DNA from: Schizochytrium sp. TIO01
Lineage: Eukaryota > Protista > Bigyra: Labyrinthulomycetes
NCBI GenBank assembly: GCA_004764695.1
Contig: SMSO01000033.1
Span: forward strand, 2,170,001 to 2,234,000
Reading direction: 5' to 3'
Length of the DNA stretch: 64,000 nucleotides
Below the pieces are notes generated by a model. That model was not told the origin of the DNA. It did not search any database and worked only from the letters and a program-made list of their open reading frames with translations. The stretch's first letter is position 1. Each line of letters opens with the position of its first letter. Made by a program: the position numbers and the translations under genes. Below are positions 1 through 64,000 of the stretch, in pieces.

Positions 1-3000
1 GCAGCGTCAAAACCTAGAGAAGACACAATACCATTGTAAGTCTATCAATTAGAGTCCAAAATAGTAGGAAACATATGCGCGCAGAAGCTCAAGATTTCAC
101 AGCGCGACCCAACGGCCTGCGCACTTGTAAAAGCAACATTTTGCAGATGACGATGAATAACAGAAGAGGTGACTGGCTCTAGGTATCTGCTAGTAAGAAG
201 GGCGAAAATAGGATACTTCATGTGATCTGCAAATGCCAAGTCGATCGACTGTGAAGATAATGATTTCATTCAAAGCCAGCCATGCAACAAGAAAGATTGA
301 ATCATTGCTTACTGCGAGACCTTCCTTCTTTTGTAAGACAAGGAAGCTTAAGCTAACACCCTTTTAAGTTGGCCTGGACATTTCTTCTTGAACATTCGCA
401 ACGAGCAGAGCGTCAAAGCCGTTGACCTTGGTCTTCCAACAGCTAATCCTCAAGAGCATAAGCCTCTTCTGAGGATGCCATCTTCGCTTCGAAGGTAATC
501 CACGCCAAAGTTCGTTCGTTTTATAGTTTCCTGAAGCTGCATCAGTTTCAAGGGAAAACACTTGGTTTTTCATTTTTTTTTTTTAATATGTTCTTTAATG
601 TGTGAAGCGTGAGTAAATAAGACATAATACTTGTATAACCCTTTGTAGGCCTGGGTAACCTAATTTGCGAAGAGGATGTGTCAAGGCTTACAACGTGGAG
701 CAGAGCAGCTTCAAAGTATGGTATAAACTCTACCTACTGCATCTTTGAACTCCGTGCCTCTAATCCATTTGCGTGCTAAGTTTAAAATAAACCTGGAGTG
801 AACTCATAGAGAGTCAAACTACTCGCGCATCTCTTTGTTTACAAAAGAATAGATATGAGACATGCTGCTGGATTTCGCCTGGTGCTTATTACTTCCTCGT
901 CATGCATTCACGTTAAACGCAACACGCCCTAAAAAGCATGCACTAAATTTAGTACCACCCAGTTCTTTTCTGAAGTATTCTCCAGCAAGACTGTTAAGCT
1001 ATGGCCGCTAGATGGTGGAATTCCGTACTGCCTGTGTTACAGAAAATTAGCGCCAAGCCTGGACTCTTGTAGAGCTTTGGAGTATGCTTGCATAACGTTA
1101 CCTCACGTTTGGGGTTGAAGGAGGGTTTTCTCGTACACTCAACGAGCTCTGCTAATTCAATAGTTTTCTTTCGTTGACTGTTTAATTAGAATTTGAGAAA
1201 TATAAAAAGCTCCCTAGACTCGTGCCTGCCTGGTACCCTGGGTAGGTAGGTACTATGATGGCATGGCCAAAAGTTAGCTGGCTGGACACGGCTAAGGAAA
1301 AATGAACCTATTAACCGTAGCAAAGCACAGGTCAATTATGTTCCTACCCGTTTAACATTGCTGTGTTCAAGATGGTATATACCCAATCATCAGATTTGTA
1401 CCCCCTTTTGCTCTCTTTCTTTCCTCTATCTCTCCTCTCTCCTAGCTTCTCTTCCTTTTTGTTTTCACGTTTCCAAACTTATTAGGAAAGCCGAGTCTTG
1501 TCCCTGATTAACGGATCTATGGGTACAGCTCTAAGGACTACATATCGGGTAACAGCCTACTCAGAGGGTACTATATGCCTTGGTCAGGTGCTGTCACCTC
1601 AAACTACCAAATACTATTACTTTTGGCTGAATTGGCCTACTCCTGTCAGTGTAGCTGGGGTTACTTTGCTCAAGACTTCTCTATACAAATGGTAGCTTCT
1701 TTTCTTTGTTTTCTAGTTTACTTCGGTGGGCAAGTTTTTTCTTCCGTCATTGCTTCGTAATCTCTGTCATCCTTATCAGCACCTACCTATAGCTGCTCCT
1801 GGATAATGGAAACGGTTCTACAAAGAACCTAGCATTCAACTTTATCAATTTGCTTTCCCACAAACGTACACGATGAATACAATGAACCAATTCAGAATGG
1901 AAAATCACCGTAGCAAAGGCCCCACGTCTGGATGTTTTGCGAAAACAATTGCTGGTGAACTGTGCATCTTTTGCAACCGAAGTTTTGAAAATGAGAATCA
2001 CTACACGTGAAAATGTCTAACTATTAGTTCAACTTTTAACCTAGAAGTTTCTCATTTTTGTGGATTCTTGCTTTTTTACACAGCAGAAAAAGACACAACA
2101 AATAATCTTTTATCCCAAACGACGGAAAATCTTATCTCATTGTTCTTTGCCTATCTTTTGAACTCGTTTTGATTCTGCTACAACGCTTATCTCTTCCCAT
2201 CTCCGCTGAAGGCGAATTTGCATAGCAAGTATTCATTTTTCTTCCAATGCATACTATTTGATATGCATTTCAGGTCTGAACTAAATTCTGATTCTAGGTT
2301 CAATTTTGCATGGTTTACTTTCCGAGCGTCCTCTAAATCAACAAGTGAGCCGCTTCGGTTCTTTCATCTTCTTGCCTGTTCTCCTGGTATATAGTAGTAT
2401 TACACACCGGTATGTGCTTCTAGTTCTACCAAAGCACACGCTTAGCCATACTTCACTGATAATCACATCCTCTTTTTAAGATAAAAAGTTTATTTTAAAA
2501 ATAGATTAACTTTTCTTTCCTTTTTCCCAATTACAGGAAGAGGGTGCACAGTCGAAATGGCACGGCCGTGTACAGCTAGCCTCCATCCAACTCTGCTACG
2601 ACGCGACACCAAGCGCAGAATCCACGACGAATCCAAAACAGTCTAGGAAAAGGATCGACTCGCTGGACTGCCTGTCCTAGAACACCTTTGGACTGCTGAA
2701 AGGTGCCCAAACCTAGGTCGTGGCCTCGTGAAACCTAAGCCAAGAGCAAGCAAGACCTCATTGCATAGTGCACATCGTAACGGGTCTCCTTGAAAGGAGA
2801 AAGGAGAATTTATAGGAAGTGACACGTTTAAAAGGAGCAGACAAGAAACGAAAAGAGAAGCAGAAGAAGACTCACACACTCATACGACGTCAAGGGAAGC
2901 CTTAGTTTTAAATAGATAGTACTACGATTATTCGCCAATCGAAACGTTGACACTGTTATACTCGCCGACATATTCGCTTAGTTTTACAAGGCAACAATAC

Positions 3001-3353
3001 TTTAAGACCAACATTTGACGTGGCGTCCTTGCTGAGACGAAGTACATCCTAACCCTACAGCAGCTCGTTGCATTCGGCGCCCAGGGAGAGAGTGAAGCGT
3101 CGGGCGGCTCTGAGTAAGGTCCCTTGGCCAAAGGTCTCTCTCTATCCACTAGACAGTGAACTCGCAGTTCGTGATCGATCGGCTGTATTACTGAGACAAT
3201 ATAGTGCTTTTCTATTCATCAAGCTCAAAATACGAGCCAAGAACTCGTGATCTGAACTACTGAATGTCAAGTTAAATTGAGGAGCGACGAGGATAGACAG
3301 CCCTCTTCACTTGGTCTATCAGAAGTAATCTTGGGCAGCAAGGGCTGCTCAAC

Positions 3354-6300
3354 ATGCCCCTCTATCTCCAAAAGCGACGAACCTCGTCACGCTCGGTAGC
3401 GCCTTCAGATTATGATAAATCGCAAACTATTAGAAGCCTGCTCGAGTCAGGTGGAGCTCCTCTCACAAGCGAGTCTCGAAGAAATCAAGTATTTGGTACT
3501 TTCGGTTTATTCGGCTATGTGCTGGCTAGTTCATTGATCCCAACCTTCATTACTTTCAGAGATTATGATACAGACACAAAACATTTAGCAGGGGCAGTGG
3601 CTACAGCTTGCATCGCCAATATCATTTTCACCATCGAAACGCTAGCAAGCGTACAATTCAGGATATTGTTTTTTCTTCAAAAGATGAAGAACCCCATCAC
3701 CCTTCTGACAACTATACCATGGTCTCTTATTTCGTTGGCAGTTTTTGGAGACTCGATTTATACCCATGTAGCACTTTCTCTTTTCATTCTACGTTTGGGA
3801 AGCGCTACGGTTACGTACTGGCCATCATTTCTTGCCATGATTAAAAGAATATTTCCGAACCCACCTTTACCGATTATTCGCTTAACATGGCTTGCTGTTG
3901 TCATTCTGTGTATACAGGCTTTAACTTCAAGCACATATTACTTCCTCGGTACACACAGTACTGTAGGCTCTTCATGGATTGACGTTGATGATCTTCGTGA
4001 TGATAACTCCACAAGACAATTGGAAGATCCTAGTTCCGCGGGTACGCTTCGGTTTGCGCGGTCTTTTTATTATGTGTGGCAAACTCTTCTTACTTTGGGT
4101 TACGGTGATGTAGCTCCTGTGGCTGCCATTGAGCGCGTCTTTGGACTTATCCTTTGTCTCGCTGGAGTCTTTTTGATGGCTTACATGATTGCAAACTTGA
4201 CATCGTTCCTTGTCAATCTCGATTCCACGCCAGCTGCTCATCGTCACACTGTAGATAGCGTCGATGCTTTTCTCTCTGCTCAAGAAATTCCCTCTGTGAC
4301 ACGAAAGATTGTTCGGCGAGCACTTGATCGGGTTTGGATACGCTCGAAAGGTCTCACACGCAAACGGGTCTTCGATGACTTGCCTCCAGCACTTACGAGA
4401 AAGATCCTGGAATTCAAAGCCCAAGCTATAATTTCCTCTCCACTGTTTTGGGAACCAGAAACTAGGGACCCATGCTTTCGAGTCATTTTGTATCTAGTAG
4501 ATAAAGTTGAGCCTTCGATTTTTGATGTTGGCCGGACCATCCGTGACCCCTGGGATATGATACCATATCGCCCTGGGCTTATGTGGTTCCTTATGAATGG
4601 TACTGCATCGAAAAGACGACCAAAGAATAACCGTGCAGCACTAAGAATGGCTCTAGGGGATCCTGCAACACCAGTGAGAAGATCCTTCCGTGCTCAAGCG
4701 CTCTCTAAATTCACTACCTCAAGTCATGCCGAAGCACCTGGGCAAGATCCGGGAGAGAAATACCAGGTCAATGATCCTCGAGTCCATCCCAACGATATGG
4801 AATATGCAGCTCTAGAGCGTAGTTTTACGAACTCATCAGCTGTATTGTGGGGAGGCACTGCCAAAGGACGCAACCTGTACGAGCCACATGAAGATCTCAT
4901 CTCCGAGATTCACGATAACTACCCTAATATTCTCCTACCTGGAAGGTCCGTTGGCGCCCTTGGCTTCTTCAATGTTTTGCATTGCCCTCCCCCAAGATAC
5001 GTGGCTCTAACACGATGTGAAATTCTGTTTCTGAATTATGTTGATTTTCGTCGCATGGCACTTCTCTTCCCAGAATGGAAAATGGAAGAGACATCCTCAC
5101 ACGTGGTTCGCGCCATGGATGATAGAAGGAGGACAGAAAGTGATGAAGAGCCACAGATCGTGTACACGCCCAAGCTACCTATTGAGCTTGACTCTAGAAT
5201 CATCAATCAACTGGATGCAGAATGTTCTTACTCGTCTCTAGCGGTAGAAAGCGACCCTGAAGACGGTAATTCTACAGATGACAGTACTGGACCGGGTGAT
5301 GAAATGAAGCTAAATCATAGTTCTGATGACACACTGAATCTCTCAAGCTCTTTAAAACGATCAGGAGGAGCGACCAAATCGAAAAGGCGAACATCCTCAA
5401 AAGGTAACCCGCGCCGAGCAAGCACAAAAATTGCTGCGCTCATGCAGCAGCAAATCAATGAGAAGGGTCAACAGAAAAAAGGTTGGGCAAAACTCCTTGC
5501 CAGATTCGAACACAAGCCAGGAAGCCTGATTGATGTGACCTGGGATTGTGTACTGGCGATTGTCTTTACCTCGTATGGAATTTTCATTCCTATTCACATT
5601 GCCATGATTGTTGCAGGCATTCCTCTGCCTGCTGCATCATTGCTCCTAGGCTTTGGGGCGTTCATTGGAGATTCAATTGCCATTGCGAGCTGGAGGCTCC
5701 GACCTATTCTCTGTCCTCGAGACGAATCCGATGCTGAAAAGAAAAAGTCGGCAAATGTAACTGACGCCTTGATCCTGCAAACATCTGGCCATCGACTAAG
5801 TGGTGCATTTATATCTGCTGAGAACCGTCGAGCATCAAGGCAAGGCTCGATGTCACGTCGGAAATCTGTATCGACCCAAGTTGCACTTTCCCAGGGTTTG
5901 TGGTCATCACACCAAGAAAAATTGGCCCGCGTGCGTGCAGAAATGGCTTCTCGCGTGTCGCGAGTGATCAATCAAGCTCTTTCTTTTGCTGAGATTCTCT
6001 TATCGTGTCTCATGTTTATAACCTTGGCCCTTTCCTTTGCAATAGCTCTAGGAAACTACTCGAATGATCGCCAGCAAGAGCTTCGACGAGTCATGCATAT
6101 AATGCGTACGCCCTTCCTTATCCGACTCTTTAGCTCAGGTCGTTTAATTGATCGATTGTGTAATCATGTCCAGATGTGGATTGCACAACGGAAGCTTGCC
6201 GAGGCTGTTCGTCTTGATGACTTAACTCCAAATAACACGCCAGGGGATGAACTCATAGCGAAAAATCGGATGGCAAATAGTGAAATCGAAGAGTTGGCGG

Positions 6301-9300
6301 GAGGGGAGAAAAATAAGGTGTTCATCTCTGCGCGACTCTGTGTGTATTTTGTCTTGTGGGCTCACTTTACCGCATGCTTCGGCCTGGTAATCGCTGAAGA
6401 AAGTAGTATCGGATCAACGCGAACATCAGTGGCTAGTAAGTACATTGTGGGCATTTATTGGTCTCTCACAACAATTACAACCACTGGGTTTGGAGACATA
6501 GTACCTGATTCAACTCGTGATTCTTTGGTTACAACCACCTTTGCGATCATTGGTATTGCAGTGTACTCCTGCTTGGTGTCATTTATCGGGACTCTATTGA
6601 AGGATACGGAATTCTCAGATCACAATATGACACATCAACGAACTTGTGTGATGGCACTTCTTTTTGATAAAGAGATCTCGATGCATATACAAACAAAGGT
6701 GTCTCAATATTTACAATACGTTGAAGCACGGGATATTCTTGCCTTTCGTAGAGTTCTTGGGATCTCAGAAGACTTGCAGGCCCAAAGGTTTCGTCACTAC
6801 TCTCGGGTAAAGCGAGATAACATCCTCTACAACGTCTCCTCAGTGCCAATTAAGGAAGAAAGTGTGTTGTCAAAAACTAGTCCGCCCTCAAGTCATGACT
6901 TCCTGAATTACTCAACCTTCCTAATAAAAAGTTGCGACCGGACAACTTGTCCCGAGTCATTTGATTCAGATTTTCTTTGTGCTCGGGAACGCGATCAACT
7001 ATTGTTTGATCTGACTAGAGACATTTTAAAGAGCTCAACACTTCTTTCAAATGTTTCTGAAATTTTTCTTCATGAGGCTTGTACCCTATTAGACTACCGA
7101 GTCGTAAGTTGTGGAGATATTGTGATTTCAGAGTCTGACCCAGAATGGAGCTTGTTTTTTCTGTTTCATGGTTCCATGGAAGTAAGGGGCGAGAACGACG
7201 TAAAAATAAGAAACATTGTAGAAGGTCAAGTTTTTGGCGAACAATCTTTTGCCCTAATGTCACATACAATCCGAGAAAACTTTGACAATGATGATCATAT
7301 CAAAACAAAAGATTTCGAAACAGACAGAGAAGAAGACTTTGAAAACCAAGCTGACGCTGCACTTGATCTCAGAACCTCTAGAGGCGGCATGAAAGGAAGA
7401 ACTACTTCAACAACTGATCATAGTCGTGTTATTGCTTTAACACCATGTGAGCTATGGGTCTTGCAGGGTCGTTCTCTCCGATATCTCGAGTCAATGTTTC
7501 CGCAAGATAAGGAAAAGATCATCGCAGCTGAAACAGCCTTGAACATTGTTGAGCATCGCGACACTGTATCAAACAACCTTCGAAGAGGTGGCAAACTTGC
7601 GAAGATGGCGGGTGCAGAAGAACTCGTTGTTGCTCAGCGTAAAGGTCATACTGTCTTTGCAATCAATTCCCGGACTCAACAATGGTGGAAACTTTTGATG
7701 TTTTTCGTGCTGATGTGGAATTTATTCATTTTTCCTTTGGACCTTGCCTTTGCCTGGAGTATGAATTCCCCTGGAAGACCACACATTCTCGAGAACATGC
7801 TTGATGTTTTGCTCATCATCGATGTATTTCTGCGATTAGAGTTCTTCGAACTTGAAATCACCGATGGTGAGCGAATTTCAGATCCCAAAGAATTTAGGCC
7901 GCTTTATCTCCGATCATTGTATGGGATCGCTGATATCATTTCCGCTGTGCCAATTGATCTTTTTGTGGTGGCAGCAGGAAAAGGACTTATTCCCGTCTCA
8001 CGCATCAATAAGCTATTTCGAGCTGTGCGTTTGTTTGACCATGTTTCGTCTCTTGGAAGCCATGTTAAGAATCAAGCACACAAAAGCATTATCACAATCT
8101 CTAAGCTGATATTTGTTTTCTTGCTAGTGGCCCATTGGGAAGGATGTCTTTTTTATTCTGTAGGCATGGCTTCAGTGATCAATGGAGAGGCATCATGGGT
8201 TGATGATAATCATACAGGTTTGTTGCAGCTTCCAGGAGATAACAGTCAACAATCGGAACAAAATAAAGGAGTGGCTTTTATTGACGATAGTAGCAAATGG
8301 TACGAACATTATATTAGTGCATTATATTTCGCAGTCGCCGCTAGCACGTCTGTAGGTTATGGCGATGTGGTACCTGTCTCGCATCTCGAAGTTCTCTATA
8401 CCATTGCTGTCTTGCTCTTTGCGGGTTTGCTGTACGCTGTGATTATTGCTTTTTTGGAAGACATTGTGGCACAATCAGACTTGACCTCTACTTTGTACCA
8501 AAAGAAGGCTGATCTTCTTGGAGCATTTACTCAAATGCATCGCTTACCAAATAAGGTAAAAGCTGGTATTCGCAGCTACCTTTTTCGCATTTGGATGCAC
8601 CAGAAAGGTGTCAAAACAGAGAAAATTCTGAACTATCTGGGCAAGTCTCTCAGAGAGCAGATCACAATTGAAATTGTTGGGGAGCAAAACCTTCGAAAAA
8701 CCCCCGTCATTGGACCATCTCGTCTGTGGCGGTTTCTTGTGCATGATTTTAAATTCGATCGCTATCGCAGAAACTCTCTATTATACTACGCTGGTCAAGA
8801 TGCGGAAAATGTTTTCTTTATTCTGAAAGGTACTGTGGAAATTGTTTCTCCTGACCTTGAAAAGGTATTCTACACAGTTGAAGCAGGAGGGATATCTGGC
8901 ATAGATAGCTTTTTCAGACCGCTTCAACCTGGATATATGGCGTCCGCGCGCTGTAAAGGTAGTTGCGAAGTTGCAATATTGAATCGAAGGGTTATAAATG
9001 AAGCTTTAGCCAACAATCCCCACCTAATGAATCTATTCAAAGAAGAACTGCGTGTATTTCTTAGCAAGCCTAGTCAATTAGAACACACAAAGAGGAACCT
9101 GGACAAGCGCAAACTAACCAAGATGTTTCAAGATGGTGAGGAGCGAGAGAACTCGGGCAAGAGAAAATTTGACCTCAACAACTACATTCTTTTACCGTCA
9201 GACCCTGGCTACACGTTGTTTTATATATTCGTGTTTGCTATCACGATTGTCAACGGAATTATTGTTCCTTTGTGGGCTACTGCCGCAGCGTCTGAGGCTT

Positions 9301-11018
9301 CAACAATTTATACTTCCTCCACGTCATTAGTTTTCGTAATTGTCAATATACTCATGGACATGGTTCTTTGGCTTTTTATTGGCTTGCAACTGACCGTTAT
9401 TGCTCAGGTTAAGAATGGCCAAGTTATGAATACAGTTTCGAGTATTCGACATGAATACATGAGATCAGGGAACTTTGCCATGGATTTAATAGCAACTTTT
9501 CCACTAGACTTCATCGCACTCGCAGCAGGGGCAAGCTTAAGAGTCGTCTTTGCTCTCCGTGTTTTGAGATTGCTCTGGCATCATCATTTACCCGTCATTG
9601 TCAATACATTTAATAATTCGATTGATGCTTCATCTAGTGTTACTATATCAAGCGGGTACAGGCATCTTCTGAAAATTGTTGCGACTGTCATCATTGCCAC
9701 ACATTGGTTAGCATGCGGATATGGACGTTTATTATTATATACACGGGAAGACTACCAGATCGTGAGTATAACAGGCTCCTACATCAATCACCTATATTAT
9801 ACGTTCTACTCCGTCACCACAATTGGATATGGTAATGTGGAAGTCATAGGTGTATCTGAGAAGATTTATGCCATCATGGTTATGGTTGTTGGCTCATTTC
9901 TCTGTAATGCTGGCATTGTCTCAACATTGGTCTCAATTGTTGAAATTGAGGATTCAACTGCTGCTGCAGGTAATCGTCGGAAGGATGCCGCATTGCAAAT
10001 GGCCAACTGCTTCCAGTATCCGGACCACATAAAGAATATCATTCGTACATATTATGATAATATCTCTGAAAAGAATGGCGTAAATGATCAAGAGTGCCTG
10101 GATAGTTTACCATTATCTCTGAAGAGCACGGTCATGGACTTCCTTGCATTTAGTGCTGTTCGAGCTAGTCCAGCGCGGTGCAAGTGTATTTGGGATTTCC
10201 GAGACGGCCTTTTAGTGACCTTAGTTCGAAAGATGCGCATTGAGACGACCATTCCAATGGAGTTGCTTTATAAAGCAAACGAGCCTATGTTCCACGTCAC
10301 AATTGTAATGCAAGGATGTGTCCTTGTCTTTGGTGCTCATGATATTCGTCCCGAAGCTTTGAATCAACTTGCATCATCACCGTCTGCTCAAGAGCGCTCA
10401 CGCAATGGCTCTGTAATTGAAGAATATCTGCCTCCAGAGCAGCGTAGCCTTGAACTATGGAACCCAGGACTCCTTCTCCCTAGTCTAGCATGGGGTGAAG
10501 CATCGCCCGTTACCTTGGTATCAGGAAACTTTTGTGAGATGCTACTATGCGACAAGGATACATATGAAGCTATCGCTGCAATGAGACCTTGCATTGGTGG
10601 TCTATATTCTTCAATTTCAGAGCTATGTGACTCAAAGGAGGACCTGAAACACCTGTGCACATTCGCGAAACGTAGAGTTATCTCTGAGAGTATTGATTTT
10701 GTTCAAGCTGTGAAAGATTACCGGAATGCTCCAAACAATACTACAATTCTGGAAAAGCGTGCACGCGTCATCGTTGATCGTTTCATCCAACCCGAGAGTG
10801 AAGAGTCGATCAATATTAATCCTGAACTTGTGAGCTCGATTGTTGATCGTGTAACAAAAGATCCGAGCCACGAAATATTTGATGAAGCTTATAAAATTGC
10901 AGTATCAAGTCTTGAAAAGGACATCCTACCTCAATTTAAGGCCTCGGAAGAATATGAAAAAATGATTGCAAACATTCATCGAAGATCAGTCTTAGATTTT
11001 TTCCCTGAATCCTTGTAA
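3354..11018 (+). CDS. Four-repeat (pseudo-tetrameric) cyclic-nucleotide-binding-domain K+ channel (CNGK/tetraKCNG-like) with C-terminal RGS domain
   Basis: 2554-aa uninterrupted ORF. Four pore signatures: TLGYGD (~4092), TTGFGD (~6480), SVGYGD (~8349), TIGYGN (~9819). Each is preceded by TM helices and followed by a C-linker/CNBD-like region (e.g. GQVFGEQSF). The C-terminal ~125 aa (LCTFAKRRVISESIDFVQAVKDYR...IVDRFIQPESEESININPEL...IFDEAYKIAVSSLEKDILPQFKASEEY) match the RGS-box pattern. Confidence 0.93.
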   Translation: MPLYLQKRRTSSRSVAPSDYDKSQTIRSLLESGGAPLTSESRRNQVFGTFGLFGYVLASSLIPTFITFRDYDTDTKHLAGAVATACIANIIFTIETLASVQFRILFFLQKMKNPITLLTTIPWSLISLAVFGDSIYTHVALSLFILRLGSATVTYWPSFLAMIKRIFPNPPLPIIRLTWLAVVILCIQALTSSTYYFLGTHSTVGSSWIDVDDLRDDNSTRQLEDPSSAGTLRFARSFYYVWQTLLTLGYGDVAPVAAIERVFGLILCLAGVFLMAYMIANLTSFLVNLDSTPAAHRHTVDSVDAFLSAQEIPSVTRKIVRRALDRVWIRSKGLTRKRVFDDLPPALTRKILEFKAQAIISSPLFWEPETRDPCFRVILYLVDKVEPSIFDVGRTIRDPWDMIPYRPGLMWFLMNGTASKRRPKNNRAALRMALGDPATPVRRSFRAQALSKFTTSSHAEAPGQDPGEKYQVNDPRVHPNDMEYAALERSFTNSSAVLWGGTAKGRNLYEPHEDLISEIHDNYPNILLPGRSVGALGFFNVLHCPPPRYVALTRCEILFLNYVDFRRMALLFPEWKMEETSSHVVRAMDDRRRTESDEEPQIVYTPKLPIELDSRIINQLDAECSYSSLAVESDPEDGNSTDDSTGPGDEMKLNHSSDDTLNLSSSLKRSGGATKSKRRTSSKGNPRRASTKIAALMQQQINEKGQQKKGWAKLLARFEHKPGSLIDVTWDCVLAIVFTSYGIFIPIHIAMIVAGIPLPAASLLLGFGAFIGDSIAIASWRLRPILCPRDESDAEKKKSANVTDALILQTSGHRLSGAFISAENRRASRQGSMSRRKSVSTQVALSQGLWSSHQEKLARVRAEMASRVSRVINQALSFAEILLSCLMFITLALSFAIALGNYSNDRQQELRRVMHIMRTPFLIRLFSSGRLIDRLCNHVQMWIAQRKLAEAVRLDDLTPNNTPGDELIAKNRMANSEIEELAGGEKNKVFISARLCVYFVLWAHFTACFGLVIAEESSIGSTRTSVASKYIVGIYWSLTTITTTGFGDIVPDSTRDSLVTTTFAIIGIAVYSCLVSFIGTLLKDTEFSDHNMTHQRTCVMALLFDKEISMHIQTKVSQYLQYVEARDILAFRRVLGISEDLQAQRFRHYSRVKRDNILYNVSSVPIKEESVLSKTSPPSSHDFLNYSTFLIKSCDRTTCPESFDSDFLCARERDQLLFDLTRDILKSSTLLSNVSEIFLHEACTLLDYRVVSCGDIVISESDPEWSLFFLFHGSMEVRGENDVKIRNIVEGQVFGEQSFALMSHTIRENFDNDDHIKTKDFETDREEDFENQADAALDLRTSRGGMKGRTTSTTDHSRVIALTPCELWVLQGRSLRYLESMFPQDKEKIIAAETALNIVEHRDTVSNNLRRGGKLAKMAGAEELVVAQRKGHTVFAINSRTQQWWKLLMFFVLMWNLFIFPLDLAFAWSMNSPGRPHILENMLDVLLIIDVFLRLEFFELEITDGERISDPKEFRPLYLRSLYGIADIISAVPIDLFVVAAGKGLIPVSRINKLFRAVRLFDHVSSLGSHVKNQAHKSIITISKLIFVFLLVAHWEGCLFYSVGMASVINGEASWVDDNHTGLLQLPGDNSQQSEQNKGVAFIDDSSKWYEHYISALYFAVAASTSVGYGDVVPVSHLEVLYTIAVLLFAGLLYAVIIAFLEDIVAQSDLTSTLYQKKADLLGAFTQMHRLPNKVKAGIRSYLFRIWMHQKGVKTEKILNYLGKSLREQITIEIVGEQNLRKTPVIGPSRLWRFLVHDFKFDRYRRNSLLYYAGQDAENVFFILKGTVEIVSPDLEKVFYTVEAGGISGIDSFFRPLQPGYMASARCKGSCEVAILNRRVINEALANNPHLMNLFKEELRVFLSKPSQLEHTKRNLDKRKLTKMFQDGEERENSGKRKFDLNNYILLPSDPGYTLFYIFVFAITIVNGIIVPLWATAAASEASTIYTSSTSLVFVIVNILMDMVLWLFIGLQLTVIAQVKNGQVMNTVSSIRHEYMRSGNFAMDLIATFPLDFIALAAGASLRVVFALRVLRLLWHHHLPVIVNTFNNSIDASSSVTISSGYRHLLKIVATVIIATHWLACGYGRLLLYTREDYQIVSITGSYINHLYYTFYSVTTIGYGNVEVIGVSEKIYAIMVMVVGSFLCNAGIVSTLVSIVEIEDSTAAAGNRRKDAALQMANCFQYPDHIKNIIRTYYDNISEKNGVNDQECLDSLPLSLKSTVMDFLAFSAVRASPARCKCIWDFRDGLLVTLVRKMRIETTIPMELLYKANEPMFHVTIVMQGCVLVFGAHDIRPEALNQLASSPSAQERSRNGSVIEEYLPPEQRSLELWNPGLLLPSLAWGEASPVTLVSGNFCEMLLCDKDTYEAIAAMRPCIGGLYSSISELCDSKEDLKHLCTFAKRRVISESIDFVQAVKDYRNAPNNTTILEKRARVIVDRFIQPESEESININPELVSSIVDRVTKDPSHEIFDEAYKIAVSSLEKDILPQFKASEEYEKMIANIHRRSVLDFFPESL

Positions 11019-11193
11019 AATATGAACTACATAGAATATTATTCGCAATTTTAATCGTTGTTCAACAGCCTTCCCATGGACTAACATAAACTAACTTTTG
11101 GCATTTAAGCGCTCCACCATACTAGATGATTAAGCAGACCATAACCTAAATTTCCTAAACATCGCACGGCTATAGGAGGTTAAGCATCATACT

Positions 11194-12984
11194 TTAGTTA
11201 ATTTCATATCCTATGGTATCGAAAACATCGCAAAAGGGCTTGCGAAAGTTGTTGATTGTTTCAAAAGGTATTCCCATGGAGAGAATGGATTGGTTCTGCG
11301 TGGGGTTAAAGTGAGGAAATACTGGCATCGAATACATATTCGATCCCCGAAGCCAAGGATGTTGATGTAACGCATTTGGATCGCCATTTGCAGCAAAATT
11401 GGCCCAAAGAGCTTGCATTTTAGCACTCAGGACCTCCTCTTCTGGTGTGAGAATGGGATGATTCCCGTCAGGTGAGAGAAAAAATGTATTAAAGAGGACA
11501 CTGAGGTCCGTGCCGTGGCAAACATATGGGATACATTCTGGATCTGTCTGATTCTGGATATAAACACTGAATGAATCCAAGTGGTTGTATAGATAGACAT
11601 AAACGGGCTGAGTCTTAGCTACATTAAAGGCAAATGAGCGAATTGAGCAAGTGAAGATGTAGTCCGTACCAATCTGTGCTAGAAAGGGCCGTGTATCCTC
11701 TCTATCATGAGTTTCATTCTCCACAGGTGGCCCATAAGCCTTGAACACCTTGAGAGAATTTTTAACACCAAAAATTGCTAGCATGAATAATTCATAGTCT
11801 AGCTTTGACATAGGCTCAGACGAGGCTTTCCAAATAAATTGCACCGCTTCATTTGCTACACTCCCGATAATAACCGGAACTGGAGCAAGCTTACCTCGAA
11901 TTGCTGCTTCAATAGGAGATAGTGGCAGCTCTACACCATCCACTACAGGCGTCCAAGGCATAAACTGATGCAAAATCATTCCTGGGCGCAAAGGAAATTT
12001 GATTCTCTCCTGTGCAGTGAGCACTACTTCCTCTGAAAGATTCCTCAAACAATCTTCCTCCTCTTCTATAGTTTCCCACCAACGATAACATCCAACATAG
12101 CGCACAAATGATTCGCTCAACATCTGAGACTTACTCTCAGTTTCTGTTGGTAGAGCCACTGGATCTGACATCACAATAGCATGCTGGAAAAGAGACCAGC
12201 TTCGTGGACTTGCAAGGTGAGAAGCTACAGCAAACCCTCCTGCACTTTGTCCAGATATTGTCACCTTGTAAGGGTCGCCACCAAAGGTTTGGATATTCTG
12301 TTGCACCCACCTAAGTAGCATTCTTTGATCCTGCAAATGAAAGTTCCCATGAATTGATCCCCTTTTAGTATATAGACCACCCAATACGCCAAGGCGATAG
12401 TTGAAAGTGACAATGAGCACCTCTTGAGCCGAGGCCCACCGAGATCCATGATAAAGTTTAACCCCTCCCGCTCCTGCAATATAGTTTCCTCCATGTATGA
12501 AAACGATCACTGGAAGAGAAGCTAGAGTGTAGCTTTCTTCTTGATTACGAGGAGTGAAGACATTCACGGTTAGGCAGTCTTCGGAAAATGATTTTGGGCA
12601 AGTCATTTCGGGTCTTGGTAGATCACAGGTCTGAATACATCCAGGGCCAAACTTCTTTGCATCGTAGACGCCCTGTGGAAATTTCTTGGGTGGTTGCGGT
12701 GCAGCAAACCGCAGTGAGCCGAGAGGAGGGGTCGCATAAGGGATGCCTTTATATACACAAGTTGGGAAATCAGCAAACCATTCGCCTCTCACCTCGCCTT
12801 GGCCTTCAAGCAATGCTCTACAAGAATTCGCAAATGCCAAACGGCCTCTTTCTACGACAGTCGTCTCAACCGCTTGCCCTGTTGATACCAGCACGTACAA
12901 AATCAGACTTGTCAAGAACTGCACTACTCTCCAAGCGCGAACAACGACTCCAGAACTGACGCAGAAAAGTCTCCAACAACGCAT
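11194..12984 (-). CDS. Type-B carboxylesterase/cholinesterase-like alpha/beta hydrolase, probably secreted
   Basis: GIPYATPP, SEDCLTVNVF, FIHGG oxyanion motif, FGGDP..VTISGQSAGG nucleophile elbow, candidate acid (NEA) and His (CHGTDL); hydrophobic N-terminus. Confidence 0.93.
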   Translation of the reverse strand: MRCWRLFCVSSGVVVRAWRVVQFLTSLILYVLVSTGQAVETTVVERGRLAFANSCRALLEGQGEVRGEWFADFPTCVYKGIPYATPPLGSLRFAAPQPPKKFPQGVYDAKKFGPGCIQTCDLPRPEMTCPKSFSEDCLTVNVFTPRNQEESYTLASLPVIVFIHGGNYIAGAGGVKLYHGSRWASAQEVLIVTFNYRLGVLGGLYTKRGSIHGNFHLQDQRMLLRWVQQNIQTFGGDPYKVTISGQSAGGFAVASHLASPRSWSLFQHAIVMSDPVALPTETESKSQMLSESFVRYVGCYRWWETIEEEEDCLRNLSEEVVLTAQERIKFPLRPGMILHQFMPWTPVVDGVELPLSPIEAAIRGKLAPVPVIIGSVANEAVQFIWKASSEPMSKLDYELFMLAIFGVKNSLKVFKAYGPPVENETHDREDTRPFLAQIGTDYIFTCSIRSFAFNVAKTQPVYVYLYNHLDSFSVYIQNQTDPECIPYVCHGTDLSVLFNTFFLSPDGNHPILTPEEEVLSAKMQALWANFAANGDPNALHQHPWLRGSNMYSMPVFPHFNPTQNQSILSMGIPFETINNFRKPFCDVFDTIGYEIN

Positions 12985-13429
12985 GTTGCGTAGCAGACCT
13001 AAAACAAGATCCTCACGCTCCTCCCCGTGATTGGTGCATCTAGAGTGTTGTTGATCAGATGGAATTGCTCGCTCTCAAATTGCTTTAGCTTTGGCTGCGA
13101 GAGAGAGAGAAGATCTGTCGGACCAAAATACTAGCACCTATTATGTAGACACCTACCTAATAATCCATAACACACACCCAAATAGGATCTAATAGTAAAG
13201 GTAAGTTCCTACTTCTATTGGTTAAGCAATACCGTTCAAGACCAAAAGTGTTGGTCTACATGTGGCGCTCTTCAGTTCCTGCCTTCTCACTAAAAGTTCG
13301 TGGTATAGTGCTACTGAAGAAAGGCAGGTAATCATTAGTAAATGGATAAAAGAAGATAAAGAAATACTGTGCAAATCTGCACATCCCATTTAGGAAAGCA
13401 AATATTCGTAATTATTTCATCATATTTAT

Positions 13430-15472
13430 TTAATGCATGTCCATAAAAGTTCCGAAGCCACATTCCTGCAGAGTTCGTTGGCTGGTTTCCCTTTGGTTAA
13501 GTGTTCCTGGGGGCGCTTGAGACCCTGCAGCAGCTTCTTGGGCCAAGAGCCAAGCGGGTTTAAGAAGATGTGCTCCCCGCCCACGACCAGCTGTGGCTGG
13601 TGGTGCACTGGGCGCACTTGCCGGTGTCATCGGGGTACTCAGGTCTGTATTAAAGCGAAACATGTTTGTCCCTTCTTCTGGCATGGGAATCCCATCTTGC
13701 GCAGCCTCGGATTCCTCCTCGTCTTCACAATCAACCCCAAAAAATTTATCCACAAGACGGTGGGCGCGATATGACAGCTCGGAGTGAGCAGGTGGGTACT
13801 GTTGCATTTCGATGTATTCAAGCCCATCAATTCCTTCGTAATCTAAAACAAGCTGCTTCCCTGAGCGACCACCAAGCCGGCTCGCTGCAAAGGGATTACT
13901 GAGGCGCACAAGCACCATTTCTACAAAATCAAGTGCACGATAAACGAGCTCTAGATCAGGTGCTTTAAGAAATGAAATTGCATTTTCCAGCACTGCAGGC
14001 TCGGTTTCTGTATTGAGAACACCGATAAGAATGGACTCATCATCACGGTTTACAAGGTTCACCATCGCTGTCGCGGCCGCGTTAATGTGCTCGGCACGAT
14101 AGTGTGTAAAATACATACAAATCGGTTTGGCAAAGCGTGCTACAAGCTCCTTTGCCACAGCAACCTCTTCTGGTGGGGGCGAGTCCATACGAGGCTTGGT
14201 GTTCAAGGTGAGCAAGTTAGCCACAGTCCAAAGAGCTTCGTTGGCTTGGCGCGCTGGAGCACCATCCGCGAGCATTCGTTGAAGGGCGTCGAGGAAGCCA
14301 GGTTGCTGGCAAACTAAAACCACAAGCGAGGTCTGCTGACCAGGGCGATTCATACGCAGTGGAACCAGGTTAGACAGAGCGCGAAGCGCCGGAACGCAAA
14401 TAGACAGCTGGCCTTCGCAGCCTGTGAAAATGCGCACAAGGTAGTTGAGAACTTTCTGGTGCACCATGATAATGCAAAGGTGCGGTTCTTTGGCGCTAAG
14501 GAATGTGATCGTCCACAGAACTTCAACTATCATAAGGCCAGCCTCAGACTGTGGCCCTGATTGGATTGCCACTTCCGTAAAGTTTTCCAGCAATTCCACA
14601 AGAGCCAAGTGCGCTGCGGCGGAGAAAAAGGCCTTTCCAGAGGTGTTGTTCCCGCGCGCGAGGTTACAAAGCGCCCAAGCTGCAGTGCGCTTTATGCGAA
14701 GGTCCGAAACATTCACTGGTTCACGGAGCAGCACAACCAAATGGGGAATGAGACCAAGTTCCTGAAGTTTCTCGCGAATGCCTTGATCGTCGGCCGCCAT
14801 ATTTCCAAGTGCCCATGCAGCTTGCTCCTGAAGTCTCTTCCGACCACGCATCACAAGCGTAGCCAGTGCATTTGCAGCGCAGACTGTAGATGTGGTCTGC
14901 TCCGAGTTTCCAGAGGCCAAGTTCGTGATGCACCAGGTAGCATCAAGGATAGTATCCTCGCTAAAAACATTTTCTGAGTCCTGCAGAATTGGCAAAAGCC
15001 TCCTTGCAAGTTGCTTTTCCGTGCATAATTGCATCACAACGTCGTTCGTAACACAAAAATCCCCATTAGGGCTCAAGTCGACGTCGAAGGTGTCTCCAGG
15101 CGCAAATGAAAGCCATGTGCGTAAATTTGAGATTGCAAGAGCTGCTTTCGTCGGGACCAAGACATCTTCAATGGCCTGTGAAACTTGATCTGCAGTATAT
15201 CCAGGGTGCATCTCGCCGTTAGAGCTTGATTTCTCAAGAGCCTTGCGACGTTTGGCTTGTGCCACAACGCCGCGTTGGCGTTTACGAATTTCGACGGATC
15301 GCCTCACCCGGCCTTCACGAGCTAGAGAAGTATCCAAAGACTTGCGAAACGAGCTCCTGCCAGAACTTCCTGGAGTTCCAAGTTCTGCGTCAAATGTACC
15401 GCTTCCGCGGCTTCGAAAGGAGCCACTCTCGCCGCCTTGGAGGTTATCAAAATGGAGACCTTGAAAGCTCAT
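13430..15472 (-). CDS. Importin-alpha-like armadillo-repeat protein (divergent)
   Basis: IBB-like basic segment RVRRSVEIRKRQR...AKRR and ARM repeats with W-x-x-x-N motifs (WCITNL, WALGNM, WALCNL, WTVANL). First ATG is at 15472; the ORF track starts at an upstream TTG (15496). Confidence 0.85.
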   Translation of the reverse strand: MSFQGLHFDNLQGGESGSFRSRGSGTFDAELGTPGSSGRSSFRKSLDTSLAREGRVRRSVEIRKRQRGVVAQAKRRKALEKSSSNGEMHPGYTADQVSQAIEDVLVPTKAALAISNLRTWLSFAPGDTFDVDLSPNGDFCVTNDVVMQLCTEKQLARRLLPILQDSENVFSEDTILDATWCITNLASGNSEQTTSTVCAANALATLVMRGRKRLQEQAAWALGNMAADDQGIREKLQELGLIPHLVVLLREPVNVSDLRIKRTAAWALCNLARGNNTSGKAFFSAAAHLALVELLENFTEVAIQSGPQSEAGLMIVEVLWTITFLSAKEPHLCIIMVHQKVLNYLVRIFTGCEGQLSICVPALRALSNLVPLRMNRPGQQTSLVVLVCQQPGFLDALQRMLADGAPARQANEALWTVANLLTLNTKPRMDSPPPEEVAVAKELVARFAKPICMYFTHYRAEHINAAATAMVNLVNRDDESILIGVLNTETEPAVLENAISFLKAPDLELVYRALDFVEMVLVRLSNPFAASRLGGRSGKQLVLDYEGIDGLEYIEMQQYPPAHSELSYRAHRLVDKFFGVDCEDEEESEAAQDGIPMPEEGTNMFRFNTDLSTPMTPASAPSAPPATAGRGRGAHLLKPAWLLAQEAAAGSQAPPGTLNQRETSQRTLQECGFGTFMDMH

Positions 15473-16607
15473 GTTGCCAAGCCAAGTCAATGTCAACGGC
15501 TACCCACAACTAAGCTTGATCAATATCTTCAATGGAACCCCCCCCGCCCAGTCTTCTCAAGACCTTGCAGTGCCCACGTCAAAGCCTCCAATCAGCTACT
15601 GTCCCCGCCCCCAAAAGCCACCAAGCACCGCTCTCGGGGATTGGATGTCCTCATGTAGCATTCATCATCTATCGCCATGTGACTTGCCAACGGTAGATTC
15701 AAGCTCTTCCTTGGGGGTTAATATAAAATTCTAAGTGCTCTTGTTTCTAACTTTCTAAGATATTCCAATGAAACCATGTGCTATCGGAGATTTTAAAACT
15801 TCCAAAGTACTCATCTCGGATAATCTTGGAGGAGAGTATAATGAGAGTTTGCAAAATAACTACTGCCATTTTAAATATGCTTGATAATGTATATAACCAA
15901 TGAGAACGCGGAGAATACCCCCTCCTGGCGCCGTTCACCGCTGGTGCGGGAGAACACTCGCTTCCTGTTCTTCTTTGCTTCTTGGCGAAGCTGGCCGTGT
16001 GTTTTTTCATTCTCTGCATCAATCGAAACTGCGAACCGTTCGCGGAAACTCATCGCTCATCGCACGCAGACAGACGAGTTTCATTTTTACTCCCACTCAG
16101 CCCAGGGGTCGTGGGAAGCTGAAGAACAGCAGCTTCTTTTGCAAGAACCATTGCACTCGATCGAGTTTAACATTCATTCACAGAGATCTATTGTAATTCT
16201 GATTTTGTACCTAGCGCGATCTCAGATTGATCGCTGTGAGTTACTCTACTGTATATCTTAGCGTTTACTTCACTTTTATGCACTATTCTCTACTGTAGCC
16301 ACAAGTTTCCTCTGCTGTATGGGGCCTCTTACTCTACTTGCGCACCAGCCATAGGACGCAGATTTGTTCTATTGTAGCTTCACGTATAGTCTACTTTATT
16401 CACTGGTAGCTCTATAGTACCCTACAGTGGGAAGGTAAAGACTGAATCAAACGCTGCCCTGGAAGGATCACAATGATCGAGAATGATAGTGATTGCGAAT
16501 AATATGAGGTATCTATTTGTTTTGTATTTCTGTGATTGTCCTTCAAGCAAATCCAGAACGCGACGCCGACTCGACATCTTTCCGAGTCCGCGAGCAAAAC
16601 TGCAACG

Positions 16608-17107
16608 GTGAGTATGTGCGATAGTGCTGGCGGCTGGGTTTCTACGCCACCGCCAGCTGGCGTTGGGGTGGTCTCTCTATATTGCCGTGTGTCCACGAAA
16701 GGGATCATGACTGAATGAACGGGTGACTGACGATTGAGCTTCTTCATATGCTTTATGTTCTTTTGGATTTGTTCTGTGTTTGTGCGCGGGCCTTGAATGC
16801 TATTGGATTTTGTGTGACGGTCGCACCTGGACCACGTGTCTTGGATGTGAATCCTTGACGATCGCTGCTGATGGATGTTAATCCTTTCGCGACTACTGGT
16901 TTTCGTGGCGTCGACCTAACCCCTGCGTTTTCGTTGCTTTCATTTGGTCTGATTCATGAACGCGATGCGATGGTTGACAACGATGAATTCACCATCGTTT
17001 TGCAAATCTGATGTTTTGTTTTCCTCGCAACATTGGACAACCCCCCTACTCTCGGACCTCCCGTGATGAATCAATGAATGAATAATGGATGCTATTAGAT
17101 TGCACAG
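16608..17107 (+). other. Putative 5'-UTR intron of the AspRS gene
   Basis: G|GTGAGT donor at 16608, T-rich interior, TTGCACAG acceptor ending 17107, about 60 nt upstream of the ATG at 17169. Confidence 0.5.
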
Positions 17108-17168
17108 AGATTTCGCCGTAGCTAGCGAGCGAATTTGATCGAATTAATTTATTCGCCGGATCGATACA

Positions 17169-19019
17169 ATGGCGGAAGAAGGCCAGAAGGAGGTGCCTGC
17201 TGAGGTCGCCGCTCTCCTCGAGCAGGTCGAGCAGCAGGGCGCCAAGGTCCGCGACCTCAAGGTCGCCCAGAAGGCGGGTGAGGCGACTGAAGATGAGGTG
17301 AAGGAGGCCGTTGGCGAGCTTCTCTCGCTCAAGTCCAAAATCCCTCCTGAGTTTGCCCCCACCCAGGGTGGTAAGGACAAGAAGAAGTCCAAGGAGAACG
17401 CTGGTAAGGCCCAGGACGAGCGTGCTCGCAAGAAGGAGCAGCGCCGTCTCGAGCGCGAGGCTGCCGCTCTTGCCAAGAAGGAGAAGGAGAACACCGAGCT
17501 CGGACCCGGTGTGCTCACTGAGACCTTCGGTGACCTTCCTCTTTCGCAGTCCCGCGATGAGGACCGCAAGGGTGAAAAGTGGACCTCCGTGAACCAGCTC
17601 ACTGAGGATCTTGCCGGCACTGAGGTGCTCTGCCGAGGCTACGTGCACACTGTTCGCGCACAGTCCAAGATGTCTTTCGTGGTCCTTCGCCAGCATGTGG
17701 CAACCGTGCAGTGCGTGGTGGCTGATGCTAAGATGGCCAAGTGGTGCTCGAGCCTTACGACTGAGTCCATCGTTGATATCCGCGGCGTGCTCGTCAAGTC
17801 GCCTGAGCCAACCTCGTGCACGCAGAGTGCTGTCGAGCTCCAGGTCAAGTCTCTCTTCGTTGTGAACCGTGCTGCTCTTCAGCTCCCGTTCCAGGTTGTC
17901 GATGCTGACCGCACCGCCGACGAGCTCGCCAAGATCGAGGAGGCTACCAGCAAGGGTGAAGCTGGTCTCGTTGTCGTTGGCCAGGAACTCAAGCTTGACC
18001 ACCGCCACCTGTCTCTGCGCACCCCGCTCCAGCAGGCTATCATGCGCGTTTCCTCTGCTGTCTGCCAGTACTTCCGTGAGTTCCTTCACGACCAGGGTTT
18101 CGTCGAGGTCCAGACCCCTAAGCTCCTTGGTGGCAGCTCGGAGGGTGGCAGTGAGGTTTTTAAGACCCAGTACTTCGGCAACGACTGCTGTCTTGCACAG
18201 TCCCCTCAGCTTCACAAGCAGATTCTTGCAGCTTGCAGTGGCTTCGAGCGTGTCTTCGAAATTGGCCCTGTCTTCCGCGCAGAGAACAGTAACACCGCAC
18301 GCCACCTTTGTGAGTTCCACGGCCTCGACGTTGAGATGTGCTTCAAGGAGCACTACCATGAGGTTCTCGACATGTTCTCCGACATGTTCTTCCACATTTT
18401 TGACAGCCTCAACGAGAAGAACAAGGTTGAGCTTGAGACCATCCGCAACTACTTCCCCAGCGACCCCGTCGTCTACCGTCCTCCTAAGGAGTTCGAGGGA
18501 AAGATTAAGACTGCTGGTACAAAGAGTAACACTCTCGTGCTCTCCTTTGCAGAGGGAATTGCTCTCCTCCGCGAGGACGGCATTGGCCCCGACGAGGCTC
18601 CGGATCTTGATGATCTCTCCACCCCGATCGAGAAGCGCCTTGGTGCTCTCGTGAAGGAGAAGTACGGCGTCGACTGGTACTTCCTTGACAAGTTCCCCAT
18701 GTCTGTGCGCCCGTTCTACACCATGCCGGATGCCGCAAACCCGGACTACTCGAACTCCTATGATTTCATGCTTCGCACTCAGGAGATCATGTCCGGTGCT
18801 CAGCGCGTGCACGACCCCGAGATGCTCTCCAAGGCTATCGCTGCCAAGGATATCCCGGTCGAGTCTCTGAAGTTCTACATTGATGCCTTCCGCCACGGTG
18901 CTCAGCCCCATGGTGGTGGTGGTATTGGTCTCGAGCGTCTTGTCATGCTCTTTACCGGATGCCCCAACATTCGCTACAGCTGCTTCTTTGTGCGTGACCC
19001 CACCCGCCTCACCCCGTAA
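17169..19019 (+). CDS. DARS1: Cytosolic aspartyl-tRNA synthetase with N-terminal WHEP domain
   Basis: OB-fold anticodon domain (RGYVHTVRAQSKMSFVVLRQ), LAQSPQL, motif 2 GPVFRAENSNTARHLCEF, EIMSGAQRVHD, motif 3 PHGGGGIGLERL, RDPTRLTP end. Strong C-ending codon bias typical of a highly expressed gene. Confidence 0.97.
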   Translation: MAEEGQKEVPAEVAALLEQVEQQGAKVRDLKVAQKAGEATEDEVKEAVGELLSLKSKIPPEFAPTQGGKDKKKSKENAGKAQDERARKKEQRRLEREAAALAKKEKENTELGPGVLTETFGDLPLSQSRDEDRKGEKWTSVNQLTEDLAGTEVLCRGYVHTVRAQSKMSFVVLRQHVATVQCVVADAKMAKWCSSLTTESIVDIRGVLVKSPEPTSCTQSAVELQVKSLFVVNRAALQLPFQVVDADRTADELAKIEEATSKGEAGLVVVGQELKLDHRHLSLRTPLQQAIMRVSSAVCQYFREFLHDQGFVEVQTPKLLGGSSEGGSEVFKTQYFGNDCCLAQSPQLHKQILAACSGFERVFEIGPVFRAENSNTARHLCEFHGLDVEMCFKEHYHEVLDMFSDMFFHIFDSLNEKNKVELETIRNYFPSDPVVYRPPKEFEGKIKTAGTKSNTLVLSFAEGIALLREDGIGPDEAPDLDDLSTPIEKRLGALVKEKYGVDWYFLDKFPMSVRPFYTMPDAANPDYSNSYDFMLRTQEIMSGAQRVHDPEMLSKAIAAKDIPVESLKFYIDAFRHGAQPHGGGGIGLERLVMLFTGCPNIRYSCFFVRDPTRLTP

Positions 19020-20265
19020 ACTTCTTTCTTGCCTCAGAAGTACCTGCAACACTATACCAACTGGCAGTACCACTTTTCCAACTCCATCCATCAAGGGGCT
19101 GCCATATCAAAAGCTCAAGCATGGACTACGGAATTGATGAGCAAGAGAAGAACACCTGCTTAGGCAACTTGTTGTTGTTGTTATTGTTGTTTGTATCTTT
19201 TCTAATTCTCTAAATCTATATGGAGAAGTCAATTCTGTATGCGTTATTCTTGGTGGTACTGCATGTGCATGTCTGGTCCGCCAGCTCGGCCAGCAAGTTG
19301 TTCATTTCATGAAAATGATGACAACAAACATGAAAAGAACAAGAAGGACAGAAGGTCTTTGACGTACTACTCACTCTAACACTATGAAACACCACAATGA
19401 TCCAAATGTGCAAAAACACGCAAGAAAACAGATGCGCTTGCATGGGGAGCCGTAGAATCTGAACCATCATCTAGCTGGCCTTGTGCAATCACCCCATATT
19501 TTCTCTTTTTGTCATTTACAACTTTTCTCCTTGTATCATTTTCCCCTCCCAGCACCCAACCTGCGGTTACCTGCGTAATTGTCAATCTGACATTTTATGC
19601 CCTAGTACATTTCTCGGGTGCGGGCTCCTAATGTATCTTGAAATAATATATAGCATGTTGGAATGCTGCCTCTGCTTCCACTCAAATTGCAAACACCGTT
19701 CTGCGACCTTCTTTCCCGTCATAAGTCGTCCGGTTTTCCCCATTGCGATCGGTTTCAACACATTCGGGTTCTCCTTTCTGAATGGTTCTGAAATTGTTTA
19801 TACTATATCCGCATCGTCCCTTCGTGCGTAGTTCCCACACAGAGTGAGAACGCACGGATATATGAATATATCCAACTCCTGCTTTTGTTAAATGGTCTGT
19901 CAGATTAAATTCCACCATGGGATGTATGTATGTCTGTATGTATGTGTGTTTCTATCTTCACCAAGTCGTACCTAGCTATTAGCTGTCTTAGCAATATGAC
20001 TACCTACCATCTATGTACTTATCGTAGCTATCTTCTAGCCCCTCCAAAAAGGCAGACTTCAAAACCAGAACCAAGTTATAGAGTCCAACACCACCGTGGG
20101 GCTTGAGCTCGTTGTTGGGTGCATAGTTCAGACTTGCCCTCTAGCTTGGACTTCTCTATTCATTTTTAAAGGAACCGCAGTTTGCTGATTCGCTTGCCTT
20201 GTTTTGGTTTGTCTTGATCGATCAACTTTGCGTCACATAAATTGTAGTCCAAGATATAATTGCTC

Positions 20266-22902
20266 ATGCCTGCTGCTGCCTCCTTGCCAGGCTTGGACAC
20301 TCAACCTCCGCGAGATGCCTCTATGAATGTCTCTGCACGATCCAAGGAATATAAGCAGCAGGGGGGTACGCAGGAGGGTACACAGGAGGCAGCACAAGGC
20401 CAGCAAATCGTGGAGACTCATGGAAATGTGCTTGTACAAGGGACGCTCAATTCTGATAAAATCGTGTCTTCATCAAGAATGCATGCAATTTCGCCAGTGA
20501 CAGATATAGAGCTTCCTCCAGAAGGAAACCCTTCAATAAAAAATGAAACGCCTCTTATGACCTCGGGAAATCAAGCTACCTTAAGTAAGGAGAATATTAA
20601 TGGCACGCGTAAGATTGAAAGTCTTGGGCCATCATCTACAGCTGTAAGAAATCTTGATCAAAGGACCAAGGCATTTAGCTTGGAGGTAGCTCTTGGTAAT
20701 GGACGTACACCTCAATGGAGGATGATTATGGTCCAGGCAGCATGGAAACTAGATCAGCTTGTCGAGCATGCTTGTATTATATGTGGGGTTGACGACAATG
20801 ACGTGTTTACTCATCACCATCCAAAACTTTACTCAGTTCGCCTTCGACTTGACGAAGTAATATCTATCCGTCAACTAGAAGATGGCGACAAAATATTGCT
20901 TTGCCCTGATGGTGGTCTTCCTGTTCCTTATGTGGTTTTAGCAACAGGCAATAATCGTAGTGGCCAGCTTGGCCTTGGAGATTTCCAAGGGCGACATCAA
21001 ATTGCTCGTGTCGCTCAACCAATCCTACCTCTGTGTGGATTACAGGTGGTGCAAGTAGCTTGTGGAACCTGCCATACTCTTTTGTTAACAAAAGATGGTC
21101 AAGTTCTCTCTTTTGGCAATGGACGCAATGGTCGACTTGGGTACGATCTACCCTACTCAGTTGCAACCTCTTCTGACAATGGTTTCACCTCTCTGATGCA
21201 GAGTCCCCAACACCTAACCGATCAACAGCACTTGCAGTTAGCCCCGCGTCGTGTTGAATTCCCAGATGCAGTCAGGGTCCGGCATATATCATGTGGCAAT
21301 GCCTATTCAATGGTTGCAGCTTGTCCCCGTGCATCGCATGCCAAAGAAGGTAATATGCTGTTTGCGTTCGGCAGCGGTGGGCCCTGGCTTGGTCTAGGTA
21401 AGACACGTGGTGAAGATGTGATCAGACCTTCACTTGTTTGTGACCTGACTTTAGATGACAACGAAGCAATTCGAGAAATTGCCTGTGGACGTCAACACAC
21501 TTTGTGTTGTTCAACAAAGGGCAGATGCTGGTCATGGGGAAAAAACAATGATGATGGCAAGCTCGGACATGTTCTGACTTCCTCGCATGGAGAACCTATG
21601 TTTCTCACTCTAGATGAAATGAACAAAACTGTTTATGCAGACCAACGCCCCTCATTCGTAGGACTTCGAGTTTCTCGTTCAGCAGCGGTTGCTGCAGCAT
21701 CAAGCTCACCTATGGAGCAAACCATGAATTTAGTATCTAAACTACACATGCATGCCCTTGTCCCCGGTCAAAAGCTCCCCCGAGCTGAATTTGGGACATG
21801 CTTTCTTGCTGAAGGCCTCCTCACAGGTCTATTTGATGCACTAACAGGGGAAAACCTAGAAGCGCTCGAAGCCGAGCCAGATCATAATCCTCGAGCACAG
21901 AGCTTACTGTTTGTTCACGCAGATGAAGCCGATTCCCTCATACCACGTGTGATTGGTGTTTTACAAAGCTATGACATTGTTCACGTGGCAGCAGGACAAC
22001 ACCACTCCCTTTTTGTTTCTGCGGACGGGCTTTGTTTCGCTTGTGGAAGTAATCAAGTTGGCCAGCTTGGCCTTGGTGCGGATCTGCTTTCAGTTATGAC
22101 CCAAAGTCAGATTTCTGTGCCTTCCCTGGTCAATATACCAGTCAAAGTAAAAAGTGTGACTGCTGGGGCTTTTCATTCAGTTGCACTTGGCAAAAATAAT
22201 CGCGTATACACATGGGGGCATAGTGAGCTCATTGGTAGACCGGATGGTGATCCCTACATGCCTTCTGAAATCATGTTTGAGGGTGGACCTTTAGAGCTCG
22301 TGCGCTCAATGGCGGCCGGACAAAGCCATACTGTGCTAGTCACAGCCTTTGGCCACTGCATTGGCTTTGGAAGCAATAATTGCTGTCAACTTGGAACCTC
22401 GGAGCCGTCAAGCCTCATTGAGAGCCCATCTCTCATTGAGATGCCTCACCACGGTACAGATGCCTCTGGTAATAGCCAGGATAAGGCATGTAAAGCTAAA
22501 ACTGCATCTACTTTGAAAGATCTGCCACCAGGTACACCTGATTTTTCGGCTTTGGACCCTAAGAACGATGAGAATTTAATTATTACAGGTGTTGCCGCTG
22601 GTGGAGGCCTAGCTCCTGACACAGGACATACTGTATTGTTGAGTAGTTCACTCTTATTCTCTCGCCTTGCTCCATATGCTTTTAGCGGAAAAGGTCACTC
22701 CCAACAGTCGCATGCAGATGATCGCAGTTCTAACTTTCCGGCCCCCAAACAAGAAAAAGTCAATCGAAATTTTTGCGTAGCTTTGCAAAGTGCGTGGGTT
22801 CGCCCGAATTCGACACCTGTAAAATCTTCTAACAGTACCAGTGCCACAGCTACAGGAAAGACAGAAAATAATGATAACGATTCGACGTGTACTATGTCTT
22901 AG
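20266..22902 (+). CDS. RCC1-repeat beta-propeller protein with an N-terminal ubiquitin-like (KHA/DCX-like) domain
   Basis: Repeated RCC1 motifs: VACGTCHTLLL..GQVLSFGNGRNGRLG, IACGRQHTL..WSWGKN..GKLG, VAAGQHHSLF..GSNQVGQLG, AGAFHSVAL, AAGQSHTV..FGSNNCCQLG. First ATG at 20266. Confidence 0.9.
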   Translation: MPAAASLPGLDTQPPRDASMNVSARSKEYKQQGGTQEGTQEAAQGQQIVETHGNVLVQGTLNSDKIVSSSRMHAISPVTDIELPPEGNPSIKNETPLMTSGNQATLSKENINGTRKIESLGPSSTAVRNLDQRTKAFSLEVALGNGRTPQWRMIMVQAAWKLDQLVEHACIICGVDDNDVFTHHHPKLYSVRLRLDEVISIRQLEDGDKILLCPDGGLPVPYVVLATGNNRSGQLGLGDFQGRHQIARVAQPILPLCGLQVVQVACGTCHTLLLTKDGQVLSFGNGRNGRLGYDLPYSVATSSDNGFTSLMQSPQHLTDQQHLQLAPRRVEFPDAVRVRHISCGNAYSMVAACPRASHAKEGNMLFAFGSGGPWLGLGKTRGEDVIRPSLVCDLTLDDNEAIREIACGRQHTLCCSTKGRCWSWGKNNDDGKLGHVLTSSHGEPMFLTLDEMNKTVYADQRPSFVGLRVSRSAAVAAASSSPMEQTMNLVSKLHMHALVPGQKLPRAEFGTCFLAEGLLTGLFDALTGENLEALEAEPDHNPRAQSLLFVHADEADSLIPRVIGVLQSYDIVHVAAGQHHSLFVSADGLCFACGSNQVGQLGLGADLLSVMTQSQISVPSLVNIPVKVKSVTAGAFHSVALGKNNRVYTWGHSELIGRPDGDPYMPSEIMFEGGPLELVRSMAAGQSHTVLVTAFGHCIGFGSNNCCQLGTSEPSSLIESPSLIEMPHHGTDASGNSQDKACKAKTASTLKDLPPGTPDFSALDPKNDENLIITGVAAGGGLAPDTGHTVLLSSSLLFSRLAPYAFSGKGHSQQSHADDRSSNFPAPKQEKVNRNFCVALQSAWVRPNSTPVKSSNSTSATATGKTENNDNDSTCTMS

Positions 22903-23288
22903 TGGAGTTAATATAGAGTAAGGTGATTGATCCAGTGGTATAAGTAGACCTTATCACACAACAATAGTAAGGTATCATCCACTATAATGTAATATTTGTG
23001 TGAATTTGTTTCTTATTATGTATATATTTATAAGGAGTTCTCTTGAGTTAATATGAAATTGGTGGCGATGTTGTATTACGGGTCACATAATCATGGTTAT
23101 TTTCGGAGAGAATGGATAGTGCAAATCGACCAAGGCTGCGTATGTTGAGTACAAGATCCCCCCAAGATATAAGCACCAAAATATCTCTAACTTGCGCCAG
23201 ACCAGGACATATAGTACAAAGCAGTAAAAATTATTCACCGAAAGACCAAAACAAAGATGATAAAAAGTATTGTTACAAGAGTTTGCAC

Positions 23289-24374
23289 TCAGAGGATATC
23301 AAGAGCTAAGACGCCTTCAATCGAAGGTCTACGTTTGTCCTCGGGCACTGCGACACCAGTGACAATATCGAATTTCCGCATATTTGCTTGGTTGCGCCGT
23401 ACGCCCTTTGGACGAATGAAGTCACGAGCAAAGAGACGCTGATGTGTATTATGATTTTTCCCAGGTGCTGTTTCCACACGTCGTTTTGATTGGAACATCG
23501 GTGCGACGTCATTGCGGAGCTCTATTTCATCTACAGTCTGCAATTGCCCCGCGGACTGTGATTCTTTTAGGGAAATGATGTCAAAGCCTCGCCGCACGCG
23601 GCTGTCACTGTGAAATGAGATTGCATCCGAACGACGTTTGTGTGCTTCTGCAGTCTTTGCTCTGACGCGGTCTAACTGCCTTGCACGATCACCATAGATA
23701 GAAGAGTCCATATTATTTGGGGAGTCAATACCAAGTACACCATTGGGATAGCGATGCCGTAATGCATCCATAGCCCGTGCTCGGTCGGCTTGAGCTTTGC
23801 GAAATAGCTGCTTCGCCATAAGCGTCTTTTTCTCGAATTCATGAATGTTGCGACGTTCTTGAGGAGTGATGAGCCTATCTCCAATGTCATCCATTGAAAT
23901 CGGACGAGCCATCTGTGTGGTGCGGGGACACCCAACGCCCCTGTATGGGTGAAATTCTCCTTCTGTCTCGAGCGCCAGCTGGTGGCGATCACCAACAGGC
24001 TCTTGAAGCATGCGATCAATTTCATTGAAAAGCTCGGCATGTCTCGTCGCAATCAGCATATCAGCCCCATCCTTGCTGCGGTACTCAGGAGATCCCGAAC
24101 CAATGATACCGCCTTGGCCAGGTGGCTCCAGAAAGGTTACTGCACATGGGTCGCTGTGCACTGGGCCCCGACCTCGCGCGAGTGTGCCAACATCGAATGT
24201 AGTCTCTGCCTGAAGAGAGTATGAACCTTGGCGCTGGTCAAGATATTTGTCCAGAGCTTGTGCATGAACGACTTTATCTATCCTTTTGCGCTCTTTTCGA
24301 GCAGCCAAAAGTATAGATTTCCTTGAAGCACGCTCCATCGCTGAAGGCCTCTCGTTCTGCAGTTCCGAGCGCAT
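23289..24374 (-). CDS. Hypothetical basic, helix-rich protein of unknown function
   Basis: ~360-aa ORF with natural protein composition, convergent with the RCC1 gene. First ATG at 24374 (track start 24455 is TTG). No family recognised. Confidence 0.75.
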   Translation of the reverse strand: MRSELQNERPSAMERASRKSILLAARKERKRIDKVVHAQALDKYLDQRQGSYSLQAETTFDVGTLARGRGPVHSDPCAVTFLEPPGQGGIIGSGSPEYRSKDGADMLIATRHAELFNEIDRMLQEPVGDRHQLALETEGEFHPYRGVGCPRTTQMARPISMDDIGDRLITPQERRNIHEFEKKTLMAKQLFRKAQADRARAMDALRHRYPNGVLGIDSPNNMDSSIYGDRARQLDRVRAKTAEAHKRRSDAISFHSDSRVRRGFDIISLKESQSAGQLQTVDEIELRNDVAPMFQSKRRVETAPGKNHNTHQRLFARDFIRPKGVRRNQANMRKFDIVTGVAVPEDKRRPSIEGVLALDIL

Positions 24375-25186
24375 CCTGGGTACGACGCAGCTGCAACAAT
24401 GTGGTAATTCGTTCCAACCTAGGTTTGTAGATGATCTGGCCACTACCTCCTTCAATTCTATTTCAGTTTAGAGTAACTCCGACAGCCCTTTTTTCTTGTG
24501 AGCTCTTTGCGTAAACTGTTAAGGCTCTAGTTTCTTCAACTTTTACTAGCCTTAGGCAACCGGCCTTGTGCAAGACTCGCAAGTTTGCGGTCGCTCACAG
24601 TGGCCAGTCCTAGGGTGCGTAGCTCACGCGATGTCTATGATCTTGTCAATTAATCACGAATCCCTCGCACCTGAAGAGGAATTCCACCGTGTGCATTGCC
24701 ATGAGCAAGAGTCTCCTCTATGCTCAGTTAGATCATATTAGTAGTCGTTCGATTTTATTACCTAGGTACACACCTTAACCGGATATATTGAGCACAATTC
24801 TTCAAGTGTCAGCTTTCTGCTTTTTTTTCTCTTTCCTCCCTCCCTACCATTTCACTTATCTAAATTTATGAAGAGTACAAGAAACAATAATTATGCAATA
24901 GCAAAAAGGTGATGTGGTGGAAGCCGACTAGTTCATACGTGCCTTCTCAGGGTTTCTTGGGGAAGGGGTGTTGTATCACGAAATTATTGGTATGTTTGGC
25001 CTTCATTATTATTAAAAAAAACACACACACAAATGTAAAAATTGTAGTGAAATGGAGCCTGACAATCTTTGGCCAAGATACTCTTAAATACTTTGATTTG
25101 ATTATTGAAGTAAAGAATAATGGACAATGAACGAGAAAAGGCAGAATGGATAGTGTAGTAGGAATTCTAGTGTGAATTCAGAAGTC

Positions 25187-26434
25187 TTACTTTTTGGCTT
25201 GGAAAAACTGGCTGATGCTTTTTTGAGAATGGTCTGTGACAGGAGGCTTCGGAGCTTGAACGCGATTTGAAGACGCATTATGAGCTTTTGAGGAGTTGGA
25301 TGAAGATGGCAACGTATGAACAGGTTTAGGGAAATCAGGGGCCAGAAATTCGAGGGCTTCAGGGCCTTTCACGATGGCTTTGCGGAAGTGCCGGAAAGCA
25401 ATTGTCTTACGTTTCGGCTCAACATTGCGAAACGTTTGCATGGCAGCGTACTCAAGGAATAGCTCTGTGGCCTTGGCAATTGCTGTAGCGGCATCCTTTG
25501 AGGCCCTCTTGACGTCGTTATCCCTCCTTACAATACGTGAAATGACAGACAGGGGTAGTTGCAGAGCACAGGAGTCATTTGCAGAGCCAGAGGCGCTTTT
25601 ATTTACTTCCATAGAGCCACCTGCTTCAATGTACGCCTTAAGATCATGGTCGTAGGTCTCCTTCTCCTTGGCAGCCAGGTCAACAAAGGGTTGCTTTTCC
25701 TCATCCGTCATTGCGCGCCACTGTGAGGCAAAATACTTTGTGACATCGCTGATCTTTGTGCAACCTTCTGGGAGATCATTCTCAGAAACAGATTGACGCT
25801 TGGAATCTAGAAACTGAAAGTAGCTTGACTTGGGGCGTTTAGGGCGTGGCGGCAACGCTGGGTTGTCCTCACCTTCAACGTGCTCTTGGTCACTAGTTTG
25901 CATCACTTCAGCCTCATCCACATTCCCGCCTTGATGCTCTTCTTGCCCCCCTTCTTCCATGTCTTCCTCCACGTCTCCCTCCACATCTTCTTCTTCTTCT
26001 TCTTCTTCTTGACGATCTTCATCTGCTGCCTCGCCCTCATCATCTTCATCATTATCATTTTTGGCGGTGTTATTCTCAGCAGAATCCACAGCATTATCAG
26101 AGAGTTTTAAGGAAAGGTCTTCCTCTGGCTCTTGGGCATTCTCAGGTGACATCTTGTGTTTTTTTGCTGGATTGGAGATATCTTCATCTTCGTTTACATC
26201 ATTCTTGCGGTCTGATTCTTGTACATTTTCTTCATCTTCAGAACTAGGTTGCGAGCGTTTTCTCGAGGACTTCGCTTCGCTTTCCGAGACCCTATCAGCC
26301 TGATCGCCATCAGTATCAGCGTCCTTCCCCATGTCGCACTGCTCTACTTCATTATCTTTTCCAGAAGGGCTTCTCACCTCGAGGTTTTGACCTTCTTCGT
26401 GCGGCTTGTCATTGCCAACTTCGGCTGAAGACAT
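25187..26434 (-). CDS. Acidic N-terminus + HMG box + H2A-like histone-fold (POLE4/CHRAC1/NF-YC family) protein with C-terminal PIP box
   Basis: HMG box PKRPKSSYFQF...WRAMTDEEKQPFVDLAAKEKETY; histone fold LPLSVISRIVRRDNDV...IAKATELFL...KRKTI....F..AI....LEFL; C-terminal QKSISQFF. Confidence 0.9.
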   Translation of the reverse strand: MSSAEVGNDKPHEEGQNLEVRSPSGKDNEVEQCDMGKDADTDGDQADRVSESEAKSSRKRSQPSSEDEENVQESDRKNDVNEDEDISNPAKKHKMSPENAQEPEEDLSLKLSDNAVDSAENNTAKNDNDEDDEGEAADEDRQEEEEEEEDVEGDVEEDMEEGGQEEHQGGNVDEAEVMQTSDQEHVEGEDNPALPPRPKRPKSSYFQFLDSKRQSVSENDLPEGCTKISDVTKYFASQWRAMTDEEKQPFVDLAAKEKETYDHDLKAYIEAGGSMEVNKSASGSANDSCALQLPLSVISRIVRRDNDVKRASKDAATAIAKATELFLEYAAMQTFRNVEPKRKTIAFRHFRKAIVKGPEALEFLAPDFPKPVHTLPSSSNSSKAHNASSNRVQAPKPPVTDHSQKSISQFFQAKK

Positions 26435-27907
26435 CTTACGTTATGCTGGCCACTTGCGTCGAATCAAACAATAAACACCACAGTCCAAAATTCCACTGTA
26501 GAGCTCCAATTCTATCACCTCGCTTGGAGCAAGGTTCGGCAATGAGTCTCGATCAACGTTGATTTGGCAGCCCCGTCGAGCTCTCGCTTCTTGTGCTCTC
26601 GCTTCTCTTGCTCATGCTGGGTTTCGAGCTCCGTTCTAACTACCGCATATACTCCTAATATAACCTCCAAAGAAGCATCTCAATCATGAGTTATAATCCC
26701 CGCATAGGTGTATTAAAGAACTAATTTTAAAATATAAATAGTTCTATACTATACCCAATTACCGGTTATTATACCGTATTTAATAGATCTCAAGGTGCAT
26801 TAAAGAACAAGCTACATTTACAGAGCGTATAAACTTCCGCAAAGCCCCCTTCGCCCGTGTGCACAGGCAAATGTCCCCTTAGCTCGGCTCCAGGCCTGCG
26901 CTCGGCCGCAGCAAGATTGCAGATGTAGTCATCAACTTTCAGCGCCTCCCATCAGCATCTCTCCCATTTCCCCTTCAGCTCCTCTGCTACAGCTACAGCC
27001 CGTGTCCCGTGCCCGCTTCCTGCCTCGATGCTAATCGTGCCTCGGTAGGTGTTTGGTTTGCTTTCTTACTCACTTGCTTACATGCACAAAACATGCCTGG
27101 GAACCAGAGCTTTCTATTAGATTGATTAGATGTCACAGAGGCACGCACCTCGAAGATCATGTACTACGCATTGCATCGCATTGCATTGCATTGAGTTGCG
27201 TTTCGCCTTACAGCTCCAAGGTCGCACCTCGGCCTCGACCTCCACCTCGTCGAAGCATCAGGCCTCGAGCAACGCCACGCAACGCAACGCCACGCAACGC
27301 AACGCAAGAAAGAAAGATAGATAGAAAGAAAGGCCTTTCGTTCTACTCAGACAGAACTGCGAGCGCCCCGCAGTTTGGAGACAGACAGACAAATGCCACA
27401 AACGAAACGAGACCAGAATCCATCTTTCATGGATCACGCCTTTCTGATAGCAATAGTAGGCAACATTAGCCTGCTATGATATGATATCTATCTATCCTAA
27501 CGAGGATGGTGTAATGATGTAAAACGTTATAGGCATCATTTGTGGATCTAAGGAGATCGCAGAGGTCAGTCAACTGGATGGGTCAATTCTTAGGATCGAG
27601 GAGGTGCTCAAGGAGCTCGAAAGGGGCTCAAGTTCTTGGTTTACGGAGTGACATGCATCGTGGCACCCGTTTGACCAGGACTTGGGGAGGGCCACGAGCG
27701 GTCTTCACCCACTGCGTCAACGATGGGGTATTTATTTACTCATTCATTCATTCATTCATTCATTTATTCGTTTGCATGACCTCGGGAACCAGCCCTAGAA
27801 ATTCATTGAACTGACTGAACGAGGCTCTACCTAAGCTTAACTATAGGAGTGTGCCGTCAAGGATATGCTGCTTATTACTAGGAGCCTAGGCGCGTACTAG
27901 TACTACC

Positions 27908-28975
27908 TAGGTGGGTGCGAGTTGTGGATTTTACACGTACAAAATAACCTCAAATGCGTGTAATTCATGCCGAAGGGCAGTGCTAGCGACTTACGAAAGC
28001 TCTTTACTCCGCAGCAGCGATCGGTCTGTCTGATCTCAGCCGGCGAGGCTGGCCTGGGGCAAGGCGGTGTACTGGAATTGGCGCTTTCGTAAGGCACTCT
28101 TGAAAAGAATCCGAATAAGCCGCTCGTCTTATAATCATGGGGGACATCGGTGGCAACTTATTAAGCGACTCGGGTGGCGTGCAATGAAAGACCCGCCCGG
28201 TAGTAGTAGACCATTCCCAATAAGCCTATTCCCACCTACCTAAAACAGTAGCCACCCTCCGCATCATATTGTCACCTCAACATCAACATACCAAGTTTCA
28301 AGACAAACGATTCACAAATCAGAGTCAAAGTCAGACAGAACTCCAAACAAAGCCAGGGAAAGCTGCCTCCGCCTGCAGCGTAATGGCTTCCTAGTTGCCA
28401 GGGTCTTTTCTTCCCTTCCCGCTAACACAGCGACCTATGGGGCCTGTACTTATTTATATCAGCAAATGCAATGTCTTCCCGTCGGTCGCGACTTTTTGGC
28501 CATCGCGTGGCTCGGACGCCCTTAGAGTTACCAGTAGCCGCTGCTACGCCTACGCAATGGCCAGAACCCATCCATGTAAAGCCGAACCCAGGCTCCTGCG
28601 CAGGCACGATTCCGCACACAGAATCCCAGCTCGTCAGAGGAAACCTCATGAGCAGGGAGCCCGGATCTTGAGCGGAGGGCTGTGGCTCTTCCCAGTCCCT
28701 CTCAGGCCCACGCTCACAATGGGATCGAGCGTCTCCGAAGAGAAGCTGAAGAACTCCTGCCTTGCAAGAGCTCGCGCCTGTTAACACTGTAACTAAACGA
28801 AAGCCCTTAGCACTCGTCTACACACCTGTAGCGCCCACGTCACGGTGGTCACCGTGCCGGCCGTGTCTTGTGCGGTCTGCACCACTTCCCGCGGTAATTA
28901 ACAAGTCAATCCAGGCCTATGCATTAATTAGGCTAAGCGGCGCCTATTGCCATCTAGCACCCGCATAGATGCCTC
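27908..28975 (+). ncRNA. Candidate large structured non-coding RNA, family unassigned
   Basis: Dense nested helices, e.g. perfect 11-bp CTTACGAAAGC(27990-28000)/GCTTTCGTAAG(28083-28093), plus many hairpins. Mismatches repeatedly resolve as G-U on the + strand. No credible ORF and no microsatellites. Boundaries approximate. Confidence 0.55.
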
Positions 28976-31865
28976 CTACCCACTGTCTTTTCCTCACTTT
29001 AAAAAAACTAATTGGAAAGAACACTCATTGAAAATAGATACACAAAAACCACAAAAAGCAGGTCGATAGAATTGCCATAAAATGAATGGCATGATTGATT
29101 GAAAATCAATCATAAAATAGATGAACTCCAGTCGAAACAAGAGAAGAGCGAGAAGAGTTTAGAATGATTGTTCTCGACCTTCCTTCCCGTCGGCGTCCAC
29201 AATTGCGGTTCGCGAAAAAGCAGGGCGCAGCCTCTGGTTCTAAGGCGGACTGCGTTTTAAGCCGGCGGAGGCAGAGAAAGAGAAAGAGAGAAAGAGAGAA
29301 AAAAAAAAACAAAGAAAGAAAGAAAGAAACAAAACAGTTCTTAGGAGCAAAGAAGCGAAACCAGGGTGTCCAGGCACCGCCGCCAGGGCCCAGACCGTCT
29401 GAGGTCGCAGCTTCTGCTGTCTCTCTCCATCTGTTTCCTGACTGTCTACAGTTTGTCCAGGTTTCTCGAGGGCCTTCGCCTCTGCTCAGAAAGGCCTCGA
29501 AGCCTCGAGGAGTGCTCCGTCGCATCCGTCTCCTCCTGAGCAAGCGGGTCAGTTGCAGAATCGAGGGAGGCGGCTGGCCGGCTATAGCCCACTTGCACAT
29601 GGCCCATACAGTAGGGTATAGCGCCCAAAGTGCGTTATACGGGGGATTCTCTACATTAGGGAGCGCGGGGAAAGCGGAGCGTTGGTGCCCACAATAGGCT
29701 ATAGCTGTAGTAGGATTTTCTGCATGATAGATACTAGTTTTCCTTTTCTTCTGTTTCTTTTATTCATTTTGTTTTCAAATTAATGAAAAGAAAAAACAAG
29801 GACCCACCTACTACTAATACTAATAATAATCCTAACAATAAACTACTAGAATGGTGATTTCTTCAGATGGCAAATGATTTTTATTTAAATATATTTCATA
29901 TTGTTAGATGTCATCATGATATCAACAAAAAAAAAAGAAACAAAAGTTGTCCAAAAAAACAAGAATATGCCAGAAGCTCTTGATGAAAGTTCTAGTGTTA
30001 AGGTTATAAGGTATTGTTCACAGATCCTTCGAAAGACAGTTTTTAAAACTAAGCCAGGGGTACTAAAACCAAAGCTGGTTAGCTAACCCATAGGCAGTAA
30101 GTACTACATAGCATGATGGCAAAGTACGATAAAATAAAGTACGCCGCGTATTTAATTTAGCACAAAGCTTTTCTGCTGTTGTAGTACCTTTATAACTTAA
30201 TCCCTACGATTTACTTTTAAAACTAAAATTTATAAAACTAAATAAACATAAATCATGAACATGTACGTATATAATCGATAGCGAGAGAAAGGGAAGAACG
30301 TCCGCGAGACCTCCGCGCGCCCGCTCAGCCCCGTGGCTGGCCCAGAGCCGGGCGGCTCTCGATCCCAGGCTCCCTTGGGGCCTCCTGGAGGCCTCCGCTT
30401 GGGCCTCTGCAGAGCTGGCAGACCAGCTAGCTGGCCCGGCAGCCTGAGAGAGCAGAAGCCACGGAAGAAGGCAGAGCGCAGAGGAAAAACCTCCTCGTGG
30501 CACTTGGTCTGAAAAAAATAAACTACAGGAGCTCACTTCTAGAGTATTAGGTAGGTGCGGTGCATAGCGTGTGTAAGTGTTAAAGAATACTTGAGCAGGG
30601 TGTACTAAAATAGGATCTTTAGTGGGTATTATGGTATTGAGTAGGAGGGCGAGGCGTCTTAAAAGGGGTATCTGTCTTAAAATATTGCGAAGAAGGGGCA
30701 AAGAAAGAGAGAAGAGAGAGAGAAGAAGAGCAAAGCAATAACTAACGCGGATTGATTGATTGATTCATTCATTCGCTCATCCGTTCCCGCAGACCTTCGT
30801 AGCGAACGAGTCCGGTCCGGCTGGCAGGGCCCGGAGGAAGCGGCGTTGCGCAGGAGGGCACACATCTGGCAAGGGGCGAGCCATCGAGTGGTCGCTGCGT
30901 TGAATCGCGGAGCGGAGGCGGCAGGTTGACCTCGAGGCGGTGGCCATCGGCGATCCATTCCATTCCATTCCAATTCACTTGTCTTCTTACTTTCTCTTTC
31001 TTTCTTTCTTTCTCTCTGTTTTCTACCCTTTTCTTTTATCTTCCTTGACGATTCTTAGATTGATTCTCTGTTGTTTCTTCTTTGCGATTGAGGGAAACTC
31101 GCTCGGCCATTCCCGCAACGCCTTAGCTTCGAAGAGGTGCATCGAGGCGCGGCAGTTCTCTGGGGAACGCAAGTGGCTCGCGGAAGCAGCCGAAACCTCG
31201 AACGGACTCTGACGGGACACAACATCTAACTTTGGTGTTGTTGTTGTTGTTGTTGCCAGTAGCTTTGCTCATACTAGACGTTTGGCCGACCTTGCAGTAG
31301 TGCTGCTCGTGTAGTGTAGCAAAGGACTGATAACGTGAACCTTTGTCCGGCTTGCACGTGGTGGTGTATTGGTAATTTGTGAAAAAAAAAAACTCTGCGC
31401 TGGTGCAACACACTTGTTGGAGAACTTCGTTTTCCTATTCTATATCCATTCTACTCGCAAGGCAGGCGCAACAGTGAGCGATTGCCCTTCCTGCTACTAC
31501 TGACGTTGGACGCAACATCTGATTTTTTCGGTGCCTCACTGAAAACAAAGAAAAGAAAAAAAAGTTCAAGCCAGAGGAATCAATCTTCCTTGTTTCACTA
31601 CTGCACGTGCACTGTGGACAAGTTTTGTTTGTGAAACGCATTGGCGGTTTTCATTTTCCCTATTGGTCTGCGCAGGTATTGCGCGTAAGCCCCAGCGAAA
31701 TCTTGCCCGAGGGTTTTCGAGCGAGACAGCAACTGTAACACACGACTTTCAAATAGTATAACTCTTGTGGCTTGCGGTGACCTGTGACCTGCTGGTTCAA
31801 ATCATCATTATCAGACACTGGAGAAACCCTTGGGCATCAGTTGAAACAGATACTAGCACGCAACA

Positions 31866-32732
31866 ATGCAAGAGGATTCTCGAGTTGTTCGCTGCTATTC
31901 GGAGGATACGGAGCGCCCGTATTTCCAGATCCGCTATCGGCTCTCGTTGACTGGTAAAGAATTGCTTGCAGATGCATTGAGCGGAAACCCGACTTTCGGA
32001 CTCATGGGAGGCCGGCCTGCACGTAGTGAAAGCGTGTCAACGACCGTCTCAATGGCGCCGAATGGTGCTCAAGACCCGAGCGTTTTTGGTGGTGGATACG
32101 GCTTTAACGGAATCCACTCCATTGGCGGTGATGAGCAAGTGACAAATCGCATGTCGCGATCGCGGTCCTTGGAGGGCCCAAACTCACCTGGAAACTACAT
32201 GAACGACTTTTCTGGTTTTCAAGGATCTGGATACCGCTTCCCTCCACCGCACGGAAGCTTTCCCGAATCTGACGGAAACTCACACATGGATATTGACTCT
32301 AACCAGGTCCATGAGCTCCGGAGATCAAAATCTGCAGGCACAGCCTCGGAGTTCCATATGAACCGCGGCGCACCGGCTATTTCCATGGAGGACTTGCAAA
32401 ACGTCAAAAATCTCGAAGAAATGTACCCTGAATTTGCCCCAGAGTTTCGTGGACTTGTTACTTGCCTTAACAGTAAGAACGTGCGCAAGTACCGCGTGGG
32501 CCAGCCCTATCGTAAGGGCGTGATCATAGGGATTGACGAAGAGCAAGGTAAGATTATTGTTTTCCAAAGAAACATGCCCGTTGGAACCTTAGTGGTGATG
32601 CGTTCCGACGATACAAACCGCTACGAAAAGGGCTACACTGTGCAGGACATCCAAGGTCGAATCCTTGGAACTGTCCACGCCATTGACCGTATGCAAAAGC
32701 TTCTTGTTGTCAACACTAGCGCTGCATTGTAA
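31866..32732 (+). CDS. Hypothetical protein with a low-complexity G/S/N middle and two tandem small beta-rich C-terminal repeats
   Basis: 288-aa ORF with C-ending codon bias and a good start context (ACAATG), followed by an AT-rich 3' region with (ACAT)n. Confidence 0.8.
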   Translation: MQEDSRVVRCYSEDTERPYFQIRYRLSLTGKELLADALSGNPTFGLMGGRPARSESVSTTVSMAPNGAQDPSVFGGGYGFNGIHSIGGDEQVTNRMSRSRSLEGPNSPGNYMNDFSGFQGSGYRFPPPHGSFPESDGNSHMDIDSNQVHELRRSKSAGTASEFHMNRGAPAISMEDLQNVKNLEEMYPEFAPEFRGLVTCLNSKNVRKYRVGQPYRKGVIIGIDEEQGKIIVFQRNMPVGTLVVMRSDDTNRYEKGYTVQDIQGRILGTVHAIDRMQKLLVVNTSAAL

Positions 32733-33618
32733 AGCATACTCCCCTCTTTAAGCCTTTTATACATGCACACATACATTCATACATACATACATACATACTT
32801 ACTTACATACATCACATTTATTTCAAGCATAAATACTTTCGAGCTTATGTAATTTTCACACTCAATCCTTGAAATGTTTTCAAATGTGCATTGTTTTTAC
32901 AAATCTTCATTTGACTAAACGTTAAAACAGCAATTCAATTGTTGACTTGAAATCATAAACTTAGGGAGTATGTGCATGAGCTTTCTCTCATTAGCTCTAG
33001 CTAGAATTATAGCTGCCTTTCTGCTTGCCCTTTGAAGGAGAGAGTGCAAACTGTTCGAATATTCATCTCATCTCCCTTCTACAATTCTCAAATCGACGAT
33101 TCTTCACAGTCTGCGAATCACGTCTGTATCACATCATATTTGACAGAAATTGTATTGATAAAATCTCAAAGCAACTAAGTCTGCAACTAACTTTTGCTCA
33201 GCAACTGCGTACTGTGGCGGAGTTAGCTGCGAAGTCAGAGCATCCCAGTGCTCACACCAATGACCCTTGTCACAAAACGAGCCGTTGACCTATGGGTTGA
33301 TATTAGTTGTTCACTATAGGTTACCTAAGAGACTTTTTTGTTTTTTGTCACTATAACCACATAGCTCTCGGGTTATTGTCTTTTATGCTGTCGCTGCATC
33401 CATCATCAACATCATTGCTATCAGACTCTCGCGTTAGCATCAGGAATCACAGCTGTTCTCATTGTACGTCTTTTAGCAGATTTCTCGCTCGCTACGACTA
33501 GCCTCAACAAGCTGATCACCCACTCCAGCTTCAGAGCAGTACTATCGAGAACTGGTTGACCTGTGTAGTAACTCCCGTGAGACAAGCAATAGTTGCACTT
33601 CACAGCATATCTCAGAAT

Positions 33619-36600
33619 ATGCGCGGGACCGAGGCGACTCCGCAATCTGGGCGCCTCGGGGGTAGTGCCGAAGACAGGCTACTGCTCCGCAAGGTTTACC
33701 AGGCGCTTGATACACTCCAGGATGACCGTGTCAAGCGCCAAGACCTTTTAAGCATTGCTGCAAAAGTTCAAGACAAAAGTATTCTTGAAGCAATACGTGC
33801 AAGTCCATGGTTACATGACTTGCTTCAGCCGGAGCGCTGGGGCAAAAATATTCTTAAAACGTCTTTCTCTCGCACAGGTTCTATTACATGCGACTCATTT
33901 ATCACCTTTTGGGAGGACTACCAACAGGAACCAGCAAGCGAAAGCGAGTCCCAATTTACGAGACGCGACACATTTGGCTCTATCGACAGCTTCGGCTCTG
34001 CCGGGTCAGAGTACTATCGGCCACATAATCATCATCGCCAAAATAACACAGGTTTACAACAACAGTTGCGGCAGCAACAACAAGAACCGCGGCAACAGCA
34101 GGAAAAGCTTGAAGCAATTTCCCCAAATCCAAGTAATCAAGCAGTGGTACAGTATGAGGAGATAAAGTTCAATCAGGAAACAAATGGACATAAAATAAAT
34201 GAACGCTTGGCGGGCAATACCGCAAAAGTGGATGTTAACACTCCTCCACTAAGCCACCAATCGAGGCCGTTGCCTCCCCAAGGCACAAGAAAAATCCTTC
34301 GAGCGCTGAGTGTGTCCAGTAAAAGCAGCTCGGGGGGGGTAGTGGCAGCATTAACAACTTCATCAGAAACTGGAACTCCAGTAGTTACGAATACACAGGG
34401 GCACAAACCTGCGCAACTCGCTATGCAGTCTGCCTTTACACCGCAATTAGATCAAGGGGCTCGGGTTTCTGTCCGTGCAAATCTTCAATTGCTAGGAATT
34501 TCCAATTCTTCTTCTTCTCAATTTGCAGACTCACCTCCTCAGATCGTGGTAGTCACTGGAACATTTGGGCAATTTGTTGATAGTCTGGCTCAGCGGCTAG
34601 GGTTTACGTGGAGCGATGACTTTATTCTTGTACATAGTTTACTCCGAGCTCAAGTTTTACGTCTTGAGGATCTGCGCGAAGGAGACCAGCTTGAAGTTGT
34701 CCGTCGTGACATTTTCCGTGCAGCCCCAGCCTTCACAGTCTCTCGGACTGGGGTAAAACAAGGAGTGGCACCTGCATCCAATAGTAAGGGTGACGTACAT
34801 CATGGAGGACATGTAGAGGACGAACGTAATGAGCGAAGTGGCAATGAAAACGAGTCTACAAAGAGCGAGAAAATTAACATAAAGGAAGTATCACCCTTCG
34901 CCACCTTTGTCAGACGTCCCAGCTGGAAGGACCACTATGATTCCCAGCCTTTGCCGTCAACTGTGCGGCACAGTATTCGATCTATTCTCAAAAGGGTTTC
35001 CACAAGCTCAAGTCGGTGGCAGCATATTGCACCTCAAGGAAGTTGCCCTGACGAAGACACACTGCGAGATCGATTGTCAGAATTTGTTTCGACCGAGAAG
35101 CGGAAGAAACTATCGATTGATCGAGTCATCGCAGGCGTGGACAAGCTTGACTTGCAATATGGATTAGGACGTAATCACACGCGCTTGCTCTTTGTGGCTG
35201 TCGATCAAGAAAGCACAGGAACTATTTCTGTCAGACACTTCCAGGATATGATTCTTTTGTGGAGGGAGGTTTGGGCAGAGCACCAGGCAGTCCTTCGTCT
35301 ACGTGCCGCAGAAGCTGAAGCAGAAGAGAAAGCACGGCAGGAAGAGGCAGAGCGTCGCCTACAAGAAGCCAATGCACTGTCTTCTGGAGATGCAGCGCCA
35401 CCTTTCAATTCAAATATTGAGAAATCAAATTTACACGAGGATAGTCTTGAGCTTAGCAAAAGTTCAGATTCAGATTCCGAAGACGAGACCGGCTTGGTTC
35501 GCCCACGAGGTCACACACCTGCTACATCTACAGAAGCCAACTCTGCTGCCTTGCGGCCGAAAACACCAGGTTCCCTATCCTCATCTAAGAGCAGTCTTTC
35601 TCAGCCTAATCAGCGAAGACCCAAGACAGCTAACAACGAACCCCAAAACACAAGTAGGGTACCGTTTTACTCCAAGGTTTCCCAGACAACAACTCACAAT
35701 AAGCACATGTCAAGGAATGCAATGAATAAAGAAAAGAGAATAATGCAAGCCCGAACAGCAGCCAATCAGTACAGTTTAGCTTCGGTTCGACCATCATCTG
35801 CAATGCCAGCTACTGCACTCATTTCTGATCGACTTCAGGGTGTTGATCGGAGACGCCCGCCGCGAACCCCAAGCAACCACCGTCGTCACTCGATTGAACG
35901 CAGTGAAGATATATTGTCTCGCCCCAGTACAGCACCCTCTTCAGGATCTCACTTCAGCCGAAGAGGTCCAACTCATCCAGCATTACAAACAGAGGAAGAA
36001 TATTTGCGAGCTATGCATGAAAGCAAGGGTGAGGATCCTGTACTCTTGGTTGGGTATGCGAGTCTACTCTTAAATCAAGTTCGGCGCAGAACAGGTTACT
36101 TGCATGTGCCGAAGGTCCACCAGCAAAGTCAAACATCAGCATGGAGTCCTAAAACTGGCTTGCAGGTTTTTGACGAAGAACATCAGCGTGTAGAGAATAC
36201 AATCGATGCTGCGCATCGACGTAAAATGGACAAAGCCCGGCAGTTTTTAAAGCGCGCACTTCATGCCTCGAAGCTAGCTGAAAACAGAAACACTGTGGAC
36301 TGGGCTGAGACAAGGGCAGAAATTCTTTGTAAGCTTGGAGAAATTTGTGAGATTGAAAGAGATGTTGGACAGGCACGAACTTTCTTCCACAAAGCTGTAC
36401 AAGAGGATCCCCGCAGCCCACACATCCTTTGTAAATATGGTACGTTTCTTCACAAGTTGGGAGATACCGCGGGTGCGAAAGAATATCTACTTGAAGCTCT
36501 TGTTCATGATCGCAACTGTATTGATGCTCTTTTAGGATACGCTATCCTTATGTCACGCTCACCAGATCCATGTGATCATAAGCTGGCTGCGCAGTACTTT

Positions 36601-38436
36601 GAGCGCGCTCGTAAGAATGCGCGGCAGAACAGGGCACCTAAAGATACTCGCGCACGGGTTCTAGGACAAGTAGCAATTTACCAAAATATGGTTCTAGGTC
36701 AGCATCAGGAGGCTGCCCAGAGCTTTGAAAAAGCTGTGCAGCTTGATGAAACGTTTGTTGACGCCTGGTATGAATTAGGGCGTCTGCGCTTTGCAGCTTT
36801 GGACGATGCCGAGGGTGCAGTTGAAGCATTCAAAGCAGCTCTTGAGCATTCTCAAACACATTTACCTTCTCTTATTGCACTGGCTCAGATCCTAGCTAAT
36901 AGCGCAGCACGTGGAGATGTTGAACGCGCAGAAGAATTGTTCACTCAAGCTTTAGAGCTTGACCCAAACAATACACGAGTCCTACTATCTTACGCAGAAT
37001 TTCTGGCGAATGTCAGTAAGTCAGAGATTCGTGCGGAATCAGCCTATAGTCAAGCCCTGGCGAACGCAGCGTCTGAAGATCTGAAGGGTTTGTGCTATAT
37101 GAAGATGGCAGCCTTTTTTGAAAAACGTACTACTCGGGCGATTGACGTCGGTAATCTAACTAAAGCTGTAGAATATTATGAGTCTGCACTCAAGGTTGTT
37201 GGATCCGTTCAACGCGGGGCTTGCTTAGTGGCACTTGGAAGGTGTAAAGCAGAAATGGGACATTTGGAGCAAGCTCGAGAAGCTTTGGAAAAGGCTTTGG
37301 CCGTTGATTCCTCAAGTATTGAGGCTAAATGGCGTTTAGCGAGTGTTGAGCAACGTTGTGGGAAACGTGGGGCCGCAGGGAAGCTCTTTCGTGTCGCCTT
37401 TGAAGAAGCTCCCAATGATGGATATGTCCTTACCCATTTTGCACATTTCCTTCTCGATTACCGCGGGCCTACGGATGACCGTCAGCTAGTGGTTGCAGAA
37501 AGTATGCTTCGAAAAGCTTTGGAAGTTGCCAAACCTGAAAAAGGAAGCAGCAGTGCGTTCTCTAGTACTGTCCCATCTATGAACAGCTCTTCAGAAGACT
37601 TCAAGCCACTTGCATTAACTCTTCTTGGGAAACTTCTGGCACGAGATCCATCAAGGCGAAAGAATGGCCTAGAATTGCTCGAGCAGGCTTTGGAAGAAAG
37701 GCCGCGGGCCTACGACACTTGCTACACCTTGGCATTGGTCCTTAGTGAAAATGCGATCCTCTCGCGAGCCGTTCTGTATCAAGGACGTGAGCAAAAGAGC
37801 GCACAGCAAACCTTGGAGCGGTGCATCCAGCTTTTTATTACAGCATCTGAGCTACAAGACACCTCAGTTGATGCTCCATTGCGAGCTGCAGCACTTTTGC
37901 TTTGCATTGCCGAAACCTACGATGATCCTCTTGAGCGACAAAGTAGTCTTGAGCGAGCTTTAAAGTATGGAGAACGAGCTGTGCGTCGAGCTTCTAGAGC
38001 TCAGCGTAAATCTAGTAATCGACCGCTTGCGTCTCGTCAAGCCGAAGCTAACTACTTGTGTGGAATCGCACTAGAGCGCCAGCGAAGGTTTGGCGAAGCA
38101 ACAACAAACTTTCTCGATGCCATTACTTTGAACCCTTCGCACGTATTAGCGATGTATCACGCCTCACGTCGTAAAGAAATTGACCTTGATGATTTAGAGG
38201 GTGCGCAGCGCCTCTGTATGGACGCTCTTACAATTTCCCCTTTGACACATGTTGGCAAGGTTGATCATAGTGTGCTCTGCCAAAGGGTTTTACGTGACTA
38301 CGAACTTGCTGAGGCTCGTTTCATGATAGTTGATGGCGAGCGCGAAGATCCTGCTGCAGCCCGGGCTCTTGTCATGCACCAGCAGCTTGCACAAAAGGCC
38401 CAAGAGGTCAGTTCTTCTTCGTCATGCAAAAAGTAA
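33619..38436 (+). CDS. Large TPR-repeat protein with EF-hand-like and KHA/ubiquitin-like segments in the N-terminal half
   Basis: ~1600-aa ORF. C-terminal half has many TPR-like units (ARTFFHKAVQEDP, AAQSFEKAVQLDETFVDAWYELG, AEELFTQALELDPNNTRVLLSYA, FLDAITLNPSH). EF-loop-like DQESTGTISVRHF. First ATG at 33619. Confidence 0.9.
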   Translation: MRGTEATPQSGRLGGSAEDRLLLRKVYQALDTLQDDRVKRQDLLSIAAKVQDKSILEAIRASPWLHDLLQPERWGKNILKTSFSRTGSITCDSFITFWEDYQQEPASESESQFTRRDTFGSIDSFGSAGSEYYRPHNHHRQNNTGLQQQLRQQQQEPRQQQEKLEAISPNPSNQAVVQYEEIKFNQETNGHKINERLAGNTAKVDVNTPPLSHQSRPLPPQGTRKILRALSVSSKSSSGGVVAALTTSSETGTPVVTNTQGHKPAQLAMQSAFTPQLDQGARVSVRANLQLLGISNSSSSQFADSPPQIVVVTGTFGQFVDSLAQRLGFTWSDDFILVHSLLRAQVLRLEDLREGDQLEVVRRDIFRAAPAFTVSRTGVKQGVAPASNSKGDVHHGGHVEDERNERSGNENESTKSEKINIKEVSPFATFVRRPSWKDHYDSQPLPSTVRHSIRSILKRVSTSSSRWQHIAPQGSCPDEDTLRDRLSEFVSTEKRKKLSIDRVIAGVDKLDLQYGLGRNHTRLLFVAVDQESTGTISVRHFQDMILLWREVWAEHQAVLRLRAAEAEAEEKARQEEAERRLQEANALSSGDAAPPFNSNIEKSNLHEDSLELSKSSDSDSEDETGLVRPRGHTPATSTEANSAALRPKTPGSLSSSKSSLSQPNQRRPKTANNEPQNTSRVPFYSKVSQTTTHNKHMSRNAMNKEKRIMQARTAANQYSLASVRPSSAMPATALISDRLQGVDRRRPPRTPSNHRRHSIERSEDILSRPSTAPSSGSHFSRRGPTHPALQTEEEYLRAMHESKGEDPVLLVGYASLLLNQVRRRTGYLHVPKVHQQSQTSAWSPKTGLQVFDEEHQRVENTIDAAHRRKMDKARQFLKRALHASKLAENRNTVDWAETRAEILCKLGEICEIERDVGQARTFFHKAVQEDPRSPHILCKYGTFLHKLGDTAGAKEYLLEALVHDRNCIDALLGYAILMSRSPDPCDHKLAAQYFERARKNARQNRAPKDTRARVLGQVAIYQNMVLGQHQEAAQSFEKAVQLDETFVDAWYELGRLRFAALDDAEGAVEAFKAALEHSQTHLPSLIALAQILANSAARGDVERAEELFTQALELDPNNTRVLLSYAEFLANVSKSEIRAESAYSQALANAASEDLKGLCYMKMAAFFEKRTTRAIDVGNLTKAVEYYESALKVVGSVQRGACLVALGRCKAEMGHLEQAREALEKALAVDSSSIEAKWRLASVEQRCGKRGAAGKLFRVAFEEAPNDGYVLTHFAHFLLDYRGPTDDRQLVVAESMLRKALEVAKPEKGSSSAFSSTVPSMNSSSEDFKPLALTLLGKLLARDPSRRKNGLELLEQALEERPRAYDTCYTLALVLSENAILSRAVLYQGREQKSAQQTLERCIQLFITASELQDTSVDAPLRAAALLLCIAETYDDPLERQSSLERALKYGERAVRRASRAQRKSSNRPLASRQAEANYLCGIALERQRRFGEATTNFLDAITLNPSHVLAMYHASRRKEIDLDDLEGAQRLCMDALTISPLTHVGKVDHSVLCQRVLRDYELAEARFMIVDGEREDPAAARALVMHQQLAQKAQEVSSSSSCKK

Positions 38437-38888
38437 ATGTTCTTTAGACTTGAGAATTTTGGTAGGCCTAGGTACCTACATGGTTTCACAAAACCAAATT
38501 TATTATGAACTCTATTCCATAAATCAAGAATAAAACTTGTCTCTGTATCGAGCGATTTTATGGTTATCATTCTAGTGACGACGTGCAACTTGTTTTGTTT
38601 TCCTTACAGGTGAAGCATACATAATCATTGCCATCGTATCTACCATGAGTCATATAATGTAGTGGCGCTCCCAACAAATTTGCCTCATCCAATTCCTAGG
38701 TACTACCTACTATAAAGGTGTCTATCTAGTGCTATGCGCCATTCCAGCATATGCTAGACCTGATAGGACACCCTAAGCAATTGCTAGTGATAAGAAATCG
38801 CTTGGCGATGGCATCAATCAATCAATTATAATCAATAAATCTCGCCTTGCCTGGTGAGTTAATCGCACACGCACATCGCGTAAGCACG

Positions 38889-39563
38889 ATGTCCGGAAAG
38901 TCTGCATTGGCCCGTGCCTTGATGAAGAAGAAGAAGTCTCTTCTTCAACAGAAGGCGTCCAAGCCGCTTTCTCCAGCGTTGGTCAACGACTCCGATGACG
39001 ATGGCCAAGGCGTAGATGCAAGCAGCAACTCAGTGGAGGCAAAAACCACACGCCCAAAGAAATCGCAAGTCCGCGTGAAAAGGGCTCGCGAGAGCAAGGC
39101 TGATATTGATGAGACTTCCGAGTCTGAGTCTCATACAGTGGCGAGAAAAGTTTCTAAACGCAAGAGGGCTGAGCCTATTCCACGTGCAGCAGGCTCCAAG
39201 GCGCACGATTATATTCAAATTCAGACTTTGACGCGTCGAGGTCGCAATAACATGGCCAAACCGAGCATTCTGGTGCGCCTTAATGAGGAGGACTTTGCAG
39301 AGCAGTTTCAAAATCTTTTTGAGGAGCATGTAGAAGGCTTCACGGGCCTCAGAGGTGCTAAACGCGAACGGACAACTAAGGAACGCAACATGGAGTGGCG
39401 CCTTCGTGTGGAGGCTAAAAAGCAGCAAGAAAAAGGCAGCAGTACTGGCATCTCTAAGGAAGACGCAGCTCGCAAGAAGGCGTTTGAGAAAGCACAGCAG
39501 GAGAAAGTTCGTCAAGCCGCCATCGAGAGGTATCGTGCGTTGAAGAAGCGGCAACACAAATGA
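38889..39563 (+). CDS. Hypothetical Lys/Arg-rich, probably nuclear/nucleolar protein
   Basis: ~224-aa ORF from ATG 38889, highly basic with a coiled-coil-like C-terminus (RQAAIERYRALKKR). Confidence 0.75.
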   Translation: MSGKSALARALMKKKKSLLQQKASKPLSPALVNDSDDDGQGVDASSNSVEAKTTRPKKSQVRVKRARESKADIDETSESESHTVARKVSKRKRAEPIPRAAGSKAHDYIQIQTLTRRGRNNMAKPSILVRLNEEDFAEQFQNLFEEHVEGFTGLRGAKRERTTKERNMEWRLRVEAKKQQEKGSSTGISKEDAARKKAFEKAQQEKVRQAAIERYRALKKRQHK

Positions 39564-41169
39564 AGTTAGATGGCTACTAATGTCACAGAGTGAATTGTGG
39601 CGTGCTAGGGCTTTCGTGCGTAGTGCATGAACTAGAAAACCTGCTCGCCGGATAGGTGGTCGCCATTGTCAGGATACACTGCGCATATGAAGCAGTGCTG
39701 AACAATGTTCAAAGGTATTTATGTATGCATAAAAATCTGAGCAGGATGAACCAAAGTCTGTTGTTTTACCAGGACGTAGTGCTTCTAATTCTTAGAACAA
39801 ACAGCTCAAAGCCATTTCCATTAGAAAGGACCGTTTGACGAGACAAAGTATATCGCTTCATTTATCTATGAAATAGAGCCAATTGTAGTCGTCGTCTATA
39901 CGTTTACGCAGGGTGAACATTTCAACGACAACAAAAACTTCTTTACGAGTGAATATCTGAACGTTTACTGTAACACGGGAAGCTTTGTTTGCCCCTTGGT
40001 GTCTATCGCTATGTAGAACGAAGGTATGCCACCTTGTTTAAAAGCTCGTTTTAAGCATCTTACTCAATGCTCCATCAACTATCAAATTGAATTAATTTTT
40101 GTGTGAAATATTTATCCTTTACCCTAATCAGCTAATACTTGTTACATCTATAGCTAGTGATTCAAAACATCTTCATAGTTTCTGAATTGTCTGAAGCTAG
40201 GGTAACATGTAAGCTTACACCCGAAACTTATTTATAGATGCTTCCGGATATAACACTGAATCATTCGGATCTAATTTGAGATTGTTCATTGTCACAGTCT
40301 AGATTGTGTGTGCTTGGGGAGGAAGGCTTTTGCACAATAGGGTTTTATAAGGATAATCCCTTTAATCATCGTTGAGGAGAAGTCCGTTATCGTTTCTTGG
40401 CTTGTCATCACGTCTCTTCTTTGTGTCAGGACAGACTGCAGTTCTGTGACCAGGTGTATTGCAGATAGGATACATTTTCGTTTGGTATCTGCACTGTTTT
40501 CATGTATGATTTGATAATTCATAACGAGAGCGCTAATTCCTATGGACGCTGTGAGGTATTTCCCCCCAATTAATACCCTTTAAGTGCATTCTATTATGGG
40601 AGTAATGGGTTTAAAATTATTTATGGCATTAAAATTGGAGTTCTAAAAAAGAATATGCTTTCAGGTTCTGAGTGTCACCGGCATTTTATTTATAGGCTCA
40701 GCGACTTGCATCTAACCTTTGTAAGGCAGAGGTACGTATAAATAATGAAGTCATAACTGTAGTGCTCATTAGCCAGTACTCCATCACATATGGCTTTGAT
40801 TTGTCTTCCCATATATGGCATACGAGGAAGAAGACTCATAAAAACTAACTGGTTGTCCAGCGTTAGGCCTGCATACACTACAGCCGTGGTGCTTAACCTC
40901 AGATCTGTGAACCATTGATAGCACCCTTCACTAGGCTAGTGTTCCAACAGGCGGACATGAAAGTTTTGTAAACTCCTCTAGAAGTACCTGAGCAAGTTTT
41001 AGGCTGCGTTGACCTGGCGGCATTTCGAGGATTCGTTTCAGAGATATCCAGGTTTGCATTCCAGCGAATCCGCGTTTTGTACCAACGAAAAGTTCATTAT
41101 TTTGTGTGAATGCTGGACCAGCTTGTGCTTTAAGTAGATTGAAAGATCATTGTTGATAGCCCCCCCCGT

Positions 41170-41640
41170 TTCTTATCTTTGGGCCCAATCGCTCGTATCT
41201 TGTCTCTGGAGAGAAAATTGTATAGGAGACTCGTGTTCTGGCCTTTTGATACAACCTTCGGTTTTAGTTTTTTAGATGATAGTGTGGTTTTCTTTTTGTA
41301 CGAAGGTCCTCCTTCATCCTCGTTTTCATTTTCATCATTAGATCGAGATCTAACGTTCTTTGCCTGAAATGAATGAGCCCTTTGGATGATTTCATTTTGT
41401 CTCCCTTGATTTCAGCGAGTAACGTTCACAGCTGATTCTGAGTTATTTTTTGTATTCCACTGATAATTGTTTCTTGTATCTTGTCCATCCTCGTTTCGAG
41501 ATTCTGTATTTCCGAGCCTTAAATCATCTTCTCTTTGTCCTTTCCGTCCGCTGCCATATATTCTTGCCATTCTTTAATAAGCTGCTTTAGTTCTCCTTAT
41601 TAGAGGAAGTCATTGATCTCTGTACATCAAGTTCGCATTC
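41170..41640 (-). pseudogene. Decayed reading frame (coiled-coil-like; possible mobile-element or viral relic)
   Basis: The minus-strand frame reads GELKQLIKEWQEYMAADGKDKEKMI*GSEIQNLETRMDKIQETIISGIQKITQNQL*TLLAEIKGDK, with in-frame stops at 41519-41521 and 41426-41428. Confidence 0.35.
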
Positions 41641-42385
41641 TTTAATGTTAAGCATTTTTGGTTCGATCGGCTCGTATGGTGGAAAGCGCAGAGATAACTT
41701 GAGAATAGAGTGAAACTAAGATAATGGCTCCGCGAGGTCTATCGAAGGAAACGTAAGAAAAAACGATTATGTTAGATCCAGGTTGCGACCTACCTAGCTG
41801 CGAGCAGGGCAGATGGTGTAGTAAGGTTCGTTTGGTCAGGTTAGCCCGCTAGCTTGATACTACTTTGATATCATTGCTCTCGCTAGTCAGACACAACTTC
41901 TATCAATGTTAAAATTAGGTTAGAAACTTTAAACCAAGCAACCTCATGAAGTACAAAAATCGATTGCAGCCTCAGTACAAGAAAAGGCTTTGTTTTCAAG
42001 ATGTCCCAGTTCTGGTCTTGCAAAAGCGTAGCACACATTAAAAAGAAACTACGGAGATTCTCTATTAAATCTTCATCATGCAAGGTTGGCTGGGATCTTG
42101 TGATTCATGTGTTAAGACTTGCAAAGTCATGAATCTGTTCAGTATGTAAGCATCGATGTGCGAAATACTGGATGGAAATGCGCGCCGTGAATTCTTACTG
42201 TGGCTTCAATAAGGGAGACATTGACTTTCTAACGCGGTATCAGTTTTACTCTTGTTTCGCATCTTTGTAATTCCAACGTGGCCTGGTTTTCCTTTGAGAC
42301 TTCTTATTCTGCAGGCTCGTTGCTGGCATGATTTGCATACATTCGTCTGAGCAAAAGCAACATTGAAGTAATATACAGCTCCTGT

Positions 42386-42408
42386 CTAACCTAACCTAAC
42401 CTAACCTA
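42386..42408 (-). repeat. (TTAGG)n-type tract, about 4.5 copies (CTAAC on + strand)
   Basis: ctaacctaacctaacctaaccta read directly. Confidence 0.8.
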
Positions 42409-43684
42409 GTTCTCCTGTCATTGGACTGACATCATGCATTCATCTCTACCTGTATCCAGACCTGAAACCCCAATAACTCATATATCATCCTCTTTCTCTT
42501 TCTCCTGAGTCCGTCATCATTGTCAGACTACCTCTCCACGCTTCACAGCACATGCTACTCTGCAATAAAAGGCAACATTGATGGATGGGATAATGTTCTC
42601 AAAAGTACACGAGACCATATGAGGAATAAGGATCAGAGTTCTTGCCAATGAGAAAGTTGGTTCTTGCAAAAATATACCCATTTGCTAATGTGCTGCAAGT
42701 TTCTTCTTCATTTGGCGTTGAATCACTCGTATTATAAGTAATTTTTCTGCCGCCAACAAAATGCGCCCATCTCTTATGCCAGAAAAATCACATTGATCGG
42801 CGAAAATCACATTTGCATATGCTGTGAAAGCAAACAAAAACGCAAAAGCAAAAGCAAGAGCTCCAAAACTCCATTCCAGTTCCTCCTATCTCAGATCCTG
42901 CTCATCAATACTATCGTCGTTCCAATGTACGCTAAACATAAATATATAAATAAAGAACACAACCTAATGTTTCGGAACACTTCCTCCAATTATCCCCATC
43001 TACAAGTTTACCAGTCCACCCTTCTTGGGCTGTCTATGTTCGGAAACCTTGGGCCACCACGGCGGGACGGCCTCTTTGTGTCTGAGGGGTTGTCTACCTA
43101 CCAGGGTGACGGTGTCTCAGTGTCCTCGCTCTTTGCTTTGGGAAGCGTTGATCGCCAAGGAGGAAGGAATTGGAGCAATGAATTAATTAATGAACGAATG
43201 AATGAATCAATCAACAGTCAATCACTCCCTCCATCCTCAGGCTCTCAGCGCGTGCTTCTCAGAAAGAAAGCAAGCAGAGGAGGGTCCGCGAACCGCGCCG
43301 CCCGGAGCCGCCTCCGTCTTGGCCTCTTCTTCTTCGTCGCCTGCTGTGCTGCTTTCTTGCTTTGCCAGAAGCTGAGGCCGTCCTCACGTCCTTACGTCAT
43401 CTGCCAAAGAAGAAGAGAAGATCTCAGAGGAAGAGAGAAAGAAAGAGAGAAAGAAAGAGAGAAAGAAAGAGAAGGAAGAAAGAGCGATATCTCCATCCAT
43501 CCTCGCAGATTGGGCTCGCTCTTCCGCGCCCTCCTATGGTAAACAATAGGAGGTGCCTAGCGCTGTGCTCTGCAGGACGATGGGGATTCATTCATTCATT
43601 CATTCATTCATCTTGACGGGGCTCCATCCTTGACGGCTTCGGAAAAGGCCGAGGTTCGCTCTTTGTTTGCTTTGGCCTCTTGAT

Positions 43685-43740
43685 TGACTGACTGACTGAC
43701 TGACTGACTGACTGACTGACTGACTGACTGATTGATTGAT
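43685..43740. repeat. (TGAC)n/(TGAT)n microsatellite
   Basis: About 11 TGAC units followed by TGAT units. Confidence 0.9.
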
Positions 43741-43927
43741 AACCTTCATTCGGGAGGGCTGAGGAGAGTTCATCGCGGCCGTCTGTGCCATGGATGCATC
43801 AATTGCATATGCATTCTGTACCCTACTGCTTAGCTCTCGTTAGCGCGGACGTTGAGCCAACTAGAGAAACCGGAGAAGAAGAACCTTATTCAGGAAAAGA
43901 AACTATTCAAAGAAGCTTCTCCCATAG

Positions 43928-43982
<55 letters not shown>
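43928..43982. repeat. (TTTA)n microsatellite
   Basis: About 13 perfect units. Confidence 0.9.
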
Positions 43983-43984
<2 letters not shown>

Positions 43985-44347
43985 AATGTTTTTTAAAATT
44001 AAATTATTACTATTAAAGTAAAAGAAACATGGAGGTGTCTGTTTCTGTTTGCCCCGTTCCCCGTTCTCTCACAAGAGTTGGTTGTACTCAGTGTGCGCCT
44101 GTCACGCTTCTGTGAGGCTCACTTGGTCCCCGCTGCTTGCTTTCTTTCTTTCATTTAGGGAGAGAGGACCGCCATCAATGACCCCTGCCTGCTCACTCAC
44201 CTCGAGCGTGTCTGAAAAGAAGAGCTGTTCTTTCAATAGGCCGGTGCATGCATGCATAGCGAGCAGCGGGCATGGCGAGGAAAAGGAGATCGAATGAACA
44301 CTTATATCCCTTTTTCAGAATCCAAAGTTCATCTAATTCATCGTAAA

Positions 44348-44378
<31 letters not shown>

Positions 44379-47300
44379 CCTTTCTTTGTTCAAGAGGTAA
44401 AAGCCTCGAAGTTTTAAATATTTTTTAAGATAGTATTTATTTTTTAATTATAAATTTAAATAGGTTTGTGTTGAAATTGGAGTTGAAAGCACACAAAAGC
44501 GATTCTTTAAAGTGAAAGAAAGGAGAGCAGCGGATGGATATCTTCTCTCTCGCGCGAGAATGTTCCTGAGCATCCGCCTCCTCATTTGCCTGCCTCTTGG
44601 CCTTGTCGCAGGCGGGTGCGGGACGTGTGCACGGTCTGATGCAGCCATCCACATCCCTCAGGTCTGTTTCATTCTGACTGTCACGGCCCATCGCAAGACG
44701 TGCAGGCGCAGAGAGCATGATCGTGGTATTATCATTACAATTCAATTAAAGTTTTTCATCATCGAAACAATATTAGTACTTCATTGAACGTGGAGATATT
44801 AGAAACAAACAAACAAACAAACAAACAAGAAATAAAACGTTTTTGTACAAGGCAAAAAAAGGACGAATCGATCGATGAGCCTCCGTGAACAATCAGAGAG
44901 CACGCATTCCCTTCCACTCACCTCGATAAATGAGCTTGGCCTCCCGCCTGCCTGCCTGCTCTGGCACAGCTTTCCTGAGGCGTCCCAAGCCTCGTGGGCG
45001 TCTGTCTGTCTGTCTCTCTCCCTTCCATCATCAAGCCCAAGAAGAAGCTAGCTAGCTAGCTTTCGTTAAATCTCAAGTGGAAAAGCGAGCTTCAAGTTGC
45101 TTCTCTTTCATGCATGTCAGCCGCTGTTGTTCTGTTTTCTCTCCGTCGTTCTCCTTGTTTGTCCTTGAAGAAGAACAGCAGCAGCTAGCTGCAACTTTCT
45201 CTGTCCAGAAAGGCCAAACAAGCGAAGAAGAAGAAGAAGAAGAAGAAGAAGACCACCTCTCATTCCCACGCCCAGTTGATAAGCCTTCCTTCCTCACGGC
45301 AGGCCGCGATATTGTTCGTTTGTTTGTTTGTTTGTTTGTTTGTTTGTTCGTATGTTTGTTTGTATCTTTCCCATTCGCTTCTTCTTCTTCATTTGAGGGG
45401 CGAAGAAGCAAGCTCTCTCAAATTTAGCGTCGCTGAGCTGCAGGTTCGAGGAGTACCTCTCTTCTTCATCTGCCAACTTGACGACGCGTACGCAGGCACA
45501 CACACACAGACAGAAGCGCGGATGGCCGCCGCCTTTCCGTCGTTCTGCGCCATCCACGATTGATTTGAGTCTCGTCGTCGCGCTTAAAAGATGGAGGACG
45601 CTTTCTCTGCTTTGCTTTTCTCTGCTCTGCTTTGGAATCACTTCATTCATTCTTTCATTCTTTCATTCATTCATTCATTCTCTCTTCTTCTGCGGGAGGG
45701 CCGCCGCTTCTTTCATGGCTATTGCTGATGCACCCGCGACGAACTCGGGCCCATGGCATGCAGGGAAGCAGGCTCCGCTCCGCCTTGGTGGCCTCAGGCG
45801 CCTTTCTCGATCTATGCGAGCGAGCGTGAGCAGCGTATGCAGCGGTGGCGAAGTTCTCTTTCTCAACATTGCGAACCAACCTTCAAGTTGTGATCTTGAA
45901 ATGGCGACCGTGATTGATTTTGACCTCCAACATTGAGGGTCGCTTACCTTTCTTAGTCCTTCGGGTCGGTCTCTTCTTGCCAACTAATAATTAGAAAGAA
46001 ATGCTCATCGAGAGGAAACATAACTGTTCTCGCTTCGCTTTGGAAAATAGTCATGTTTTAAATGTTTTAAAGTTAAAGCTGATTAGACTAAACAGAATTC
46101 CGTTTTTTTTTTTTTTTTTTTTTTTAAATAAATATTTTTAATATTTATTTATTTTATAAATATTTTTAATATAAGAATTTATGAGAGAAATAATAAAAAA
46201 TAATAAATACTTTTTTTTCCAAAAAAAATTAAAGGAAAAAGGAGGATTGTTATGTCTTACAATGCAGCACAGACTGAGAAACTATAAATAAGTATGGGGA
46301 ATAAGAAGAAGGCAACGAATAAAGCTCTGCACGGCATCTTGAAAAACAGAGAGTGCATGCTGCACATACATGTTAAGAGCAGGGCACGCAGCGCGTCCCT
46401 CCCGTCAAGAATAATGAATGAATGAGATGAAATAAAATAAAATGAAATGAAATGAATGAATGAATGAATCAATCAGGCAGTCAATGAAATCAATCAACGC
46501 CCAGTCAAGTCAAGTCCACAGACCCTTGAGGTAAACTAAACTAAACTAAACCAAACTGCAGCGCAGCCATGCTCACTCAGGTACCAGCACGGGGCCGCAG
46601 CAAGTGGCGTAGCTCCAAGCGCCTGAGCAGGTAAATCTGCTTCAGGATTTACAACTAAACCAACCAACTACTAACTAACTAGCTAACTAACTAACGAACT
46701 AACTTTATTGACTAAATCCATCAGTCAGTCAATCAGTCAGTCAACGAATGAGATGAAAACCCACGGGCATCCCATGGTAAGGAAGAGCAGTCACCGCCAT
46801 TGCCATTGCGCTGGGAAGTCAACCTTCGCGCATGGATGCCTGGATGAGCGAGAGTTGAGTGAGTTGTTTCTTGCAGCTACGAGCGACACTCAACAGAGAC
46901 AGACAGACCTACAAAGAGACAGACAGACACAGTCACAGTCAAGTGTGTCACTGGCGGGACCAAGTTACGCGTAACTCGGGAAATTCGAGTTCTTTCCATC
47001 ATTGCCGGAAGCCAGTAGCAGGTGCTAGGCGCCGCCTAGGCGCGCAGGAAGGACAGGTGCGGACAGAGTGGATTTCCAGACTTTTCCCTGTTTTTCTGCC
47101 CTGTCGCTCGTGATCCATTCTCTTCAGTTCAGGCGGAGAGTGTCTGGTTTTGAGGGCGTTATTCTTCGCCGCCGATCGTTCCACGGACCGCTCTGAAGGG
47201 AGTTTTTGGAGTTTGGTTTTAGAAGGGGCCACGCGCGGGTTCCGCTCGGCGTCGTTAATTTAGAATCCCGTTTCGATGTTGTTATTTATTTTTTTCAGTG

Positions 47301-50300
47301 CTGGCGCCTAGTGAGCGGCTAGTAGTAGTTATTACCTTCCTGGTAGCCAAAAGGAGAATGGTTGAACTTAGAGACTGAGTCGCTGAAAAATACCAGGAAT
47401 GGAGAAAAATCATTCTGAGGAATGCACTACTTCCATCCGAAAGGGTCATCTGCAGCTTTTGCCCTGAGTCCATGATTGCAGAGGGCCTTCAGGAATAGCG
47501 CTGCCTGGCTCCGAGGCGAGGATTCAATGCCCAGGAATCAAAACCTAGGCACTGGAGTAAATAGCTAGCTGCCAGAAACTAGCTGACTATTTTATCTATA
47601 ACCTGCAACTAACTATGCAGCACATACCTGTACTATATATCAATGAGTAAATGTATAGATAATGAAATAAATAAATAAATAAATAAATAAATAAAAAGGT
47701 CTGAATGGAAAGGATTGAAGAGAACTTCCGTGACTCCAAGAGGAAGGAGCAGGCTACAGGTCCTTTTGCGTCCTCCGAGCGTCGCGAAGGTACTGACTGC
47801 GACTTTGGCCACTCTCTCTCTCTCTCTCACTCCGGAGCTCAGGCACTCGTGCGCGCTCGCCGCTTTGCTTAGCTCGGCTTGCCTCCTTCATTTCCGCGCT
47901 TTCCGCACGTGCTCTTTCTTTATTTCTTTCTTTCTCGAGATTGAATTGAAACGCGCCGCTCTCCAACAGAAAAGCGCAATCTTCTTTCGCGGCTCAGGTC
48001 CTGCAACCGTCCTCCGGCACCAACTTAGGTCGCAAGCACCCCGCTGTGTGTGTCTCGCATTGTGTACTGATTATTGCGTATTGTACTGTGTATTCAATCA
48101 AGCAATGAATCAAATCAATCAATCATTTATTCATTCATTCACTTATTCATTCTGCAAAGATGCTGGCCAGTGTGTACTGGTGTGCGGTTTCAACCTACAG
48201 CTTGGCCAGAATCAACTTGACATGGGTATGCAGGTGAGGCGGTGCACATCGCCGCCCACAACTTCAGCTGTCTGCTACAAGACCTCGTCCATGTGCAGAG
48301 GCTGGTCGGCCGTAGCCTCTCTTTCACGCGCCGCAGCCCTGGCACGCCCTTCCTTCTTGCGCATATGAATTAATTGAAAATCAAGTGTTAGTAATGATGA
48401 TGATAATGCTGATGAGAATACATTAACAGAAAACATGGCCTAGACTACTGCATGCATGCATTCATTCATTCATTCATTCATTCATTCATTCATTCACTCA
48501 GGTCACTGTGATCCTCTGAACCTGAAAGTGATCATGATGGTCAATGAGGCCAAAATAAATGCAAAGCGGAAGACACAAATTCAAACTTTCGACGCAGCGA
48601 TAGCTAGGTACAAGCTTTGATTTGATTTGATTTGATCCTGAGTTTCTGCACAAGCACTGCGCGCGAGATAAAGCAAGAGGAGGCTCAGGCGAGAGCAAGA
48701 GCGCGTAGGCCATCTCTGGCGAGCGAAGCAGGCTAGAATCCAATAAGAGAAAGAAAGAAAGAAAGAAAGAAAGAGGCGAAGGAAGAAGGAAATAGCAGGA
48801 AGCAGAAGGAGAAACAACCAGGCCTCTCTTCTCTTCTCTAGATCAGCCGCTGCCTCGAGGAGCGCTGCGGTTTGGAGATCAGCGGCGCAGAGAGTGAGCG
48901 AGGCAAAGAGACACAGCACACAGCGGGCGGACCTGAGGGACGGCTTGAGATACTACGTAGCCGTCAAACCTCACAAAGTTATCTGTGGTCTGCTGCAGAG
49001 GCGGCAGGCGCTGCAAGGGAAACGAGCACGTGCTTGCTTGCCTATTGGCCGGCTGGCTTGCTGCGATTGTAAGTAAGCAAAACACTACAGTTGCGTGCGG
49101 CACGTTCGATTCGCCATTTTGAGCACACGCGTTTTTTCTTTCTTTCGCTGCCTTAGGAAACGCGCCAGAATAGGCGACGACACAAAGAAGCAAAAAAAGC
49201 AGCAGCAGCATTAGCACATAACGAACGCGGCGATGCCTGCCCGGCTTGTCGTCGATCAGTCGCGAGCAGTCGACCAGTGGCCAGCCTGGGAGCAGCGGGA
49301 GGACGGAGAATTCAAGCTCTCGAGGCCAGCCTCGCCTCGCTTCGGGATGCGCCGGCAGGACGGTGGTTTGGGCAAGCAACATGGGCACCAGCTTCCTGCG
49401 ATGTTTTGGAAACTTGCAGGTATTTATTTACCTACCCAGCGTCCTAGTACTAGTTCTTAAGTGTTGGAGCGGAGTTTCATGAGTGCCCTCAGAACAGCGC
49501 AGCGCATGCACGAAGAAATAAAAGCCTTGCTTTTCAAGTCTTCAGGTTATCCGAAAGCTTGGTGTGGCCAAGAGAGGCTTGGAAGCTAGGCACCCTTCCA
49601 CGGGAGGCGTCCTTCTGGATATTTGCAAGTGCGCGAAGAAGCCGCGCGCACGTCGACAGCAGCGCAGCCTTCTTTGAAGGCGCTGGCTAGCCAGCTCTAC
49701 TTTTGTGGACAAGAGAGTGCTCTTCTTGCTTGCTTGCGGGAAGGATGGGAAAAGGTCTTGGGAGCTCTTTGGGAGAAGAAGAAGAAGAAGAAGAAGAAGA
49801 AGAAGGCTTCCAGGAAAACAGCGATGCCTCTCAGGTCTGCCTTCTGCTCTGATAAAGCGAATAAGCGAAATAAAGCAAGCAAGTGATTGGGAGAATTCCA
49901 GCTTTCTGGGCGAGCCCAAAGATTGCTCGCTTCCTTCTACTCTCTCACGTTGGAGGAACTTACTGACGGAGAGCAGGAAGGAAGGAAGAAGCCAAGTTCG
50001 CTTGATTATAACCAGGAAGAAGAAGAAGAAGAAGAAGAAGGCAATCAATCATCTTTTCGGAAGACGGAAAAGATGGGAAAACATGGAGTGAGCAAGAAAG
50101 GAAAAGGAGTCCAAGCTCTCAGGATGCCGAGGGTTCCGGCACGAAGGCAGAAGCCGACGGAGGCTGGACACGCTGCAGATCGCAGCCAGATGAGCGGAGC
50201 GGCCACTGTCGAAGCTACCGCACAGGGATGGATACCAAGAGCTTCGTGTTGATGGTATGCATGGGCGACGAAAGGTATGGATCGATTGCAGCGCGTGCTG

Positions 50301-50454
50301 TCTTCTCTCTGTTTTCTGCTTCTTTCTTGCTTTGTTTCTGTGGATTGTCTTCCTTCTCTTTTTAGAAGAAGAGAAATAAAAATAAAAAGAGAAAGAAAGA
50401 TGAAAGGAAAGATAAAAGGAAAGATAAAAGGAAAGATAAAATAAAAATAAAATT

Positions 50455-50690
50455 AGAATAAAAATAGAATAAAATAGAATAAAAATAGAATAAAAATAGA
50501 ATAAAAATAGAATAAAAATAGAATAAAAATAGAATAAAAATAGAATAAAAATAGAATAAAATAGAATAAAAATAGAATAAAAATAGAATAAAAATAGAAT
50601 AAAAATAGAATAAAAATAGAATAAAAATAGAATAAAAATTAAATAAAAATTAAATGAAAATAGAATAAAAATTAAATGAAAATTAAATGA
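50455..50690. repeat. AT-rich 11-bp minisatellite (AATAAAAATAG)n
   Basis: Tandem AATAAAAATAG units with occasional 10-bp variants, degenerating to AATGAAAATTA at the right end. Confidence 0.9.
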
Positions 50691-51692
50691 AAAGAAAGGG
50701 GAAGGTCCTGAGCGATCCCTTTTTTTCGAACTTTGTATATGGAGATTTAAGAAAAAAACACTTGACGAAGAAAAGTACAACTTTTGATCACGTTGAAAAA
50801 AAAAGCCTTTTTAATTTATGAGTTAATAAAAGACGAGAAAAAAACAAATGAATAGTTGTCGCCTGAAAAACATTTTCCTGATAAATTGAAAACATATTTT
50901 GAGATCTAATAATTATTTTCTCGCTTGTAGAATGGTACAATACTATTAAAAACATATAAATATCAATAAAATCTTACATTAAATACATAATAAATAAAAA
51001 GGCTTCTTTAAGATTAAATAATAGATCTTACATCTTGTTTAATTACTTGAAAGTCCATTTAGAAAAGGCAACAGCAAAAAAGAAGAAGTAAATTTCACTT
51101 GATCACTGCGGGTTGTAGGTTTGTATGGGGCGCTGTATTTTAACTAAAAATAAGGCAGTGAACGAGTAAAACAAATGTGGCCTCAAACAACTAATAACCA
51201 ACCACCCAAATACTGCCAACCTCCAGTGATGCCCATGAGGGCGGCACATGCTACTAAATGGCACATGGAAACGCTTGGCGCGAAGCCTTTTGCCATGGTG
51301 ACCATCAGTTGGGACTGTGCTTTCGTAATTCGATGAGCCCTGAAGAAGTTTTCTTCCCACAACACTCCATCAGAGCAGCACCTCGATCAAGTACAGCTGA
51401 TTTTAGCTAGCTACCAGTGGTCGCAAGGAATAGAGACAGAAATTGATTATGTAAAAGCAGAGAACTCCTGGCGAGAATGCCAATCGCCGACTCCATGGAC
51501 GGTCTCCAGCTCTCCAGGAAAGCTGGCATCAACATGGGCAGAAAATGAGGAGGAAAGAGCTACAGTCAGCGACGGTAGTGAACTCTTTGAAGCCTCTCGA
51601 CTCCCCCGTGATGAATGATCAATGCTCCCCTGTAACCTCCTGTTGACCAAGGAGGACCTAATATGATTTAGCAGAGTTTTACAGGAGACTAC

Positions 51693-51810
51693 AATGCTAT
51701 AATGCTGTAATGCTGTAATGCCATAATGCTGTAATGCTATAATGCTGTAATGCTGTAATGCCATAATGCTGTAATGCTGTAATGCTGTAATGCTGTAATG
51801 CTGTAATGCC
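51693..51810. repeat. 8-bp minisatellite (AATGCTGT)n with a 40-bp higher-order duplication
   Basis: About 14.7 units; the variant order ctat-ctgt-ctgt-ccat-ctgt occurs twice. Confidence 0.9.
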
Positions 51811-54800
51811 AATGCATAAAACCATAATACATTCAGACGCTCACTCGGGTCGATGCGTGGGTGGATAAGTTTTAAAAGACTTCATTCTTCTCACTCAATG
51901 GATACTCCCGTTCATGGCGGCTGTGCTTTGCTCGGCCTTGAGTCATGAAACGATCATGTAAGTAAAGCTAACGTAACGTGAGAGGCAGTGGCAGTGAGTG
52001 GGTACAGCATGGACTCACTCACGGCACTTGAATCAACTCGAACCACACATCCATGCATGTATGCATGCATGAATGCATGCTACCTCCTGCAGCAGACGAG
52101 ATGAGCGGTTTACCAAAGCTAGCTGTTATGTTACCTCTCCTTTCGTATAAAATCGAAGCAGCCGTGAAGACATTCGTTTGTAATTTATCAGGGGACTCAA
52201 CGAGAAGTAAGAAATCGTGCTTGTCACAGTTGAGTCAGCAAGTCCAGTCTATCAGCAATCAATCGGCTCGTACTTAGTTTATAAAACTGACTCGGAGCAG
52301 TCTGCTGTGGCAGCGAACTTTGGAGCTACCAAGAGATGGGCTTATTAGCGTTCCTCCGCGCGGAAAGAAGCCGGCGGTGCGTGCTGTTTGTTTGGAGGAT
52401 TGATTTCGCAGTCTTCCTCTTTCTCGAGTGCGGTCTCGTAACTTGAGGCTCGTGAGCAATGCCAGACCGGGCAAAGCGATGCGGCTGGTCATAGAGCTCA
52501 GGCTCTGTCTATGGGAATTTTAAAGGGTGGCTGCTGCTATAATGCCGCCGCTGCTTTAATAATGTGGTCCAGTGCCAAACAAAGAGAGACGAGAGCGCGG
52601 GTACAGCGAATGATCCAAAGCAATGGTGCCAAGATGACTGTGCGAGTCTTCTCGTGCCGCTTTGGCTCCTCCTCCTTCAAACAAATAAACAAACAAACAA
52701 ATAAATAAACAAATAAATAAATTACCACCGATCTTGCCTCGGTGCAGCTATTTACATGGGAGCTGAACGAAGCGAACAAGGGCCTCCGTTAGCTTTTCTC
52801 GCGACGTATGCTGCGGTGAATGAACGAGGCCAACTTCAACAAATGAGCGGCGGACCTCGCCCCCATCTTGTAACGTGAAGTAAGCACGTCGTCTCATCCA
52901 AGGTATGCGCTGCGCATTCTGGCGGTAGCGCGTGCACGTCAAAGCTCGCTGTTTGCAAGGCCAGCCTTAGATCTCCACGATCGCTGGCTAGTTTCACGGC
53001 TGGCTGGCTGGTTGGCCAGCAATGTCTTGGCAGCCATGGTCGCGGCGAGCTGTGTTCTATGGCTGGGTGCTTTTGTGCATCACGAGCATGCCCGGAACGC
53101 AAGGATACTGAGAAGCAAGGTTTTCTTGGCTGAAGAAGCTTGAAGCAGCCTAGACAGTGAGCTCGCACTTTTTGCTTTCTCAGTTGGTACCTAGTACCAC
53201 TTATTGATTTCTGTGAGAATCATTTCTTGAGATGCAGCTCTCTCCAATCTCAGGGAGCGGGACCTGATGCGCTCTCTCTTCATGGATAGCCGCGAGAAAT
53301 GCGCTTAGACAAAGAAACAAACAAAGAGATAAACTCGTAGCTCGTGCAGTAATCTGCAAAGGAAGGCATCGCCACGCAGAAAAGAGCAGCCGTCATGAAA
53401 CGTCGCGGCTTCGTACAGACAGATAACACGGTTATTAGGGAGGAGGAAGGTAGCTAGTTAGCCAGCTAGCTACTACTATGCGCTTACTAAAAACAAGAAA
53501 GAAGACAGCAGCGATGGTGGCTAAAAGCTGAAGAACATGGGAGATACTTCTCGGGAGCTTTTGTCTCCCTCTGTCTGCAGATGATCTCTCCATGGTCAAC
53601 ATCGGTGGGAGTTCTCGTACGGTGGAGGTCCGAAGTCCACAGGTTTGGTTGTTTTCTCAGCAAAACGCCGCGAGAGCGAAAGCCCATCTCTGCCTTTTCT
53701 AAAAACAAAATAATAAGGAGAAAGAGAGAGAAAAAAAAGGGCAAGGTCCATAGGCCAATGCGTAGCTGAGGGCTTAGAGTCCAGAACCCTTGGCTTACGA
53801 AGCCACAGAGCGCACACTTCGCTGACTCAAGCGTAGAGAACAGTGCGAAAACGCGGAACCTCGGCTATTATCAAATACACAGTCCATCTCCTGTGCAATC
53901 ATTCGTTCCCCATTCGGTCCCCACCATCAGTTGGTTTCTCATCATTTCGCAGCAGTGAATGCATACACGGACGAATGGAATGAATGAATGAATGAATGAA
54001 TGAATGAATGAGTGAATGAGTGGATTAAAAAGTCGAATCTTTCGATATGCTATTTGTGGTGTCCATTATCTCGTACTAGCGAAAGCCCGACTGCGATGCG
54101 AATGCTGCCGTGTAACGCAGAAGTTGGCCAAGTTCTCTACCTCGATTCGAACACTAGTACGCATTTTGTTTGCATCGATGTCCGTGTACCAATTTCCACA
54201 AACAAGGCGACACTTGTAAATTTTGCGTAAAGCGAACAACCGCGCAAAGTATTTCAGGTCCTTCGTTACCGCTTATGCGTTGATGTTGGTGTTACTGTTC
54301 TTCAAGTATTGTGCGCTGCCACGTTACCTCCTCAATGGTCACTCAATTCAATTCAATTCAATTATCCAATCCAATCCAATTCAATTCAATTCAATTGATC
54401 GTCTCTTACCTAATATGCGGCGAATGGTCACAAGGTTGTTGCGCGCCGCGCTGCGAACGCGTGCGCCTTTCTCTGCTTTGCTTTGTTTTGCTTTGCTTTG
54501 CCTTTCCTTTCTTCCTTTCCACATTTCTCCTTTTTTAAAATTTAAAAATCAAAATAAAAATCAAAGAATATACATTTTGAACTAAAATTAAAACTTAAAC
54601 AACCGCCCGCAACAAGAAGCTTTGAAGTTTTGTTAAATTATATCATGATGATTTAGAAAAACATTTACATTTTCAAAAAACAAAAAACAAAAACATTTAA
54701 TTGCTAAATTAAATAAATAAATTAAATAAATAATTAAATAAATAAAAATGTACACAGCATAAAACTTTCACGTTCTTTCACTCCAAAATAAAACAAATTA

Positions 54801-55472
54801 AGTATAGAACAGTCTTTTAACTTAAAAAGAAAAGAAATGAAAAAAAAAAAGAGGTTTGTTACATTAAAAAGCTTGCATATATAGATCTCCAAGAAGAAGA
54901 GGAAAGATTGGTTCGTCTGTCGGCTGAGAGAGAAAAGAGAGAGAGAATGAGTCCAGGGCGATCCAGCTCGACCCCTCAATACATACGCAATAGAAGAAGA
55001 AGAAGAAGGAGAGGAATGAATTCATTGTTTTCTACTTGTTTTCGGCCTCTTTTGACCACGCTCCTTCCTCCTCTCCCTCCAAGCGGTTCTTTAAGACCAC
55101 GATACTCGATATTCTCCCGTTAGTCAGTTAGATACTTATCAGACGGGCAACTGCAAAGTTCGCTCATTCATTCCTGTCCTCCAAGCCTCCTTTCCTTTCC
55201 TTTCCAAGTTTCCAAGTTTCCTTTTCTCTCTCTCTCTCTCTCGCTCGCTCGCACTCAACTCACTCAGAGCTTTCGTGCATACTTGACAGGAAACAGGCGT
55301 GGCACGAGCCCGTAACAAGCAGCGGCGCCTCCACTCATCTCATCCCATGCACGGAAAGCTTCGAAGATCCGCGCAGAGGGTTTTCAAGATCGCCCTTGGG
55401 CTTCATTTGCCTTCAAATCTGCTTTTTTTGTTTTTGTTTCTTTTCTTCTTCCCACTGCGAAAGAAAGCGCGA

Positions 55473-55514
<42 letters not shown>

Positions 55515-55975
55515 TCGCTTTTGCCTGAAAATGTTACTTTGCGGCGACCCATCTCCGCAAAGCGAACCTTTGGGCTTTCTTTGTTTCTTTGTTTGTTTCT
55601 TTCAGAGAAGCGGCTTCGCAGCAGAGGCCTCTCATGCACGCATCCTCCGCTCTGACTTCTGTCTTCAATCTGTCTGACTGCGTATTGGCCGCCGCCTCCA
55701 ACGAACGAATGAATGCAGCGCAGCAACGATAGAGATAGAAAGAGCGTCGTTGGCCTCGTTCTTTTCCAAGCGCCGTCGCTGTTTTCGCCCTGGGGAGGCT
55801 CGCCTAGGGCTGTCTAGCGCGCGGATAGGGCTCAGTCGCAGAAAAGGGCCATAAAGTACGAGAGAAAGAAAGAAAGAAAGAAAGAAAGAAAGGAATGGAG
55901 GCCGAGTAGGGACCTCCATATTGCGATGGCGCATACAGCGAACTTGCCTCTGAAGGGTCCGCTCCTGCCGCCGCT

Positions 55976-56012
<37 letters not shown>

Positions 56013-56911
56013 CTGAGGCTGCCTGCGGAAAGAGGGCGGCCGGCTTCCCGCCCGCCGCTCGCTGGAGACCGCGCCGACTCAGCGAGAGACCGCACGCAAA
56101 GCCACCGCCCCATTAGCTCGGTCTGCGTCATTCTGTGATGCGTAGCGCGGGCCGACTTCTTCGATGTTATGTATACAAACAAACATACATACATACATAC
56201 ATTCATGCATTTTGGATACTATATGCATAGAAAGGTGCATAATAGAGAGAGAAAGATAGAAAGAGAAAGATAGAGTTACAGAGATGCATGCATGCATAGA
56301 TGCACGCAGGAATTGTGCGATGCTACATAACTCGCGATCTCCAATTCCTCCCTTCCGCTGGCTTCGTTCTCCCCCTCCGTATGGAGCAGAAAGATGGCGA
56401 AAGGAGAAGAAGATCCGTACGCTCACCCATGCCTGTCTGTCATTGATGTTGTTTGCAATGGACATGAAAGGCGCAAGTAAGTGCGTGAGTGAGTTTTGAG
56501 TAGACAATAAACAAATAACAAACAAATAACAAACAAATAATAAACAAATAAGAAAGAAATAAACGAAAGAATGAGCGAATAGATGAACAAATGAATGAAT
56601 GAAAAAATAATAAATGGCGAGAGGAGGATATAAACTGCGGCGCACGCTTGGGAGCTGCGCCTCGCGAGGCTAAGCTCTCCTCTGGAGGCGATAACGAACT
56701 CCAGGACGGAGACTACTGCGTGAGGGAGAGCCCTCGGCTTGCTTTCTTCTTCCCGGGCGTCATGGACCCGCCCTCCGCTGTCCGTGAGGGAACAAACAGT
56801 AGCCTCAAGGATGGATGGGTGGATGGATGGCTGCCTGCCCTGTGGCAGCAGTAGCCGAGGCGGCGGTTTCTGTCGGAAACGAGGCGCTTTGAGAAAATCA
56901 AGCCTCAAATC

Positions 56912-57030
56912 CGTTCATTCATTCGCTCTATTTCGCTCATTCATTCATTCATTCATTCATCGTTCGTTCATTCATTCATTCATTCATTCATTCATTCATT
57001 CATTCATTCATTCGTTCATTCATTCATTCA
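56912..57030. repeat. (ATTC)n microsatellite cluster
   Basis: Long interrupted TTCA run. Similar runs at ~27740, 43585, 48460 and 59706-59790, and (GAAT)n at ~53975. Confidence 0.9.
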
Positions 57031-60000
57031 ATGGGAATATCGCTTGAGGGCTCCCTTTTATATGCATGTATAACAGTAGTAGGTAAAGGAAATTCGAAGT
57101 TACATCTATTTTAATTAAAATTTAATTTCAAAAGAAGAAGAAGAAGAAGAAGAAGAAAAATGAAAAAAAGAAGGGTTTGCTCGAGGTCGATCGCCCATTT
57201 CTGGCCCAACCGAGCTCATTAAGACGTGGAAAGCGCGTCCTTCAGCAGCATCACGCCGTCATCCTTCGATTCTTTCTACTAGTTCCTTGGCTCTAGAAAC
57301 AGTAAAACAATCGAGATAGCTTAGCTCTCTCTGCCAATGAGTAGACTAGATTCGCATCTATTATTGGCGTTCTCCCTCTAAAAAAATCAACGCGTGATCG
57401 TTAGAACCCAGGCCTGCTACGAGTACCTCGCGCCATGAGAGGCAGAACGCCATGAAAGAAAATCTTAATAATTACGCTCGCGTGGCCGTCGTGTCGATCC
57501 TTTCTTTGCCTGTCCCTTTCAGCGTCGAGAACGGCCTTTCGCCTCAGACAAAGGTTTCATCTATTTCAATGTTTGTTGAAATGTGAACTTGAATTTCAAA
57601 CGAAAAAATATCTTTGGCGTGCACTCACAGTCTCATGACGATGACAGTTTCTGTCTGTGTAAAGTCTGTTCTCAAAAAGAATCAAATGGCGCTACAAGGG
57701 ACCATGAACCGCTGCGAGCTGGGCACTTCATGCGGTCGCCAGCGAGAGCAGGCAGACAAGCAAGCAAGCAAGCAAACGTCGAGGTCGCTGGTCCGTTGCT
57801 CCATCCGTTCTCCGTGGGCTGGCAGTTGGTTGGTTGGCTAGTCAGCCAGAGCACAGCAGAGCAGAGCAGAGCAGAGCAGCAACGGCGGTTGCTCTTGGGC
57901 GGAGACTCGGTCTTACGCGGTCTCGGTCTCGTTTCCAGGCAGCTCCAGGCACCTGCGCAGCTAGCTTCCGCCGGCGGCAGCGCGAAACTTGGAAACAGCG
58001 TGACACGGTGATGTGTATCTTGTAATCTCGCCGTGGAGGGCTCGAAAAACCATCGCATCTCCGCCTGCCTGCCTGCCTGCCTGCCTGGATCATTGGCAGA
58101 GATGCGGAATCGCCGCCTGGTTTGCGGCTCTCTTCTGCGCCGTGGATGGCCATGCATGCAGGCAGGACCTGGGCTGCTGCGGTGGTGAATGCGTGCGCAG
58201 GAACAACAATCCAGCGATCTCGCCTTTGGCGAATGGATGGAGGAGCTTCAAGATGTAAGAAGCGTGGTCCGCTGGAATCAACAGCCCAAACCATTCGTGC
58301 CGCGCGGTTTTCCTTTCGTTGCATGCGCGTGTTTGGCATCGGCGCGCCTCGCGCAGGGCGGCGAATGGGGAAGGCCTGCTGTTGTGTTTGTTGTTCTTCT
58401 TCTTCTCAGGCTTTGGCATTCAGAAGATGGTGGATTTGCATGCAGCCTGGAAAAAGCGAGCTTCGCCATGGCCATCGATTCGATTCGTGAGCTAGCGAGC
58501 TGGCCCAAGGTGCCGGTCGAGCGCCAGATCAGGCAAGCGCCGCAGCGCCTTCCCGATGGTCCCGTGCCGAGCTCTGGATGCCGCGCCGCTCGTGCTGACT
58601 CGTACGAGCGTGGCGAGCGCAATTCAGGCGACATTTCGCAGCAAATGAGAGACGCTTTTGCCAGGAAGAGGCGCGCTCAGCGCTTGAAGATCATGCCAAA
58701 TTCCTTATTGCGCACTGTCAGCCCTAACCCAAATACGCAAGCAACCACGATAAACAAACAAACAAACAAACAAATAAATAAACAAATATACGCAACCTCC
58801 TCCGAGTCTGTCTCACATCCTGCCCAGAATCCACACAGCCTCTCGCCCAATCTCTCGCCCCGCTCAGCTGATCCATGCTAGTATTTAGTTCCTCTCATCG
58901 CTATTGCTTGCTTGTACCTACAAGTAAGTGCTCCAGACTTCAGTCTCAAGATCCGCGATGCGCCAGAGCTCATGTTCGCGCAAACCTTGACGCTCCAGGA
59001 CATCCGCAATGGGCTCATTGGCACCGTTCGCCCCTCGGCTCCTCGTGTTTGTTCCCCAAGCGATTGGTTTGGGCCAAAGCGCTCGACCTCAACTGTACTA
59101 ACAAAGCCAAAGACTTGGCGGAGGCTTAGAAGGAAGCAAGCGCTGCTATCTTCCTCCCCAGCCAAGCTACCAAAGGCGCTGGGTCCCTCAAGCAAGCGAA
59201 CAAGCAATCAAAGAGACAAGCAAATGCGACGGCGAGCGGCCTTGGCTGGAAGACCTCGCGAGGGCTCCAAGGCTGGTGGCGAATGAGATGTTTGTTTGCC
59301 AATTTGTTGGTTTGATTGCCGCATTCTGGAACCCTGCGAGATCTAGGAATGACGGCGTCCTCTTCGCTGTCGTTGGGGCACTTTACGAGGCCTGCCAGAG
59401 GCCGCCGTTACTGGCACATGCTCATTCGCAGCAGGAGATCGTACGCTGCCGTCGTAAGCCCGAAGCGCCGCCTCGCATCGTAGTAGATGGAAAGGCAGGG
59501 AAGTCGGTCGTCGTGTAGACATTGTTTCTTTCTTTCTTTCTTTCTTTCTTTCTTTTGTTTTGGTTCTTGTTGTTGCTGTAAAGACTGACTTCTTCGGCAC
59601 ATGGGCTCTTTCATCTTGAAGCTGGCGAGTGTTATTGGGGTGACGATTGCGCTGCGTCAGTCAGACAGCCAGCCAGCCAGCCAGCCAGCCTACCTCTAGA
59701 TTGACCATTCATTCATTCATTCATTCATTCATTCATTCATTCATTCATTCATTCATTCATTCATTCATCATTCATTCATTCATTCATTCATTGCAGCTTC
59801 CTTGCAGCACTTCTATTTGCATTCTTACATACTCCTAGACCCTCTCCCCTCTCGTTTCTACCTGGGGTTGTTCGTGGTTAATTAACATTAAAATTGAATT
59901 AACAATAAAACTAAATTGAATCACACTTTAAAAAAATAAATCAAAATTAAATGAATTACTTTAGTCGATCACCATCGATCGGTGAAGATTTAGAATCGCT

Positions 60001-60354
60001 CATTCGCTCACTACTCCGCACTCTAGCGCAGGATTGAAGATCAGGAACCCCACCCACCCAGCGTATGCATGCATGCATGCATATGCATCATCGCTCGCAG
60101 GACGACGCCTCTGGGACTGCTGCCTCCGCCTCGCGTCGCTCGCCTTTGGGGCAGCGATCCTTCCTTTCCCAATCTCCAACTTTGTGGCCTCCGCAAAAGA
60201 AATAAGAAACAATAAGAGAACGAACTTTGCCTTCTTTCCTTCCTCCCTTTATCTTTATCTGAACGGTGAAAACAAAGCCAAACTATAAATCAAATGAAAA
60301 AGCACTAAGTGACCCTTCTGCGGCGCTACCAGCGCTCCTTTTCGAACAAAGAAG

Positions 60355-60356
60355 GA

Positions 60357-60439
<83 letters not shown>
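60355..60439. repeat. (GAAA)n microsatellite
   Basis: About 21 perfect units. Confidence 0.92.
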
Positions 60440-60440
<1 letters not shown>

Positions 60441-61839
60441 GCCTTCCATCTTGTTTTCTTTTTCTTTCCGTGGGCGCCCAGCTGCCAGCCAGCCAGCTCC
60501 TGGCTAGCCGTTCGTTACGCCGCGCTAGGAGACCAGCTCGAGGGGTAAGGTCTGATGGACGCAATGAGCGACTGGGGCGAAGAAAAAGAAAATGGCGAAC
60601 CCTGCGTTTCCTTTTATTCTTTATTCTGCGACGGATTGAAGATGAGATGAATGGCCAGTGCATCAAACAAATCAAATGCATCGTACGCCGGGGCGCTGGC
60701 CGACCTGCGCTGCTCTCTTCCCGGCTTCCCTCCCTGGAAAAGGAACCCTGGGCCTCGGCCGCTGACTGACTGATCAATTGATTGATTGATAAATCCTGCC
60801 ATTGATTGCATGCACGTACGAGTCGAACCAAATGCCCTTTGTTTGCCGACTATATCGCTCACCGTGATATTTGGGGTTGAAGTTGGGAAGATAAAGAGTA
60901 CAGAGAAAGGTAGCTAGCTTAATGTAAAAATGAAATAAATTAAAATGATTGAAAGCTTTTAATTCGAATAAAATAAATGATAGTTTTCTAAAAATTAAAA
61001 AGCGCTAGTAGCTCATTTACCGTGACTGTGACTGACTGGGTTCATAGTTTCGTGGATACTAAAAATGAAGATTGATTAGAGAAGAGGCGGAATACTCTGA
61101 TAGTATATATTTAATTTAAACAAATAATCATTGAGGAAAGATAGTTTTGAGAGGCGTCTTGAATCTTGTGGGTGAGATGCCCTGGGGTACTGGCTTTGGC
61201 CGGGCTGAATACAAGAAGACATATGTTTCGTTTTTGAATGCATCGGGCGATGCGGGAAATGAAAGAAAGCTGAAGTTTAAGCTGAGACGGATATTGGGTC
61301 GGTTGCATCGAATTCCTTTCCCAGCCTCCATATAATCAATTCCCTCAAGTTGCTTTTATCTTCCCTTGCTATCTTCTACATTGAAAAAGAAAAGAAAATT
61401 AAAGGCAAGAACAAGCCCTGAAGAAACAATAAACATGAAAAATAAGGAGAGCTTTCCTTTCTTCTTCCTTAGTTCCTGATGTATTTTATTTAATTTTCAA
61501 TTAAATTAAAACATATCTTATTTTAAAAACAAATACAAGGCCTATTACAGCAAATGAAAACATTGTCTCAGTAAACAAAGTCTCCAGAGAAAGGGGGCCA
61601 TCGAACAAAAGAATGAACTACTAATCAATCAATCAATCAATCAAAATCAGTAAATCAATCAATTACGCAGGAATGCCGAACTCTGCTTTCATCTCTCACT
61701 CAGTCTTCATCACTCTCAGGAAATCGCAAAGAAGATGCCTGTCGGCGCAAGCATGGCTCTCTGGGATACGCCCTTTTGCCGCCTACAAAACAAAACAAAA
61801 CAAAAGAAATAATCCTACGCACGCAGCCGCTTTCTTTCT

Positions 61840-61955
61840 GGCCTTGTTCCTTTTTTGGCCTTGTTCCTTCTTGGCCATGTTCCTTTTTTGGCCTTGTTCC
61901 TTCTTGGCCTTGTTCCTTTTGGCCTTGTTCCTTTTGGCCTTGTTTCTTTTTGGCT
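61840..61955. repeat. 15-17-bp minisatellite GGCCTTGTTCC(T/C)n, about 7 copies
   Basis: Tandem ggccttgttcc units separated by variable pyrimidine tracts. Confidence 0.85.
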
Positions 61956-64000
61956 TCCTAGACTGCCTTCGTCCCTCTTTCTCTCAACAAACCGTTCAAA
62001 CCACATCATCACCTTTCAATCAATCAACGGATTACTCAAATGCCCAAATGCGCTTCGAATGCTCTGGCGGTTTAGCCATTTCTTTCATGATCACCTGCAG
62101 AGAGAGCAAGAGAGAGAGAGAGGGGGAGAACAGAGCCCAGCCAGAACATGGGAACGGCGTGATGCCTCAGTGAGTTAGTTAGGGCGATCAAAGCCATGTC
62201 TTCCTCATGGGTTCCCGGAACGGTCCGAAGTATGGGTATGATATCATGATTTCCATGTTCAAGGATCTTTTCAGATCTCTAGCGCGGCCTCAGAGGTGCC
62301 GCCCGAAAGCGCAAAGAGATCGATCAGGTTGGGCACAGGTCAGCGGGCAACCTCCTCTTCTTCTCGCCAGAGACGAAGCTACGGCTTGACTTGAGCAAGA
62401 ATCAGCAGGATGTAGCAGATGATGTAGCTCAAAGTACATACAAGGGTTCTATTTCCACCCGCCCACCTGTGAGCGATGGTGTGCGCAGAGGACAGCGAGG
62501 CGCGCTTCGTGCAGTATGCCCCCCAAGAAGGGGTCATTTCAGCCGGGAGGGGGGTAGCCAGGGTGCCACGCGCCCAAGGGTCCAACTGTGGGCTCAATCA
62601 CGCGCTGCCTCTACCCAGTCTGATGAGTAACAAGCATCCTCGTGTTTGTTTGTCAATAGAAGTACTTGCAGAATTAAGCAAAGCTCGAAGTATTGACGTC
62701 CTTGGGCCTGGAGAAGAAGTCCTTGAGGAGCGGGCTTTGGCCCTCCTTCGGCGCGCGGAAGCGGTCCGCCGAGCGTCTCCGAGAGAACTGGCAGTATCCA
62801 CGCACCAAGTTTGACGAAAACGCTTGCTTGCGAACGAGGCTTGACTAAGCTTGGCTGCCTGCGAAGGAAAGAAGCCTCAAGACGGGCGTGTCGTTGGCAC
62901 TGCGGACTTTGGACTCGCTTCGAGGCGCTGATTGTTATATTGATGGGTTGATGTATTGATGTATTGATGTATCGATCAAGGCTGCGCTGCTTTCAACATA
63001 AACAAACGAAATGCTTTGCTTGCCAAGAAGCCGTTAGAGCTGGCGCCACTCCAGGCCTGAGAGCCTTTGCATGGAAGAATGGCCTCTTCGAAGGAGAGGA
63101 AGGAGGTCACAGCGCAAGCGATACACACACGTACACGCGCATTGAACAAGCTTGTAATTAAGTTGATTTGCACACACCTTCTGCGAACTGGAAAACGACA
63201 CGCACGCTGAGAAAAGCTCGACGGTCTTTCTTTGAAGGCTCTGCCGCAGCAGCTTTAGAGAAAAGATGCGAAGGCGATGTTGAAGGTATGCATATATATA
63301 TATATCTTGAACGTTCGAACTCGAGATGTTAGTTCATCTTTCGATTAGTTTCTCTTCTTCGATCATGATCGCACTCCCTCCATTCGACATTCGCCCTTCG
63401 AACCGGTCGTTGGATTCATTGGTTCCTTTCCTTCAGAGTTCTGATCTTCTTCTGCCTTTGCTCCTTTTGTTCCCGCCTGAGAGAAAAGGGTCACTTCAAG
63501 CAGAGCTGTAGAGTTAGTTGGAAGTACACTCTGCACACAAAGAGGGAGAAAGAAGCGTAATAACGCGGCAACAAACAGACGAAGCAAGAAACCAACGCTT
63601 TCTTTTCTCGTTGTCAGCAGACGGAGGAGCCATAATTGCGTGCAGACAGACAGATAGATGACAACAGAGCGCAGCGCGTCCAAGGGCCTTTCAGACTTCC
63701 TGAAGCGGGTTTCCAGCGCCTTGGAGCAGGAAAGATTGACATTCGGACGCCGCTCGCCGTGTACCCTATAGCGAAAGCGGAAATGCGCCGCCATTATTCC
63801 ATTTCATTTCATTTCATCAGATTTCATTTCATCTCATTTCAAGTCTTGTCATGTCATGTCATGTCATGGAGGAGGCGGCGTCACGCGCAAGCGCCGCTCA
63901 GGAAAGGATGAAAGAAAGAAAGAACGCCGCCAACGGTGCGCCCCACAGTGGCCCACAGCGCTGCCCGCTTTAGACAGCAGACGCTTATATAGAAAGCGCG

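Follow-up and report, generated by a model that had tools for sequence, protein, structure and literature searches.

In animals, G proteins act on K+ channels via Gβγ, and non-covalently recruited RGS proteins make the off-rate faster. Non-covalent RGS-GIRK complexes of this kind are found in animal neurons and heart, for example in the m2R-RGS6-IKACh pathway (PMC3812209). Protists have RGS domains shuffled into many protein architectures (PMC3971589). CNGK, or tetraKCNG, is a four-repeat K+-selective CNG channel described from sea urchin, zebrafish, and a choanoflagellate (Bonigk 2009; Fechner 2015, PMC4749565). According to a 2020 survey, tandem CNBD channels were not found among labyrinthulomycetes (PMC7576140). 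Here we describe a labyrinthulomycete gene in which a four-repeat K+ channel of the CNBD superfamily ends in an RGS domain.

Results

The gene is intronless and continuous

The window, the whole 64,000-nucleotide stretch of Schizochytrium sp. TIO01 contig SMSO01000033.1 that was analyzed, encodes the protein in one forward-strand ORF of 2554 codons plus a stop, with no intron and zero internal stops (Table 1). Contigs from four runs compared over 5400-11399 have zero joints and zero indels. A 2790-nt contig of run X17 (record 5) continues unbroken across 8275-11064 and holds pore 3, repeat 4, the RGS domain, the stop codon, and 46 nt past the stop; a gap then precedes the neighboring gene. Record 13 of X18 spans 9892-10815. 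Contigs of three probable RNA runs cross the channel-RGS junction, as do DNA contigs from other strains; that X17, X18, and X20 are RNA was guessed by the tool used. Strains differ by 20 synonymous and 18 non-synonymous changes with the frame intact throughout, and a near-identical protein (P0001) was independently called from another assembly. The evidence strongly supports a real, intronless gene in a thraustochytrid (Labyrinthulomycetes), and the gene is probably transcribed.

Long ORFs can join genes, and with that general caution we considered whether a channel gene and a separate small RGS gene simply abut in frame through an error of assembly or gene modeling. Nothing else was found in favor of an artefact. 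Against it are the frame, which has neither a stop nor a change, the recurrence of the junction in seven or more divergent clusters as well as a Mucochytrium transcript fragment, the contigs of both kinds that bridge the junction, and the independently called P0001. A fusion artefact was therefore rejected as having a negligible chance of being true. The sequence-only reading had taken the channel and the RGS domain for one polypeptide, which agrees with the open frame and with the junction lying inside single contigs of probable RNA runs.

Table 1. Features of the four-repeat channel gene (positions in the window; aa, residues of the protein).
Feature	Position (nt)	Strand	Basis
Whole gene, four-repeat K+ channel with C-terminal RGS	3354..11018	+	stop-free ORF; contigs over 5400-11399
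Repeat 1 S1-S6 (aa 45-287)	3486..4214	+	Pfam Ion_trans E 8.5e-10, Ion_trans_2 E 8.6e-12
Repeat 1 filter TLGYGD	4092-4109	+	filter position; GYGD aa 249 (nt 4098)
Repeat 1 C-linker/CNBD-homology domain (aa 288-398 + 520-582)	4215..5099	+	family profile E 6.5e-15, 2.9e-4
Repeat 2 S1-S6 (aa ~725-1082)	5526..6599	+	hydropathy; Ion_trans_2 E 2.4e-9; partial Ion_trans
Repeat 2 filter TTGFGD	6480-6497	+	filter position; GFGD aa 1045 (nt 6486)
Repeat 2 CNBD-homology domain (aa 1208-1303 + 1355-1418)	6975..7607	+	family profile; Pfam cNMP_binding 27.4 bits
Repeat 3 S1-S6 (aa 1443-1706)	7680..8471	+	Pfam Ion_trans E 3.8e-21
Repeat 3 filter SVGYGD	8349-8366	+	filter position; GYGD aa 1668 (nt 8355)
Repeat 3 C-linker/CNBD-homology domain, complete (aa 1705-1924)	8466..9125	+	Pfam cNMP_binding E 9.2e-10; family profile E 3.8e-53
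Repeat 4 S1-S6 (aa 1954-2193)	9213..9932	+	Pfam Ion_trans E 9.6e-7
Repeat 4 filter TIGYGN	9819-9836	+	filter comparison; GYGN aa 2158 (nt 9825)
Repeat 4 C-linker/CNBD-homology domain (aa 2200-2414)	9951..10595	+	family profile E 6.6e-19; AF2; Foldseek
Junction motif IGGLY (aa 2414-2418)	10593..10607	+	9-member family alignment; AF2 model
RGS domain (aa 2421-2536)	10614..10961	+	Pfam 69.2 bits; PDB phmmer; structure search

Four repeats each carry a K+ filter

Over the whole protein, Pfam matches Ion_trans in four stretches (E 1.9e-37) and Ion_trans_2 likewise in four (E 3.1e-30). The K+ signature T/S-x-G-Y/F-G is present in all four repeats, and the filters GYGD, GFGD, GYGD, and GYGN lie exactly where the sequence-only reading had placed them. 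The GYGN of repeat 4 is common to the RGS-bearing clade described below and P0128. Repeats 1, 3, and 4 are roughly equal in their likeness to each other; repeat 2 is the most divergent and has a long basic and Ser-rich insert between S2 and S3. The pairing of repeat 1 with 3 and 2 with 4 known from metazoan CNGK was not seen when the protein's own repeats were compared. Repeat 3 has a basic residue at every third position of S4 (n = 4), and its best PDB match is KCNH1 (Eag1; E 1.5e-40), extending from the VSD through the CNBHD. No domain of the PAS family (the N-terminal PAS/eag domain) was found by Pfam in the whole protein or in repeat 1. There is strong support for the protein being a K+ channel that is pseudo-tetrameric, belongs to the CNBD-channel superfamily, and is of the KCNH/HCN/CNG type.

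The CNBD-like domains lack the residues that contact cyclic nucleotides

Pfam cNMP_binding matches two stretches of the whole protein (E 1.7e-20), namely the domain of repeat 3 and, partially, that after repeat 2, with none in repeats 1 and 4. A profile made from the family's own C-linker/CNBD detects the domain behind all four repeats. The C-linker/CNBD-like region earlier proposed behind each repeat is thus recovered four times by the family profile and by Pfam in repeats 2 and 3 only. An insert of ~120 aa interrupts the domain of repeat 1 and an acidic insert splits that of repeat 2. In repeat 4 the AlphaFold2 (AF2) model has a beta roll, and Foldseek matches the model to the C-linker/CNBD of SthK, CNG, HCN, and Eag1 (E ~1e-7).

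None of the four repeats keeps the phosphate-binding Arg-Thr/Ser; repeats 1 to 4 have P-P, D-H, Y-M, and S-P instead. The glutamate of the Gly-Glu pair is absent from three of the four domains and retained only in repeat 2, which keeps an FGE motif. The PBC equivalents of repeat 1 are degenerate (Glu to A, Arg to P). When repeat 3 is aligned with CAP, the cAMP receptor protein, E72 corresponds to I1850 and R82-S83 to Y1861-M1862; Tyr is found at this Arg position in P0126 and P0127 too. An RGS-less paralogue (C31, L024) retains FGE...RTA, and the cassette loss is therefore specific to the RGS-bearing clade. These alignments strongly support a loss of the cNMP-contacting residues from all four CNBD-like domains. 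With Arg-Thr/Ser missing from each domain and KCNH1 as the nearest solved relative, direct gating by a cyclic nucleotide is unlikely, and canonical cNMP gating was set aside on the substituted cassette residues. The channel would probably be gated by voltage, pH, or another factor, less likely by cAMP or cGMP. The name CNGK-type, used in the sequence-only reading, is right only in part: it fits the four-repeat K+ layout, but the cNMP gating that it implies is unlikely.

A CNGK orthologue that acquired an RGS domain and is opened by cGMP or cAMP through one repeat would share that layout of four repeats with K+ filters and CNBD-like domains. Also in its favor, the best-preserved CNBD-like domain is that of repeat 3, the repeat where the sea-urchin channel binds cGMP (PMC4749565). 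However, the substitutions extend to all four repeats, with Glu left in repeat 2 only, the Tyr for Arg of repeat 3 recurs in P0126 and P0127, and the FGE...RTA of the RGS-less paralogue marks the loss as clade-specific. Zebrafish CNGK shows that a canonical CNBD is itself no guarantee of gating by cNMP (PMC4749565). We consider such an orthologue very improbable.

A conserved strand leads from the last CNBD-like domain into an R4-type RGS domain

The sequence-only reading had put an RGS box at ~10620-10980. Pfam places an RGS domain at nt 10614-10961, with E 4.1e-17 in the whole protein and E 5.2e-19 in the isolated tail. The Pfam check that the sequence-only reading had proposed for the tail (RGS, PF00615) gave a significant match, at 69.2 bits against a curated cut-off of 23.9. 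A phmmer search of the PDB returned RGS5 (3.7e-10) and also residues 66-174 of RGS4 (chain 1agr_E), and the R4 family (RGS5, RGS1, RGS2, RGS18, RGS8, RGS16) led the sequence matches.

In an AF2 model of aa 2190-2554 (pLDDT 78.7, ~90 in the RGS part), helices form the C-linker, a beta roll is present, and the RGS part is a helical bundle with the predicted nine-helix RGS fold. The bundle superposes on RGS3 with Z 17.3 (rmsd 2.0 Å over 124 residues) and on RGS4 from the Gαi1 complex (1agr) with Z 16.8 (rmsd 1.6 Å over 122 residues); the RGS-homology domains of Axin, SNX, and GRK score Z 14-16. RGS helix 1 begins in the model at the usual site of CNBD helix αC. The junction motif IGGLY lies behind helix αB of the last CNBD-like domain and leads straight into RGS helix 1. 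Its residues form a beta-bridge in the model (pLDDT ~84), and a 9-member alignment shows the motif, in the form IGG[LVI/Q][FY], in almost every RGS-bearing relative. That the last CNBD-like domain passes through this short strand directly into an R4-type RGS domain is strongly supported.

In animal RGS proteins, Asn128, Asp163, and Glu87 (as numbered in RGS4) contact switch I/II of Gα-GTP, and changes at N88 or R167 of RGS4 weaken Gαi binding. Both phmmer and the family alignment place E2445, N2487, and D2523 at E87, N128, and D163, all three retained; the RGS4 numbering was cross-checked with the 1agr_E range. S2446, Q2527, and I2443 occupy the positions of N88, R167, and S85 (N88S, R167Q, S85I). 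The RGS domain is genuine and apparently intact.

The fusion is shared by a clade of four-repeat channels

The RGS-bearing relatives are P0126, P0127, P0131/P0282, P0158, P0220, P0140, P0171, and P0261, the last being the Mucochytrium transcript fragment, which spans the channel-RGS junction. They represent at least seven clusters at 50% identity. A tree built from 48 four-repeat channels, all of them unnamed representatives or the genome's own paralogues, unites the RGS-bearing clusters in one clade (7/7, support 97). The RGS domain stands behind repeat 4 in every member. The clade includes P0171, a Hondaea fermentalgiana protein (GBG26762.1 / A0A2R5G6T0) automatically named "Potassium channel AKT2", and a paralogue on contig C34 of the Schizochytrium genome; both likewise have four repeats and end in an RGS domain. 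These two belong to a different subclade from the gene described here and have divergent RGS domains (31-34 bits). In the C34 paralogue, K and V replace N128 and D163, whose equivalents this gene keeps, and the C34 protein carries an additional tail of ~220 aa.

P0126 and P0140, labeled "Durusdinium trenchii", come from ~10-kb contigs, each almost filled by one intron-poor gene, and are either dinoflagellate genes or labyrinthulomycete contamination. The N128 and/or D163 equivalents are lost in both, as in the C34 copy, and all three still keep the domain. P0158, P0220, and P0131 have near-complete canonical contact residues, with the N88 and R167 equivalents kept in P0158 and P0220. The ancestral fused domain therefore looks GAP-competent.

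A word-indexed protein search with the whole protein gave P0001 and remote matches only, a protein search with a profile of the C-terminal parts returned three channels, all without RGS, and a protein atlas held generic channel clusters only, none with RGS. The literature search found no paper describing an RGS-ion channel fusion, joining PF00615 with PF00520, or joining "RGS domain" with CNBD in a relevant sense; it stopped short of the Anantharaman et al. 2011 survey and the de Mendoza 2014 supplements. This agrees with the earlier remark that a characterised ion channel with an attached RGS domain is not known. The architecture search suggested there shows that the gene is not unique, with at least seven clusters including a public Hondaea protein. 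The architecture is a conserved but uncharacterised trait of a clade rather than of one gene, and the fusion is, on strong evidence, ancient within this clade of channels.

Potential G-protein partners

At least 13 Gα ORFs of this genome exceed the Pfam cut-off, and a tandem cluster of Gα genes lies on C30. The genome also has ~40 RGS-domain ORFs in many contexts, for example BAR-RGS-PH-ArfGAP. The best Gα has an N-terminal MGxxxS/Cys acylation motif, with RTRVRTSGI as switch I and DVGGQR as switch II. When the RGS tail was modeled together with this Gα (L002:1450-2583), in a run without controls, the score was 0.00, which bears neither way. Neither RGS nor a K+ channel is mentioned in a published zoospore proteome of Aurantiochytrium, supplements included.

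Discussion

The conserved fusion suggests direct communication between a G protein and a channel. As a whole, the best explanation is a channel with degenerate CNBDs and an R4-type RGS domain in which docking of Gα-GTP modulates K+ conductance; we give this account an even chance. One activated Gα-GTP per channel would dock on the RGS tail, directly beneath the repeat 4 gating ring, and would alter K+ conductance while speeding GTP hydrolysis, so that a receptor signal would give a brief, self-terminating change in membrane potential. We infer that the protein may bind Gα, act as a GAP, and have a role in zoospores. Against the account are the three changed RGS4 contact positions and the loss of N128 and/or D163 in several relatives. 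In addition, the fusion alone is weak evidence of direct gating, as protist RGS domains are widely shuffled (PMC3971589) and ~40 RGS ORFs are found here.

In a more specific version, which we regard as speculative and rather unlikely, activated Gα would replace the cyclic nucleotide as the ligand of a CNBD-family channel. The RGS bundle would occupy the αC lid site of the last CNBD-like domain, and the IGG[LVI][FY] strand would tie it to the beta roll, placed like the KCNH intrinsic ligand. One Gα-GTP would dock, the gating ring would move, and K+ conductance would change, with GAP activity timing the response. The protein would then be a one-chain transducer from receptor to voltage, possibly used in zoospore steering.

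The channel may instead do no more than anchor an RGS GAP in the membrane near receptors and G proteins, in which case Gα binding would shorten G-protein signals but would not itself gate the pore. The retained N128, D163, and E87 equivalents are consistent with such a scaffold, transmembrane-RGS fusions are common among eukaryotes (PMC3971589), and the RGS ORFs of this genome occur in varied contexts. It has parallels in 7TM-RGS proteins and the non-covalent RGS-GIRK complexes. Yet a mere tether would not need the short, conserved, and confidently modeled junction to the last CNBD-like domain, and the RGS domain is behind repeat 4 in every clade member. We see the scaffold as a possible but somewhat unlikely explanation.

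It is also conceivable, if quite doubtful, that the module no longer acts on Gα. In the manner of the RGS-homology domains of Axin, GRKs, and sorting nexins, it would then cover or regulate the last CNBD-like domain within the same molecule, or have a different binding partner. Those RGS-homology domains match the model too, modeled helix 1 begins at the αC site, and this copy has N88S, R167Q, and S85I. The own-genome paralogue and the Durusdinium-labeled relatives keep the domain without the canonical GAP residues, which favors a non-GAP role at least in the C34, P0126, and P0140 lineages. R4-family GAPs nevertheless top the sequence searches, and the near-canonical contacts of P0158, P0220, and P0131 point to a GAP-competent ancestor.

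A conserved covalent fusion of this kind hints, as a "Rosetta stone", at a possible direct partnership between Gα and a K+ channel of the voltage-gated type. Should the coupling prove real, it would add a principle of gating or modulation new to the CNBD-channel superfamily, offer a compact system in which to study the effect of GAP timing on electrical signals, and possibly yield a single-chain tool that links GPCR activity with membrane potential. Aurantiochytrium-type thraustochytrids are culturable and genetically transformable, and the idea is therefore testable. Four-repeat CNBD-type channels, of which the 2020 survey found none in labyrinthulomycetes, are widespread and diversified there, with C-terminal RGS or C2 modules.

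Comparison with known systems

Like CNGK, the protein is a single chain of four 6TM repeats, each with a GYG/GFG filter and a C-linker/CNBD-like domain, of which that of repeat 3 is best preserved; the likeness is one of layout, descent aside. It differs in the C-terminal RGS domain, reported for CNGK in no paper found, and in the absence of the cNMP-contacting Arg-Thr/Ser from all four repeats. KCNH channels (Eag/Erg/Elk) include the best solved relative of repeat 3, KCNH1, over VSD, pore, C-linker, and CNBHD, and they too have a CNBD-like domain without the phosphate-binding arginine. They are homotetramers, whereas this protein has four repeats per chain, no N-terminal PAS/eag domain by Pfam, and an RGS tail. 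Plant AtRGS1-type 7TM-RGS proteins (PMC3971589) are likewise polytopic membrane proteins with an RGS domain on their cytoplasmic tail, but they span the membrane with a receptor-like 7TM domain and not with an ion channel. In RGS-GIRK complexes a 2TM Kir channel is gated by Gβγ and the RGS protein is separate, whereas here the RGS domain is covalently attached to a 4x6TM CNBD-family channel. These complexes are still the nearest functional analogy, as they bring a K+ channel and an RGS GAP together for the fast switch-off of G-protein-driven K+ currents.

Domain organization of the channel-RGS protein

The channel-RGS gene is a single stop-free ORF, the longest in the window, and its product is a real, conserved, RGS-tailed, four-repeat, KCNH-like K+ channel. 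All four K+ filters lie where the sequence-only reading had placed them. Its claim of one polypeptide with four pores and a terminal RGS domain was borne out by the single ORF, the four Ion_trans stretches and the Pfam RGS match of the isolated tail, well over the cut-off (69.2 versus 23.9 bits). Scanned in pieces, the protein gave a separate Pfam pore match for each repeat. The best solved-structure match of repeat 3 is KCNH1 (Eag1; E 1.5e-40), which it matches from S1 through the whole CNBHD, followed by KCNH5, KCNH2, SthK, CNG and HCN. The S4 segments are unlike one another: in repeat 3, four basic residues recur at a spacing of three, whereas the S4 of repeat 4 has three and that of repeat 1 a single one within its core.

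Features of the channel-RGS protein, its neighbors and its paralogues (C, contigs; L, stretches of the same genome)
Feature	Location	Detail
Channel-RGS gene	window 3354-11018 (+)	2554 codons; 2554 aa; RGS
Selectivity filter, repeat 1	aa 249	GYGD
Selectivity filter, repeat 2	aa 1045	GFGD
Selectivity filter, repeat 3	aa 1668	GYGD
Selectivity filter, repeat 4	aa 2158	GYGN
Ion_trans (Pfam, whole protein)		4 stretches; E 1.9e-37
Ion_trans_2 (Pfam, whole protein)		4 stretches; E 3.1e-30
cNMP_binding (Pfam, whole protein)		2 stretches; E 1.7e-20
RGS (Pfam, whole protein)	aa 2421-2536	1 stretch; E 4.1e-17
C-linker/CNBD, repeats 1 and 2 (family profile)		interrupted by inserts
C-linker/CNBD, repeat 3 (family profile)		complete
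C-linker/CNBD, repeat 4 (family profile)	aa 2200-2414	missed by Pfam
Phosphate-binding cassette, repeat 1		A at Glu position; P-P at Arg-Thr positions
Phosphate-binding cassette, repeat 2		E kept; D-H at Arg-Thr positions
Phosphate-binding cassette, repeat 3		I at Glu position; Y-M at Arg-Thr positions
Phosphate-binding cassette, repeat 4		S at Glu position; S-P at Arg-Thr positions
RRxS/RKxS cluster	aa 825-840; window 5826-5873	RRASRQGSMSRRKSVS
Linker motif, repeats 2 and 3	window 7572-7607, 9090-9125	[KRN]NLxxxxK[LV]xKM
Junction motif	aa 2414-2418	IGGLY
RGS4 E87	E2445	kept
RGS4 N128	N2487	kept
RGS4 D163	D2523	kept
RGS4 N88	S2446	changed
RGS4 R167	Q2527	changed
RGS4 S85	I2443	changed
C34 channel gene	L022:574-9165	2863 aa; RGS
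C30 channel gene	L023	no RGS
C31 channel gene	G000:C31:6162812-6170542 (L024:1812-9542)	no RGS; four good CNBDs
Carboxylesterase gene	window 11194-12984 (-)	COesterase (Pfam), E 5e-108
Aspartyl-tRNA synthetase gene	window 17169-19019 (+)	tRNA-synt_2, E 4e-73
Antisense ORF	window 17046-19094 (-)	682 codons

The CNBD-like domains have lost cyclic-nucleotide contacts

A profile made from the family's own C-linker/CNBD finds this module behind all four repeats. An AlphaFold2 model of aa 2190-2554 (mean pLDDT 78.7, pTM 0.68) has C-linker helices, a beta roll and a helical bundle, and by Foldseek its first part resembles the C-linker/CNBD of SthK, CNGB1, HCN, Eag1 and AKT1 (E about 1e-7). As cNMP-contact residues have been lost from the cassettes, the four domains are cyclic-nucleotide-binding homology domains. 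In an HMMER alignment of repeat 3 with the E. coli cAMP receptor protein, I1850 corresponds to E72 and Y1861-M1862 to R82-S83. Two relatives, P0126 and P0127, also have Tyr at this Arg position. Unlike the channel-RGS protein, its own-genome paralogue on contig C31 and the relative P0129 retain FGE...RTA. Direct cNMP gating is unlikely, judging from the residues, because the Arg-Thr pair is replaced in all four repeats. Nor does a canonical CNBD imply such gating, since the gating signal of zebrafish CNGK is pH rather than cNMP (PMC4749565). Of the earlier 'CNGK-type' label, the four repeats, K+ filters and CNBD-like domains therefore stand, but its cyclic-nucleotide part is doubtful with the cassette residues lost.

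In repeat 2, the voltage-sensor region has a long insert with a cluster of RRxS/RKxS motifs. These are possible PKA/PKG-type phosphorylation sites, which would offer an indirect route for cyclic-nucleotide control. A linker motif behind the CNBD-like domain in each of repeats 2 and 3 is found again in paralogues and distant relatives. Its place may be comparable to that of the Y/F-N-L intrinsic ligand in KCNH channels.

The RGS domain and its junction

The best PDB matches of the RGS domain by phmmer are the R4-family GAPs RGS5, RGS1, RGS2, RGS18, RGS8 and RGS16 (best E 3.7e-10). The modeled bundle (pLDDT about 90) superposes on RGS3 (Z 17.3; 124 residues at rmsd 2.0 A) and on RGS4 as bound to AlF4-activated G-alpha-i1 (Z 16.8; 122 residues at rmsd 1.6 A). 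Three RGS4 contacts are kept, in what we take to be the RGS4 numbering, which agrees with the 1agr_E range of the phmmer alignment. Among relatives, P0158 and P0220 have the canonical E-N...N...D...R set, and P0131 matches the channel-RGS protein except for R at the 167 position. Positions 128 and 163 are Q and E in P0127, E and E in P0126, and K and V in the C34 copy, the second RGS-bearing channel of this genome. From these residues the fused RGS looks to have been GAP-competent in the ancestor, a state kept in the channel-RGS protein and eroded in some lineages.

The G-alpha-coupled channel proposed as a putative function in the sequence-only reading is attractive. The RGS tail would dock one G-alpha-GTP per channel, below the gating ring of repeat 4. 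Docking would alter K+ conductance, and GAP action on the docked G-alpha would also end the signal. Given the flagellate stage, a hypothetical role in zoospore behavior is plausible. One main rival takes the RGS, with the same three contacts, as simply a localized GAP. The other has it as a regulator or lid that does not act as a GAP, a rival favored by the changed contacts and the junction. The motif IGG[LVI/Q][FY] lies directly ahead of RGS helix 1 in nearly all RGS-bearing relatives. The model places I2414 and Y2418, both beta-bridge residues (pLDDT about 84), between helix alphaB (model residues 212-219) of the last CNBD-like domain and the first RGS helix. By this order the RGS bundle is predicted to begin at the place of the CNBD alphaC 'lid'. 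By analogy, the IGGLY strand may lie in the binding pocket as the intrinsic ligand of KCNH channels does.

Distribution of the fusion

Public protein databases contain the fusion, which to our knowledge is uncharacterized and unnamed. An exhaustive HMMER search, with repeats 3-4 and the RGS as query, returned 8102 relatives, many of them 2000-3000 aa long and matched in several stretches. RGS tails were found among the best 150 in P0126 and P0140 (both labelled Durusdinium trenchii), P0127 (metagenome), P0131 and its full-length cluster mate P0282, P0158, P0220, P0171 (Hondaea fermentalgiana GBG26762.1, auto-named 'Potassium channel AKT2') and P0261, a Mucochytrium quahogii transcript fragment spanning the channel-RGS junction. 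The P0140 RGS was seen only by phmmer with the channel-RGS protein's RGS as query (E 1.6e-5), not by Pfam.

The architecture thus recurs in relatives, and all seven full-length proteins with an RGS tail group together (support 97) in a tree of 48 four-repeat channels (1698 columns); this and the single-repeat tree are quick FastTree trees with long branches. The group splits into two subgroups, each with one gene of this genome. In the adjacent clade (P0128 and others) a C-terminal C2 domain takes the place of the RGS. Repeats 3 and 4 of both clades group by position in the single-repeat tree (support 99 and 100), so by these sequences the four-repeat layout predates the RGS/C2 split. The four repeats of P0132 (metagenome, 2407 aa) instead cluster together, which points to a separate tandem duplication or to concerted evolution; four-repeat CNBD channels may therefore have more than one origin. 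Related tandem CNBD-type channels carry other modules, C-terminal or accessory, namely C2 (P0128, P0139), a RING finger (P0288) or ankyrin repeats (P0289). Domain accretion seems to have a hot spot in the tail behind the last repeat.

Channel, G-alpha and RGS genes of the genome

The Schizochytrium sp. TIO01 genome (64 Mb, 37 contigs; the window is C32:2170001-2234000) was searched in six frames. Four four-repeat CNBD-type channel genes are encoded, two with an RGS. The C31 channel has four strong CNBDs (Pfam E 7e-58) with canonical FGE...RTA/RSC cassettes in at least repeats 2 and 3. In this organism it is by sequence a better candidate than the channel-RGS protein for a CNGK-like channel with true cNMP gating.

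At least 13 G-alpha ORFs exceed the Pfam cut-off, a large set for a protist, with several in tandem on C30; candidate RGS partners are thus plentiful. The top one, of 378 aa (L002:1450-2583), carries an acylation motif at its N-terminus along with switch I RTRVRTSGI and switch II DVGGQR. The tandem at C30:1577709-1603772 packs at least four G-alpha genes into 26 kb, and a copy at C8:834-1880 (372.5 bits, E 3.5e-110) equals the score of the C30:1602726 copy. There are about 40 RGS-domain ORFs. Another unusual RGS fusion, on C33 (L021:3890-7999), joins BAR, RGS, PH and ArfGAP in a single ORF of >1370 aa.

The aspartyl-tRNA synthetase encoded near the channel-RGS gene is 80% identical to the Hondaea fermentalgiana enzyme, which places the genome among the thraustochytrids (Labyrinthulomycetes, stramenopiles). 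The ORF antisense to the synthetase gene is most likely a shadow ORF rather than a real gene.

Probable transcript continuity

Contigs from four public sequencing runs were placed on window 5400-11399, which begins about 2 kb past the 5' end of the gene. Run X6, probably DNA, gave a single 10.3-kb contig of even depth across this whole region. X17, X18 and X20 resemble RNA assemblies, by a software guess, with short contigs, low depth over the channel-RGS gene and higher depth over its neighbor. X17 record 5 (2790 nt) covers 8275-11064 unbroken, including the third pore, repeat 4, the RGS, the stop codon and 46 nt beyond. Positions 11065-11196 are then uncovered, and the next contig starts at 11197 in the convergent carboxylesterase gene. 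X18 record 13 (9892-10815) and X20 record 21 (10136-10614) likewise reach the RGS part or enter it. Neither joints nor indels were reported for the run contigs over 5400-11399. Strain differences amount to 38 bases, 20 synonymous and 18 non-synonymous, a pattern consistent with purifying selection. An RNA-like X20 contig (depth 22.5) begins at 10956, 62 nt ahead of the channel stop codon; the 3' end of the carboxylesterase gene seems to overlap the channel-RGS gene (window 10956-12984).

Comparison with known channels

Cyclic-nucleotide-binding homology domains are a feature of KCNH and plant channels, and the channel-RGS protein is like them in this. Our literature search for RGS together with a channel or CNBD found no relevant report. 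In a GPCR-signalling survey, RGS combines with many domains including cNMP-binding, often with transmembrane segments, and channels are absent from the main text (PMC3971589). CNGK is known from metazoans and one choanoflagellate (PMC4749565). A CNBD-channel survey from 2020, in which RGS is unmentioned, reported two-repeat tandem channels in oomycetes and dinoflagellates and no tandem channels in labyrinthulomycetes (PMC7576140), whereas this labyrinthulomycete genome encodes the four-repeat kind.

What the first reader, a model, noticed from the sequence alone, without database searches (positions are those of the whole stretch)
27908..28238. Compact multibranch RNA fold (~330 nt) in non-coding DNA, with strand-specific G-U pairs
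Seen, all mutually nested: TAGGTGGG 27908-15/CCCACCTA 28231-38; GAGTTG 27919-24/CGACTC 28166-71; GGATT 27926-30/AATCC 28108-12; TTACACGTA 27931-39/TGCGTGTAA 27955-63; TGCC-gaag-GGCA 27968-79; GTGC 27980-83/GCAC 28094-97 then a TAGCGA bulge and an 11-bp stem 27990-28000/28083-93, enclosing GATCGG/CTGATC and CAGCC/GGCTG hairpins; AATAAG 28114-19/CTTATT 28157-62 with inner GCCGC/GTGGC; and a GGGTGG/CCGCCC hairpin at 28172-98. At least five non-Watson-Crick positions are G-U on the + strand and would be A-C on the - strand, which suggests selection on RNA rather than a DNA palindrome. I could not find the hallmark motifs of U1-U6, U3, SRP, RNase P/MRP or tRNA. Inference: an undescribed or highly divergent functional ncRNA. 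A TAACCT in one hairpin loop is complementary to TTAGG repeats but is short for a telomerase template.
Basis: partly seen in the sequence, partly recalled or inferred. Interest (0 to 1): 0.78.

Follow-up and report, generated by a model that had tools for sequence, protein, structure and literature searches.

The report
Single-copy foldable insertion in a thraustochytrid
The predicted RNA stems are really in this marine protist's DNA, but their folding is only slightly better than chance, and a matching 6-base repeat on both sides suggests the 327-base stretch is likely an old inserted element rather than a proven new RNA gene.

Summary
An unbiased count shows little G-U excess (23 G-U vs 18 A-C). 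Rfam has no match; the RNase P/MRP and telomerase tests are not met.

The strongest non-random feature was missed: GGTGGG...CCCACC (27910-28236) is flanked by a 6-7-nt direct repeat, TACCTA, the only such case among 263 comparable inverted repeats in the window.

Related strains carry the element as one fixed copy with no empty site. It holds 14 variable sites, about three times the density of its flanks. Four of these swap G-U and Watson-Crick pairs on + (p about 0.01-0.04), while five break predicted pairs.

Best reading (0.42): an old, single-copy insertion relic. An unknown functional + strand RNA (0.25) and chance folding (0.22) remain open. Transcription and covariation could not be tested. 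The scan's index held no look-alike.

The parts
27904..27909 (.). Left copy of direct repeat TACCTA (CTACCTA from 27903); candidate target-site duplication
   Evidence: sequence; only 1 of 263 comparable inverted repeats has such a flank
28237..28242 (.). Right copy of direct repeat TACCTA (CTACCTA from 28236)
27910..28236 (+). 327-bp element body, GGTGGG...CCCACC; one copy and present in all strains covering it; 14 variable sites, no indel listed
27908..27928 (+). 5' arm of the closing stem: 8 perfect bp with 28231-28238, imperfect extension with 28215-28225 (degenerate terminal inverted repeat or RNA P1-like stem)
   Evidence: pair probability 0.67-1.0; MFE; variants 28221 T>C and 28234 A>G keep pairing
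28215..28238 (+). 3' arm of the closing stem
27931..27963 (+). 9-bp hairpin, 15-nt A-rich loop containing TAACCT (27945-27950)
   Evidence: local z -3.6 on +, -1.2 on - (boundaries chosen on the stem); 27938 T>A opens the G-U near the loop
27968..27979 (+). TGCC-GAAG-GGCA hairpin; overlaps a P4-like strand GGG[C]AGTG 27975-27982
27980..28097 (+). Long arm: 4 bp, 6-nt bulge, perfect 11-bp stem 27990-28000/28083-28093, three inner hairpins
   Evidence: z -2.0 on +, -2.9 on -; no variant in the 11-bp stem
28119..28154 (+). Hairpin GCCGCT.../...GGTGGC
   Evidence: 28149 G>A turns U-G into U-A
28171..28199 (+). Hairpin CGGGTGG/CCGCCCG; variants 28182 and 28183 fall in its loop
28212..28218 (+). CATTCCC, possible partner of 27975-27982 (7-bp helix with one bulged C)
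   Evidence: chance 0.52 unconstrained, 0.036 with post hoc constraints
25187..26434 (-). Neighbour: HMG-box/histone-fold gene transcribed away from the element; RNA-type contigs carrying it end at about 27620-27770

Best explanation
The 327-bp stretch GGTGGG...CCCACC lies between two copies of TACCTA and is likely the relic of a small non-coding element that would have inserted here once, duplicating 6-7 bp of target. Shown: the direct repeat, the short terminal inverted repeat with an imperfect extension to about 20 bp, one fixed copy in the strains laid, and variation concentrated inside the boundaries. Inferred: a staggered-cut insertion made the duplication (DDE-transposase or retro-type; the enzyme is not identified). 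The element became fixed upstream of the HMG gene, and its nested inverted repeats, which give the fold, are a legacy of the element now drifting. The mild + strand bias in pair-keeping variants would be residual or chance.
For: (1) Of 263 perfect inverted repeats of 8 bp or more spanning 200-500 nt in the window, only this one has a flanking direct repeat of 6 nt or more (nominal chance about 0.001 per repeat, noticed post hoc). (2) The 14 variable sites fall between 27938 and 28234. None is listed in 27779-27937 or 28235-28459. Density is 14/331 vs 12/1021 in the right flank (Fisher p=0.002; 0.008 if four unlisted sites are added to the flank) and 9/1219 on the left, so the stretch behaves as a discrete unit and not as a sequence-conserved gene. 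(3) Folding is near chance and 5 of 9 variants at paired positions break the pair. (4) No RNA family, tRNA or hallmark motif. (5) TSD size and sequence are diagnostic of DNA transposon superfamilies, 4-10 bp in several (PMC3706591, passages).
Against: No second copy at 80% identity or more, no loose end at either boundary and no empty site in DNA runs X2, X4, X8. The tool drops some contigs (X1 shows none over the element) and 45 pieces were not shown. The perfect terminal repeat is only 6 bp. The neighbourhood is rich in CTA/TAG words, which makes the direct repeat less surprising. Variants keep + strand pairs more often than expected (p 0.01-0.04), none breaks the 72 core Watson-Crick positions (expected 2.3, p=0.07), and no indel is listed inside the element. 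The excess variation comes mostly from one divergent haplotype: X8 differs at only 4 sites.
Confidence: 0.42

Rival explanations
1. A functional, fast-evolving + strand non-coding RNA of an undescribed family, likely transcribed divergently from the HMG gene's upstream region and kept by structure rather than sequence. It may itself have arrived by insertion.
For: Single copy and present in the 5 laid runs that cover it. Four G-U/Watson-Crick swaps on + (28073, 28149, 28221, 28234); ensemble-weighted keeps 3.8 vs 1.7, p=0.01, and 2.2 vs 2.1 on -. Watson-Crick breaks 2 vs 6.0 expected, p=0.017. All five haplotypes fold at -114.6 to -116.9 kcal/mol. No indels listed inside.
Against: z only -1.3 to -2.0. 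Retention of the X2 haplotype's energy is not significant (p=0.13). No two-sided compensatory change among 14 sites. Five breaks. More variable than the flanks; transcription-associated mutagenesis as described for tRNA genes raises flank variation (PMC6130373, abstract), which is not seen here. No T5 terminator, A/B box, Sm site or C box. The four SNP tests are not independent or corrected.
Confidence: 0.25
2. Ordinary intergenic DNA whose stems, direct repeat and variant pattern are chance.
For: A comparable stem set occurs in 28% of shuffled windows, and 3.3 perfect 11-bp stems are expected per window vs 2 seen outside low-complexity sequence. The adjoining 27420-27735 folds better (z -3.1). 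G-U vs A-C is 23 vs 18.
Against: It needs three separate coincidences: the flanking direct repeat (1 of 263), the bounded excess of variation and the + strand pair-keeping variants.
Confidence: 0.22
3. A highly divergent RNase MRP or RNase P RNA, or a derivative, that would fold as P1-P2-P3-P4-...-P2'-P19-P4'-P1'.
For: The size (331 nt) is within the 250-550 nt of RNase P RNAs (PMC2996960, passages). A 7-bp helix with one bulged pyrimidine joins GAA-GGG[C]AGTG (27972-27982) to CATTCCC (28212-28218) (constrained chance 0.036).
Against: The bulge is C, not the universally conserved U of P4 (PMC10966300, passages). No AG-starting CR-IV precedes the P2 3' strand and no GARAR pentaloop sits on a stem (features from PMC13184271, passages; sequence). 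The scaffold costs 15 kcal/mol against the MFE. Any such helix arises in 52% of shuffles. Rfam gave no P or MRP hit at E of 10 or less. Stramenopiles are reported to have replaced RNP RNase P by PRORP (PMC10941002, passages).
Confidence: 0.07
4. Telomerase RNA with template UAACCU for TTAGG repeats.
For: A. limacinum telomeres are TTAGG (bioRxiv 10.1101/2023.06.15.545109, passages). TAACCT meets the 'repeat + 1 nt' minimum of PMC8287931 (passages). Single copy, suitable size.
Against: The expected number of such 6-mers is 0.28 per 331 nt, with four more on + within 26450-29300 and no 7-mer. No H-type pseudoknot (0, vs 1.55 in shuffles). The template would sit in a 15-nt loop closed by 9 bp. 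The telomere repeat of this strain was not observed directly.
Confidence: 0.04

Closest known systems
Non-autonomous DNA transposons / MITEs (general features recalled; TSD as superfamily marker from PMC3706591, passages)
   Same: Short, non-coding, terminal inverted repeat, flanking direct repeat, internal foldback
   Different: One copy, no empty site seen, perfect terminal repeat only 6 bp, no autonomous partner found
Dada transposons (PMC3706591, passages)
   Same: 6-7-bp target-site duplication
   Different: Dada lack terminal inverted repeats and insert in U6, U1 or tRNA genes; the flanks here match no RNA gene
IS607/Fanzor2 elements (PMC3627910, passages; noted in this genome by e1-10595914)
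   Same: Same host genome; non-coding structured ends are expected for such elements (recalled)
   Different: [quoted passage not shown]
Eukaryotic RNase MRP / RNase P RNA (PMC13184271, PMC10966300, PMC2996960; passages)
   Same: Length, closing stem, a possible P2-P3-P19 order and a P4-like bulged helix after GAA
   Different: No bulged U, no CR-IV, no GARAR P8, no Rfam score; the P4 5' strand is locked in a stable hairpin
Diaphoretickes telomerase RNAs (PMC8287931, passages)
   Same: Minimal 6-nt template-like word, single copy
   Different: No pseudoknot 3' of the template, template in a small hairpin loop, no T5 terminator

Membership tests
MITE / non-autonomous DNA transposon | Target-site duplication | tested here: met
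   TACCTA at 27904-09 and 28237-42; 1 of 263
MITE / non-autonomous DNA transposon | Terminal inverted repeats | tested here: inconclusive
   6 perfect bp inside the duplication, imperfect to about 20
MITE / non-autonomous DNA transposon | Many dispersed copies | tested here: not met
   One locus in X2, X4, X8 at 80% identity or more (tables cut); none in window
MITE / non-autonomous DNA transposon | Empty site or autonomous partner | tested here: inconclusive
   No joint in 8 runs laid, 5 of which cover the element; no genome held
RNase P / MRP RNA | P4 pseudoknot from CR-I and CR-V with conserved bulged U | tested here: not met
   Best helix has bulged C; definition
RNase P / MRP RNA | CR-IV (A1, G2, A7) before the P2 3' strand | tested here: not met
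   28155-28164 reads AACTTATTAA; definition
RNase MRP RNA | P8 with GARAR pentaloop | tested here: not met
   GARAR at 27995, 28102, 28186, none as a stem-closed pentaloop in the folds
RNase P / MRP RNA | Covariance-model score | tested here: not met
   No hit at E of 10 or less
Telomerase RNA | Template of one repeat plus at least 1 nt | tested here: met
   TAACCT at 27945; chance 0.28 per 331 nt
Telomerase RNA | Pseudoknot 3' of the template | tested here: not met
   0 H-type pseudoknots under simple criteria
Telomerase RNA | Shared type-3 promoter (USE) with snRNA genes | not testable with these tools
   No genome held
snRNA / snoRNA / SRP / tRNA / hammerhead / group I | Family hallmark motifs or model score | tested here: not met
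   Rfam; ARAGORN; recalled consensus motifs
Functional structured RNA (any) | Covariation across homologs | tested here: inconclusive
   Only near-identical strains; 4 one-sided keeps, 0 two-sided, 5 breaks
Functional structured RNA (any) | Discrete stranded transcript | not testable with these tools
   All runs are unstranded contigs

The most novel reading that the evidence does not exclude
A real + strand RNA built on an RNase P/MRP-type scaffold (P1-P2-P3, bulged P4, P19) that has shed the catalytic consensus (C for the bulged U, no CR-IV) and evolves fast under structural selection alone. It would be a third, non-canonical P/MRP-like RNA in a lineage reported to have replaced RNP RNase P by PRORP. 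The wider claim of some undescribed functional RNA here has about 0.3.
Probability: 0.07. Interest if true: 0.8.

Novelty: new member of a known kind. Interest (0 to 1): 0.3.

Why it matters
On the best reading it is a minor, unclassified insertion relic ('known kind' means transposon-type insertion in the broad sense, not a named family). If it is transcribed and covaries, it would be an RNA family unknown to Rfam in a group whose non-coding RNAs are little described in the papers searched. A P/MRP-like or telomerase identity would fill a gap for Labyrinthulomycetes. One alignment to the syntenic Hondaea locus and one stranded RNA library would settle it.

Tried and rejected
No whole genome is held, so copy number, promoter comparison and canonical MRP/TR searches were not possible.

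Homolog searches:
- Metagenome scan with the 11-bp stem pattern: 2 hits, a fold-back contig (L001) and an unrelated stretch (L002).
- Viral scans with five patterns gave 21, 0, 1, 1 and 0 loci. BLAST of the fetched loci showed nothing beyond the seed, longest 22 nt (all rows, top 8 rows of 30 loci).
- Phages: no match; plasmids: two 23-nt chance matches.
- Syntenic loci through the HMG protein: only distant HMG/histone-fold hits.
- The scan's index: no look-alike (word searches gave nothing relevant).

Expression: no RNA holder listed. In three runs guessed to be RNA the element is covered by separate low-depth contigs (X16, X17) or not covered (X9); contigs give no strand or level, so this is not used as evidence.

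Considered and dropped from recalled motifs: group I intron, hammerhead, SRP, 7SK, U1/U2/U3/U5/U6, snR30, SINE (and inspection). Quasi-palindrome correction as a cause of the variants: p=0.07, not significant.

Literature: 'telomerase RNA' + 'Aurantiochytrium' gave 0 papers; searches listed none on this locus (listings only, plus passages of PMC7073664). Supplements of PMC13184271 held as text name no thraustochytrid (its alignment figures may be pictures). The supplement of PMC8287931 could not be read and may bear on the telomerase and USE question. PMC1183490 is not held.

Full report
Context. The window is eukaryotic, with long intron-poor ORFs. The element lies 1.5 kb upstream of that gene (25187-26434, minus strand). 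Contigs from runs guessed to be RNA carry the gene up to about 27620-27770, so the element starts some 140-290 nt beyond, pointing away if it is read on +. No genome is held.

Observation. All nine listed helices are present. Six have pair probabilities of 0.58-1.0; GAGTTG/CGACTC, GGATT/AATCC and AATAAG/CTTATT have 0.15 or less. Significance is weak. z is -1.65 on + and -0.54 on -, and -1.11 with flanks. Three of 57 GC-matched tiles fold lower. A strand-neutral mismatch count gives 23 G-U to 18 A-C, so the G-U argument as written is largely a selection effect.

Known families. Rfam gives nothing at gathering score in the window and only weak scores of 9-16 bits at E of 10 or less around the element. 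ARAGORN finds nothing. Recalled hallmark motifs are absent apart from short words expected by chance. A P4-like helix exists, GGG[C]AGTG 27975-82 with CATTCCC 28212-18, after GAA. Such a helix arises in 52% of shuffles, 3.6% with post hoc constraints, and the scaffold costs 15 kcal/mol. The bulge is C where P4 has a universally conserved U (PMC10966300). CR-IV and the GARAR P8 loop (PMC13184271) are missing, and stramenopiles are reported to use PRORP (PMC10941002; no heterokont hit in 6 genomes in PMC2996960). For telomerase, TAACCT meets the 'repeat + 1' rule (PMC8287931; TTAGG telomeres), but it is expected by chance, there is no 7-mer and no pseudoknot.

Strains. Twenty of 24 listed runs hold the region; I laid 8. 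Five cover the element (X2, X4, X8, X16, X17), each as one locus (X4 with an allelic bubble), with no loose end at its borders and no joint across it. X1, X9 and X24 show no contig there; the tool drops records, and 9 difference rows and 45 pieces were not shown. Fourteen sites vary inside 27908-28238, none is listed in 27779-27937 or 28235-28459, and 12 in 28239-29259 (p=0.002). In X2, 11 of 19 differences over 1481 nt lie in the element (p=0.0009). X8 differs at only 4 sites, so one divergent haplotype and its recombinants drive much of the excess. No indel is listed inside, against 3 to the left and 6 in 28450-29044.

Variants against the window-only fold: 4 keep a pair (all G-U/Watson-Crick swaps; expected 1.7, p=0.04), 5 break one (3 G-U, 2 Watson-Crick; expected 6.0 Watson-Crick breaks, p=0.017), 5 are unpaired, none breaks the 72 core positions (p=0.07), and energy retention is not significant (p=0.13). 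Ensemble-weighted, keeps are in excess on + (p=0.01; net p=0.03) and not on - (p=0.47; net 0.11). There is no two-sided compensatory change. These tests overlap and are uncorrected: a real but modest hint of + strand structure.

The missed feature. The closing stem is flanked by a direct repeat: TACCTA|GGTGGG...CCCACC|TACCTA, 7 nt if the shared C is counted. It is the only one of 263 perfect inverted repeats of 8 bp or more and 200-500 nt span in the window with a direct repeat of 6 nt or more at its edges. I noticed it post hoc and the area is rich in CTA words, so the nominal 0.001 overstates it. Two of the eight closing base pairs would come from the duplication itself, leaving a 6-bp terminal repeat with an imperfect extension, which 28221 T>C improves. 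Boundaries of the fold, the duplication and the variation block coincide, which suits an inserted unit. TSDs of 6-7 bp are known from Dada, which lacks terminal repeats and targets small RNA genes (PMC3706591). IS607/Fanzor2 elements have neither TIR nor TSD (PMC3627910). The defining multicopy feature of a MITE was tested and not met, so I do not file it in a family.

Mechanism and odds. Most likely (0.42) a small non-autonomous element inserted by a staggered cut, became fixed, lost detectable relatives, and its inverted repeats now read as an RNA fold; every step after the sequence anatomy is inferred. A functional + strand RNA of unknown family has 0.25, chance 0.22, a P/MRP derivative 0.07 and telomerase RNA 0.04. 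These odds are my judgement from the tests above. All searches for distant homologs were negative or chance, but none of those collections is rich in thraustochytrid genomes, so absence means little.

Papers. I saw keyword passages of 10.1101/2023.06.15.545109, PMC8287931, PMC13184271, PMC10941002, PMC7073664, PMC2996960, PMC10966300, PMC3627910 and PMC3706591; abstract and opening of PMC6130373; a text search of the PMC13184271 supplements. Others were search listings only. Consensus motifs and general MITE features are recalled.

Verdict. The stems are real, the case for an RNA gene is unproven, and an insertion signature is the clearest non-random feature. Interest 0.3; cheap decisive tests exist.

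Noticed in passing
window 27420-27735 (+): A string of six to seven hairpins, including GAGCTC-GAAAG-GGGCTC (a GARAR pentaloop), folds better than the reported element and on + only (z -3.1 vs -0.9; -2.4 for 27540-27740). It lies under the contigs that carry the HMG transcript. No Rfam match, no look-alike in the scan. Variant 27614 A>C breaks one pair of that hairpin.
   Followed up: partly
window 27897-27907 and 28199-28209: These stretches are complementary with one mismatch; the X4 variant 28206 G>C makes 11 of 11 (p about 0.06). The helix would cross the closing stem as a pseudoknot or alternative fold.
   Followed up: partly
window 28114-28121 and 28219-28226: AATAAGCC occurs twice inside the element, giving CTTATT (28157-62) two possible partners.
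   Followed up: partly
window 26435-27770: The HMG/histone-fold gene appears to have an unspliced leader of about 1.3 kb in unstranded contigs of three runs, or a second transcript overlaps it.
   Followed up: no
window 3297-11018 (+): A 2573-codon open frame combines four ion-transport stretches, a cyclic-nucleotide-binding domain and a C-terminal RGS domain.
   Followed up: no
window 42386-42408: Interstitial (CTAAC)4.6 repeat, a 5-mer like but not identical to the TTAGG telomere unit.
   Followed up: no
L001:1-2444: The contig is one long inverted duplication around 1174-1289, probably a fold-back assembly artefact.
   Followed up: no
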